A stretch of DNA of 63,916 nt, filler included, from Intoshia linei (Eukaryota; Animalia; Orthonectida): the NCBI GenBank assembly GCA_001642005.1. It is 5 parts of 5 records of this genome, joined end to end, with 100 filler letters (N's around TTAATTAATTAA, not from the genome) between each part and the next. Parts side by side here need not be neighbours in the genome. Positions count along the whole stretch, not along the records: positions 23,141 to 39,055 come from LWCA01000887.1; 4 more parts are not named here. One strand, written 5' to 3'. Of the stretch, positions 1-63,916 are shown piece by piece. Within the stretch, counting starts at the first letter, position 1. Every line of letters starts with the position of its first letter. The translations under genes and the position numbers were made by a program. Under the pieces are notes generated by a model. That model worked only from the letters and a program-made list of their open reading frames with translations, did no database searches and was not told the origin of the DNA.

Positions 1-64
1 AATAAAAATGTGCCTTCGGCAGAGCTAGGTGCTGTTTGTACGTAGTACATAACAGTCAACTTAG
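1..64 (+). mobile_element. 3' end of a non-autonomous Helitron
   Basis: Hairpin ctgtttgtac-gta-gtacataacag followed by caacTTAG|t. The same 3' end occurs at 21241, 25711, 36628, 40365, 50073 and 52756. Confidence 0.75.
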
Positions 65-108
65 TGTCAATATAATTTAAATTCAAAAAAATTTTGCTCG
101 CGAGTTAA

Positions 109-400
109 TTATGCTAACCATTTACTGATATAAAGTTTACCAAAAAGAATATTAATGGGAATTGCTATCACGGCCATCCTCTTAATAAGACTCCATTTTA
201 GCTCTTTTTCGTTTTTTGTAACAGATTCTTCAGTTTCTTCTTTTTCAACGTTGGCTTCTTCAAAATACTCTGGCACTTCATCGTATTGCATTAAAACTAA
301 TTTTAGGAATGACTTTATACTGTCATTTTATAATGATATAAATTACTTTCAAAATCCTTCTCATTGTCACATTCTTGTTGGCCAGCTATTTTTTCTGACA
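109..400 (-). CDS. 5' exons of an unidentified, probably membrane, protein; likely continues off the window
   Basis: ATG TCA GAA... gives MSEKIAGQQECDNEKDFE, then a short GT-AG intron, then acidic LMQYDEVPEYFEE... leading into hydrophobic MAVIAIPINILF and a GT donor. Confidence 0.35.
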
Positions 401-1253
401 TTTCGAATAAGATTGCTTAAAGTAAACTTGATTATTATCTGTTATATCAACAACGATTTCATTCAACATAATTACATATTTTTTACACATTTTTTACATA
501 ATTAATACCTGTAAAATTAAATATTTTGAGAATGATAAAATTTTAAGTTAACATATTGTCCTGATAATTACTCGGAATATTTAATATTACTACTAGTGAT
601 AATAATATTATTTTAGTGATTGGAAAAAATGTGGTAAACCCTTTGTTCGAATTTTTATAAACTATATTATAATTATAAATCATGACTGAGTAATAGTAAT
701 TATTGTCATATTATACTAAACAAAATTATTAATAATACAATTGCATATACCAGGGGTCTAAAACAAGTAAACCACATAATTATTTTGGTGGGCCTTTGAG
801 TAAATATGAAAATTATTTATTTTTAAACATTTTTTACTATAATCATTTTAATATTGAATTTTCAGATCTCCTTACATTTTATTTTGTTAAATATATTAGA
901 ACCTATTCATTCTTTAGTTAAAACTGAAATGTATCATGTGTACATTTTCAAAAACGGGTCGTATGTTTTGGTATAAAAGTGGCTCACGAGATGCAACCGA
1001 ACCATGTATATACAGATTGTAATATTCATGGTCTTGTTTTCTATATTATAGTAAATATGATTGGTATATTCAATAACTTCATAATATTGAAACATATTAT
1101 GTCAGTCCATAAGTAACGTCATTATTTTAACATATTTAAGTTTTAATAATATTAATCAACACATTTACAAATATTTCCAAACTATCATAAATGATAAATC
1201 CAGTGTATATTTTCATAAATTTCAAAAACAAACATTAACATTTTATTTACAGA

Positions 1254-3284
1254 TTAAAGAGTGCAAAAATAAATATTTTTCAATGATTTCAATGTCTTTC
1301 TAAAACAAATTTCTTTGCTTTGAAGTTGTGAAATAAAAGAAATTCCGTGGTGTGCGATAGAAATTTCATTATGTATGTGAATAATACTGATGTAGGCTAA
1401 AATAACAAAATTACCAATGTATATAACAATAAATTCATTAATAGTATAGTATAGCATTGCTATACTATATTGACACTTGTCTTCAATAGAAATAGTATAG
1501 TGTAATGTAATACTCATTTTTAAGTTAATTAAATTACATAAGATACCCTAGTTCCTGTCTGCTTATCGTTACAAGGAATATACGGCATTACTTATCATTT
1601 TAGAAACATTTCTTAGGGGTATTTTTCATTTCGGGTGGGGTCGAATATAATAGTTTGACTCTAGATGCACCCAGTCATCAATTCATTTGAAAATTCACAA
1701 TTATGATAAAATTATTTAAATCGCAACATCGTGAGGTAATATAACTGAATAATGAAATAATATATAAATACAAACCCTTATCAGATGTGAAAAAGGAATA
1801 TTCGCAATTTAAATTTTGTTCATTGGCAATGTTGTTTAATAATATTTCAAATTGTTGGCACTTTGCAAGGCAATTTTGATTTTCATGTTTCATTACATTG
1901 CAATTATAATTTGTTTCAGGGTCTTCAAGATCATCATCTGTAAAATCTTCCATTTGTTGAAGTTGTTGAATATATTTTCCTACACAATGAATTCCATTTA
2001 ATTGTATATCAAACATTTCATCTTTATTCGAAGTGGTTCTCTTTCTACATTGGTCGTCGTTAGAATCGCTCAATTCAGTAAGCTAATTATACAATGTACA
2101 AGTTGATTAATAGCGTTTCCGATCATTTTCTGTTGGATTGAAAACCATGTAATTGGTTTCAAACCTATCGAAAGTAGTGGAAAGCCTTTATTATTTACTA
2201 GAACCCTGCACGGCCCTACATTCTGACTCATACCTGGCCATTGTTAGAATGTGATCTTATCTGTCTGTAGTACTAACAACTTACAGACTCAGTACTAAAT
2301 TAGTCACAAACCCGCCAATTAACTAACATGTAAATTGAAATTTTCAATTTAATCAACATTTAAAAAAACAGTTTCTGTCCGAGCCTGCTGCAGGGCTCAA
2401 TTACTTACATCTTGCATGATTTCAGTGTTTGCGTAAGAAATATTTGAGATGGTTTTATTATTCTTAATTTTATTGTACAATTTTTCAGCACCTTTCCTTT
2501 TTGCCATTTTTTTACTGGAAGATTTACTACATGTTTCAATTTTAACCTCATCAATAATTAATTTTGCACTGCAAACAAAAACAGGAGGTGATTCACTAAT
2601 CATACCAAAATCATATGTAGCGAAAGGCCACAGCCGGGCAGCGCACATTTTATTAAGTTTCCCGACAGGATTATCAGTCAATATTTTACCATTATTGTCA
2701 CATATAAACCTACATTGTATAATTAGTAAAGGTTAATTATAAAATATAATATAAGTTGATAACTTTAAAATCAGAATGTTCAACACAATTTTACAAATGT
2801 GTATTTCATAGCCCTTCAATTTATAATACAAGTAACAATTGAAGAATCAAAATACGTTGTAAAACAACTAACAAGGGTCTAATTCATTCCTGTAAATATT
2901 ACATATTATTATATACATTACTGGTTGCTAAATTAATAATTTGACCTTAGCCAATTCGCTTAGACTAGACAGTTATGTATATTACTTGGCATGATCATTA
3001 ACAGAAATTATAGACTTTGTTAAGCCATTTACATAATTTAAAACGGATAAAGCAGCATTTCGTTTCGCCAATTTTTTAGTTGTACCTACGACATTTATTG
3101 TTATTGTAACATATAAAAATGTACCTGAACCTACTCCAACCATATCACCGCAATTCAAATGATATTTAAAAATTGGGGCATGTGGTGCTCCATTTCTATC
3201 AACCTCTATATACTCAATTATAAACTTGTTTTTTGCAGCATATGCTGAAATTTCAATAAATGGGTTTTCACAGTCAGTCTTCAT
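1254..3284 (-). CDS. Three-dsRBD protein, TRBP/PACT/Loquacious-like Dicer cofactor
   Basis: Exons 3284-3125, 3085-2986, 2709-2409, 2082-1776 and 1396-1254 join in frame through GT-AG introns. dsRBD1: NPF...GAPHAPIF...GSGTTKKLAKRNAA. dsRBD2: NPVGKLN...SSKKMAKRKGAE. Third, degenerate dsRBD: LLNNIANEQNLNCEY...AYISIIHIHNEISIAHHG...KTLKSLK. Confidence 0.8.
2199..2400. mobile_element. hAT-type MITE in an intron of the dsRBD gene
   Basis: TIRs tagaaccctgca / tgcagggctcaa; 8-bp TSD ttatttac / ttacttac. Confidence 0.6.
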
Positions 3285-3455
3285 TTTGAATAATCAAATA
3301 AAAAGCTATCCAAGCATAAAAAAAATTGAAATAAATTTAAATTCTACAAAAATCAACAATTTATGAATTTAGTATTGTAGTAACATATATGAATTTAACT
3401 TAATTATAAATATATTATTGATTCAAAACGTTGACAATAGTGATTGAACATAACC

Positions 3456-3599
3456 TAGTGTGACTAGAAAAAAAACGTACTATCACTTTTAGTTTATTTC
3501 GAATAATTTTTATTCGTCATCATAGATAAGTAGTTTTGGCTTTACATTTATCACCAAATAAACTAAAATTGATAGTACGTTTTTTTACTGGTCACACTA
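3456..3599. mobile_element. Palindromic MITE with TIRs of about 45 bp; related copies near 9255-9385 and 51760-51890
   Basis: tagtgtgactagaaaaaaaacgtactatcacttttagtttattt ... aaataaactaaaattgatagtacgtttttttactggtcacacta; the internal core is shared with the other copies. Confidence 0.7.
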
Positions 3600-3792
3600 T
3601 ATAACCATTAAAAATAATATAGTACTAACAGTATAATTATTGTTATTTTGTACAGTGTACTTTATGGTGTCACATCAAATATTTTTTTAAGAAATTCAAA
3701 AACATATCAGGTAGATTATATGTAATGTATTTACAATAATTTGTTAATAAAAAAATAACAATCTGACAAACCAACGGATGAATTGCACACTA

Positions 3793-3935
3793 TCCTTACT
3801 TATATAAAGTAAAATAATTAAAAATGTATGTCTGTTTATTTGTTTCAGTTTATTTAAGAAATTAAGGAGTCGAGTTTTAAAAATTGCATATTTCTATAAC
3901 AGTTTTTCCAGAGGGATGTTTTATTTCTTTCAGTT
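3793..3935 (+). mobile_element. Helitron 5' fragment
   Basis: a|TCcttacttatataaag...tgtatgtctgttt, matching the family 5' ends at 6886, 40747 and 51186. Confidence 0.6.
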
Positions 3936-4823
3936 TTCGTTCACAAAGCGTAAAAAATTAAAACGAAACATAAAATTAATATTTCTAATGAAAATAGGAA
4001 ATAAATTATAATAATTTACAATAAATAAATAAAAGATATTTAGAGGAAGATAATATGGGAATTTTATAAGAAACGAGTATCATTAAAAGTGGATAATTAA
4101 ATTTGTTATTAGCAAAAAATTGATTATTAATTACTTTTAGTAGACATAAAGTTTTTATTGTATTTAGTATCAATTCAATATCAATTAATTCTGGCATAAT
4201 CCTAACTCTACGAATAGATTTGAATAACCCCACCGCATAAAGTAATATTTCAATTGATGCACTAGTAACTAGTTGCAGGTATTGATAATTTAATTATTTA
4301 GTTAATGCAATTTTACAATGCATTGATTGAAAAACCAATCTGATTGGCAAAATTAATAATTTTTAAAGATAAGCTTATTCTTAAGTACTGAGATTTTAAA
4401 TTAAACCTCAATAAAAGTAAAACTCAGTACTTTTTACAAAAGTTGAACACACAAGTCTAGACGGTAAATCACAGTCTACGATGCCAAAGAAATTACAAAT
4501 CGCATTATCCATCGGCTAGTGATAAGGGTGATTGTATTAGTATAAAATAACAACCAACAAAATTTTATAATCATTTGAAGTATTTGCTGAGATTGACCTC
4601 TCAAACATTTATTGTGTTTGGAATATCATTGACGCCACATATTTAGGTTAACCGAAGATTGAATTGACGATTTGCTAACCCAAGATTGTCATATAATTAT
4701 ATATATAATAAAATTTATTCTATATACAAAATTATTTCATTTCGATAGCTTTAGTCACAACCCGACAAAATCATAACATTTAAAAATAAATAATATATAC
4801 ACGGTAAGATTAAGGAATGTATA

Positions 4824-5705
4824 TTATACCAAATTGAAAGTTTCATCTGCATCTTTGTATGCTTCAGTTTTTTTAGGCAAGTCATTAATAGATATGGATG
4901 AAAGTTTAAAAAGAGAATCATTCAGCATATCTTGAGATAAATCCGAAGAAGCGACATTGTATCCTTCGTAATTCGAACATGTAGATTTCTTTTTTGGTTT
5001 TCTGGGTATTTTTTTAGCAACCTTTTTAACAATATTATTTTTCACCTTCTTGAGTGAAGTGCGAAGTCTAGATTTTATATTATCAGAATTGCTTTTTAAA
5101 ATAGGAACAGACTTTCGTTTACGTTTAGTATCTTTTTGTTTGTTCTTTCTTGTGGTAGTTTTTTTTATTTTTGTATTATTTTTTCGTGTCTCAATATTTG
5201 TAATACTCTTAGAAGGAGCCACGTGATCAATGTCATCTAATTCACTCTTATGCATAAAAATATGACGCTTATTGATATGTTTTACATTGTCTTCAATACA
5301 AATTCTTTTTTTTAGAGGTAAAATAATGTCTGTATTCACTATTCCATATGATTTATCAATTATGTTGCATTTACTATTTAATTCATCGTCAATCAAATTG
5401 ATGTTACTATTTGGATAAACGTCATCTGAATTGACAGGAGAAATTGCGTCTATATTATCTAGGTTACAGGTATATGTTAGGTTGGATGAAATGTTAGGTA
5501 CATTTGAATTAAATGAATTGTGAAATGGATCTAAACAATGTTCAGAAATAGAAAACGTAATGTCATTTATCGATGGTATTAATGGTACGTCCTTTATCAA
5601 TGCTATAAGCTTTTGAGTAATCTCATGAGCCAGCTTTGAATATTTCGATGACAAATACGTGTACTGGCCAAGTTTTTCAATAAGTTCTTCCTTATTGTTA
5701 CACAT
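4824..5705 (-). CDS. Hypothetical protein with a Lys/Arg-rich basic region
   Basis: 293-codon ORF, long for this AT content; no recognisable domain; may splice at its 3' end. Confidence 0.6.
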   Translation of the reverse strand: MCNNKEELIEKLGQYTYLSSKYSKLAHEITQKLIALIKDVPLIPSINDITFSISEHCLDPFHNSFNSNVPNISSNLTYTCNLDNIDAISPVNSDDVYPNSNINLIDDELNSKCNIIDKSYGIVNTDIILPLKKRICIEDNVKHINKRHIFMHKSELDDIDHVAPSKSITNIETRKNNTKIKKTTTRKNKQKDTKRKRKSVPILKSNSDNIKSRLRTSLKKVKNNIVKKVAKKIPRKPKKKSTCSNYEGYNVASSDLSQDMLNDSLFKLSSISINDLPKKTEAYKDADETFNLV

Positions 5706-6158
5706 TTGAATCTAAATATTAAATTGTTAATTTTTTAACTTTAAAAATAACAAACCGAATTTGAATCTTTTGCAATATCTAAATATAAAATTAGATAAAT
5801 ATGAAATTTTCAAAGAGGCATAATTTTTTTATCCCGCACGGTCAGGCATTGGAATTGATTAGAATAGAATAAATAGATTGATTGCAATTATTTTACCAAT
5901 CACACAGGTTTTTCAATCCATGCATTAATAAATTTTATGATTGGTGATTAATAATATGAAATTAAATAATTGGTATTTCAAAAAAAATTGGCTTGATTGG
6001 AAAATAATTGAAAGCATGGGAAATTGCAATAATTATACAATAAATTGAATACAATTTAATTTGTGGTTAATTTTTATACCAAAAATATTTTATGACACGC
6101 CATAAAATTTGTATTCCACATTAGCTCAGGCCATATTTTGACGAACGTTGATATAAAC

Positions 6159-6394
6159 CAGCGGTTCTCAACATACTTCGCAGTTGGTACCCCTCAACTA
6201 AAAAAAATCAAATAAAATAAATAGTTAGTTAATCTCTACTTCATCAAAAATAAATACATAAATTTATTATTAAATTTTAAAAATATTTATAATTTATACA
6301 TTATAAAGTGTGAATCATAGGATGACGACGGATAGGATGGAGACAAACTGGTTTACCCCTAGGGGGTACCAGTACCTCCATTTAAGAACCGCTG
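6159..6394. mobile_element. hAT MITE
   Basis: TIRs cagcggttct / agaaccgctg; perfect 8-bp TSD atataaac. Confidence 0.85.
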
Positions 6395-6885
6395 ATATAA
6401 ACGAATGCATTGTAAAATAAAACCAATCTAATACCAATTTTTTCAGTGACAAGTTTCTCATTACGTGTAATTAGAATTATATATTTTAGATAAACGTACC
6501 GTTATTTATATGTAGAGTATTGTTCTTAGGTAAATTAACGTTTCGCTATAAATTTTTCAATAAAATACATATTATACAACCTAAAATACCTTCATTTGAT
6601 TTTCTAAATAATAATGTATAGATATTATATCAAAATATTTATATACTTATTGTAATTAATTGCTTTCGTATTTAAAATTACTCAAGTCAAAAAAACTACA
6701 TAAGAGTATAAATTTAAAGTAATAAAATAAATTATTGTCGGTCAGATTAAATCAATCTAATATCAAATTGTTAATTAAGTTTCATGAATTTCATAATAGT
6801 GTATACCAGGGGTTGCCAAAGTTGTAATATCGGCCAAGGGCTATTAATTCAGTTAGTGGGATTTAAAAAAATATAATATGGACCA

Positions 6886-7600
6886 TCCTTTACTTATATA
6901 AAAATGAATGTCTATGTGTGCGTGTAACCATTTATTGAAATAATTGACAGTCGCAGAATTTAAAAAAACTCAGTTTCTAATACAGTTTTTACCTATTTTT
7001 TAGTTTTAGAATTTGAGTCCTTCATGGTCAAACACCCAATTTTCCATTGATTTTAAAAAAATAAGTGCAAAAACTTAATAAAACATACATTCTGGGTCGC
7101 TTTTTAAAATCATTAACATTGTTGTTAATCTCAGCATCAAAAACGCATACCTTCATGGCTAAAAACCAAAATTACCCTTTGTTTTAAAAATGAAACATGT
7201 GCTAAAATTTTTTAAAATCATAAACATTATCATAAATGGTAATCTCAAAAAAAATAATTTTCATGATGAAAACCCTGATAAATGAAAACAGCCCTAGAAT
7301 TGAACAAAAATTAGAGATGGTACATTTTTGTCCTGTTAAGACACAAAAAAATTAAATCTGAATAAGTGACGCCTTTACGGTCAAAAATGTACCGTTTACT
7401 ATGATTAATATTCATTTTTTTATTTCTAAACTATTTTATTAACATGTAATATGTAAAACAACAAATTTAAAATAATTAAAAAAATAAGAAAGATTATTCT
7501 AATAGAGCTTATTCCATTTGATATAAATACAAAATTTCAATCCCAGAAATCTATGCATTCCCGGTAAACAATATTTTTAATACATACTAAACATATATAA
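6886..7600 (+). mobile_element. Helitron copy lacking a clear 3' end
   Basis: a|TCctttacttatataaaaatgaatgtctatgtgtgcgtg plus internal blocks shared with other copies (aaacagccctagaatt, gagcttattcca, ctatgcattcccgg). Confidence 0.65.
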
Positions 7601-8407
7601 ACATAACCAAATTTAAAAAATAAATATATATATAAATACCATTTTCGTTGAAGATGTAAGATAATTGAGAATTGTTCAGACCGGTATACTAAAATAGCAT
7701 AATTATTATATTAGTTGCAGAAAATTGTGAGCGTAAGCTAAGAAAATAATGATATTGAAACGACTCTCACCTATTAACAAATGACAAAACAATTTTCCGT
7801 ATAAAACGTTTTCGAAGTGTGGTGATATAAATAAGAATACCAATGTCTTTATAATGTTAAAGACTTACATCTTTTGTTACACTTCAATGTTTTCGTGTCG
7901 AAATTAAGAATAATGTAAAAAAAAATTTGTAACAGATAAATCTATTCACTTTTAGTCCAATAACAGCTTTGATTATAATTATTGATGCGACGATTCCAAG
8001 TAATCGGAATCACTAATATTGTTCTTTTTTTAAGAATCGAAATCGGTAAAATTATCTTTTTTACGATTCCGATTATTTACAATTTTTTTTCAAAAAATCA
8101 ATCAATAAATAAATATTTTGAAATAAGGATCCGTATACTATTTGAATCGGAAATCACTGATCTAATTTTATGTATTTATTATAACTCAATTTATTTTGAC
8201 GTAAAACAAATTGATGTAGAATAAGATTTTACCCTGGAATTTCACGTTAAGACCCAGTCTAATCTGACTGGTTAGATCGTTATTAAAACCTTAAACCCCA
8301 GAACCTCGACATTGTCTGGCAATCAATAAGTTCGTAGATCACAATATAACCTCAGACGCAAATTGAGGTATGGCGAAATTTTCAACAAAATACCTTTGCG
8401 ATTAATA

Positions 8408-8783
8408 CAGAGGTGGGGTTATGCGTCCTTCTGAACAATTTTAATTATTTTTAAAATATAAATAATTGGTAAAATTAGGTTTTTTCTTTTGGGATCAGAT
8501 ACAATTTTTCCAAAAAATATTGGTAAAAGGGGAGTATTTCTTGAGACTTGTTAAAATTTTAGTATCTTCTCACAATATTTTACAAAATTGAATAAAATAT
8601 GCTAAAAATTTATCATTCACGCCAATCAACTAAAATGTTCGTATTCACCCCTTGGGGTGACAAGTCACACCCATGAGAAGCACTGTTACATTTGATTAAA
8701 TTTTATTTAGATAGGTGCGGCCTTATTAAATTTTTTTGGGGCGTTAGTGCTGCCTTCGAACAGTAAATGCTTCCCCACCTCTG
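8408..8783. mobile_element. hAT MITE (CAGAGGTGGG family)
   Basis: TIRs cagaggtgggg / ccccacctctg; perfect 8-bp TSD gattaata; related copies at 47497 and 54130. Confidence 0.85.
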
Positions 8784-9044
8784 GATTAATAGTTTCATTC
8801 ATTTTTTTTATACCTTTTCGTAAATATTTTCTTTCAATTCATTATGAAATGTCAATTTTGTTGAATTTGACATTGGCTAAAGTTTTGGTTTTTATAGTTT
8901 AATTATCAATTACATTTTTCATCTTTATTCGATTGTAGAATTCAAATAGATTTGGTTTCTTAGCACAAATTTATTGTATTAAACTTTATTATACAATTAA
9001 TTCCGCTCACATACATTTTCACATGACAATGAACTAAATAACGT

Positions 9045-9146
9045 CAGGCCTCTCAATACCGCCACTGTGTTTCAATTTTATAACAAACTGATAAGAAAAT
9101 ATTTAAATTTTTACGATTAACAAAAATGGCGGTATTGAGAGGCTTG
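9045..9146. mobile_element. Very short MITE
   Basis: 20-bp TIRs caggcctctcaataccgcca / tggcggtattgagaggcttg around a spacer of about 60 bp. Confidence 0.6.
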
Positions 9147-10553
9147 AATACATTTTTATTATCGTTTATAAAACTATATTTTTTTGTAGTTTAACTGTTA
9201 TGTACCGACTAGGGCCACCAAAAATTGACAATTAAATTAGTATGGCCAAAAAAAGGCATACTATCACTTTTATTTGGAATACATTTTAAGCCGAAAATTT
9301 TTATTCATCATCATAGATAAGTAGTTTTGGCTTTACATTTATCATCAAATAAACTAAAATTAATAGTACGTCTTTTTTACAGTTTAGGTAGTGTGTCCAT
9401 TAGGGTGTCACATTTTTTGGAAAACTTTAGAATTTGATGGGCAATTAGCACTAAAAGTGTGTATTTTTAAATTAGAAAAACTAATTCGCAATCAAAAATA
9501 TTTAACGCTATCTATTCGAGTTGCGTTTGTCATTTTAAATATCACGAACAAATTAAAACTGAACTTTATTTTAACAGAAATCGGCGTTTGAGCTTTTAAA
9601 CGTGGTACCGCCTTTATAATACTGTTCTCCATGTTTAGTTATACCGTTTATTTTTTTAAATTTTTTCTAGCTCAATTGTTTTAGATTTTATTAACGATTG
9701 CACCCAGTAACTAACTAAATATGCTTTCTAGGGAAAAGCAATATTTTATATATTCAATATTTAAAAAGATGCCAGTATCCATCTCGATATGCTATTAACC
9801 TAGACGATTTACTTGTAACTAACCAGAAATGATATATTTTAATTCTGCTACATTTGTTGCATTATAAATAGGAGCAGCTTACAAAACATTTTACGACCTA
9901 TTGTATTCAATTTTATGCCTATTCAATTTAAATTGAAATTCTCATAAATTATACAATTTAAACATTCCATTTAATTTAAATTTTAAACAAATATAGCCAG
10001 TGATTATAAGTGAAAATGCTTTATATTGCTAAAAAATTCTCAATTTAGCTATAATAATTGATACTGTTCGCCCTAGTACGACTTCTTAATTTATTATAGA
10101 TAATGAGTTTATGTTTTTAATAATAAAGCAAAAACAGTACAACCCTAAAAACCATCATATGTATCGAAATAAATTTCATAAAAAATAAAATTGAAAAAAC
10201 CTGAAAATTATTTAATGTAGTGGAATATATACAACATTTACCAATCCCTAAAATATTGTTGCACTTTACTTTCAAAAAAATCCTTCTTTAAAAATCTTCG
10301 AATGCGCAATATTAACGAATTATTACTAAGTAGTAACGACAAATCAAATCTTTTAACCTGATTTTCACTGTTCAAACACTACATTATACTTTACACTACG
10401 ATAATCAATTAAAAATTGATCAATTTATGTGTTATATATTTAGCAACAAAAGTACAGATTTATTCACTAAGTGAATTTCACTTATAAATAACTTTGCATT
10501 CATTATCTTAGAAATGGAATAAACTGTAATTTACAATCAATGTTAAATATTGC

Positions 10554-12265
10554 ATGAGTCTAATGAAGACTATAAGCTTTACAGAAAATATTTTTAATGC
10601 AGTGACATTCGTTGGATGTATACTTTTGGGTGTGATTAACGGTTTATTGAAAAAATATAATTTTATTAATATTTAGGTACCGTTACGTCTAACTTTTATT
10701 TTTTGCTACAAATTATATCAATATTTGTAAGATATTCATATTTGCAGAAATATTATCACGTTATCTTTGGATTTGGACAATCCATTATTGTCAGTTTTAT
10801 GAAAATTGTATTAGGAACAAAGGTAATTGTTAAGTACCCGTTCAATTATTATTTTAGATAAAGTGTTATGGAGAGGGATTTAAAAATTTTATTAAAAATA
10901 ATGAAAATTCAATTTATATATCTAATCATCTCACATATGGTACATTTGTTTTTTTTTTGTATAAAATGAGACGCCTATATATAATTACATGTACAATTTT
11001 TTTATTTTAGTTGATTTCGCCATGATTGAAACATTATTTTGGTCAAAGCCTTATAAACATTTTTCAAATATTTTGTTTACTCCTAAAGTTTCAGTTCGAT
11101 ACATGCCTTATTATGGATACATTTTAAAAGTATTTTTTCTTATAATTAAATTATTATTTTATACCGGGTTTTATTGATTTTGGCATTGCGAAAATTTTCG
11201 GTCTAAGAAATTCAATTATACTACATAGTTGTAGTCATTGTTTGAATGCTATTTCATAGTTTCAAACATAGTTTTTCATTTTTATTTCAATGTATCAATA
11301 TTATAGATGACAATATGATAAGAATGTATAGCTTGGAGTATAACTTAATTATAATCATTGATTATACCTTTTTACGACAATTTTTTGATGGGGTTAAAGG
11401 ATAATTATATTATACATTACAAGCATTTAAATTTTAATTATTTTAGTGTGGAAGTGGAATGTTTATATGCAGATCAAAGAACTGTGAACAAGTTGATTTG
11501 GAATCAAAGTTATGTGAAATCAATGATTTTGATAAACCTGTAATATATTTTAATAATGTACTATATATTTGTTTGTAGTTTACTATTATATTTTTTCCTG
11601 AATCTATGAGATTCATTGTTGAAAGAAAAAATACGTTTGAAAAAGCAAAACAATTTGCATTAAATCAAAGTATATACAATTTAATTGATTTTACTTTAAA
11701 ATAGATTTGGAACCTCTAGAATACACACTTTTTCCTAGAGTAGGTGGACTTTATAAAACCCTTCAAAAACGATCCGATATTTCCACAATATATGATGTTA
11801 CCATTTATTACGAAGATATGTACGACAGGAAAAGTGGAGAAATGCGCAGTGTCGGTTCCATTACTTGTACGTTATGATAACATGTTGAAATATTTTTAAT
11901 TTTAGCTTTTTCGCGGTTTTTGGGTTCTACGGCACACATTTACATAGACGCAATACCTATTGAAAACGTACCAAAGGATCGAAAACTACTTTTTAAGTGG
12001 CTATTCCAGCGTTTCCAAAAAAAGAACAAGTCAGTTTATATTTATCAATAATGAGTCATTTTGTAGACTACTTAAAAAAATTTTCCATGACCAATCTTCA
12101 TGGGGTTATGGAGTGCAAATAGAAACGTCAAATATTCAACTTTATATAAATAGCTTTGGATTGTTTTCTGTATTTTTCGGAGTTGGTTATGTATTTGGTT
12201 GGAAAATTCATTTAGCCTGGATTACTCTAACAGCCCTTGTATCCATTATTTTATCAAATTTGTAG
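10554..12265 (+). CDS. AGPAT5: 1-acylglycerol-3-phosphate acyltransferase, AGPAT5-like (multi-exon)
   Basis: Spliced translation gives NENSIYISNHLTYVDF (HX4D), RYMPYYG, GMFICRS, FFPESMRF, TLFPRVGG, IYDVTIYY, HIYIDAIPIENVP and KWLFQRFQKKNKLL, then a C-terminal hydrophobic segment. Confidence 0.8.
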
Positions 12266-12589
12266 TATTATATTATATTAATAAATATTAGTTTTTACAT
12301 TACTATTCATATCCATTCACTAGATCAGAGATTTTTGACCCATTTATGGTTTTACGCCCCTTGATTAGTCAACATACAATTAAGTATTGATTAATTTAGT
12401 GGTGATCATATGCGGGTCCGCATAAAAAATATTATTTTCGACTGAGAACGTAGACAGGTTATGTGATAATATTTTGATGTTACACAGAAATTGCATTTTA
12501 TCTGCTCTACGAAAAATTCAATGTGAAATTATCAGTTTGCGGTAAAAAATATACTCGAAATTAAATCTTTTGACCATAATATTGTAAAC

Positions 12590-13200
12590 AAAATTGGTTT
12601 ACCATTTTGGTTCATATATACGCTGATGCGGATTTTAAAATCATAAACATAATCATAAATTTCAATTTAAAAAAATTATTTCTTCATGGCCAAAACCCCA
12701 AATTCCTATTTTTTTTTTTTGAAAACAGCCCTAGAATTTCAAAAAAATTACAGGTGGTAGAGTTGTATCATATTAACACACATAAAAAATTTCAATACGA
12801 ATAAGTGACGACTTCACGGTCACAAAAGCATTTTAGTATTCATATATTTTTTTTCCGAAATATTTCATTAAAACAATAAATATGAAATATTTAACGGTCC
12901 AAAAATATAAAAAAAGGATTATTCTGATAGAGCTTATTCCATTTAATATAAATACAAATTTTTCAACCCTAGAAATCTACGCATTCCCGGTGAAAAATAA
13001 TTTTTAATATATTAAAACCAATATTTCGATTAAAATTAAAAATGTAAATATTGATCCTACAATTTCAAAAAAATGTGCGATTGTGCGTCTACACATTTCC
13101 AGTCAAGACATATGGGTGAAAATCTATATAATTCATTCCTTCGGAATCATTTTTCATTGTTACGCAATTTTTAAATTTCAAATTTTTATTTTCAAAACTG
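12590..13200 (+). mobile_element. Internal Helitron fragment
   Basis: Closely matches 24380-25020 (acgctgatgcggattttaaaatc...gaataagtgacgacttcacggtc...gtctacacatttcc). Confidence 0.7.
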
Positions 13201-13401
13201 TTAAAAAAATTAATATGGAATATTCCCTTTAAAGTAAAAAGTATATAATATTGACCAGACAATATGACCCTATCTTCATGATCCTATGTCTAGTAAATGA
13301 TAAAATGTTACTTAAAGTACCTCATGTCAAATGCAGTCAATTTTAAAAATGTTCATTCAACATTCTTACATTTTTGTTGAATTTCATTAAATGAAATTTC
13401 C

Positions 13402-13562
13402 TTCTTGGCGCCCGATGGATTCGTTACATGATGTTTTAACTACTATAATTATATTTTTTACTTACTGTATTGTATTTAAACTAATTTAGGGGATTTTGGT
13501 GTGGCTTGCTTACTGACACCAGCTAATCCTAAAAGAACTGATATAAATGGAACTCCTTATTG
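13402..13562 (+). pseudogene. Isolated STE20/PAK-like kinase fragment (DFG to GTPYW exon)
   Basis: Exon 13490-13562 lies between AG and GTAAGT and encodes DFGVACLLTPANPKRTDINGTPYW. The upstream remnant FLAPDGFVT ends in TGA. No other kinase exons were seen nearby. Confidence 0.7.
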
Positions 13563-14915
13563 GTAAGTTAATTTGATAATTTTATATTTGTCAGCAGTGT
13601 CGAACTGTTGGTACCCAAAACCCTTATTGCTACGCAATTTTTAAATTTCAAATTTTCATTTCCAAAAAATTTTGTAAATTTTAATAAATTTATTATATGA
13701 TGAACATTGTAGAATATATTTTAAATTGAATATTCCCGAGACAAAATTCCCGGGTATTTAATTATTTCCGGGATTTCCAAAAAAAAATTGAGACATACCT
13801 GTATTTGATTTATGTTTGTTATTACTATGAAAATATGATTATATTATAATATTTAAAATTTACCATTTCAAAAATCCCACCACTAATAAAATTTAATCAA
13901 AAAAACCATTTCAAGCCCTCATGGAAAAATTGTCTTACACCGATATTATTTTTAATAATCCGATTTTACGAAATCTTATGAAAAAAATCTAATTTTTTAG
14001 CCCTTAATGGAACACTATCCTTAGTCCAATACTTTTTTTAAAAACCTCTTATTTTAACCACAAATTACTAACGCTTAAGGGAATTATCCTCTTTTTCTAA
14101 TATTATTTTGAAAAATATTATGAGTTGTTACGAACTGGAACGCTATTATCAAGATTGTTAAAATTAAAGGAGGCCATTATGACTGTTTAACCTACGTCAA
14201 CACAAAATAAAAGAAATTTCTCTACTGCTTGTAATTTCGTTACAAAACGTAGAACGCGTTTAAAATACGAATTTATCAATATTATGTGTTTTGAAACACT
14301 TTTTCAATAATCTAAAATAAATATATTTTTTTCTAATTAAATTTGTAAATTTCAATCTAGATTCGTGTTATTTCATTAATTACATTTCTTTTCGTTTCTA
14401 AAATTTTTAATGCTTCTGTATTATATATGTAGAAAATTTTTTTATTTTTCCGGAAAAAATTAAAAATTAAATTTCCGGGTTTTCGACTTTTGTCATTACC
14501 CGAGAAATCACAATCATTACATGTGACTGGTAATTTAGTAGAATTATAGGTAAATAGATGTATTGTGATGATGAGGAGACGTATTCATATTGAGGAACGA
14601 TTGTAAATTTCGTTTTTCTGTTACCAGATCGCCTACCCTCGTAAATTCGAAATTTTTTGTAATGATTCTTCTAAAATTTGTAATGTTAATGACACTATAA
14701 CCCACGGAATCCACATCTACCGTTATCAATTACAAGGATCCTTGCAAAGTTGTCAGAACACAATGTGATGTTTATTTACAAAAATAAATACAAACATTAA
14801 AATACTTTAAATTTCGTAGGTTTTATTTTTCAATATTTGACTATATATGTATTGATTTAATGAATTCTTAAAAATTGAAATTAATTATTTTCATTTATTA
14901 TTTAAAAATTTTCCA

Positions 14916-16720
14916 ATGCCCAAGTTAAAGTTAAAATATCAAGTCTTATCTAATATTTTAACAATTTTAGTATTGCCAAACGTTTACATCAAATTGCAAT
15001 TTGTCTTGCATGTTTTTTATCGAATAGTATTATATTTGGATATATCAATTGTTACGGTTTTGTATACAAATATATAATAAATTCGGGTACCAAAGAAAAC
15101 GGAAATATAGCTACAATGGCGTGTAATATTATTTTAACGATCAAGAAAATATTTTTTTAGCACTACTCGGATCTATAAAATTGTCGGTGCTATTTTTTTC
15201 TGGAATACTCTCAAATATAATTATTCAAAAAGTTGGATTTCCTAAAGCCACAATAATGGGAGTGTCACTATCTTTAGTTACTTTATTGTACAACTCTTAT
15301 TCTCCCAATATAACAGTTTTATTTTTAACATATGGTGTACTTCACTCTATTGGAAGTTCCTTATTATTTATTTCTTCGATATCTATACTATTTTATCATT
15401 TCAAAAGACGAATAGGATTAGCAAATGCCATTTCAACTTTAGGATCCCCAACAGCTACATTGATTTTTCCTTTTTTTTTTCACAATTATATTGAAAAATA
15501 TGGAATAAATTCTTATTTTGCTTTAGAAGGTATCATGTATTGTTTTTTGTTGCTCTGTGCACTGGTATGGACTGTAGATTCTAAAGAAAACACAATTTCA
15601 AATAACAAGGTTGAAGTAAAAGTAGAATTTAAAATAACTTCAAATACTGACAATCAAAATGAAATCATTAAACAATCAAAATGGACCGCATCCAAAGCAG
15701 CATACATTAAAATTTTTCGAAATCGAAAATATGTTGTTTGGCTTATATCAATGTTATTTGTATTTTTTTCTTATCCCATTCCGTACATTTTCACGGTAAA
15801 ATATTTATTCACATTACACGAATATGTTGTGCAATCAGAGCTCCCTATAATTTATGGTACAATTTTTTTTTAAAATATATTTCTGAACATTTTAACATTG
15901 GAGCAAAGAATCATTGAAAAATTACCAAAATACAAGGATCCACTTGTAAACATTATAAATGTATTAGTGTATATATCTTAGAAAAATTACCAGTTACAAA
16001 ATTTTTGACTCGTGTCCTGACAAGAAGCTTATAGGGGCACTGATATTAAATTTGATTTAAAAATTGTAATCTAAATCTAAAAAAAATAATTTTTTACATA
16101 TTTAGATAAAATATGCCAAATTAATGACAGTTAAAGTTAGACCAGAATTATTATTAAGTACAATTGGATTTGGTTCAATAGTTGGCAGATCCGTGTCAGG
16201 GTTTATTTCAGATTTGCAAATCTTTAATAGATTGATAATACAACAGGTTTCAATATTTTTGTATGGTTGCTGTTTTATACTTTACCCTATTTCAATTGAA
16301 TCATATTTTGTTTTAATTGTTTGTATTATCATTGGATTGTGTGACGGATGTATTATTTGCCTTTCTGCTCCCATATCACAATATATAGTTGGTATATTAT
16401 TAATGATTATAATTAATATAATATAGCAAATAATAATAATTCTTCACTTAGGTCCATCAAACGCAGAAAAAGCTATAAGTTGTTGCATATCTTTAATTTC
16501 AATTCCATTGTTCATTGGACCAATAATAGCCGGTGTAATAATAGATAAGACCGACAATTATAGCCTAGTTTATTATGTTTCATCGATATATCCATTTTTG
16601 GCGACAGGATTGTCCTTATTAACGTATACTAAAATTTTCAAAAACAAGGTAAGGATTTTTAATGTTAAGCAAAAATATTTTTAGATTACAAATACAAAAG
16701 TGTTGATAACCGCAAAATAG
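14916..16720 (+). CDS. MFS monocarboxylate/aromatic amino acid transporter, SLC16 family (MCT8/MCT10-like)
   Basis: ICLACFLSNSIIFGYINCYG, LFLTYGVLHSIG, HFKRRIGLANAISTLG, GRSVSGFISD, IGLCDG and IGPIIAGVIIDKTDNY across GT-AG introns. First exon approximate. Confidence 0.85.
15836..16042. mobile_element. MITE in an intron of the transporter gene
   Basis: Imperfect TIRs cagagctccctataa / ttataggggcactg. Confidence 0.45.
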
Positions 16721-16879
16721 ATTAAAATTTAAAATTTCAAGATGAAAAAATAACTAATTTTTAAATAATTATGACAATTTGATTCTAAAAATGTGCACAA
16801 TTATAATTGATACAGCATTTATTTGATAATTATATATTTATGATAATGATTTTCAAAACTATCACAATAATTTATGTTT

Positions 16880-17215
16880 AATAAAATTTTGCGACTTTGT
16901 TACTTTTAAAAAAAAAGTTCAAACGAAATTAAAAGAATATGACAATAAAAATATATTAAATTTCGATGAAACGGGCCTTTTTTATAAGTGCTCTTTGACT
17001 CGAACGTACAAAATATCAAAGGCCGATAAGGCCAGTGGAAAATTTGCCAAAAATATAATTACCATTTTATTTGCAGTTAATTTGTTATAGAAAAATTTAA
17101 ACCACTCATAATAGGAAAATCGAAAAACCCTAGATGTTTAAAAAATTTAATAGACAAAAGTTATCCGTATCTTATTATGCAAACCAAAAATCTTTGATGA
17201 CATTCCATATGTTTA
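16880..17215 (+). mobile_element. Degenerate pogo/Tigger transposase fragment
   Basis: NFDETGLFYK...ITILFAVN...KPLIIGKSKNPRC...YYANQKSLMT, with a stop and frameshifts. Confidence 0.8.
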
Positions 17216-17524
17216 ATTAATATTACATATTTGTTAATAAACATAATTGTATTCATATATTTATTATCGTTGTTTTAGTTTTGATCAAAACCAATTCGTG
17301 ACCAAGGTATTAAGATAAGGAATTTTGAATACCTTGAATATGATAAGGTATATATAATAATAAGAATATAATAAGGTAATTTCTTCAAATAAACATCAAT
17401 TACAAAAGTTTATGTTTAAGTCAAAATAAAATTGATTGAATTGAATTGTATTATCGTTAATAAGTGTGGATTTATCATTTTATAATTAAGTTTTTGTTAC
17501 CTTAAAACATCATCTATAATTTAT

Positions 17525-18753
17525 ATCAAAAATTATGGAGGCCACAAACAACTTAGAAAACAAAGATTTTTGGAAAAAGTGACGGTATTTTACAACTTTT
17601 ACAGTTGAGTATATTTTATTTAGAATTTATTTTCTTCTTATGGGACAATAATTATGGTTGATATTACTCACTGTTCTGTCTGCTGTTCAAATGCAAGCAA
17701 CGAGAAGAGGGTTGAGTAAACATTTAAATGTTAATGAAAAAAATACGGCTGGTAAATTTAAACATTTCATTTATTTTATACACATAAATTAGAATTACTT
17801 TCTAGCAAAAACAGTTTAATCACTAAAGCTATTATTCTGATGAATATACCCAATTTGGCAAATTTGGTTCCTCATATAAAGAATAATGTTGCTTTAGTTT
17901 TTACTAGTGGAGATGTCAAATCTGTTATCGACAAATGCACAGAAAATAAAGTAATTTTATAATATGCATTTATCAGTTTTTATGTAGGTCTCTGCAGCAG
18001 TAAAAGTGGGGTCCAAAGCTCCAATTGATGTTGTTCTGCCTAAACAAGCTACAACAATTTTTCCAAATCATACAGCTTTTTTTCAAAATCTCAGAGCAAA
18101 TACAAAAATTACTAAGGGATGTATTGAAATTATGGTAATTATCTTTCTTTATTTAAATATTAACACATTTTATAGGAAGATTTCAATATTATAAAGAAGG
18201 GTGCAAACGAAGTAGCTTTACTGAAAATGATGGATATTTGTCCTTTCAGTTATGGAATTGTTCCGATTAGTGGTGTGTTTTAATATTTTTTTTTTGTTTT
18301 TATATTTACAATTATTTTAGTTTACGATACGGGTTATGTATACGACCACAGTGTGTATTATGTTACCGAAGGTGTATGAAGCTAAGATTCAAAGTGTAAA
18401 ATTTAGATTTATTTGTATTTACAAGAAATTAGGGATTGAAAAACATTTGTGCACTTTCTTTGGCGATGGATCACCCTACAGCTGTTTTAGTACTTTACAG
18501 CATTGTTTCTGCGTTCAAAAATGTTTTGGCAGTTGCTCTTGAAACTGATATAGACATTAAAGAAGTAAAAGAGGTATTTCAATGTTAATTTTACATTTCA
18601 CTTTATATTCAGATTAAAGATTATTTGGATAACCCAGATAAATATGCGGTAGCTGCTCCTGTACAGGCCAAGGCAGTAGCAGAAGTAACAAAAACGGAAG
18701 TTGTTGTAGAAGAAGAGTCCGATGAAGATATGGGATTCGGCTTATTCGATTAA
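17525..18753 (+). pseudogene. RPLP0: 60S acidic ribosomal protein P0 (uL10) paralog, intron-containing, two frameshifts
   Basis: QMQATRRGL, LVPHIKNNVALVFT, FFQNLRANTKITKGCIEI, ICPFSYG and the C-terminus EESDEDMGFGLFD*. A 4-nt duplication near 17675 and a 2-nt loss near 18371 break the frame; no in-frame ATG was found. Confidence 0.8.
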
Positions 18754-19684
18754 CGTAAATATAATTTATTGTAATTCAATACAATTTTATATTTACTTTA
18801 CTTGTTACCTTTACCTTGATATGGACTGATATTTTATCAACTAAAGCGAGTATACGTTACTTTGCAGTAAATCTTCATTTTTGTTTGATTTCATCCGCAA
18901 TCTGCGAAAACAATTTATTTTTTTATGTAGATTAATGAATTATTATTATATGAATGAATCCTCAAAGACTTACAGCGACCACTGTAGGTTCAAAAAGACA
19001 ATGTTCGTTAATCAGGTCATTAAATGTTAAAACTTTAATTTGTTTGGTATCTATAAATGACTTGCAGAAATATTTTTAATCAATATTTTTTTATCTGATT
19101 ATTTTAACTATTAATATAAAAAACCAGATTGTTTCAAAATTTTGTCAATTCAATTCAAGTTAATGAACCGATGTGGCATCTTGCTCTCAATTATTAGTAT
19201 TTTTGAAATACGTATTCCATTATATTATATGATTGCATAAACAGATAGTGTAGATGGCATCAATGAATATATATTCAATCGGAGAAATCTAAATAATTCG
19301 ATTTTACCATATATTTGAAATTATACTTATTTCATAGAATGTTAATTATCATCTATCCATTAATATGTATATTAATAGACAGCGGTTATTAATTTATTAA
19401 TAGTATATTAACCCTTACGAGACTATGATGATTTTTAAAATTGAAAGTAAAATATTTCACTTTTGAAATGTTAAAAAACACTAAAATTTAAAGCTTAAAA
19501 TTCGTAAAGTGAACAACTTAAATTTGGCTAAGAATTAGCAATAAAATACATTTAATTTATGACACGTAATTACAATCACGTCGCGCTATTGTATTTCAAA
19601 TATAATTTATTTTATTGTTGACACAAAATGAACATTGATAATAAAATTAATTTTTACGCATATTACATGTTATTGTATGAGCAG

Positions 19685-19784
19685 NNNNNNNNNNNNNNNN
19701 NNNNNNNNNNNNNNNNNNNNNNNNNNNNTTAATTAATTAANNNNNNNNNNNNNNNNNNNNNNNNNNNNNNNNNNNNNNNNNNNN
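19685..19784. other. Assembly gap with an artificial TTAATTAATTAA spacer (also 23041-23140, 39056-39155, 61395-61494)
   Basis: The same 100-nt N-run / 12-mer / N-run pattern occurs four times; the 12-mer gives stops in all six frames. Confidence 0.95.
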
Positions 19785-20029
19785 ACAACAGTAATTTAGA
19801 AAAACATTAAATTGAAAAATATCGCATTTATATTTCACAGAACCCCAATTAAATTTCGCGGAACACGGGTTGAGAACCACTGCATTAGGGTATTTCCAAA
19901 ATCACAAAAACAAAAATTTATCAATATAAAACATAAGTTTTGATATAAAATTAACTTATTACCAAACCCTTTTGCTTGAATTTAAAAAAACCTCTCCGGG
20001 TCTCAATTTTATTCAAATATTTTACTATT

Positions 20030-20180
20030 ACTATACTTATATAATATGCTACGCAATATTTTTTGTGTGTGTTACCGTTTATTTCAATAACTACCAGTCT
20101 TAGAATTTTATAAAGTCCACATTTCAATTACAGTTTTTTCCAGGGGTGTTGGCAAAATAACGTTCAACCTCCCAACCTCA
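20030..20180 (+). mobile_element. Helitron 5' fragment
   Basis: ctatacttatataatatgctacgcaatattttttgtgtgtg..., matching the 5' ends of the 51186 and 54053 copies. Confidence 0.6.
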
Positions 20181-20396
20181 CATCGTATTCATTGCAAAAT
20201 ATAATGATCATTTATACTGCATCAAAAAAATCAAGTAAAATTATATTTACTAAGATTTCCTCATTTCACTCAATTTAAGTACTCAAATCATCGGTGAAAT
20301 ATATTAATTACGTAAATTAGTTATGTGCTAAGTGAGAACTTCTAATAAACGTGCACGCAGTTTAGTTGTTTATGTATACTACAAATAAAAAATTAC

Positions 20397-21934
20397 ATGA
20401 AGATCCGTATGAAATGGCACAAATCCTCCATTAAAGTATACATATTCAGATGGAGGTCTGAATCTTTGAATGTATTCAGAATTACTAAAACTTTATTAAA
20501 ATAAATAATTTATAACAAACGTAAATAGACATTAGACATAAATTACTGACCATACAAAATGTTACAAATACGGAGTGTTTGATCTCAACAGATCATTTAT
20601 GACCAAAACTGGTCACTTTGAGGTGTTTAATATATTATATTAGCACAATTACAAACAACATTATAACAGAGTCCAACAAAAAAAACAACTTTTTTTGAAT
20701 GCAAGAATCAAATTTAGTACACCTGGGATTATTATTAGAGATTATTATATTCTGGGATGGTTTTTAAATTCATAACGATTATCATAAATGATAACCTCAA
20801 AAAAGTAATTTTCATGATGAAAACCCAGATTACCCTTTTTTAAAAATTAAAAACAGTCTTAGAATTAAAAAAAAATTACAGATACAGTTATATCCTGTTA
20901 ACACAGACAAAAAAGTTAATCTGACAACGTTATGCCTTTAACGTCAAAAAATCACTTTAATATTCATTTTTTTTTATTTCAAAACTATTTTATTAAAACA
21001 AAAAAATTTTAAATAATTAACGGTCCCACAATTAAAAAAAAGAAAGATTATTCTGATACAGCTTATTGCAGTTAATATAAATACAAAATTTCAATCACAG
21101 AAATATAAGTTATTTTTATTAACGCGAGCACTAAAGAGTTAATGAAAGTTTTATTGAATTTATTTTTTTAGTAAAATTAATAAAGTTAGCCCTTGGTAGA
21201 GCTAGCTGCTGTTTATACAAACTACATAATAGTCAAGTTAGTTTTATATAAGTATAAGATATAACATTACTTTACGATACTTTGGGCAACGTTTGCGACA
21301 GGGTTGTTAGACAAATTTGTATTAATTTTTACATTGCCATTTCTATTTTCTACAAGTTTAGACATAACTTTTTTACAATCTATCATTTTTTTTTGTTTCT
21401 TGATTTCATTCGTTTTTGTGTTGTGTTTATCAAAATCCTTACAATGCAAATCACATTGTATTTTTTCATTTTTCATGGATGTGCAGACATTTTTATCATT
21501 TTTTTTAATATTGACACTGTTTGTTTTGGGTTTATTAAAATTATTTTCTTGTGTTAATTTTTTAGTAATTACGAAATCTTGCAACTAAATTATTATCATT
21601 AAATAATAAACATTATTTCAATTGTGACAATTTAATAACAAATCTTACATTTTTTTTTGGTTTTAAGGCGTCAATTTTCTTTTTAATCATATTTGGTTCA
21701 TATTCATACTTTAGTTGATATTCAGATAGTTGGGTTAAAGCTCTCACATTTTTTGAGGTCAGACCAGCCCTATGTTTTAAGGCATAATTCGTTTCTTTAT
21801 TTTTCTAAATATAAGAACAAATAAAATATGCAATACACAACAAATTCTCAAAAATTTACATTTTTATCAAATGAAGAAAAAATTTCTAATATACGAAAAC
21901 ATATGAAGCCAAAAATTTTTTTAATATAAATCAT
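20397..21934 (-). CDS. MDM1: MDM1-like centriolar microtubule-binding protein (partial model)
   Basis: Exons 21934-21860, 21804-21649, 21584-21271 and 20484-20397 splice in frame. ALKHRAGL...LSEYQLKY and VNNSEYIQRFRPPSEYVYFNGGF resemble, from memory, MDM1 LRKKAGL...SEYQRQF and VNSEYRAKFLSPAQYLYKAGAW. Confidence 0.6.
20750..21241 (+). mobile_element. Helitron 3' portion in an MDM1-like intron
   Basis: Shared internal blocks and the end ...gctgtttatacaaactacataatagtcaagTTAG|t. Confidence 0.65.
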
Positions 21935-23140
21935 TTTACAACTACATAATTCTCTCTATAACTCGCCATGTATGGAATTTCGAAAAAGTTAGCGATAGAA
22001 AATTTAAAATTATAAAAACAACAGATAAAACCTTTAAATCAATGGTTTTTAACTTTTTTTGACCTATTTACATCAAATATTGATCTTAATGACTGTGTAC
22101 CTCTGATTAAAAATCAATTAATACAATATTAATTATAAATGAAGTGTTGACTAGTTACTTAAATTAAACGGATAAAATTTAAGAATTAAGCTGATTTGGT
22201 CATAATAATGGTCGTGGAGAGCGAGCAGTAGGCCCGGGTTCGGTGGAAAGTGTAGACCACTCTAAAAATTTTTTTAAAAATGAAACTCTATACATTAATT
22301 AATCGATCGTTCATTATCTAAAAATTAAAAATGACCATTGGAAATCGCATTGATTATCAAAATTATGATATATTTAAGATATTTTTCATAAATACATATT
22401 AATAAATTAAAAATGAAAACGTGTCAACTATATCCACTAAAAGCTTTGTAAGTACTACCGCAATATCCAGTAGATATATTATTTATTTTTCATTGAAAAA
22501 TATCGGAAAATGTAGTAGCCCTGGTCATACCACCAAATTCATTAATCAAAAATAAACTATTCAAATATAATGTTAAAGACTCAGAAAATAGACGAATCAA
22601 GTAGTAGCGGAAAATTTTTACACAACAATTAAACAAATTTATTTACATAAATTTTAATAGGATCGTTATTGTTGCTTTGAAATGAGAAGTAAGCTAAATC
22701 TTCGCATTGTTTTTTATAGGCTCACTTGCATACCGGCACGGACATCTAATTTATTCCTTTTTTTTAATTTGTTAGAATAGAAAATCCAGTCTCACAAAAA
22801 TATGTTGTAACAAAAGTAATAATTACTTCAAGGGCAATTTCAGTCACAAATGAATAGATATTAAGCATACTACACCAAAAATCACCAAATATCACATTAC
22901 ACAAAACTATCATTAGCATATAAAATATATTTCCCAAAGGGTCACTAGAAAAATCAAGGGAATAAGTAAAATTTTTTTATTTGTGAGCCAAAGTAAATTA
23001 TAGAGCCCATAAAAAATTTTATATATATTTTAATGTATTANNNNNNNNNNNNNNNNNNNNNNNNNNNNNNNNNNNNNNNNNNNNTTAATTAATTAANNNN
23101 NNNNNNNNNNNNNNNNNNNNNNNNNNNNNNNNNNNNNNNN

Positions 23141-24156
23141 AACAAATTTACGTATGTTAAGATTTGCTTTTGAGATCATTTTCATTATTCCATCAAAGAT
23201 GTCTTATCCAGTGCAATTTTCTTTCATAGGTATTAATTTACAAAATTCTTCAACAATTTCAAATTTGTAATTTACGCCTCTGACAAAAACTGCAGCTTGG
23301 GCACTTTAATAAACTTTCCATCAGATACCGGTTTCATGCGTTAAGCAATCAATTTTGAAATAACATAACTGGCATTAGTATTATTTTTATCTGTACCATC
23401 CTATTCGTGAATAGGGTTACCAACATTAAGTTATTCTCAACTCGAATTATTAGCGAAGCCCAAAATTTGGCTGAAGCGCAGCGAAGCGTTTTTTTTGTGT
23501 CCTCTTTTACTTTGGGGTCTCTTTTTAAAAAAATAACAATTTACACATCTTATACATCAAATACAGTCGCTTATTCATCCAATATAAATAAAATATGTCT
23601 GATCTGATGATTTTGATTGAAATAATTAAATTACCCTGAGAAATATCACTTAACCCTGAACCTAGAGTTTAATTTGAAAAGCCGAAGTCTCATGGGGAAA
23701 ATAATGCAGTTGGCAACCCTATTCGTGAACAAATAAGCCAGTTTTTTTAAAACATTTTTTTAATTTATTGAATTCGTATAATCTCAAATTTCCATGAATT
23801 TTTTGAAATGTCGATTTATGTTTGCTTTCATAATGAAGCTTAATGTTATTCACTTTGATAACAGCAACATTTTCTTGGCAGATTACACAAACAGGTTTGT
23901 TGTAGTGCTCCATGAAATAATATTTTAATTCCCGTAATTTTTGGATAATTCTGCATTCAGAGTCCACTTTTCTCTTTTTTATTGTCTTGCCTATTTAAGA
24001 CAACAAAATATGTTACTATGTAAATTTTTAATCTCTTAATATTAATTTTAATTATAATGTACAACTTAGAATTTTAAATTAAAAAATAATTTTTATTATA
24101 AAAATTATTTCGGGACGGATCTAAACACCTCGCGGGCCGTATGTTGCCCATCCCTG
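23141..24156 (-). mobile_element. hAT transposon remnant (SPIN/GTF2IRD2-like)
   Basis: TIR cagggatgggcaacatacggcccgcg at 24156; zinc finger PVCVICQENVAVIKVNNIKLHYESKH; downstream KPVSDGKFIK and AVFVRGVNYKFEIVEEFCKLIPMK, with a stop and internal deletions. Confidence 0.8.
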
Positions 24157-24239
24157 TTATATGTAGTGCGATTCAACCATATTACGTTTCCCTTTAATTA
24201 CAATTTAATTGTTGGTTAAAATATACCAGAAACCTTTAT

Positions 24240-25711
24240 TTAATTTTTAAAAACCACATTTCAATTACAGTTTTTTTCAGGGATGTATAAGATAAATTTC
24301 AATCTCCCAATTTCACATCTTAAGAGTCAAAAACCCCTGTTGTCCCTCTTTTTCAAAATCAAACGAGTTGGAGAATTTAAAAAAATATATACGCTGATGC
24401 GGATTTTAAAATCATAAACATTATCATAAATTTAAATTTAAAAAAATTATATCTTCAGGGCCAAAACCACAAATTACCCTTCTTTTTTAATGAAAACAGC
24501 CCTAGAATTTCAAAAAATTTACAGGTGGTAGAGTTGTATCATGTTAACACACGTAAAAAAATTTCAATCCGAATAAGTGACGACTTCACGGTCAAAAAAG
24601 CATTTTAGTTCATATATTTTTTTCTGAAATATTTTATTAAAACAAAAAATGTGAATAATTTACAGGTCCGAAAATTAAAAAAAAAAATTATTCTGATAGA
24701 ACTTATTCCAGTTGATATAAATATTTTTTTTTTGAAATATTTTATTAAAACAAAAAATGTGAAATAATTAACGGTCCGTAAAAAAAGATTATTCTGATAG
24801 AGCTATTCCAGTTGATATAAATACAAAAGTTCAACTCGAGAAATCTGCGCATTCCCGATTAAAAATAATTTTTAATATATTATTAACCAATATTTTGATT
24901 AAAATAAAAATTTAAAATGTAAATATTTATCCTACAATTTCAAAAAAATGTGCATTGAACGTCTACACATTTCCAATAAAGAAATATGGGTGGAAATCTA
25001 TATAATTTATTCCTTCGAAATTTTTTATAATCTTCAAATTTTAACACTACAGCAACGAATTTATAAAATTAAATTTATATTAACTGAAACCTTATTTTTT
25101 TTATTGATAATTGTCAACAAATTTAACATAAAATGGTAATAAAAAATGTAACATTTACAAGAAAAAAGGCCAAAAGTATGGACAAATTTTTAACATCAAT
25201 TATTTTTATATTACAATCCTTTACAATAATGGTAAAATTCGACTGAAATATTTATAAAGTGAAAATTCAATTAATTATTTATACACAATTGGTATTATTA
25301 AGTATTTATTAAATTGATACTGAATATGTCATCACATTGAAAATGACAAAATATATTTTTATAATTTTATTTTTTTTGAAATTTATGCTATTTATGACAA
25401 TTTTTAGGATAGGACTGTTTTTAATTTATTTTTAATATTATACACACATTCTGTCTAATAAATTAAAAAGTTTTAACTTTATTTTTAATATTATACACAC
25501 ATTCTGTCTAATAAATTAAAAAAATGGGATAATAATTGTTTATAAATTATTTACGCAAATTTTAACAAAACAAAGGATTGATTATTATAATAGTTAATAG
25601 TAGAATTTTTAAGTTAGATTTTTAACGTGAATTTATTTTTATGGTATAATAAAAGAGTGCCCTCGGCAGAGCTAGGTGCTCTTTGTACGTAGTACAAAAC
25701 TGCCAAGCTAG
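24240..25711 (+). mobile_element. Helitron copy with internal tandem duplications
   Basis: 3' end tttgtac-gta-gtacaaa...caagCTAG|t; duplicated segments near 24610-24830 and 25415-25520. Confidence 0.75.
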
Positions 25712-26630
25712 TATAATTATAACGATTTATTTATGTCATATTTTGAATATAATTTTACTCTAGATAACCTTTTTGCTTTCAAAATTTTATCTGAAGATGA
25801 ATCTGAACTGAAAAAATGCATATACGATTTAAAGACAAAACTATTTACCTTAAAATTTATTTAAATTTTGTATAAATTAAAAATAGATGTAAATATGATT
25901 TAATTTTATGTATTTTAAATTGTTTTGTATTAAATTTTTTTATCTTCTTATATTTTCATTATACACATGTGTACATGTTGAGTTTTTATTTTACAAATAC
26001 GTAATGTAATGTATGTATATTTTTTTTAATTTGAAATTTGTTTACATTAAACATCAAACGAAAAATTATTTTACACTTAATAATTACCAAATTAAATATT
26101 CTCAAAGGTGGATATAGGAACATTTCCACTTTGAATAAGTTGTCTCAGTTACTTTATCGAGGTATTTTCTTGTAAACAATTTTATTCATTTGATTTTGAT
26201 AAGAATAAACCAACTAAGAGATTTTGGATAAAATACATTAAAATTGTACTATCAATTTGGTAGATTTATTGCTATATAAAATACTGCTGTATATAACTTT
26301 CTTACATTCCTGGCAGAGGCATATTGTATCACTGTTTATAAAAATACTCAAACATCGAAAATTGAATTTGTAGATACATAATTTTATTGGTAAAATCACG
26401 TATCGCTATTTTTTAATCTTTGGGTATATAGTAGTGTGAAAAAGAATCGCACCCCAACATTTTATTGATGTTTCGGTAAAAAAATAATTTCAGTCAACAT
26501 CAAGTTGATACATACAATGTATATACATTTCATATAATGTATATCATACATTCAAATTTGTATTTTTTCGCAAAAATAAAAAAAATGATCAGCACAAAAA
26601 AAAGAAAAATTAATTTTGTTCATTAAATAA

Positions 26631-26888
26631 TTATTTAAATAATCCTAAATCAACTAGGTTCAGTTTTCTTGGATAAAGTTTTGCAAATTCATTAACCAAA
26701 CTTTCAATATCAAAATTATAGTCATAGTGGAAATTCATTAGGGCCAGTCCACATAGACGATTAACAGTCATTGTTAATCTTAAAAAGGTTTTCAATCTTC
26801 TCAAAATGCTAATGGAGAGTTCACATTCACATGTGGTGATTGGTAATGTTGCCAAAATAATTAAAAGTTGATGAATATTTGGAAACAA
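26631..26888 (-). mobile_element. hAT C-terminal dimerisation domain remnant (THAP12/ZMYM-like)
   Basis: FPNIHQLLIILATLPITTCECELSISILRRLKTFLRLTMTVNRLCGLALM. Confidence 0.8.
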
Positions 26889-27629
26889 ATTAAAATTGCA
26901 GCTTTCGATTAATTATATAATAATGGTCTTTGAATCAAGTTTTTTTTTTTCATCTAGTATATTCTGCTGTAAGATCTTTATCTTATGATATGCATGGTCA
27001 AATCTTCAAAATGACTCGTTTTGAAATAAGTGGGATATAGGCAAAATCTTTATGTTTTATTAAATTGATACCACTGGGATAAAAAAACCAAAAAATTTTT
27101 TTCATTTTTATCTGACTGGCCGACAGTTGCTCTCTACGCCCTGGGGGCACACTAACAATACTATACAAAATTTCGGGAATACCAAGAAAAAAACATACAG
27201 AAATATTTTCCAGCTAAATTCCGTAAATTTCAGATATTGACACTTTAAAAATTTTTACAATAAGCCCCTTATAACACCTTATAATTTATAACTAGGGGAA
27301 ATCATTTTTAACCTATAAAATCAACAAAATATAATCTATCAAAATAAAATTTTAACCTTTTTAACCTCTAAAAAATACATTAAAATTTCCATTTGGTCCC
27401 CCCTGTTAAAAATTTTTTTTTAAACATAATTTAAAAAATTAAATATTAAGATTTGTTATGGTACAATATTAAATATATAACTTGTATAAGGTACGTCTAC
27501 CGAGGCAAAAAGTTCTACTATGTCAATGGCAAAATCACTTTTTAATTTGCAATATTTACGAATTGGAGTAATATCATTCAAAGTTAATATGTGTTTAACA
27601 GACGAGTTTGGAAATTTAGGCATTAACTG

Positions 27630-27825
27630 TGTACAGTAATGATCATATCATTATACTAAACGTTAACCAAAACAGTTACCATTGTAAATATTGTTATTAA
27701 CTGAACATAAAGTTCGTTAATATTAATATAAAACTTATTGTATACATTTATTATCGTAATCAGAAACATAATTTGTATTTACTGATTAAATATTAAACTG
27801 ATTAAACATCTTCATTATCACTACA
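27630..27825 (+). repeat. 5' LTR
   Basis: Direct repeat of 30884-31086, ending ...attatcactaCA. Confidence 0.9.
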
Positions 27826-27838
27826 AAATACAAATTAT
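27826..27838 (+). promoter_or_regulatory. Non-tRNA, self-complementary primer-binding site candidate
   Basis: aaatacaaattat is the perfect reverse complement of LTR 27768-27780 (ataatttgtattt); no TGG follows the LTR. Confidence 0.65.
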
Positions 27839-30800
27839 ATAATTTAATATTCATGGCGAATATAATTGATAAACCTACGGAAATATTTGGTCCCGATGGC
27901 AAATTACAAGTAAAAATTAATGATTGGATTTTAAATTATATTGCAAATTCATTACAATTGAAGTCGCTGAAGAGTCAATGATATAAATGATGCTCAATTT
28001 CATTGGTGATCGTGCACGAATTCGTTTAAATCGCCTTGGGGTTTAACAGAACCTTTCAGATATGATAGAAGAGATATGTAAATGGGAGGAATGCTATGGA
28101 TGTGGAAAACATCGTGTTAATAGAAAATATGATTGCCACGCACGGTCGCATAAGTGTAGCACTGGGTCTACTATAAATTTATTCGGTATTTTACATGTGG
28201 ATATACCTGACCTGTGTCAATCTCTAAAGTTTTACGTAACTAATGGTATTAACATTATAGGATGTAGCACCGTGATGAATGCAGGTCTTACAAAAAGTTG
28301 GAAACAAATTTAAGTTTGTTAATAAATTTAATTCAATTAATCGTGTTGAGGTTTATTCTCTTAATTCAGAATATGAACTTATTGTTAATCGGTTTAGTAA
28401 AGTATTTAGCGATGTGCTAGGTAAAATTAGTAAATATGAACATAATATGCAATTATTGAATGAAAATATGAGATATAAGGGTCCTATTTATCCCACACTT
28501 TTAAATCTCAGGAAATTTGAAATGAATCTAATAAATGATATCATAAAACCTGTTGATCATTTGAATGACCCTTGCACATATTGGAGGTCTCCAAAATTTT
28601 TTGTCCCTAAAATTGGTAACCAATTCAGGATGGTATTTGATTTTAAGAAATTGAATGAACAAACAAAAAAAGATACTTATCCAGCACCTAGCTTGCAGTC
28701 CTGTTTAGATCATCTAGCTGAAAATAAAATGTTCACAACACTGGATCTTGTATCAGGGTTCCACCAAATTTTTACTGAAACCGACTGATCGTAATAAAAC
28801 AGTCTTCTCTTCAGGGTATGGAAATAAATTATATCGCTTCAAACGCATGCCATTCGGATTATGTAACGCGCCTACAACATTTCAGCGTGTTATGGAAGAT
28901 ATACTAAATAATATACATTCAGTGATTGTTTATATGGATAATATTATTATAGGTTCTAAGAATCATGCTGACCACATACGAAATGTGACACAAGTTTTAA
29001 CCAGATTAGAAAAATTCGGTGCTACTATCAAACCTTCAAAATGTAATATTGGACAAACTGAAATTTACATTTAGGGTCACCTAATTAATGGCAGTGGCAT
29101 TCATTCTGATCCCAATAAAATCAATTCAATTTTAAACATACCATCTCCTACTTCAAAGAAAGAGCTAAAATCATTCTTGGGAATGACCAATTACCATCCC
29201 CGTTTTATAAATAACTATGCCTACATCGTCCATCCATTTGAAAAATTAACCACCTCACTTAAATATGAATGGACTCAGACATGCGATCACTTATTTAAAA
29301 CTCTCAAAACTTGCTTAACTTCAGCACCTGTTTTAACCTTACCGTTATCTGATCAAGAATTCATTTTAGAAACGGACCATATGAGGATCCACCATTAGCC
29401 TCCCAGACAGGAATTGGCGCTGTTTTACGACAGAATGATAAAGTTATAGAATATGCTAGTACTTCCTTTAAAGGTGCCCAACTTCGTTATAGTACTGTTG
29501 TCAAAGAATTTTATGCCGTTTTATGGAGCGTCGAAAAATTCAAACATTATTTATATGGTCGGAAATTCATTGTTATAACCGATCATAATCCACTTACCCA
29601 CTTACGAAAGTCTACTAAACTAACTAATCGTCTACACAGATGGGTTGAACGTTTGGAAATATTTGATTTTGATATAAAATATCGTCTCGGTAAATTAAAT
29701 GTGACAGCTGATGTTCTATCTAGATTAACCTCAGATATCATGGTGAATTCTAGTCACTAAGAAACCCTTTGACATTTATCAACATCAAAAATCTGATCCT
29801 CATATTACATCAATAAAGGAATATAGTGATATTAAATTTCTTCCAAAATCGAACCTTTATGACTATTATCGCAACCACATTACTATAAGCGACGATATCG
29901 TTTATTTTAAAAAAATAACGCCTCCTATCCGATCGTTCCACAGTCACTTACTTCCTCAGCAATCAATTTTTTTCATAATAATCTGTCACCCAGGAGTTTC
30001 TAAACTATACAAGATCATTCATCAGAAATATTTTTGGCCTAAACAGCACAATGATATTCGACAATTTACGGCAAAATGTACCATGTGTAACGTAAATAAA
30101 CATCGAAAATTTACCCCTGAAAAGAAATTGCAACCTGTAGTTAGAGATAAGTTCAATAGTCTTTGGCAAATCGATATATTAGGGCCTTTACCCATATCAT
30201 CTAATGATAAAAAATATATCGTAGCTATGATAAATAATTTTACAGGGTGGTAAGAAGCAAATGCTATTCATGACATAACCGCAGAAACGGTGTGTGAATC
30301 TATTATGAAGAATATTATATCACGGTATGGACCACCGCAGGAAATTCATACTGATAGAGGTCAATAGTTTGAAAGTCAAATAATGAAAGAATTATGCAAA
30401 TCATTGCATATTCATAAAACAGAATCAAAGCCGTATAAGCATAATCAAAATGGTATGATTGAACGTATGAATCGCACTTTACGAGAAAAACTAAGAATAT
30501 GTACTAACAATAAATTATATATTGGAATACACATTTAACTAAGATATTGATGTCCATGAAATTTTTACCTAATGAAAGGAATAATGCATCACTTCTGTCT
30601 CTTGTCTTTGGTTATCATAACATTTTATCAAATAATTCAAAATTTAATAATGATAAGAAAAATTGTATAACCAGATCACTAAATTATAGAAATAATTATT
30701 TGAAGCGTCTTCAGCGGAATTACAACAATAAAATACCTAAATCGGGTTTTAACCATCAAAATTTTTTTGTGCCAAATTTACCTATTAAAACTAAAAACCT

Positions 30801-30883
30801 CTTTATAAACGTAAATCTCAACCAAATAAACGTTATATTGATTATCACTTATACTAGTAATGTCTATAACTTAAATAGGGAGG

Positions 30884-31086
30884 TGTAATGACAATATCAT
30901 ACTAAACTTTAACCAAAACAGTTACCATTGTAAATATTGTTATTAACTGAACATGAAGTTGAGGTACTGAAGTTCGTTAATATCAATATAAACCTTATTG
31001 TATGCATTTATTGTCGTAATCAGAAACATAATTTGTATTTTACTGATTAAATATTAAACTGATTAAACATCTTCATTATCACTACA
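30884..31086 (+). repeat. 3' LTR
   Basis: Preceded by the PPT; imperfect terminal inverted repeat tgtaatgacaat / attatcactaca; followed by the TSD aactg. Confidence 0.9.
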
Positions 31087-32928
31087 AACTGATTATTAGA
31101 TTAAAATTTGATTAAGATTCAGATTTGTAAAATTTAAAAACAATGCACATGTAAATAATTGAATATTTCAAAATCTAACTTTATTAACTTTTAAAAAAAT
31201 TTTAACTTTTCTAACCGTATTAACTTTATAAAATTTTAATTAGCCAATTAATATTGACGATATTGGTGCCATCATGCTGGACATATCAAATTTTAACTTT
31301 TCTGACTTTTGCTTGCCGTAGTTATAACACATTTTAGCTTATTTAAAATTGTTATGAATCTTCTCTCAAATAAAATTTAAATTAATTAAATTATAACACA
31401 ATGTAAATTCTAGCTCAAATTCGTACCGTGTGAATAAAATATGACAATAGATAACTACTCACAATAATTAAGTTGACTTAGTTTGTAACATCTCGACAGA
31501 AAATAAAAAAATAAACAGTACTGTATTTTGACAGTATTTAGTGTTAATTACAATGACGATATCTCATTTGTAATACGATTAACTTTAAAAGTTCAATTTA
31601 TTTGTCCCAGTAACAGTAATTTAATAAATAAAGACTAAACAATAAAATTCGCAAACTAGAAAGTGCAAAAATTCACGGTTAAAATGCACTAAATGAACTT
31701 GCAAGATTTATATGGGTTTTAAAAATGAAAAATAGTTATTGAGGTATGTTATTTACAAATCAAAAGTTAATGTGAAATTATTTAAACAGTCTGTTGTAAA
31801 ATGTGTCTGAAACATTGTTTTGTATTGTTATATAATTGAAAAGTGCTAGTTGTGCCTCATTTCAAGTAGACAGAGTAAATATTACATAATCGTATTATAC
31901 TTTGAATGAGAAACAAGGCTCGTAATATAGTCGTCAATCATTTTATTTGTAATTGAGATTGCCTATAAATTGCACACAGTCAGTGCAAATGAAAGAGAAT
32001 GTTACAATGAAAATATTAAAAATAAAAATTTGGAGACAGTTATTAGCTGTAATAAAATTAATGTTGGTTATTGTAAAACTATTATTCAGTCTAGTATTCA
32101 ATAAGTATATTAATATGTCTCGCACGTGATGAGCAAAATTCACTTGTAGTATTTATCAGTAACAAGCCGACATCATCACTTACATAAATGTGTGTTAGTC
32201 CAATAACTATTAAAATTGCACTATGCAAACCACAAAGTGGGAGACGTCTGTTCAAATATCGATCTCAACACTTCTATGTCAACTGTTATGATTCAAAAAA
32301 CTAATTATATAATTTGCCAATTTATTCACTCATCATGCAACCATTAAAGTTGATACCTTATCACAACCAAGAGCCTTTCAAGGTCAAGATTCTAAACAGA
32401 TATGCGAATTACTAGTAATTTTTTAAAAAGTTAGTATCACTGCTATTTCAAGTGTGAATCAAATGTGATGTATCGATTTCGGATTAATGTATCTATACAT
32501 ATTAGTTAACACAATTACGATACAATTTATTCAGTCCAGTAACAAATAGATTGCACTTTAAAATAAACTGTAACGTAGTGAATGTGATTGTTCATTTCTC
32601 CAAGATGAGACTGATTGTCTTTAATCAATTTTGTTTATTTGTTCCGAAATCTCTAATTTAGTTTCCTTTGCTTTATATTGACTACTTGAGCATTATTCGT
32701 ATCAGGCCGATGATTTTAATTAACAACATTGATACAATTTGTTTGCCGTCTGTCCTAGTAGATCAGTGATTATATAACTAAAATTGCATTATGGTAATTT
32801 AGTTTCAATTATTTTATTTGTACAATGTATCTGTTCATTTTTTTAATTTTAAACAGTATTTCCAAGATAAGTTGCACTGATTCACTAGCATTTATTTGAC
32901 CAATTTACATGTTATATTTTTAGATGAA

Positions 32929-35604
32929 ATGTCAAAATCTCTTGTGAATCAATCATTGGTTCCTCATGTGATGAATCACAATTCCAATCATGATTTTTCG
33001 CACAATGCCAATGTCTATTCAAAATATAATTACTCTAAAACAAATAATAGCCAATTAGCATTTACGCAGTTGCACAGTCCAAATAATTATCTTATTTCTC
33101 GGACACAAAATACACAATTTGATAATAATTATAATTATTGTGATGATATGTTAGCAACCTCTCAATTATCTCATTTGGCGCAAAATTCAAACAATTTAGT
33201 ACATTCGAATCTTTACACTCAATCTCAATACTCTACGGAAAACAGCAATAAAATGAATAAATACGAACAATTTGATCAATCCCTGCAAACCATGTTAAAG
33301 GTATATTAATTTGCATATAGTTGAATATATGAATACATTAAATTGTGAATTTTATGTGTATTATAAAAATAAAATTTTTTATTAATGATTGAATATTTTG
33401 ATGAAGCGATACAACCATGTATCCAGTGTTTTTTGAGTACATTGCACTTTACAATTTCCAATAAACTCGAAATTTACGCGTTGGGCCCATTTTTTAAAAC
33501 TTTTCGTTTTTTCATGACATTTCGCATTTTTAATGAAACCATTGGATACAAATTCATGTAACTAATGAAAAATGTAAAAGTTTTCAGATAACTCAGACAT
33601 GTTATACCTGCTGTACACTTGTTTTTGAGAACTAATTTTAATTTAAAATACCAAACTTGATTTTCATGTCAATAACAAAGTATTTATGATTTCTGCGTGA
33701 TAAGATATTGGGACTTGTCTGCTTAAATACACCAGGTAACACGGTCGTTTGCCAATATGTTGGTTCTGGTCGAAACTAGATCTGCTACTGATATCGATTA
33801 GTTAATGTATGCTAAAATAGACTTGATTTTTGAGAAATTATCGATTAATAGTTCTACACACCTTTGATATTCGTTACTTTCGAACATTGCGTTGGCTGGA
33901 ATTGGACTAATTGTTGAATTAGATGATATATCTTTTATTTTAAATTTGTAATTATTCTTTTAACATTATTTACATTGCTGATTTAATCCCTCACAATTAT
34001 TTCTTCACAACTCATAATGTGTATACATGTCACGTTTTTGTAATTGCGCCATTTTGACTTACATGTGTGGTATAAAATTTTTATAATTTTTTAAAAATTT
34101 AGAAATTTATGTTTATTTTTAGGATTTATACGTGATGACAAGTAAAGAAAAACCCAATTATAGTCGAGCTGTAACATATCACTTGAACGAAAGATTAGAC
34201 CAAAACATTGATATAGTTGGCAAAATGATAATGACCGATTATGATGTAAATGAAAAAAAGTGTAATTATGATCAATTTTTGGAAAATACCATGAATGACA
34301 TTGTAAATATTTCGAAATCAACGGCTTACAAACCAACCTATTTTGATGGTTCAATTTCTGTAAATAATCATGGTGACTATTCCAAGACGCTAAAAGACGA
34401 GGACAATTTACAAGCTCAATTAGGAAAAAAACGAAAAAATATTGGTCCGATATCAGATGTTCCACCTAAAACTGCAAAACACCCAGATTCAAATGAATCG
34501 TCAGGATATGGTAGTGGAGGTTTACCACATCATAAAAAGGATGCAAAATCTGTAATTATAAAACCAGAACCTAACATTCAAAAACAACAACCATTTGTTG
34601 GTAATGTAATTCGAGGCAACCTTAATTCTCCAAAAATAACAAATTCGTCATCTCGCTTGACCAACAGGAACCAATTGCAAGCATCCCAAATGAGATTACA
34701 ACATACTAGTATATGCCAAAACCACCTAAACACCACACCAAACCCTCAACTAAATCAAATTGAAGGTCAAAATATGCCTGCTGCAAGCACTTTAATACAA
34801 ATGGCAGAATCCTACAACAATATACCAATTGATAATCTACAAAGATTACAACATATTCAAAACTTGAAACTGCAAGCCCAAAACAGAGAACGAGCACAAT
34901 TTCAATCTCACTATAAAATGAATCCCTTCAACTCAACTACAAATTTAGGATATCCTAGTCTAGCCGATATTCAAAATAATACAAATTGTTTTACGCCGTC
35001 CAATCAAAATTATATTACCGACATGTACAATTCGAGACAACGGGAGAATGAATATAAAAAAATTTGTCAAGATCGCTTGAGAGGTTTCTGTCAAAATCAG
35101 AATGTCACCTCACATTTAGAACAACAACATGCCCGATCCAGAGTGACAACTGGTGCTATTCCAAGCAACATGATAAATTACGAAAATTTTTTGGCTCTAT
35201 CTCCTCAAACAGCTGGGCCAATGTACCAACGTATGATTATGGCTAGACAACGCGATAATAACGTGAGAGGCGTTCCCACAGAATCTATTCCTTCTACAAA
35301 TTATGATCCAGATATGCAAAGAATCTATAACCAGCAAATGCAATCTTATCAAATGGCATACCAGCAAAGCATGTCTCGCAACTCAAATTCAAACGCTCAT
35401 AGTCAGATGAACATTAATCAGCAGCAAATTCGACATAACCAAGAAATCAGAATTCGACAGTTACACTATCAAAATTCTTTATCTCGAATGAATGGCAACC
35501 TCTACGATAATGGAAATGGATCTCGAATGCCTGACATGAATCAATCTGAACAACACTATAATTTTATGCCGCCTCAAAATCAAAGAGCTCGATATTATCG
35601 TTGA
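32929..35604 (+). CDS. Q/N/M-rich low-complexity protein, possibly a Mastermind-like coactivator
   Basis: Exons 32929-33300 and 34123-35604 join in phase 0. The motif PAASTLIQMAE resembles the Mastermind-family PAAxxLKQMA motif. The gene is well supported; its identity is tentative. Confidence 0.6.
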
Positions 35605-35749
35605 GTTTGCTCTGTCAAATAACAGTTTACATAATCCAAATTTTTTATTTTTATTAAATATTTCTGTAAATAAACATGTTGCTGTATTTTTATATTTTTA
35701 CACAATTCTTACACATACATGCGTAATATATACGTTACACACATTACGT

Positions 35750-36628
35750 ATATAGAGTAAAAGTAATTTAGTTTAAAATATGTCTGTTTTCCAGTTTATT
35801 CAAGAAAGTAAGACGAGTCGAGTAATATAAATTATATATTTGTATGACATTTTTTCCAAAGTCATGTTTCATCAGAAATTGAGTACTTCAAGATCAAAAC
35901 CCAAATTGTCTTTTTTAAAATTCAAACCCGTCCTAGAATTATAAGAAATAAACAATCTGATCATTTGAAGAATTTAAAATTATCAACATTATAATAATTT
36001 TCAATTTCAAAATCTTATATCTTCACGGCTATAACCCCAAATTACCCTTTTTTGTAAAAATGAAAAAAATGCTAGAATTTTATACAACATAAATTCTGGG
36101 ATAGTTTATTAAAATTATAAGCATTATCATAAATAGGAACAATATCAAAAAAAATTTATTTTCACTATCAAAACTCCAAATTATTTTTTTTTAAAAAATG
36201 AAAACAGCCCTATAATTTAAAAAAAGTTACAGATGATACAGTTATATCCAGTTAACACATGGAAAAATTTCAATTTTTTTAATCTGAAAAAGTGACGTCT
36301 TCAAGGTCAAAAAAGCAGTTTAATATTCATTTTTTTTATTTCGAAACTATTTTATTATAACAAAAAATTTCTTTGATATAGCTTATTCCAGTTGATATAA
36401 ATACAAAATTTCAACCCTAGAAATCTATGCATTCCCGGTAAAATTAAATATTCATACTACATATTTACAATTTCAAAAAAAATATAAATGTGAATTGTAA
36501 AATGTTTGGTAATAGTGAGATGCCTATATAATATTGAATTTAATCTAATTTTTTGATAATAAAATTAGAAAAGTCGCCCTCAGTAGAGCTAGGTACTGTT
36601 TGTACAAAGTACAAACCAGTCAAGCTAG
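35750..36628 (+). mobile_element. Helitron copy
   Basis: Family internal blocks; 3' end ctgtttgtac-aaa-gtacaaaccag-tcaagCTAG|t. Confidence 0.75.
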
Positions 36629-36696
36629 TTTATAAATATAGTCAATAAAATTTAATCTCATCACAATTTGAATGTAATTTTATTGAAATATTCCGT

Positions 36697-37453
36697 ATGT
36701 CGGATAAATCAAAAATTTTGTATCCTTTACCTCCTTATCAGTACATTCAAAATTATACCGATGAAAAATTGCAAGCGAATGTCGCGCATTTACCGCCTCA
36801 GCTTAACGTTAAGGTTTTTATTGTTACGTACAAGATAATTTAGATTTTAGAAATGTAGCAATTTCGGCGTAGAATATTGTCTAAGTTTGCCACCTGGGGA
36901 ATCAAACATCAAGACTTCTTTGATTAAAGAAATTATTAAAAGTGAAGAACCAGATTGTCAAAACTTATCGTTTCGAGATCGAAAACAACAGTTGAGGGAT
37001 CTTTTAAGACGTTCAATTTTTACTTTCCTAGATTTGTTGTATGTCATACAATCGAGTCCAGATTCAGTAGTGCGCCTGGAAAAACTTAATTTGATTCAAA
37101 CTCAGTTTTCTAAAATGAATGAAATTATAAACTCTTTTCGTAAACACCAAGCCAGAGAACAACTTGTAGAAATGATGAAAAACCAGTCAAGTTCCCGCAA
37201 ATCTATAATATCTCAAATTAATAACCAATTGAACCAGTCTAATCAAGTTGTAAAAAAAGCCAAAAATATCATAAATTTGTTTACTCACCCCACAGAACTT
37301 TTAAATGAAGCGGATTTACAAAAATTTCAACCTCCCAAACCTCAAACTATACGAAAACTATCCGATTTGGTTGTCCAACAACACCCCAACGCGGTGAAAA
37401 TGAGCATAGATAATTTAATATGTACAAATCTAAATTTAGATATCAAACCATGA
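36697..37453 (+). CDS. MED7: Mediator subunit 7
   Basis: YPLPPYQYIQNYTDE...; one 37-nt intron; DRKQQLRDL...FLDLL...SPDS...EKL...INSFRKHQAREQLVEMMKNQ. Confidence 0.9.
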
Positions 37454-37472
37454 ATTGTTTGTGCATATAAAT

Positions 37473-38147
37473 TTATTTTTTAATATAAGAATCTGGTTTC
37501 ACGTATTTTTTTAACCATAAATTGCATTTATTGAAAATTGATCTTTCGGAAACAAAATTTGTTTCAAAGTTTATTTTGGCTTCAAATTTTTCTGTACATT
37601 GGTAAATTTCGTTTAACAGGTTTGATTTATTTTCGTGATCATTTTTTTGTTTTTTTAGTGTTTTATTAATACTTTTTAAAATGTTGTATTGGCTTCTAAT
37701 TAATCTTTTTCGTGTTTGCTCGTAAGTGTCTCCTTTTATGGGAAAAATTGGAGCGAAATTATTGTTATTTTTTTCTTTTATTATGGAATTTTTTACTGGG
37801 AGGTTGGTCAAGCTATAAAAATTTGTAGGTTTAACGCAAAATTTTGTATTCAACTTTGAATCCATTTCTTTTGAATAATTTCTTGTCGAGTTTACATTAT
37901 TTAGCTTTGAATTATTTTTCATGTTGAAATTTTTTTTGGGTTTATTTATTTTTGGAAACAAAATTTTTTTGTTTATATACGCGTTATTTAAAGAAATTTG
38001 CAATGGTTTCGGTTTAAATGTGTAAATTTTTGAATTTTTTTCAAAATATTTATTAATCTTGTACACTTCTTGGCCTAACAATGAATCGTGTTGTTTAAGG
38101 TTGAATCTATCGGTAATATCACCAAATTCGTTTTTCTTTGTTTTCAT
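37473..38147 (-). CDS. Hypothetical Lys/Asn-rich protein, convergent with MED7
   Basis: ORF of at least 224 codons that stays open upstream of the listed ATG; no recognisable domain. Confidence 0.5.
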   Translation of the reverse strand: MKTKKNEFGDITDRFNLKQHDSLLGQEVYKINKYFEKNSKIYTFKPKPLQISLNNAYINKKILFPKINKPKKNFNMKNNSKLNNVNSTRNYSKEMDSKLNTKFCVKPTNFYSLTNLPVKNSIIKEKNNNNFAPIFPIKGDTYEQTRKRLIRSQYNILKSINKTLKKQKNDHENKSNLLNEIYQCTEKFEAKINFETNFVSERSIFNKCNLWLKKYVKPDSYIKK

Positions 38148-38533
38148 TCGATGGTTTAGTTTTTCATAAATTGTCTTCTTTTATTTGGCATTAAATGTTC
38201 AAATTCGACTGATTTATATCAATCTTGGTTTGTTTCTTTTATTGTATTTAAAAACTAATTAAACGAAATTAATATTTACAACTCAGTATTGATATTTATA
38301 TGAAATAAGGTCTCATAAGTGTATAATTTGTATACTCATTATTTTAAAACTGTCATTGTTGTACAATGAATATTTACACAATACCACTTTAATTTAATTG
38401 TTTTGTAACTAATCCAAACTTTTGCAAATTTATATTGTAACAAAAAGTTTTCAGTAAAATATACTTTACATTAGGTCAAAACAAACTATACCATGTGTTG
38501 TATTTATTTTTTATAATTCAAAATATATCAATA

Positions 38534-39055
38534 CAGTAGAATCCGCTTATATTAATCACGGATATAGTGATCAAAAATTCGGTTATAGTCATCAATTTGT
38601 TGATTTTTTAAACTTTACATTTTAATTTAAATGTTGAAATGAACATTTATTATAATTATATTTGACAAATAAACATTAACAGTCATAAGTCTGAAGTGTT
38701 ATATTTTGTTGATAAGTATTGCATAAGTACGTAATTATAAATATGTGGCGTTTTTGTAGATTACCATATCGAGATATCACTGTATTATTTTTAAAACTGA
38801 GATAAAGTTAAGTTAAATTTATATGAAAATGTCACAACACAAGAAAAGATTAAATTTAACAATTCAAGAGAAAAAAGAAATAATAATGGAATATGAAAAA
38901 CTGCCAAAAATGAGTCAACGCAGTGCTGCTACAAAACTCAAAATAGCACAATTTCTTTTGAACACAATTTTAAAGAATAAAACGAATATTCAATGTGCAT
39001 TAATCATGAATGACAACATGAAGAGGAAAAGACCGGGAATGTATAAAGATGTTGA
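38534..39055 (+). mobile_element. 5' part of a pogo/Tigger element with a CENP-B-type HTH, cut by the gap
   Basis: ta|CAGTAGAATCCGCTTATA terminus; ORF KKRLNLTIQEKKEII...SQRSAATKLKIAQ..LNTILKNK. Confidence 0.8.
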
Positions 39056-39989
39056 NNNNNNNNNNNNNNNNNNNNNNNNNNNNNNNNNNNNNNNNNNNNT
39101 TAATTAATTAANNNNNNNNNNNNNNNNNNNNNNNNNNNNNNNNNNNNNNNNNNNNACATGTTCCATTTTGGGAACATTGACGGGTTAAAGGTTAATATTA
39201 ATAGTTCATTAAGTGTATCACCTCGCAAAAATAGAGTACTCCATGTCTTTTGACCATCATTCGTTTCACCCAAATGTAATATTTCATTAAAAATTGTCAT
39301 TATTATTAATTTTTTGGGGGGTCCATAGGTTTTTTGTAATATCATCTTATTGGTTCACAGCGAAAAAGGATTGAGAATGCCTGATATATACAAATGATCA
39401 TTTTTTTATAAGTCGCAGACCCATTTAAAAATAATTTTAGAAGCCGCTTAATGTGATTTACTATAACATAGTAATAGTCAATCACTATATGTATTGGTCA
39501 TTCTATCGTAGGCAAACTTTTTTTCAGTGCAACTTTGCAGGTAGAACAAATTTCAAATTGTTTTAAGTTGCCGAATATTATACTGTTTGAAAAAATTTGT
39601 TTTTACAAATATTACAGAATATTCAGTGAATACTATTTACTCATTTATTAATTCAGTTAGAGGTGATTTTCAGTTGAAACAATTTTAAAAAATAATAAAA
39701 ACATAAAAAGAAATTTTTAAAAAAAGAAAAACAAATAAAAAGAAAGATAAAAAGTGATACTGTAATAAATAGGGACATAATTACATATACATTATAATAG
39801 AATATAATTTTCATCTAATATTAAATATCGATTTGGGAAATATCTTATAATCAGTTTAATTAAAAAAAATGGTTCAATTATTGATTAAATTTTTAAATAT
39901 ATTTTATAAAGTACTACGCAGTCGAATATTTTTTCCAGGGGGATTTCAAAATATATATTGAGAGGGGTAGACATAATAGATTTTTTAAT

Positions 39990-40365
39990 TTTATTTTTAC
40001 TTTAATTTATGCTATTTATGACAATTTTTAGGATTGGATAGTTTTTACTTTATTTTTAATATTATACACACATTCTGTCTAATAAATTAAACCAATGGGA
40101 TAAAAATTGTTTTTAAAATTTTTTACGCAAATGTTAACAAACAAAAAATTAAGATGGAATAAAATTCACTTTAGAGTAAAAACTCATGTGATATGACGGT
40201 TCCACCTGAAACAAATTTGGGAACCACTCCTTTAAAGGATTGATAATAGTGAATAGTAAGATTTTTAAGTTAGATTTTCAACGTGAATTTTTGTTTGGTA
40301 GAATAAAAATGTGCCCTCGACTAAACTAGGTGCTGTTTGTACATAATACATAACAGTTAACCTAG
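39990..40365 (+). mobile_element. Helitron 3' portion
   Basis: Hairpin followed by aacCTAG|t; shared internal blocks. Confidence 0.7.
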
Positions 40366-40399
40366 TATATTATATACACAGTTGTATTTTCCTTTTTAT

Positions 40400-40747
40400 A
40401 TAAGTGATATATGTATGTTTTATTATTCGAACATATTTCATTTTTTAAAAAAAATGTAATTTGTGGGTTTGACGATGAAGGTGTGAGTTTCTGAGGCTGG
40501 AATTTACGACAATATTAATGACTTCAAAACGCGTTCCAGAATCTATGTTTTAAAATTTTGGGCTAATTTTATCTTTAAAAAAAAGGCTAAATTGGGTTTT
40601 AGACCTTAAAGACTCAAATTCGGAAATTGAAACATAGATATCCATGCCATGCAAAAAAATTATTAGACATTGGATTTTTATAACTTCTACGACTGTTAAT
40701 TTTTTAAATATACGCTAACAGACATTCAACTTTATATAAGTAAAGGA
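40400..40747 (-). mobile_element. Helitron 5' portion, opposite orientation
   Basis: a|TCctttacttatataaagttgaatgtctg on the minus strand. Confidence 0.55.
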
Positions 40748-40756
40748 TTATTTTAC

Positions 40757-43700
40757 TTTGATCAATTTAATATTCAGAACTTTCTTTTTTTTTAAATCAA
40801 TTTTTACAAGCTCTTTTCCGTTGGAACCCAATATAGCTTTATGTTCTTCATCAATAGATAAAGCCCAAGCTTCATCACTAGCTGCCTAAATTTTAAAAAT
40901 ATACAATACATCCGCCATTCACAAAATATTTTAATCATTAAATTAATTACTTTTAATTATCAAAAATCTTTTAATATTTCGGTAAAGTGTTAGCTGGAAA
41001 AAAGAAAATATAAAATCTACTCAAATTCTCAAAATTGAATATCAATTAAATTAAATTAATTTTTATAACACCTCAAAATATATTTATAAGGCTAATTAAA
41101 CCATGTGCTTCTTTTTAATTATATTTTATTCTCAAATTAATAGCTAAGAACTAAATAAAAATAAATACATTATTTATTAATACATAATATTTAATAATAA
41201 TATAGTATATTATACATTACATTGTATTTGTAATGTACATATTGTAACGTTTTAACAAACGTATAATAATGTATTATTTATAATATTGAAATACAAGAAA
41301 ATTGTAATTGTAATAAATCTAATTCAAATAATGAATTATTAACAATAGTAATTTTAACATGTCTTTATGGTAAAATTACTTAAACCGTAAAATGACGACA
41401 ATGAATTAATCTACTTTTAGATGAAATGGTACTTTAATGTCAATTAAAAATAATAAATCTTTACTTTACTAACAATGTGTTGATTTTCTTTTGATTCAAA
41501 ACAAATTAGAGCATTTATCGTTGTACCAACCAAATAATAATCATCCATCGGTAAAATAGTACGAATCGAACCATACGTTTCATTTAACTAATCGTTCGTA
41601 AATATTATTAATTTAAATTTTAAATGATAATTAATAAATTGTAATACGTCTCCTAAATGTTCAAATTGTAAATTGTCGATATCCTGTAATAAAATTTTTG
41701 TAACCATCCGCTCCTTACCACCAACGTATGCGCAATCATCCTTCAATGCAATCGAAAGTAATGGACTGCTACTGACCTGTACGTGGGTTTTTAAGGACAA
41801 TCCCACTATATAAATATAAACACTAATAACTAGGATAAATGTATACATTTATCATTGTTAAGAGTGTGGTGAAAAATTAACAAAGATCCTCTTGAATCAG
41901 TACATAACAGGGTTCCATTTTGAGTATATATTAGGGAAGTAAAGCAATCAATTTTTTCAGAGCCTTTGGTGTAATCAGCCTGAATGATAAAATTATTTAA
42001 TTGTACAAATATTACCTCAGCCAAAGCTTTATGTTTAACGTAATTGAAATTTTCGTAACATATATTAATATATTCTAGTTGACGTTTTCCACAAATTGCT
42101 ACATATGGTCCCATTGGTGAACATGCTATACACATAGGACTTTTACCAGAAGACTATTAATAAACATATACATTGAAATAAACGGAAAATTACTTGCATG
42201 CTGCAAACTCTTGTAACGTTCGTTTTTATTGTATTGAAAACGTGGTAATATGATTTTGAGCTTTTTTCAATGCAGGCTATATGTTGGCCGTTATCCTAAC
42301 ATTTAAAATGATTAATTAATAATAATTACGTCTCAAAATGATTACATGTCTACTAAAATCAAGAGCTACGATGGGTCCTTTGAAATCATCGCTGTTTATC
42401 ACAACTAGTGTTTCTAGTTTAATGGAATCCCAAATTCGTATATGTGTCTGAATATATTAAAATATCATAATTTAAATTCATTACTCTATCACATTTGCGT
42501 TTTCCGTGACCAGAAACCTGAGCTGTGGCAATCGTTTTCTTATCAGGGTGCACGGAAATGCTAAATATTTAACTTGTATATAAGTGAATGAACGTCTGCA
42601 TCTAAAAAAATTGATCCTAGAATTAAAAAACACGAATTTTAGAAAAATTGTTTTTAAGAATTTTCTAAACTTTAATGGAATCTCTAATTGATTTTTTTAT
42701 TAAATATAAATGGAAGCAAATTAAGATTTGATATCTAATTCAAGTTTTACTATTAAACCACATTAATTTTACAAATTTAGACATGTGAGTCACACGTCAC
42801 ACGGTATGACATGTTTATTTTTTGTCAAAATTTAAAATTATGATTTAAAAAAAAATATTTATAATACAGTCTAATTCCTATTTAACGGAATGTGAATTTT
42901 TCTAAATTACAAAAATTCTGTTAAAGTTTAATTTAAAATGACTAGCATCATAATTATACTAAAGCTTTTTCTGTTTAAATTAAAAGCTTTAGATACGTAA
43001 AACATTTTATTTTTTTCTTGATTAATGATAATAATAATGGTTGATAAATAATTATATGAAATGAAATGACTTGCAAATATAGGTTAAGGGAATGAAAATC
43101 ACAATATTTTCATTGTTTTAATGCCCAGTGATTCTCAGTTCAAATAGTGTACAAATTATAATTTCAAAATATTTATTTTTATTAAACATGAGTTATATTA
43201 CATTGATGAAAAAATTAAAGGCTTTTCATCATAGGTTTTAGTAAAATCGTATTTTTCAAAAAAATATTGGAAAAACAGGATTTTTTTATTGAGGGTTGGT
43301 AAAATTTGATTTTTTATTTTGGGTTTTGGATTAAGAAGTTGTTGATCATATCATTTAATATTATCGGATTTTTTAAAATAATATTGAAAAAAGAGGATAT
43401 TTCGCTTTAGCGTTGGTAATATTAGAGTTTTATTTTGTAGTTGGAATATTAGGTTTTTCTCATGAGATTTGGTAAAATTATGTTTTTCAAAAAAATATAT
43501 GATAAAGGGTATTTTTCCCTTAAGGGTTGGTAAAATTGAATTTTTTATTTTGTGGTTTGATTAAGATTTTTTCATAAGGTTCAGTAAAATCGGATTTTTC
43601 AAAAAAATATCAGTAAAAGTCAATTGTTCGCTGAGGGCTTGAATGGTATTTTTTATTGAATTTTCTTAATGGTGAGATACAAGTGGGGTTTTGAAATAAT

Positions 43701-44841
43701 AATGTAGCGGTCATCTAGACCAGTGGTTCTCAAGGGGTCCATGTGGACCCCTTAGTGGCTTACAAGAGAAATTACACATCTAGGGGTCAAAAATTTTATA
43801 AAACAATACAAATATTGATTTATAAGGTAGCGTACGACTAAGATTTTTTTATAATAGGGGTCCACGAATAATATAAAATAGCTAAAAGGTCCATATACTG
43901 AAAAAAAGTTGATAACCACTGATCTAAACTTTGGGATACTCTACATCTAGAAACTTTGTAATAAATATTAAAAATTCTCCTATAAAAATAAACAAAAGTT
44001 GATCAAAATTTTTCAATAATTTATTTGAATTTCACGGATCCTGGCATATAATTTTCGACCCCAATTGGGAGCCACTGTTTTAATGTGTAAATTATTTATA
44101 AAAAATTCTGTTAACGAGAATGGTTTTCTAAAAAAAATTCTCGTTAACGAGGAATTAGCCTGTACCTATATATTAATTTTATTTTTTTATATATAGCTAG
44201 AAATTGATAAAAAATGTTACGCGGATATATCATCCGTGTGCTCCACGTAAAATCTTTGATTGTACAATTTGTGGTCATATATCACTGCTACACCAGCCAT
44301 ATAATATATTACTTCATTAGTAACAAGTTTATGTAAATTAAATCTTCCATTTGTTTTCCCTTGATATCCATATCTAAAGATCAAGACACAATATACAGTT
44401 AAAATACAATATAAAATTTGTTAACAATTTCTTTTCAAGCACAGTCAACCATATTCAATATAAAGTCAGCTAGTTAAGAACACTTAAGTTCTCTGGCCGA
44501 AACATTATCATGATAATAGATTGACTGTATTATAATTTATAAATTACACCCAATCCATTTTTAATTCACTTTTAGGCATACTGGCCTGTTTATACGCATT
44601 TTCATAAGACTCCCCATCTCGCCCACTAGCATATACAGTAACGGGTCTTCCACAAATATAAAAACTGAGCCTACCATTTGAACTATCATATTTTGGTGCA
44701 GTCCTATATTATTAATAAATTTAGAGCAAAAAATTACTTAAATTACAAATTAGTCATTAAAAGTTTATTAAACAAACTATAATAAAGTGTTTTGTAATTA
44801 AGAGATGCTAAATGACAAAAAAATCGATTTTACAGATTCAT
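40757..44841 (-). CDS. EML: Echinoderm microtubule-associated protein-like (HELP + WD40), 3' part not visible
   Basis: FYICGRPVTVY...PKSELKMDWVYGYQGK...NLHKLVTNEVIYYMAGVAVIY...QRFYVEHTDDI..ISVHPDKKTIATAQVSG...HIRIWDSIKLETL...ALDFS, followed by further WD exons. Start codon tentative. Confidence 0.85.
43200..43695. repeat. Modular tandem array of gggttggtaaaatt and ttttcaaaaaaatat units; inverted related copy near 13865-14110
   Basis: Recurrent alternating subunits; similar modules occur at 48925-49709. Confidence 0.6.
43721..43921. mobile_element. hAT MITE
   Basis: TIRs cagtggttctcaa / ttgataaccactg; TSD atctagac / atctaaac. Confidence 0.8.
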
Positions 44842-45082
44842 ATGAAATTTGACATTGTCCTACTGATTATAATTATTTCAAAGTTGAATTTATAATTTAC
44901 AATTATATATAAAATTTAGAAATCTTTTGAAAAAATATAACCCTGTTTTAATAATAGCTTATATTTAAGGGGTTATTTAATCTTTAAATAATAAAAGAAA
45001 TTACATTGCTTGAAAAAATGTGAATAGTATTGAGTAAATAAGATGAAAATGTAAAGTTTATTTGAGGAAAATAAATTAAATT

Positions 45083-48000
45083 TTATTTAACGTTTGATGA
45101 GTATTTTATACATTTATTAAGAGCTTTGTAAAATGGAGCGGATGGGGTGTGAGCATCAAGAATATTGTTTTGTATAAGACGAAACCTTGAACGTTCATCA
45201 GATAAAATATTTTGTTTATCTTGAACTTGAGAATTTAAAATTTTATTGGGATAGCATTTAGATATGAAGGGACTTATGCGAGAAACGTCTTTATTGGCAT
45301 CTTTTTTCGGAAGAACCATTAAATAGTCCGTTGATCCGTACCATTTTGTAAACTCATTCAACAATCTATTTCGAGTATCAGTTACCATATTACTACAGTA
45401 TTCTACTTGCTCCTTCAAGGAATTATAAGATTGACGTTTGGAACGATATTCATTTTGTAATTCTTGTTTCAGTTTAATTTTCCGGTAGTGTTCTTCAGAA
45501 ACATAATTTCTAGCAGAATCCAAGTTTCTATATGTATAATTATCAATACTAAGACATGTTTCAGGTTCCGTGATAAACGATTCTACTCTTTCCAATGTCT
45601 TGTCAATTGCATTAATTTGTTCAGATAGTGCATTTATTTTCAATCCCACTTTTCGGAGTTGTTGTTTTTTTTCATTGTAAATTTGCTTATTTGATTTTAA
45701 AATCTTATACAACTCACTACCTTCCACCGTTATAAATTCATTATACGCTTCTTGACGAGTTGGTGCAATTTCATTTTTTTGCAGTTTTAGATGAACATCG
45801 TCTACTTTTTTATCGGAATCGTTTTGAAAATCTATTGCCATTTCACTTTTAAATGAATTTTTATTTGAAGGTTCCTTTAAGGCTGTAATATTTGAATTGT
45901 TTTTAGAACTATCACTTTTCAAAACGTCTTTTACATCTTTACCTTCTTTTGATTCCTTATCTTCGCTTTTATCGGTATTTTCAATTGAAGTTAGAGTCAG
46001 TTCAGAATTTTTATTTTCTTCATTGTTCATACGTTTACTGCATTTATTTATTACATTTGTACATATATCTTTGAATATACGATACGTTTCTTCCAATTCT
46101 AATATACTCGTTATAGGAAATAATTCTGATACATTGTATTTCCCATCAGTGTCCAATAAAAACCTTTTTGCCTTATTTCGCATATCAATTTGTCTTTGTT
46201 CGCTCAAGAAAGAGTAATTAATTTGTTTTCTATTGAAAAGAATATTGTGCATTGAGAGTTCTCTTTTCAGCGAATTTAATTCATGATGTAGGATATCAAT
46301 TTGTTCATTGAGGTTGGATTTAATGCTCTTTACTGGTTTTAGGTTTATCTTTTTTAATTGTGCCAAAATTCTTAGGGTACAGAGACATTTTGAAACTGAA
46401 TTGTACTTCCTTTGAGAACTCGAATCATCTATAAATAAAGTGGCTATAAACATGATTTGAGAATATTTTGTAACACACGTTGATAAAAAATTGGTCAATT
46501 TTGATTGTCTGTAGGGCATATAATAATCGTTTCTGTAAATAGCCAAAAAAATTTGCTGTAAAAAAGTCAATGTTTGCCTAGCATGTCTGTTTTCTGCGTT
46601 TATTTCATAAACATTCAAGTTTGTAGAATCAAAGTGATTTTCCAGTACATCTTGGCTGCTAGATAGCTCAACAAAGGTCAGAACCGAATCTGTAAAAGTC
46701 GCATTAGATTGAATAATATTCATTCTAATTATCCGCATTTGTACTACAACGTGGGAAATGTTCGTTACGTGATACCGCCTTTGTTTATTGTTGTTTATAT
46801 TTGGTATGCCACAGCGCCTGCTTCGGTTGTAAGTTTTTCTTTGTTTAGGGAATAAATTCATCCAGAAATACAACGCTTCTTCTTCACTTTCCACCTTTTC
46901 TTCAATCTTGGAACGGCACACTAATTAATCAAGTTTTAGAAATTTTAAATTTTTAAAGTTATTCAAATATAAATTATAAATAAAATAAAAGCTATAACCT
47001 GAAAAACACATAATAAAGAACAGTATATAAGCTCGAAACTGGTGGCTTAAGTTTTTTAAATATAAAATATTGGTATAAACCGAAAAATTTTTAATTAATT
47101 AGTAATTAATTTTTGTGTATTAGTACTGATCCGTGTTTCCCAAACCCCTTTCAATTTTTAATCATTGCGTTAGAACCAATATTATAGTTCGTCCAGTAAA
47201 TAAATGTACAGTACAAATTTTCACTAAAAATGAATTAATAATTTAATTCACGGTGGGATGTTTTATTCGATGATTTATATTTTTTAAAGGGTCTAATTTC
47301 CCAACAAAAAAAAATCGCCGAATCCCAAGTCCCATCCTCGGTTGATAAACAATGATCCACTACAGTTCCGTAGTTTTAAATATCTATATCTATGAATTTA
47401 ATTCATAGATTTTAAAATTTTAAAATTTTTCAAATCAAATAAAACTGTACAATTGCACCGCGACAGATATGACTCACAACATTGGATAGGATAGATCAGA
47501 GGTGGGAAAGCATTTGCTGTTCGAAGGCCGCACTAATGTCCCCAAAAAATTAATAAGGCCGAACCTTTCTAAATAAAATTTAATTAAATACAACGGTGAC
47601 TGGCACCCAAGGGGTAAATAATTTTATTAGACGGTGAATACGAAAATTTTAGATGATTAGGAGTAAATAATAAGTTTTTAGCATATTTTATTCAATTTAA
47701 TAAAATCTTATGAGAAAAAACCAAAATTTTACCAAACTTTTAGATAGTATAAATATAAATGTAAATAAAATAATTTTAAATGAAAAACAATTTAAAGTGT
47801 TCAGAAGGCCGCACTTTCCCCACCTCTGGGGTAGATGAGTGTATTAAATATATTTAAAGTCCAAATTACTTTTTGTACTATTTACCAAATCGTATATTTC
47901 ATTTTGATACAATTCGATTGCTGACATGTAAACTTGCACCGAATAAAATTTTGATTCACTTTTAATTTTTTCAAAAATGTCTTTAATAGCTCTGGGTATT

Positions 48001-48474
48001 ATTCCACGATTTTCAAAATTGTCATATTTAGATTTCATGCCATTCATAGTATAAGTTTTACCGGAACATTGTTGCCCAAAACAAAATACAGTAGCATTAC
48101 ATCCATTATAAGCGCCGTTGACGTGATTTTTCACTCCAGTATCGTAAAAGTCCTATATTATAATTATAATAATTGGTACCAAAGTCTACCTCTTGCGATT
48201 CGGTTTCAAAAACATCATCAACATGTATTTCATACTGTTCAATCCGATTGTTCAAGTGTGCTTTTTTAAAATTTATAGTGTTTGAATCTCCACATTTAGC
48301 ATACTGTTTAAAATCACACTGACTTTTAATATTCTTAGGCGAACTAATCTGAATGGTGCAAGTTTTTTTATCTTTATTCAGTAATTGATTATTTAAAAGG
48401 TTATTTGGTTTTATTCTTGCAATTATTCGAATTGATTCTTGATAATTTTTATTAGTCATATTTATCTTTAACAT
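45083..48474 (-). CDS. KIF9: Kinesin-9 family protein (KIF9-like) with degenerate motor motifs
   Basis: IRIIARIKP, GCNATVFCFGQQCSGKTYTM, NRGIIPRAI, IELYQNEIYDL and PYRQSKLT; KIF9-type tail EAYNEFITVEGSELYKILKSNKQI and VEYCSNMVTDTRNRLLNEFTKWY. Confidence 0.85.
47497..47828. mobile_element. hAT MITE (CAGAGGTGGG family) in a KIF9 intron
   Basis: TIRs cagaggtggg / cccacctctg; TSD ggatagat / gggtagat. Confidence 0.85.
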
Positions 48475-48924
48475 GAAACAGTTCTAAATTACAACTCAAT
48501 TTACGAAATATGCAATTCTATTGTTAATTCTACCAGGCTAATATAATTAAAAATTATTGATTATTATCTGTACTGTTTTGCGGATTTAACTCAATTAAAT
48601 CAACGACGAAAACACAATTCAAACTGTTCAAACGCAAACTTAATATAATACATTATTTCAATAAATGGTTACAATATAATAATATACCGCTAAATTCGAT
48701 TTACCTTTAGTTGTATATTTTGTTCATTCAAATTTCACAATGTTAGTTTATGTGATTTTATTTACGCAGATTGACAAATTTTATTGAAGAGCAATATAAT
48801 TCCAGAAATAGGGTCATTCTTTATATTTCTTTAATTTAATAGATACACATTCTCAATTTTTATTTCATTAACAATAAACGCATAACCATTAATTATTCAT
48901 ATATTTATAGGTTATTTATGCAAT

Positions 48925-49709
48925 AAAATCTAAAATACTAAAATCCAACCATTTTTACTTAAATCTAACCATTTTTACTAAAAATCCAGATTTACAAACC
49001 CCTAAGGTAAAATCTCAATTTTACCAACCCTTATAGGAAAACCCACTTTTACCAACCTTTTATGTGAAAAAGAAAATTCAAACAGCGTGATTGAAGAGCT
49101 GAATTTTCTGTAACAGACATGCAAAAAGAAAGGTAAACAGTGTATAATTAAAACAATTACGACTGACAAAGGCAAGGCATGTCAAAAAACTATGGAAACC
49201 CTTGGTAGTTCCACCATATGGGTTAACTGTTTGTTTCATGTGAAAACTTTGATTGAATCTGATGCTTCCGGGATAACTAGTTTATCATTAATCTTTCTAT
49301 TTGAGAACTTTATTTTGTTTTGTTTGTGATATTGAGTTTTTATAAGATACTTCGCAATTCTGTATTACTGAATTTTTTCCTTAAAGGTATGTCAAACTAA
49401 AATTTTCCTTTTAGGGTTGGTAAAACTAGAATTTTTCCTTTTATGGTTGGTTAAATTGGAATTTTCCCTAAAGGGTTTTTAAAAACAAATTTTTCTTTTT
49501 AGGGTTAGTAAAACTGAACTTTTCCCTTAAAGATTTTTAAAAGCCAATTTTTCCTTCAGGGTTGGTAAAACTAAATTTTTCATTTAAAGGTTAGTAAAAT
49601 TGCATTTTTCCTTTAAAGGTTGTTAAATTTTGATTTTTTGTATAAATGGTTGGATTTAAGTAAAAATGGTTGGATTTTAGTATAAACGTTTGGATTTAAG
49701 TAGACACCC
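48925..49709. mobile_element. MULE/Foldback-like element with modular inverted arms and a transposase remnant
   Basis: tactaaaatccaaccatttttacttaaatc is inverted at 49650-49682; tandem units of about 30 bp at 49370-49630; internal IKTITTDKGKACQK...WVNCLFHV at 49144-49254. Confidence 0.55.
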
Positions 49710-50072
49710 AATAAAACAGTAGTGAATCTATCATACCGACACTGCTGTTCGGGTCTCTATGATATTTTGGTAACGTTGGGCCCTTATTATACCAAATTGT
49801 GTATTCAAAATGTATATATTCTTGAATATTATATGATTGATAACTATTTTGTGTATTAAATTTCAAATGTCAAGTCAAGGCTTTGGATAAATAACGAAGG
49901 TTATATAACACTAAGCATCGTCGAAAAAAATTTCAGGTCCATTTTTCATTTTCGTGACCTCGAGCTTAGTAAGTTCGGCTCTGGATTCAATTTTCTTGAT
50001 TTTTAGTCGAAATAATTATGAAAATTTTTATGAAATAAAATAAATAGTTAGTTATAAATTGAATATATAAAA

Positions 50073-51186
50073 CCAGCTTGGCAGTTTTGTACTACGTATA
50101 AACAGCACCTAACTCTGCCGAGGGCACTTTTTTATTATACCAAAAAATAACTTCACGTTAAAAATCTAACTTAAAAATTCTACTATTAACTATTATCAAT
50201 CCTTTGTTTTGTTTTGTTAACATTTGCGTAAAGAATTTAAAAACAATTGTTAATAACAATGTTATTCCATTTTTTTAATTTATTAGACAGAATGTGTGCA
50301 GAATATTAAAAATAAAGTAAAAACAGTCCAGTCCTAAAAATTGTCATAAATAGCATAAATTCCAGAAAAAATAAAATCATAAAAACATATTTTGTCATTT
50401 TCAATGTGATGACATATATTCAGTATCAACTTAATAAATACTTAAAAATACAAATTGTGTATAAATAATTAATTGAATCTTCACTTTATAAATATTTCAA
50501 TCGAATTTTACCATTATTGTAAAGGATTGTAATATAAAAATGATTGATGTTAAAAATTTGTCCATACTTTTGGCCTTTTTTCTTGTGAATGTTACTTTTC
50601 TTTTTAGCATTTTATGTTAAATTTGTAACAATTATATCCACTGGAATAAACTCTATCAGAATAATCTTTTTTTTAATTTTCGGACCGTTAATTATTTCAC
50701 ATTTTTTGTTTTAATAAAATATTTCGAAAAAAAAATATGAATACTAAAATGCTGTTTTGACCGTGAAGTCGTCACTTATTCAGATTGAAATTTTTTGTGT
50801 GTGTTAACAGGATACAACTGTACCACCTGTAAATTTTTTTAAATTCCAGGGCTGTTTTAATTAAAAAAAAGGGTAATTTGTGGTTTTGGCCCTGAAGATA
50901 TAATTTTTTTAAATTTAAATTTATAATAATGTTTATGATTTTAAAATCCGTATCAGCGTATATATTTTTTTAAATTTTCCAACTCGTTTGATTTTCAAAA
51001 AAAAGTACAATTAGGGTTTTTGAGCCGTAAGATGTCAAATTGGGAGGTTGAAATATATCTTAATTTACGTCCTGAAAAAAACTGTAATTGAAATGTGGTC
51101 TTTAAAAAATTCTAAGACGGGTAGTTATTTAAATAAAGCTGAACACACACACACAAAAATCGCGTCGCATTTTATATAAATTAGGA
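50073..51186 (-). mobile_element. Complete non-autonomous Helitron (about 1.1 kb)
   Basis: 5' A|TCctaatttatataaaa; 3' hairpin followed by CTGG|T; inserted between A and T with no TSD. Confidence 0.85.
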
Positions 51187-51215
51187 TAATATGAAGTGGC
51201 CAGAAAAAATAAGTA

Positions 51216-51760
51216 CAGTGATATTTCGTTGTCGTCATGTTTCGTTTCTGGAAATATCGTTGTTGGAAACTTACGCTTTGCCATGTATTATTCATTAAAC
51301 ATTAGTTCATATTGATCAAAATGTAGAATGAAATTTTAGTATTTTGGCTATAAAACGTTCAATTCTGCATTAATTTCAAAATAATCAGTAAATTGATATT
51401 AGAAAAATAATATTCATTTTTTAATATTAACAAATTAGTATAAAAGGTTTAACTGGATATAAATGAAATCTGCGCGCGCCAGTTTAAAAATTTTCAGATT
51501 ATATAAGAAATAAAAAAATGTATAAATTTAATAGAGATTCTTTAATAAAAGAAAAATATTTTAAATAATTAAATTAAATTTTAATACTTTTTACATTACA
51601 TTTTAAAAATACATTACAATTTAACATGAAACAACATGTAAATAAAATATTATGTTCAATTTGAATTGTATAGAATAAATAGTTAAAATTATTCAATAAA
51701 GGTATCTCGATCTTGGCACTTTATCTCGTTTTCGTCATGTTTTAACACGAGATATCACTG
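51216..51760. mobile_element. Tc1/pogo-type MITE
   Basis: TA|cagtgatatttcgt ... acgagatatcactg|TA. Confidence 0.7.
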
Positions 51761-51997
51761 TACTATCAATTTTAGTTTATTTGTTGTTAAATATAAAGCC
51801 AAAACTACTTATCTATGATGACGAACAAAAATTTTCGGATTAAAGTATATTCCAAATAAACTAAAAGTGATAGTACGTATTTTTCTGGAAACTTTAAATA
51901 ATACTATGAAAACATTTACTTTGTTGCTTTATCGCGGGAATTTATAAATTAGTTACAATTTAATATATAACCACCTTTATATTACTAATAAAAATCA

Positions 51998-54900
51998 ATG
52001 AAAGGCGATAAGAATGTAATGGTTTGATGTATTACGTTACATTAAATATTTAGAGTGAAAATATACTATTACAGGCCTTTTTACAAGCAAAAGGTGTAGT
52101 GAAACAACACATTACTTCTTTTGATTACTTTATCAATGTCGGGGTATTTATTTTTAAATATAGAAATTACAGTTGCCTCTAAAAGTGACAAAAATTTTTT
52201 AAACTAGATTTGCTGATTATAAATTGTAATTGAGGTTTTATAGAGGAAATTTGTTACCGGTAACTAGTGTTCTACAACGTGGTTTGAAGCACGAACCTTT
52301 AAATTTCAGCAGTAACTGTTTTTAATTAAATTTAATTCGAACAAGAACTTTTAAAATATCATCATCCCGTTTTTTTTGACAAATTGCGAAGTTTCGACGG
52401 AGTTGCAGAACGCTACTGGTAAACCAGTTCCAGTAGTCTTTAAGAAAATGTCGCATTTGATACCATACACAAGAGGAAATTCCCCAGATCTTACTCGCCC
52501 GTAGATCATGAAATGTGACAAATAGCCTTATTCTCCCTCATTACTCTAATTAACAATTTCAAAAATAATAGTGTTTCACTAATTAAAATATGAAAAAGTA
52601 TACTAGTATATCAGTAACGGTTTTATAATTAATTCTGAGAGAGTATATAAAATATTAAACCGTAATTTTACAATTGAAAAAGAAATATATTTTTCAGGGA
52701 AATTTATTGAATTTTAGTTTATTTCTCGAATCTTTCGTCATTCTTTATATTAAAACTAGGTTGACTGTTATGTACTACGTACAAACAGGATCTAGCTCTG
52801 CCGATGGCACATTTTTATAATACTTAAAAAATAAATTAGCGTTGAAAATCTAATTTAAAAATCCTACTATTCACTATTATCAATCCTTTAAAGGAGTGGT
52901 TCTCAAATTTGTGTCAGGCGGAACCATCATATCACATTACTTTTTACTTTAAAGTGAATTATTCCATCTTCATTTTTTATTTGTTAACATTTAAAAATAA
53001 AGTAAAAACAGTCCAATGCTAAAAATTGTCACAAATAGCATAAATTCCAGAAAAAATAAAATTATAAAAACCTATTTTGTCATTTTCAATGTGATGATAT
53101 ATATAATACTAATTTAATAAATACTTAAAAATACCAATTATCTATCAATAATTAACCGAATCTTCACTTTATAAACATATTTTAGTCGAATTTTACCAAA
53201 TATTACAAAGGATTGTAATAAATATAAAAATTATAGTAACAAAGTTGTTTTAGTTTTGCTGTTAAGTTTTATTCAAAAAGTCATGTTTTGAAAATGAGAA
53301 TTTAAAAATTGCGTATAAATAAAAAAATTACGAAGGAATGAATTATATAGATTTTCACTCATATTTCTTTATTAGAAATGTGTAGACGTTCATTGCACAT
53401 TTTTTATGTAATTGTAGGATCAATATTTACATTTTCAATTTTTATTTTAATCGAAATATTTGGAAAATATTGGTTGGTAATATTTAAAAATTATTTTTCA
53501 TCGAGAATGCGTAGATTTTTCGGGTTGAATTTTTGTATTTATATCAACTAGAATAATTTTTTTTTTTTAATTTTCGGACCGTTAATTATATTACATTTTT
53601 TGTTTTAATAAAATATTTCGAAAAAAAAAAAATATGAATACTAAAATGCTGTTTTGATCGTGAAGTCGTCACTTATTCAGATTGAAATTTTTTGTGTGTG
53701 TTAACAGGATCCAACTGTACCACCTGTAAATTTTATGAAATTCTAGGGCTGTTTTCATTAAAGAAAATAGAGTGATTTGGGGTTTTAGCCCTAAAAATAT
53801 CATTTTTATAAATTTAAATTTATGATAATGTTTATGATTTTAAAATCCGTATTAGCGTATATGTTTTTTAAATTTTCCAACTCGTTTAATTTTCAAAAAG
53901 AGGGACAATTGGGGTTTTTGACCCGTAAGATGTGAGTTTGGGAGGTTGAAATTTATTTTATTATACGTACCGAAAAAAACTGTAATTGAAATCTTTCAAT
54001 AAAATAGGACACACACACAAACAAAAATCGCGTAGCATATTATATAAGTTAGAATCACTATTACACTCAAATATGGACAAAATTCGAAAATTTTGAAAAA
54101 TCATGAACGTATAAGTGTAAGGTATAGCGTATAGGTGGGAAACTACGGCCTTCTGAACAATTTGAATTATTTTATTTTATTATGTTTGGTAAAAGCGGTT
54201 TTTTTCATAAGAGTTGGGAAAATTTTCGTATTCGTCCCTAATAAAATTATTCACTGCTTGAGATGACCAGTCATTATATAATATATGTAAAACGTGTGAA
54301 GCAGCGCATTATTATATTAAACTTGGCTTGTATTTATAGCGTCAGTATTATAATCTGTAAAGTGTCAGTATTTGTAATAGTTTGTCAGTAAAAATATTAA
54401 ATTTTTAGTTGATATAATAAATTGTCAGTATATCTTTGACTATACATTATATACTGACAAATATTTAATTGAATACTGACAGTTTCGGTACTTAGATACT
54501 GACAAATAAAATACTTCCCAGGTAACTTTATTTAGAAAGGCGCGGCCTTATTAATTTTTTTAAGGACGTTAGTGCGGCCTTCGAACAGTAAATGTTTTTC
54601 CACCTCTGGTGTAACGTAATAGGCATGTAGACATAAATTTAAATTTTTTATTTTGCTTAAATTATTTTCCATTTTTAAATTTTTTTTAAACTAAATGCCT
54701 GATTTTATAGCACATTTTGGTCGATCAAAAAATTATAATTATAATGAAACGTTATCTGTGTTTTATATCAGTGGTTTCCAAAAAAATATATTGTCGGCCC
54801 CCCCTCACAGTATACAAATATTTTTCGAAAAGATCAATTAGTACAAGCCTTTATTTTTACAATTAAGTATTATTTTGTCTATATCCGGATCAATACTAGT

Positions 54901-57900
54901 GTATGCTAATCTCAGGTCGTTTTGAATATCTATTCTTGATCTTTGTTTGTTTTAATTGTCAAGCCAGAAAATGTTTTTTCACATAAATATGTTGATCCGA
55001 AGGACAAAAGAATATTTATAGCAATATTAGAAGTTTTTGGGTAAATACCATTATTTTGATTATTCAGACATAAAATTGATAGTAGTACTGTAATATGTTA
55101 GCACTAATTAAAGGAAAAATTGATTTGAGCAGTTAATTAAAATAATTAATTAGCTAAATCTCGTATGGGTTAATATTATTTAAATTTATTATAATTATAA
55201 ATTTCTCCGAATTTCAAGAATATATTAATTAAATATCAAATACTAAATCAAATTAAGGTTAACAATATTAATTTAATTTTAAAATTTTTCTTAAATCTGC
55301 GGCCCCCTGGTGGGGCCAAGCTCCCATTTTGGAACCACTGTTTTAAATTACAGGTTTTACTATTAATGGAATTGATTTTTTAAATTATTAATATATATAT
55401 TTTAAGATGCAAGAATTAGTTGAAGCCAATAGTCTGATAACCAGCAATTTGAACGATTCTTTTTACTTAAAGTATACAAAGTTTTTGAAGTTATAATATT
55501 GTTTTAGATTTAAAAATATAAAAGTTGGAACGCCCATTTCTAACGATTCGATGGATATGAAAAATACATTAACTCCTCATCAGGTAGCTTTAGTTGTTTA
55601 AATATTTAATATATTTATAATATTCATCTTAAATTAGCTCATTTTAACGTAATAATTAGTGTCGTTTGAGGGATATGACTTATAATGCACCAATAACTGT
55701 AGATATTGAATATTTGCGTTCAAACCAACGAATTTACAGAAAAGATGTCAATATTGGGAAGTATATTATTTTTATATTTAATATCAACACATTTAGATTA
55801 CCTATAATGCTTGGCAGTAACCGCTGTATTTTGAGGAATAAATCAGAAGCCCAACTTGCCATTTTGCAGGAATGTCCTCATGACCACGGAGGCTATTTTA
55901 TTGTTAAAGGAGTAGAAAAAGTTATATGTATGCAGGAACAATTATCTAAAAATAGAATGATATCTTCGAAGGATTCTCAAGGAAATACAGTCGTTGGAGT
56001 TATAAGGTAATTTATTTGTATGTTAAGTAAAATATTTTAAGTTCAACGACTGCGAAAAAAAGCAAAAGTGATTTAATATGGAAGAAGAATCAAGTGTACC
56101 TTAAAGCTGGATTTTTCAGTGAAAACATTCCAATTGTTATTTTGTTGAAAGCTCTCTGCTTGGAATGCGATTTAGAAATTGCGGAAATTATGGGTTCAGA
56201 GGATTGTGTTTTAAAAAATGTACTTTTTTCGATTGAAGAATCTTACAAACATGGTGTTAATGACAAAAACACGGCCATTTCATTTTTGTATGATAGGATA
56301 CGTTTATTAAAAAATAAAACAAATGAGAAAGTTTCTGCAAAAAATCAAGAAGCGCTATTTTTAATAAACGACAACATTTTGCCTCATGTACCCAGGGAAA
56401 ACAACAATTTTAAACGAAAGTGTATTTTTCTTTGCTTAATGTGGAAAAAAACGATTCTGGTTCAACACGGCATCGTTCTAGTTGACGACAGAGATCATTA
56501 TGGGAACAAAAGACTCGAAATGGCTGGAAACATGATATCTTATCTTTTCGAAGATGCGTTTAAAAGATTAATTTTCGAAATTCAGAAAACTATCGATAGA
56601 TCATTTCAAAAATCCAGTATTATGCAATTTGATATTATAAAACATATTAGACAAGACACTTTAACTCAATCCATCCAGAATGCGCTGGGAACTGGTCGTT
56701 GGTGCATTAAAAGATTTAGAATGGACCGAGCGGGAGTTTCTCAGTTGGTTTCTAGGTTATCTTATATCTCCTCTCTGGGTCATATGACACGAATTTCCAG
56801 TCAATTTGAAAAGTCCAGGAAAGTAAGCGGACCTCGCGCACTACAACCTTCTCAATGGGGCATGCTGTGTCCATCTGATACCCCGGAAGGTGAATCTTGC
56901 GGACTAGTCAAAAATTTGGCACTTATTGCTAATGTAACCACAGATCAGGATGAATGTAATGTCAAAAATATTTTATTACTGTTTGGAGTCGAAGACGTTA
57001 ATTTGCTTAATGGGCATCAATTGAATTGTAAACAGTTTTCAAAAGTATTTCTCAATGGAAATTTACTCGGAATCGTCAAAGATGGTATAAAGTTAATACA
57101 GATTGTTAAAAAACTTAGAAGAAAGGCTAGAATTCACTATTTTGTCTCTATTTTTCAGGATAATAACAGGTGTATTTATGTTTCTACGGATGGCGGAAGA
57201 TTGACGAGACCTTACATTCTATGTGAAAATGGAATTGCCCTTGTTTCACAACGCCACTTGGATCAATTAGAATCTAAAATGATTAATTTTGATGATTTAG
57301 TGTTTGACGGGTTAATAGAGTATTTAGATGTCAATGAACAAAACGATGCGTTTATAGCTATGCGCCCTCATGATGTTACAGAAGAAATAACTCACTTGGA
57401 ATTTGAACCATTCACTTTATTGGGAGTATGTGCGGGATTAATACCGTATCCGCATCATAACCAATCACCTCGAAATACCTACCAGTGTGCTATGGGCAAA
57501 CAAGCCATAGGAACTATAGGTTACAACCAATACAACCGCTTTGATACATTATTGTACTCCCTTGTTTACCCCCAGAGACCCCTGGTTAAAACCAAAACTA
57601 TTGATTTAATAGGTTTTAACAAGATTCCTGCAGGACAAAATGGAATTGTGGCTGTTATGAGTTACAGTGGATATGATATTGAGGATGCCATTGTAATAAA
57701 CAAATCATCCCTAGATAGGGGGTTCGGACGTTGTATGGTTCATAGAAAACATAAAGCAGTTTGTAGGCGCGTAACAGCCTGTGATTTTGAAAAAATTTCC
57801 GGTGCAACCATAAATACTGATACAAATACACCTATATGGTCGCATACGTGCCTTGACGTAGATGGTATTGTTAATCCAGGCGAGGCAGTACACGATAATA

Positions 57901-58603
57901 TGGTATTGGTTAATAAAAAAATACCCGAAGTTGAAAATGTAGCAAAAACTTCGGCTATTCCGGCAGTTTCTTATAAAAGTGCTCCATTAAAATACAAGGG
58001 TATAGAAAAATCATATGTGGACAAAGTTCTGGTAACCGCTAATACTGAAGAATCATTGATTGTTAAAGTTCTTTTACGTCAGACTAGAAGGCCTGAAATT
58101 GGGGATAAATTTAGCAGTAGACACGGCCAGAAAGGTGTTGTGGGTCTTGTCGTTCCACAGGAAGATATGCCGTTTACAGAATCAGGAATATGCCCAGATA
58201 TAATAATGAACCCTCACGGATATCCTTCACGTATGACAGTGGGTAAACTTCTAGAACTAATGGGTAGCAAAGCGGCTGCTTTAGATGGAACTTTTCATGA
58301 TGGAACAGCATTTGGTGGTGATAAAATTGAAGATTTGTCATCAATAATGAAGGACCACGGATACAACTATCTTGGTAAAGATTTAGTTACTTCAGGCATA
58401 ACCGGAGAAATAATGGAAGCTTATATTTATTTTGGACCAATTTATTATCAAAAATTGAAGCATATGGTAATGGATAAAATTCATGCTAGAGCACGTGGGC
58501 CATATGCAGCTTTAACGCGACAACCCACGGAAGGAAGATCCAAGGATGGTGGTCTTAGATTGGGTGAAATGGAGCGAGATTGTCTGATTGCTCATGGAAC
58601 AAG
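51998..58603 (+). CDS. POLR3B: RNA polymerase III second-largest subunit (RPC2), C-terminal exon(s) not visible
   Basis: [22 protein letters not shown] in exon 2; TE-filled intron of about 3.3 kb (52144-55406); [46 protein letters not shown] and [16 protein letters not shown], then a GT donor at 58604. Confidence 0.95.
52756..54053 (-). mobile_element. Near-complete Helitron in the POLR3B intron
   Basis: 5' TCtaacttatataatatgctacg; 3' hairpin followed by aacCTAG|t. Confidence 0.8.
54130..54608. mobile_element. hAT MITE (CAGAGGTGGG family) with a nested GTCAGTA/TACTGAC repeat (about 54320-54515)
   Basis: Ends match the 8408 and 47497 copies; the insert is homologous to 61135-61340. Confidence 0.65.
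54769..55340. mobile_element. hAT MITE
   Basis: TIRs cagtggtttccaaaa / ttttggaaccactg; TSD ttttatat / ttttaaat. Confidence 0.75.
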
Positions 58604-60007
58604 GTATTTTATTACAACGCGTTTATTATATATAGTCGTGACCTTTGGGAGTGAGTTGGGTTACAAGTATCGGGTTTAATATTTTTATTTTACACTAATA
58701 AACGTTTTTTCTTAATACTGTTCACAGGGCCGATGAGAGCCAGCAGTAGACCCTGGACAGGTGGAAATTATAGGCTCATATAAAAAAATTTTTAAATATA
58801 CCTCTATAGATTGCTTAATGGATCGTTCATTATTTAAAAAGTAAAAATAACCGTTGGAAATCGCATATAATATTTTATATACGATAATTTTGGTATACTT
58901 AAGAAATTTTCCAACATTATTTATTAATTAATTAAAATAGGCCCGTTTCCACGGACCTGACTATTCATTGATTTATACATTTTAAGATATTTCAATGTTA
59001 TAAATTCAATTTAAATATTAAAAGGCTGGATTTGTTTTTCTCGACACAGGTCTTAGGTATTTGTCGGCTGCTAATTTACACACACTGTTAACTGTTAGGA
59101 AAACATTTTATCTCGATCGCAGGTGGTTTTAATGTAATTTAATTGATATAAGAACTGCGTGCATTTGAATGTGTACCCAACTTTTTAAATTATGTTTTTG
59201 TAGAGGTAATAGTCAAGAATAGGCTTAAAATTAAATTTTACCACTGCACTATGTCTGTAAATATATTGTTTAATTATTAATAATTATTGTAGTACAATAC
59301 AAAAATTTCAACTTTAGATGTTTTTTTTCTTACTGGCATGTAGGAACTAACTCGTAAAATATATAATGCATTTTAGAAGCATTCGTATTTCTACTTTTTT
59401 ATCCACACACAGAAAAATACTTAAATACACACATGTATTTCTGCTTCATTTTAAGTCATAATTGAATATTATCGGACATTTGATGAATAAGGTAGAAACT
59501 GTTATAGTTAAGTTAATTCTTTTATATTTTTCTATTTTCTCCAGGTCCATTCATTTAAAATCGTGTACCATACAGTATCCTATGAACTCTCCAACCGAAT
59601 ATGACGTTTGGAATCAACTTTGTAACATTATAGAACTGTAGTGTTCAGTTGAGGTGCCAGCTTTTTTTTGACAATGAATGTAAAATACTTTTGTATCGGA
59701 CATCAGGTTCCACATCACTGATCTATATTAACAAATGTATACTAATTTTTTATGAACATTCTAATGAAAGGTATCAAAATTTCCATTAATAATGTCAATT
59801 TTTACGTCTTCCCCAACATATTTACCAATTCAAATACCGTTTACAAAAAAATGTCATTTATATGCTGTATTTATTCGCTGATCGTCTCGAATATTTAATT
59901 TTTTCAATATTTATGTCACTTTAAAAATTCATAATTAAAAACCGAAAATTAGTATTCAAAACTTTTTTAGTAATAATTTTTATACATGGCTGGTTATAAT
60001 TATATTT

Positions 60008-61114
60008 CGCAGTGTTAGAGTTATAATGTTCTATCTGCAAAAACAGTTTTTCATAAATCGACTTTAAAGTTTAAAAGTACTATATTGCCTAAAATATAAT
60101 TATGTTGAAATTTAAAAATACAATTTAGTTTTTTAATATTTAAAATATTAATTTAAATTCGTTGTTAAAGATTTCTCGGTATTTCCATAGCTTTACCTGA
60201 TCCTCCAGTAAGTTTTTATAATACAGAAATTCTATATAAAAATTGTACATCCGATTAACATTTAAATTTGGATTTAGAAATTGGTATTTTGAATCATTTC
60301 TACAATAGTAACTTTCAATACGTGGAAACGAATTAATGTGATCTCGCACTAGGCTTGTGGATGACACTAATTCTATGTTTAACATGATCCCCTGATGATA
60401 ATAATTCTGGTAAGTTCGTTATTGTATCAGTATGGTCATGGTAGTAGCTCACACGTCTTTGAGATATATCCAATGTATCCAAAAACGTTCTTTTGCAACA
60501 TCTATTTATATAATTATATAATTAATTATATATTTATATTGAATATAAATTTTGAAATAATGATATACCTATAAATATTCGAAGCTTTCAAAAAAAATCT
60601 GTACGAGTATTTTTTACGATTTTTGCCAATAGTTCGCACTGATCGTATTTTTTCAGTGTATTTTCCATAATACATGCGCTTACCCATATCATCTAGCATC
60701 CAAAAATGCTCGCTTATGGTTTTTCTTTGTTCCAATGACAAGCAAACTTGCATCTACCACCACAGCCTGATTTAACAACTCTTTTAAGCACCACCTTTAG
60801 AGTTGACATGTTCTATTCCTTTTTGGTAAAATGTTTTACGTGAAATTTATTTTTGGGTGATAATTAAAATATGATAAATTTTATGCAATTATATCTATTA
60901 AATAAAAAGTATCAATTCAATTAGAACATTATGTCTTTTTATTTAATTCGAATTTTCAGATGGAATAAAATGTAATGTTGGTTATCTCATAAAATAATAG
61001 GTTTTCAATCTAAATTTTTTTGTAGATTATAAAATATATGATTTAAAACATTTTTCATCAAAAACCTCATTTTTGACAAAAATGTAGATAGAACATTATA
61101 ACTCTAACATTGCG
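60008..61114 (-). mobile_element. Sola1-type DNA transposon, internally deleted
   Basis: TIRs of about 31 bp, cgca(g/a)tgttagagttataatgttctatct; 4-bp TSD ATTT on both sides; transposase remnant VRDHINSFPRIESYYCR...LNVNRMYNFY...YREIFNNEFKL. Confidence 0.8.
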
Positions 61115-61134
61115 ATTTATTGATTTTGAAATAC

Positions 61135-61340
61135 AGTCACACTCAAAACGGCTTGTATTTATAGCGTCAGTATTTTAATCAGTAAAGTTGCAGTAATTTA
61201 AATAGTTTGTCAGTAAAAATAGTTTATTGTCAGTACTTTAAATATATTCTCAGTATATCATTGACTATACAGTATATACTGACAAATATGTAATTGAATA
61301 CGGACAAAATAATTATATTACTGACAAATAAAATAGTCAC
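61135..61340. repeat. Fold-back repeat of GTCAGTA / TACTGAC modules
   Basis: The left half has several gtcagta and the right half several tactgac; homologous to 54320-54515. Confidence 0.55.
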
Positions 61341-62203
61341 ATTCAAAACTATGTCAACATTTCATATATTTTATTTCAAATTTAGTTATCATTCNNNNNN
61401 NNNNNNNNNNNNNNNNNNNNNNNNNNNNNNNNNNNNNNTTAATTAATTAANNNNNNNNNNNNNNNNNNNNNNNNNNNNNNNNNNNNNNNNNNNNACAAAT
61501 TAGACTTAAATCTATTTACCAAATAGAATAAGGAAATATATTAATAATAGTACATTTTAAGCTATTATGTTTTATTCAAAATTAGTAGTGACTTTATCAT
61601 ATACCTTTTATAAATATGTTATTGATTTTTCCAGCATTACCTGAATCACAGTAACAATTTAAATCAAACTACTTGCTGTTTGCTTTACTTAATGGACACG
61701 TTTGTTGTCTGTTACTCCATTTCCATTCATACTACTACTTTTGCAGCACAAATGTACATTTTATTCTGATTAAATTCACTATTCATATAGACTGGATATA
61801 ATGTAGACCTTGTTTGGACTTTTATTAAATAATTACTATCAATAAATATATCAAATATAAGGAGTGCTATGGTGCGTCATTTTAAAAAGTCTCAATAAAT
61901 GTTAACGAGCAATGGAAATACACAAATACACTCGCATTTGTATGTTCATTTTGATTATTTATAAAGTAACCAATATTTCAGATTGTAATGATATGAATGA
62001 AAGATAGGTTATTAAATCTGAAGGAATCTTGTAGATTTAATGTCCGAATCTAACATTATAATTTATGGATAAAATACACGTGCTCAACTAAATTTATTAA
62101 TATTAAAGTAAAGCTACAGTTCAGTTGGAACTGACTGTAACTTCACCATTACAACACAGATGAGTTTAAACTATTAAACTTTAATACATAGGTTATTACT
62201 AGT

Positions 62204-62691
62204 GCAAGCAAAAGTCAGAAAAATTAAAATTTGATATGTTAAATAGTTTAACATTTCCAGCATGATGGCACCAATATCGTCAATATTAATTGGCTAATTA
62301 AAATTTTATAAAGTTAATACGGTTAGAAAACTTAAAATTTTTTTCAAATGTTAGAATTTTTTTAAAGTTAATAAAGTTAGATTTTGAAATATTGAATTAT
62401 TTACATGTGCATTGTTTTTAAATTTTACCAATCTGAATCTTAATCAAATTTTAATCCAATAATCAGTTAATGCCTAAATTTCCAAAGTCGTCTGTTAAAC
62501 ACAAATCATTAAATTTAAATGACACTACTCCAATCCGTAAATATTGCAAATTAAAAGTGATTTTGCCACTGACATAGTATAACTTTTTGTCTCGGTAGAC
62601 GTACCTTATACAAGTTATATATTTAATATTGTATCATACTAAATCTTAATATTTAATTTTTTAAATTATTTTAAAAGGGAGGACCAAATGG
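62204..62691 (-). repeat. Interspersed repeat of about 490 bp; uninterrupted copy of the LTR element's target
   Basis: Its reverse complement matches 27389-27629 joined to 31092-31316, with a single aactg at the junction. Confidence 0.85.
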
Positions 62692-63386
62692 TAATAGTTA
62701 ATTAGTAATAGTAGTAGTCATACTAATAGTCAATTAGTAATAATATTTATAACTTATTACTGTTCCTACAAGAAATTAATTATTTAAGTAATTAATGAAA
62801 ACATTACATACGGGTTATCCATTATCGTTCACAGATTTGTTAAATCAATAAAATTCTGATTTGCTAAATTTTTTACAGTACATCTCAATGATGCATCGTA
62901 TAGCATAATACCCATTTACATATATATAAAAAAATTCATTTTAGCTTTTTTGATTTTACAATATTTTATTTGATAGATTGCAAGATTCCGAATACTAATT
63001 TAAGTTTAGTTAAGATTAGTGAAATCATGTTTATAATTTGTATAACTTTATTACATAACATTTATATGAATAAAATAATGCAGAAATAGTAACTAACAGT
63101 AAATAATTAAACTAAATTGGTATTTTGATGAAGTTTTCGCGTGGTACCTTAAAGTTTAAAGTACTTTAGTCACAATAACGATAATAAAAACATTATAACT
63201 AAGGCGATATATCGTACAATGATAATAATAAACTTCAAAATTATAACTTTGAATTGAAAAGTAAAAACCCAAATTTATAAAGAAAAGTTAAATGAATTGA
63301 ATCATGTAATGCGTTTAGTATTGCTGTCAATCAATGACATAAATCACCAAATAATAGCCTAGCAGAGTCAATTAATAAATTTTTAC

Positions 63387-63459
63387 CCAAAAATACAATA
63401 TCACGCACAGTCATAACAAAGTTTTTACTAGTTGACTGTGCGTGATGGGTTATTTTTGG
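63387..63459. ncRNA. Pre-miRNA-like hairpin (candidate)
   Basis: Perfect 14-bp stem 63400-63413 / 63433-63446 and an outer 9-bp stem 63387-63395 / 63451-63459; about 73 nt in total. Confidence 0.3.
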
Positions 63460-63916
63460 ATAATAAACAATAAAAGGATGATGTTGCTATGATTTCATGT
63501 TTTGGTTTTATGTTTTTTAGTATTTTAGGAGCGATGAGACATGATGTGATGAGATAAAAATGTAAATGACCAATGAGAGTAATGGAAAAAAAGACGGAAA
63601 TTTAAAAGACTCCTCGTAACCATGTTCGCGGGAAAATATTGAAATATTTGAGAATAATTTTGATATTTTTAATTTTCGGGACTGTGCGTGGTCAAAAAAA
63701 AACTAATCTAGCGACCATCGAGATTAACCTCAGTGCATCGCAGCAACAAGACTGCTCAAACACGTACAGTACTAGGGCCAATATTTATAAATTTGTGTCT
63801 ATAACAGTCAAAAATAGAGACATGTAGTCATAAATTTAGGTATAGATGATTATAAGTACCAATTTGAGCGAGCCGCACCGCGACCCAACTGGACATTATC
63901 AACCTCTCACAAACGC

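What the first reader, a model, noticed from the sequence alone, without database searches (positions are those of the whole stretch)
27768..27838. Mag-like gypsy retrotransposon that appears to prime its own reverse transcription without a tRNA
Seen: the 5' LTR ends ...CACTACA at 27825. Where a tRNA PBS beginning TGG should follow, the sequence is AAATACAAATTAT (27826-27838). This is the exact 13-nt reverse complement of ATAATTTGTATTT inside the LTR (27768-27780). That motif is also kept in the 3' LTR and lies about 35-40 nt downstream of a TATAAAA at about 27727, close to where transcription should start. Established: S. pombe Tf1 and related Tf1/sushi-group elements self-prime; the first nucleotides of the transcript anneal to the PBS and are cleaved by RNase H to serve as primer. 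Inference: this element looks Mag-like (gag MLNFIG..A, Mag-type Cys/His knuckle, 5-bp TSD, no chromodomain seen) rather than a chromovirus. It may therefore represent self-priming in a separate invertebrate gypsy lineage. I cannot check the literature for earlier reports.
Basis: partly seen in the sequence, partly recalled or inferred. Interest (0 to 1): 0.85.

Follow-up and report, generated by a model that had tools for sequence, protein, structure and literature searches.

The report
Dead gypsy retrotransposon with self-complementary primer site
A decayed Ty3/gypsy retrotransposon in an orthonectid (Intoshia) genome has, where a tRNA primer site should be, 13 bases that exactly complement its own LTR, so its ancestors probably primed reverse transcription Tf1-style with their own RNA; this rests on one dead copy.

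Summary
The element runs 27630-31086, with LTRs of 196 and 203 nt, TG..CA ends, the 5-bp target duplication AACTG and the polypurine tract AAATAGGGAGG. Empty-site contigs in four public runs confirm these limits. The 13 bases directly after the 5' LTR (27826-27838) are the exact reverse complement of LTR bases 27768-27780. No TGG occurs within 28 nt of the LTR end. Such a match arises in about 2-4 of 10,000 shuffled or genomic controls. The geometry is that of Tf1-type self-priming: the motif lies after a TATA-like box and before three ATTAAA signals, and the complement starts exactly at the LTR edge.

The support is thin in other respects.
- This is the only copy found that carries a 5' LTR and leader.
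- It is dead: gag and protease are largely deleted, there are frameshifts, and the RT box reads YMDN.
- Covariation and the transcription start could not be tested.
- "Mag-like" is not established. The element is a Ty3/gypsy with no chromodomain, and its RT-RNase H is at most 38% identical to any database protein placed in the tree, where it sits on a long unplaced branch.
- Self-priming has already been predicted outside Tf1/sushi, in Tcn1 and in plant copia TAR.

Verdict: a probable new member of a known kind, of moderate interest.

The parts
27625..27629 (+). Target-site duplication AACTG, 5' copy
   Evidence: Same 5 bases at 31087-31091. The empty-site joint 27624->31087, with 5 shared letters, is seen in contigs of all four runs.
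27630..27825 (+). 5' LTR (196 nt, TGT...ACA)
   Evidence: Aligned to the 3' LTR: 13 mismatches over 194 aligned positions, K2P about 0.07, plus 3-, 5-, 14- and 1-nt indels.
27727..27733 (+). TATA-like box (TATAAAA; TATAAAC in the other two LTRs)
   Evidence: Read directly and from the LTR alignment. Function is inferred.
27768..27780 (+). Putative self-primer ATAATTTGTATTT, near the presumed start of R
   Evidence: Exact complement of 27826-27838. Conserved in all three LTRs; two of them have one more T, which would add a 14th pair with A27825.
27785..27806 (+). Three ATTAAA polyadenylation-signal-like hexamers (27785-90, 27792-97, 27801-06)
   Evidence: Read directly. Their role as an R/U5 marker is inferred.
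27826..27838 (+). Primer-binding site, complementary to the LTR and not to a tRNA 3' end
   Evidence: Starts at the first base after the LTR. There is no TGG for 28 nt. p is about 2-4e-4.
27843..27851 (+). Possible second duplex arm (TTTAATATT), pairing with LTR 27789-27797
   Evidence: A 9-nt perfect complement, shuffle p about 0.02. It would cross the central duplex. Weak evidence.
27853..28157 (+). Gag remnant: a 42-aa ORF, short fragments, and a non-canonical Cys/His stretch at 28092-28157
   Evidence: ORF list, no Pfam hit. Only about 500 nt lie between the PBS and RT, so most of gag is missing.
28169..28197 (+). Site of a protease deletion
   Evidence: The second copy has 214 nt here (L001 10041-10254) that encode the DTG active-site region. 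The window has 29 nt.
28357..29377 (+). Reverse transcriptase, broken by a frameshift near 28786 and a stop near 29075; the catalytic box reads YMDN at 28931-28942
   Evidence: Pfam RVT_1 at 9e-20, tblastn to full-length pol proteins. The closest solved structure is Ty3 RT, 1e-15.
29371..29751 (+). RNase H domain (frame changes at both ends)
   Evidence: Pfam RT_RNaseH_2, tblastn.
29816..30885 (+). Integrase core and short C-terminal region, broken; no chromodomain
   Evidence: rve_3 hit, tblastn 29816-30523. The 113-aa tail ORF 30547-30888 has no Pfam hit.
30873..30883 (+). Polypurine tract AAATAGGGAGG
   Evidence: Directly abuts the 3' LTR.
30884..31086 (+). 3' LTR (203 nt)
31087..31091 (+). 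Target-site duplication AACTG, 3' copy

Best explanation
This is a dead, internally deleted Ty3/gypsy LTR retrotransposon of an orthonectid (Intoshia; most likely I. linei). Its active ancestors probably started minus-strand DNA synthesis by Tf1-type self-priming. Inferred steps: transcription starts in the LTR shortly before or at 27768. The 13 (ancestrally perhaps 14) nt ATAATTTGTATTT(T) fold back onto the complementary PBS that begins at the first base after the LTR. RNase H cuts at the 3' end of the paired 5' segment. The freed 3'-OH, opposite 27826, is extended through U5 and R (27825 back to 27781). The roughly 45-nt strong-stop DNA then transfers to the 3' R. Plus-strand strong-stop synthesis copies the RNA primer, which can renew the PBS in each cycle and so keep the match exact. 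Shown: the element's limits, the absence of a tRNA-type PBS, and the exact complementarity with its position and improbability. Inferred: the transcript start, the cleavage and the priming.
For: Element limits are proved by the TSD and by empty-site contigs. The exact 13-nt complement starts at LTR+1, with p about 2-4e-4 in two kinds of control. It is the longest perfect inverted repeat nearby and dominates the predicted fold. No TGG occurs for 28 nt, the leader is AT-rich and unlike any tRNA end, and there is no Rfam or tRNA match. The motif lies after a TATA-like box and before three ATTAAA signals, where R should begin. It is identical in three LTRs, and the extra T in two of them would extend pairing to the last LTR base. 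The two complementary blocks are not in the order an inverted LTR fragment would give. This geometry is how self-priming is recognised in Tf1, Tj1, sushi and plant elements (PMC4600332, PMC10085805, PMC6317226). A broad RT neighbour from Osmia carries an ordinary TGG-type PBS 4 nt after its LTR, so the method does detect normal PBSs.
Against: There is one copy only, so no covariation is available. No RNA data exist. A start at the canonical distance from the TATA box (about 30 nt; my own knowledge) would lie some 6-10 nt upstream of the motif, whereas in Tf1 the primer is the very 5' end. The duplex is all A-U apart from one pair: the hairpin scores -8.4 kcal/mol with z -1.2 at 37 C, not better than shuffles. 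The extra duplexes that Tf1 needs are weak here: a 4-bp stem inside the loop and a 9-bp crossing duplex with p 0.02. The finding came from a scan of very many windows, so a 3-in-10,000 event has a look-elsewhere cost. The copy is rearranged in its 5' part, so a lost PBS cannot be excluded.
Confidence: 0.6

Rival explanations
1. Chance complementarity in AT-rich DNA. This decayed copy lost its true PBS along with most of gag, and the real primer of the family is unknown or was a tRNA.
For: The genome is 20-34% GC, so AT-only words recur. The 5' part of the element is heavily deleted. The scan tested many windows. Matches of 9 nt or more arise in about 3% of shuffles.
Against: An exact match of 13 nt or more at the LTR edge arose in only 0.02-0.04% of controls. 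The 13-mer occurs nowhere else in the piece. It lies in the one part of the LTR where R should begin.
Confidence: 0.15
2. The pairing is a real RNA structure of the leader with another role, such as a U5-leader stem, packaging, dimerisation or translation control. Priming would then use some other RNA.
For: Retroviruses and Tf1 have functional U5/leader stems around the PBS (PMC10085805). A further 9-nt complement between LTR and leader exists.
Against: Such stems flank a PBS. Here the 3' arm occupies the PBS position itself, and no other candidate PBS lies between the LTR and the first ATG 27 nt later.
Confidence: 0.15
3. A one-off rearrangement of this copy, such as snap-back synthesis or template switching during its last reverse transcription, created a short inverted copy of LTR sequence.
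For: The copy has several internal deletions and LTR indels.
Against: The complement is a clean 13-mer flanked by unrelated sequence. The second complementary block lies in the wrong order for an inverted LTR fragment. The junction with the LTR end is intact.
Confidence: 0.05

Closest known systems
Tf1/Tf2 (S. pombe), Tj1 (S. japonicus) and the Tf1/sushi group of chromoviruses
   Same: There is no tRNA PBS. The PBS directly after the 5' LTR is exactly complementary to a short LTR stretch downstream of the promoter, and the TSD is 5 bp. These features predict fold-back, an RNase H cut and self-priming (PMC4600332, PMC10085805).
   Different: The host is a protostome animal (an orthonectid). The integrase has no chromodomain. 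The LTRs are only about 200 nt. The duplex is 13-14 nt and almost pure A-U, against 11 nt in Tf1 (my own knowledge). The primer may not be the extreme 5' end of the RNA. The extra 'pretzel' duplexes are weak. Kinship of pol with Tf1/sushi could not be tested.
Plant lineages with predicted self-priming: Tcn1 chromoviruses and Ty1/copia TAR (Houba, Osr-1)
   Same: Self-priming is inferred purely from LTR/PBS complementarity in lineages other than classical Tf1/sushi (PMC6317226).
   Different: They belong to different superfamilies or clades and to plant hosts. Those predictions rest on many copies, this one on a single copy.
Metazoan non-chromoviral Ty3/gypsy elements (Mag/SURL-type; proteins labelled 'K02A2.6-like')
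   Same: The domain order is PR-RT-RH-IN with no chromodomain. The LTRs are short and end TGT..ACA, as listed for Mag A/C LTRs in PMC3601003. Some of the best database matches carry the K02A2.6-like label.
   Different: Identity is only 25-38% and there is no supported grouping in the tree. One broad neighbour checked (Osmia, L002) has a normal TGG-type PBS.
Dictyostelid Skipper and GalEa-type copia elements (unconventional PBS regions)
   Same: These LTR elements also lack a TGG PBS, and their priming is unresolved (PMC5006619, PMC5445492).
   Different: They show no LTR complement of the post-LTR sequence. This element does.

Membership tests
Ty3/gypsy (Metaviridae) LTR retrotransposon | Direct LTRs with TG..CA ends, a target-site duplication and a polypurine tract | tested here: met
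Ty3/gypsy (Metaviridae) LTR retrotransposon | pol order PR-RT-RNase H-IN, with RT closest to Ty3-type RTs | tested here: met
   Pfam, colinear tblastn, Ty3 RT as best PDB hit. PR survives only in the second copy.
Self-priming LTR retrotransposons (Tf1-type mechanism) | No PBS complementary to a tRNA 3' end next to the 5' LTR | tested here: met
   No TGG occurs for 28 nt. The host's full tRNA set was not on hand; none is found in 49 kb of Intoshia DNA.
Self-priming LTR retrotransposons (Tf1-type mechanism) | [quoted passage not shown] | tested here: met
   13/13 complementary starting at LTR+1, p about 2-4e-4. That the stretch is the start of R is inferred from the TATA and ATTAAA positions only.
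Self-priming LTR retrotransposons (Tf1-type mechanism) | The transcript 5' end coincides with the self-primer | not testable with these tools
   No RNA run holds the element.
Self-priming LTR retrotransposons (Tf1-type mechanism) | Additional duplexes around the PBS (the three-duplex 'pretzel' with a U5-IR-like stem) | tested here: inconclusive
   There is only a 4-bp stem inside the loop and a crossing 9-bp duplex with p 0.02.
Self-priming LTR retrotransposons (Tf1-type mechanism) | Primer and PBS covary among family members | tested here: inconclusive
   Only one copy with a leader exists in four runs and in the protein libraries. The LTR motif is invariant in three LTRs.
Tf1/sushi group (chromoviruses) | Chromodomain at the integrase C-terminus | tested here: not met
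   The tail ORF has no Pfam hit. Only about 116 codons lie between the IN core and the PPT. The copy is decayed, so this is not absolute.
Tf1/sushi group (chromoviruses) | pol groups with Tf1, sushi-ichi and relatives in an RT/RH/IN tree | not testable with these tools
   No reference sequences could be fetched. A tree with 67 database hits left the element unplaced.
Mag clade of Ty3/gypsy | pol groups with Mag/SURL reference elements | not testable with these tools
   No references were available. The nearest proteins are at most 38% identical, some labelled K02A2.6-like.
Mag clade of Ty3/gypsy | Gag with a canonical CCHC knuckle of Mag type | tested here: inconclusive
   The Cys/His stretch at 28092-28157 does not fit CX2CX4HX4C. 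Gag is mostly deleted.

The most novel reading that the evidence does not exclude
A chromodomain-less Ty3/gypsy lineage of protostome animals (orthonectids), not descended from Tf1/sushi, evolved or retained self-primed reverse transcription. Self-priming would then be either ancestral or repeatedly invented across LTR retrotransposons, in animals as well as in fungi, vertebrates and plants.
Probability: 0.35. Interest if true: 0.6.

Novelty: new member of a known kind. Interest (0 to 1): 0.4.

Why it matters
Self-priming is the main known alternative to tRNA priming in LTR retroelements. It has been shown experimentally only for Tf1-type elements of fission yeasts. In the open literature I could search, its predicted range is Tf1/sushi, Tcn1 and plant copia TAR. 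A case in a chromodomain-less gypsy element of a spiralian parasite would widen that range. It would also bear on whether hairpin priming is ancestral to LTR elements, an idea raised in PMC3601003. The practical value is limited: the copy is dead, the family is nearly extinct in this genome, and the host cannot easily be worked with.

Tried and rejected
- Other copies with a leader: contigs of four runs hold only this one over 27751-28040, and the second organism holds nothing at least 80% alike there.
- The HMMER scan of 1.8 billion representatives gave one close hit, a gene model that swallowed a 5'-truncated copy. A word search with that region found only the same protein, and a search with the RT piece gave only hits of 50% identity or less.
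- PBS type in relatives: Osmia (L002) has a TGG-type PBS. In Petrolisthes (L003) the LTR ends are unclear within a tandem array. Two Logan contigs (L004, L005) and two ENA loci (L006, L007) showed no usable LTR pair.
- Clade placement: the RT-RH tree of 68 rows, with the window's pieces joined by X at each break, left Intoshia on a 1.33 branch with no supported partner. Source names, Pfam architectures of hits and the ESM Atlas gave no clade.
- tRNA and Rfam scans found nothing.
- Hairpin folding energy is not better than shuffles, so thermodynamics adds no support.
- An inverted LTR fragment was rejected from the order of the two complementary blocks.
- The TGGCGAAT at 27854 was rejected as a PBS: it lies 28 nt from the LTR, sits in the ATG context, and is followed by AT-rich sequence.
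- The two classic Tf1 papers are not held in the library.

Full report
**What is there.** The piece is AT-rich (20-34% GC). It holds a 3,457-bp LTR element at 27630-31086. The LTRs are 27630-27825 (196 nt) and 30884-31086 (203 nt), and both start TGT and end ACA. AACTG flanks both ends (27625-27629 and 31087-31091). A polypurine tract, AAATAGGGAGG (30873-30883), abuts the 3' LTR. The limits are confirmed independently. Contigs of four public runs join 27624 directly to 31087 with five letters shared. This happens because the element sits inside a high-copy host repeat whose other copies are empty: flank depth is 160-520 against about 25 for the element. The two LTRs differ at 13 of 194 aligned positions (K2P about 0.07) plus four indels, so the insertion is old.

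**Host.** A HMMER scan of 1.8 billion representative proteins gave one close hit (87% identity). It is OAF72214.1 of Intoshia linei, a Rap-GAP gene model whose first exons are a second copy of this element, 5'-truncated and internally deleted. Dispersed repeats of the piece recur in that I. linei contig. The window is therefore orthonectid DNA, most likely from I. linei. This is an inference: run names were coded and all four runs differ from the window at some sites.

**State of the copy.**
- RT, RNase H and integrase are present and colinear with full-length Ty3/gypsy pol proteins: 28357-29377, 29371-29751 and 29816-30523 plus a tail to 30885.
- They are broken by frameshifts and stops, and the RT catalytic box reads YMDN.
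- Only about 500 nt lie between the leader and RT, so most of gag is gone.
- The protease active-site region, kept in the second copy (L001 10041-10254, with a DTG motif), is deleted at 28169-28197.
- The integrase tail has no Pfam match and is too short to hold a chromodomain.
- The best solved relative of the RT is Ty3 RT.

**The observation.** The 13 bases that follow the 5' LTR (27826-27838) are the exact reverse complement of 27768-27780 within the LTR.
- This is the longest perfect inverted repeat in 27600-28100.
- The 13-mer occurs nowhere else in the window except the 3' LTR, and once in the LTR of the second copy.
- A complement of 13 nt or more starting 0-5 nt after the LTR arose in 0.04% of 20,000 LTR shuffles. 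At offset 0 it arose at 0.02% of 14,472 other positions of the piece.
- Pairing stops on both sides (C27767/A27839 and A27781/A27825). Two of the three LTRs carry one more T after the motif, which would pair with A27825, the last LTR base, to give 14 bp.
- No TGG occurs for 28 nt. The first one lies in the ATG context of the first ORF and is followed by AT-rich sequence unlike any tRNA end.
- ARAGORN and Rfam find nothing in the element, the piece or the I. linei contig.

**Mechanism.** The arrangement is the one by which self-priming is recognised. [quoted passage not shown]
- Here the motif lies 41 nt after a TATA-like box (27727-27733) and just before three ATTAAA hexamers (27785-27806). 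This is where R should begin (read directly; function inferred).
- A cut after 27780 would leave a 3'-OH opposite 27826. Extension would copy 27825 back to 27781, and this short strong-stop DNA could transfer to the 3' R.
- Copying of the primer during plus-strand synthesis can renew the PBS and would explain an exact match.
- I rate this explanation at 0.6.

**Weak points.**
- One copy only. Contigs of four runs show a single contig path over 27751-28040, and the second organism holds nothing at least 80% alike there. Protein searches found no further copy. The LTR motif is invariant, so covariation cannot be judged.
- No RNA run holds the element.
- A start at the usual distance from the TATA box would lie about 6-10 nt before the motif, unlike Tf1, where the primer is the very 5' end.
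- The duplex is almost pure A-U, and the fold is no better than shuffles at 37 C. The host is probably a cold-water animal (my own knowledge), which would stabilise the duplex.
- Tf1 needs two further duplexes, the 'pretzel' (PMC10085805). Here I find only a 4-bp stem inside the loop and a 9-bp LTR/leader complement at 27789-97 and 27843-51. The latter would cross the central duplex and has shuffle p 0.02.
- The finding comes from a very large scan, so some look-elsewhere cost applies.

**Rivals.**
- Chance, with loss of the true PBS (0.15).
- A leader structure with another role and an unknown primer (0.15). Against it: the 3' arm occupies the PBS position itself, and no other candidate lies before the first ATG.
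- A one-off rearrangement (0.05). Against it: the two complementary blocks lie in the wrong order for an inverted LTR fragment.

**Classification.** The element is a Ty3/gypsy element without a chromodomain. 'Mag-like' could not be tested because no reference sequences (Mag, SURL, Tf1, sushi) could be fetched with these tools.
The element sits on a 1.33 branch with no supported partner, and its highest identity is 38%.
- Some of the best hits are pseudoscorpion proteins labelled 'K02A2.6-like', and others come from plants or fungus-like contigs.
- The Cys/His stretch is not a canonical knuckle, and a 5-bp TSD does not discriminate.
- The short TGT..ACA LTRs agree with the Mag A/C LTR descriptions in PMC3601003 but are not exclusive to them.
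- One broad neighbour (Osmia, L002) has an ordinary TGG-type PBS 4 nt after its LTR.

**Novelty.** Self-priming is established for Tf1. It is predicted for the Tf1/sushi group from fungi to vertebrates, for Tcn1 chromoviruses and for the plant Ty1/copia TAR lineage (PMC4600332, PMC10085805, PMC6317226, PMC6934838). In the open-access library I found no report for a chromodomain-less gypsy element of an invertebrate, nor any paper on Intoshia retrotransposons. That library is incomplete. I therefore file this as a probable new member of a known kind, with moderate interest. The more novel reading, an independent non-chromoviral animal lineage, gets probability 0.35.

Noticed in passing
L001 10001-23141 (I. 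linei LWCA01000001.1): Gene model OAF72214.1 (1546 aa, Rap-GAP/RalGAP) begins with exons made from a dead copy of this retrotransposon (PR/RT piece, residues about 60-220). This is probably an annotation artefact.
   Followed up: partly
window 27450-27624 and 31087-31250: The LTR element is inserted in a high-copy host repeat: contig depth is 160-520 against about 25 for the element. Empty-site contigs occur in all four runs.
   Followed up: partly
window 24242-24948 and 35760-36452: A dispersed repeat family, 72-85% identical between the two window copies, has at least six further copies in the 33-kb I. linei locus L001.
   Followed up: no
window 25417-25522: A tandem duplication of a 53-nt unit, 96% identical.
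   Followed up: no
window 29100-29403: Contigs in all four runs skip 302 nt here, with CTT in between, so other copies of the family carry an RT/RNase H deletion. The second organism shows 4-7 times the baseline depth over RT/IN, which indicates more copies there.
   Followed up: no
window 34132-35604: A long Q/N-rich ORF (490 aa), probably a host coding exon. It was not examined.
   Followed up: no
L003 5536-14631 (Petrolisthes manimaculis): A tandem LTR-internal-LTR-internal-LTR array of a gypsy element with 100% identical units.
   Followed up: no
window 27630-27645 vs 30884-30895: The 5' LTR carries 5 extra bases near its start (TGTACAGTAATGAT against TGTAATGA in the 3' LTR and in the second copy). 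The 3' LTR carries a 14-nt insertion after 30943.
   Followed up: partly
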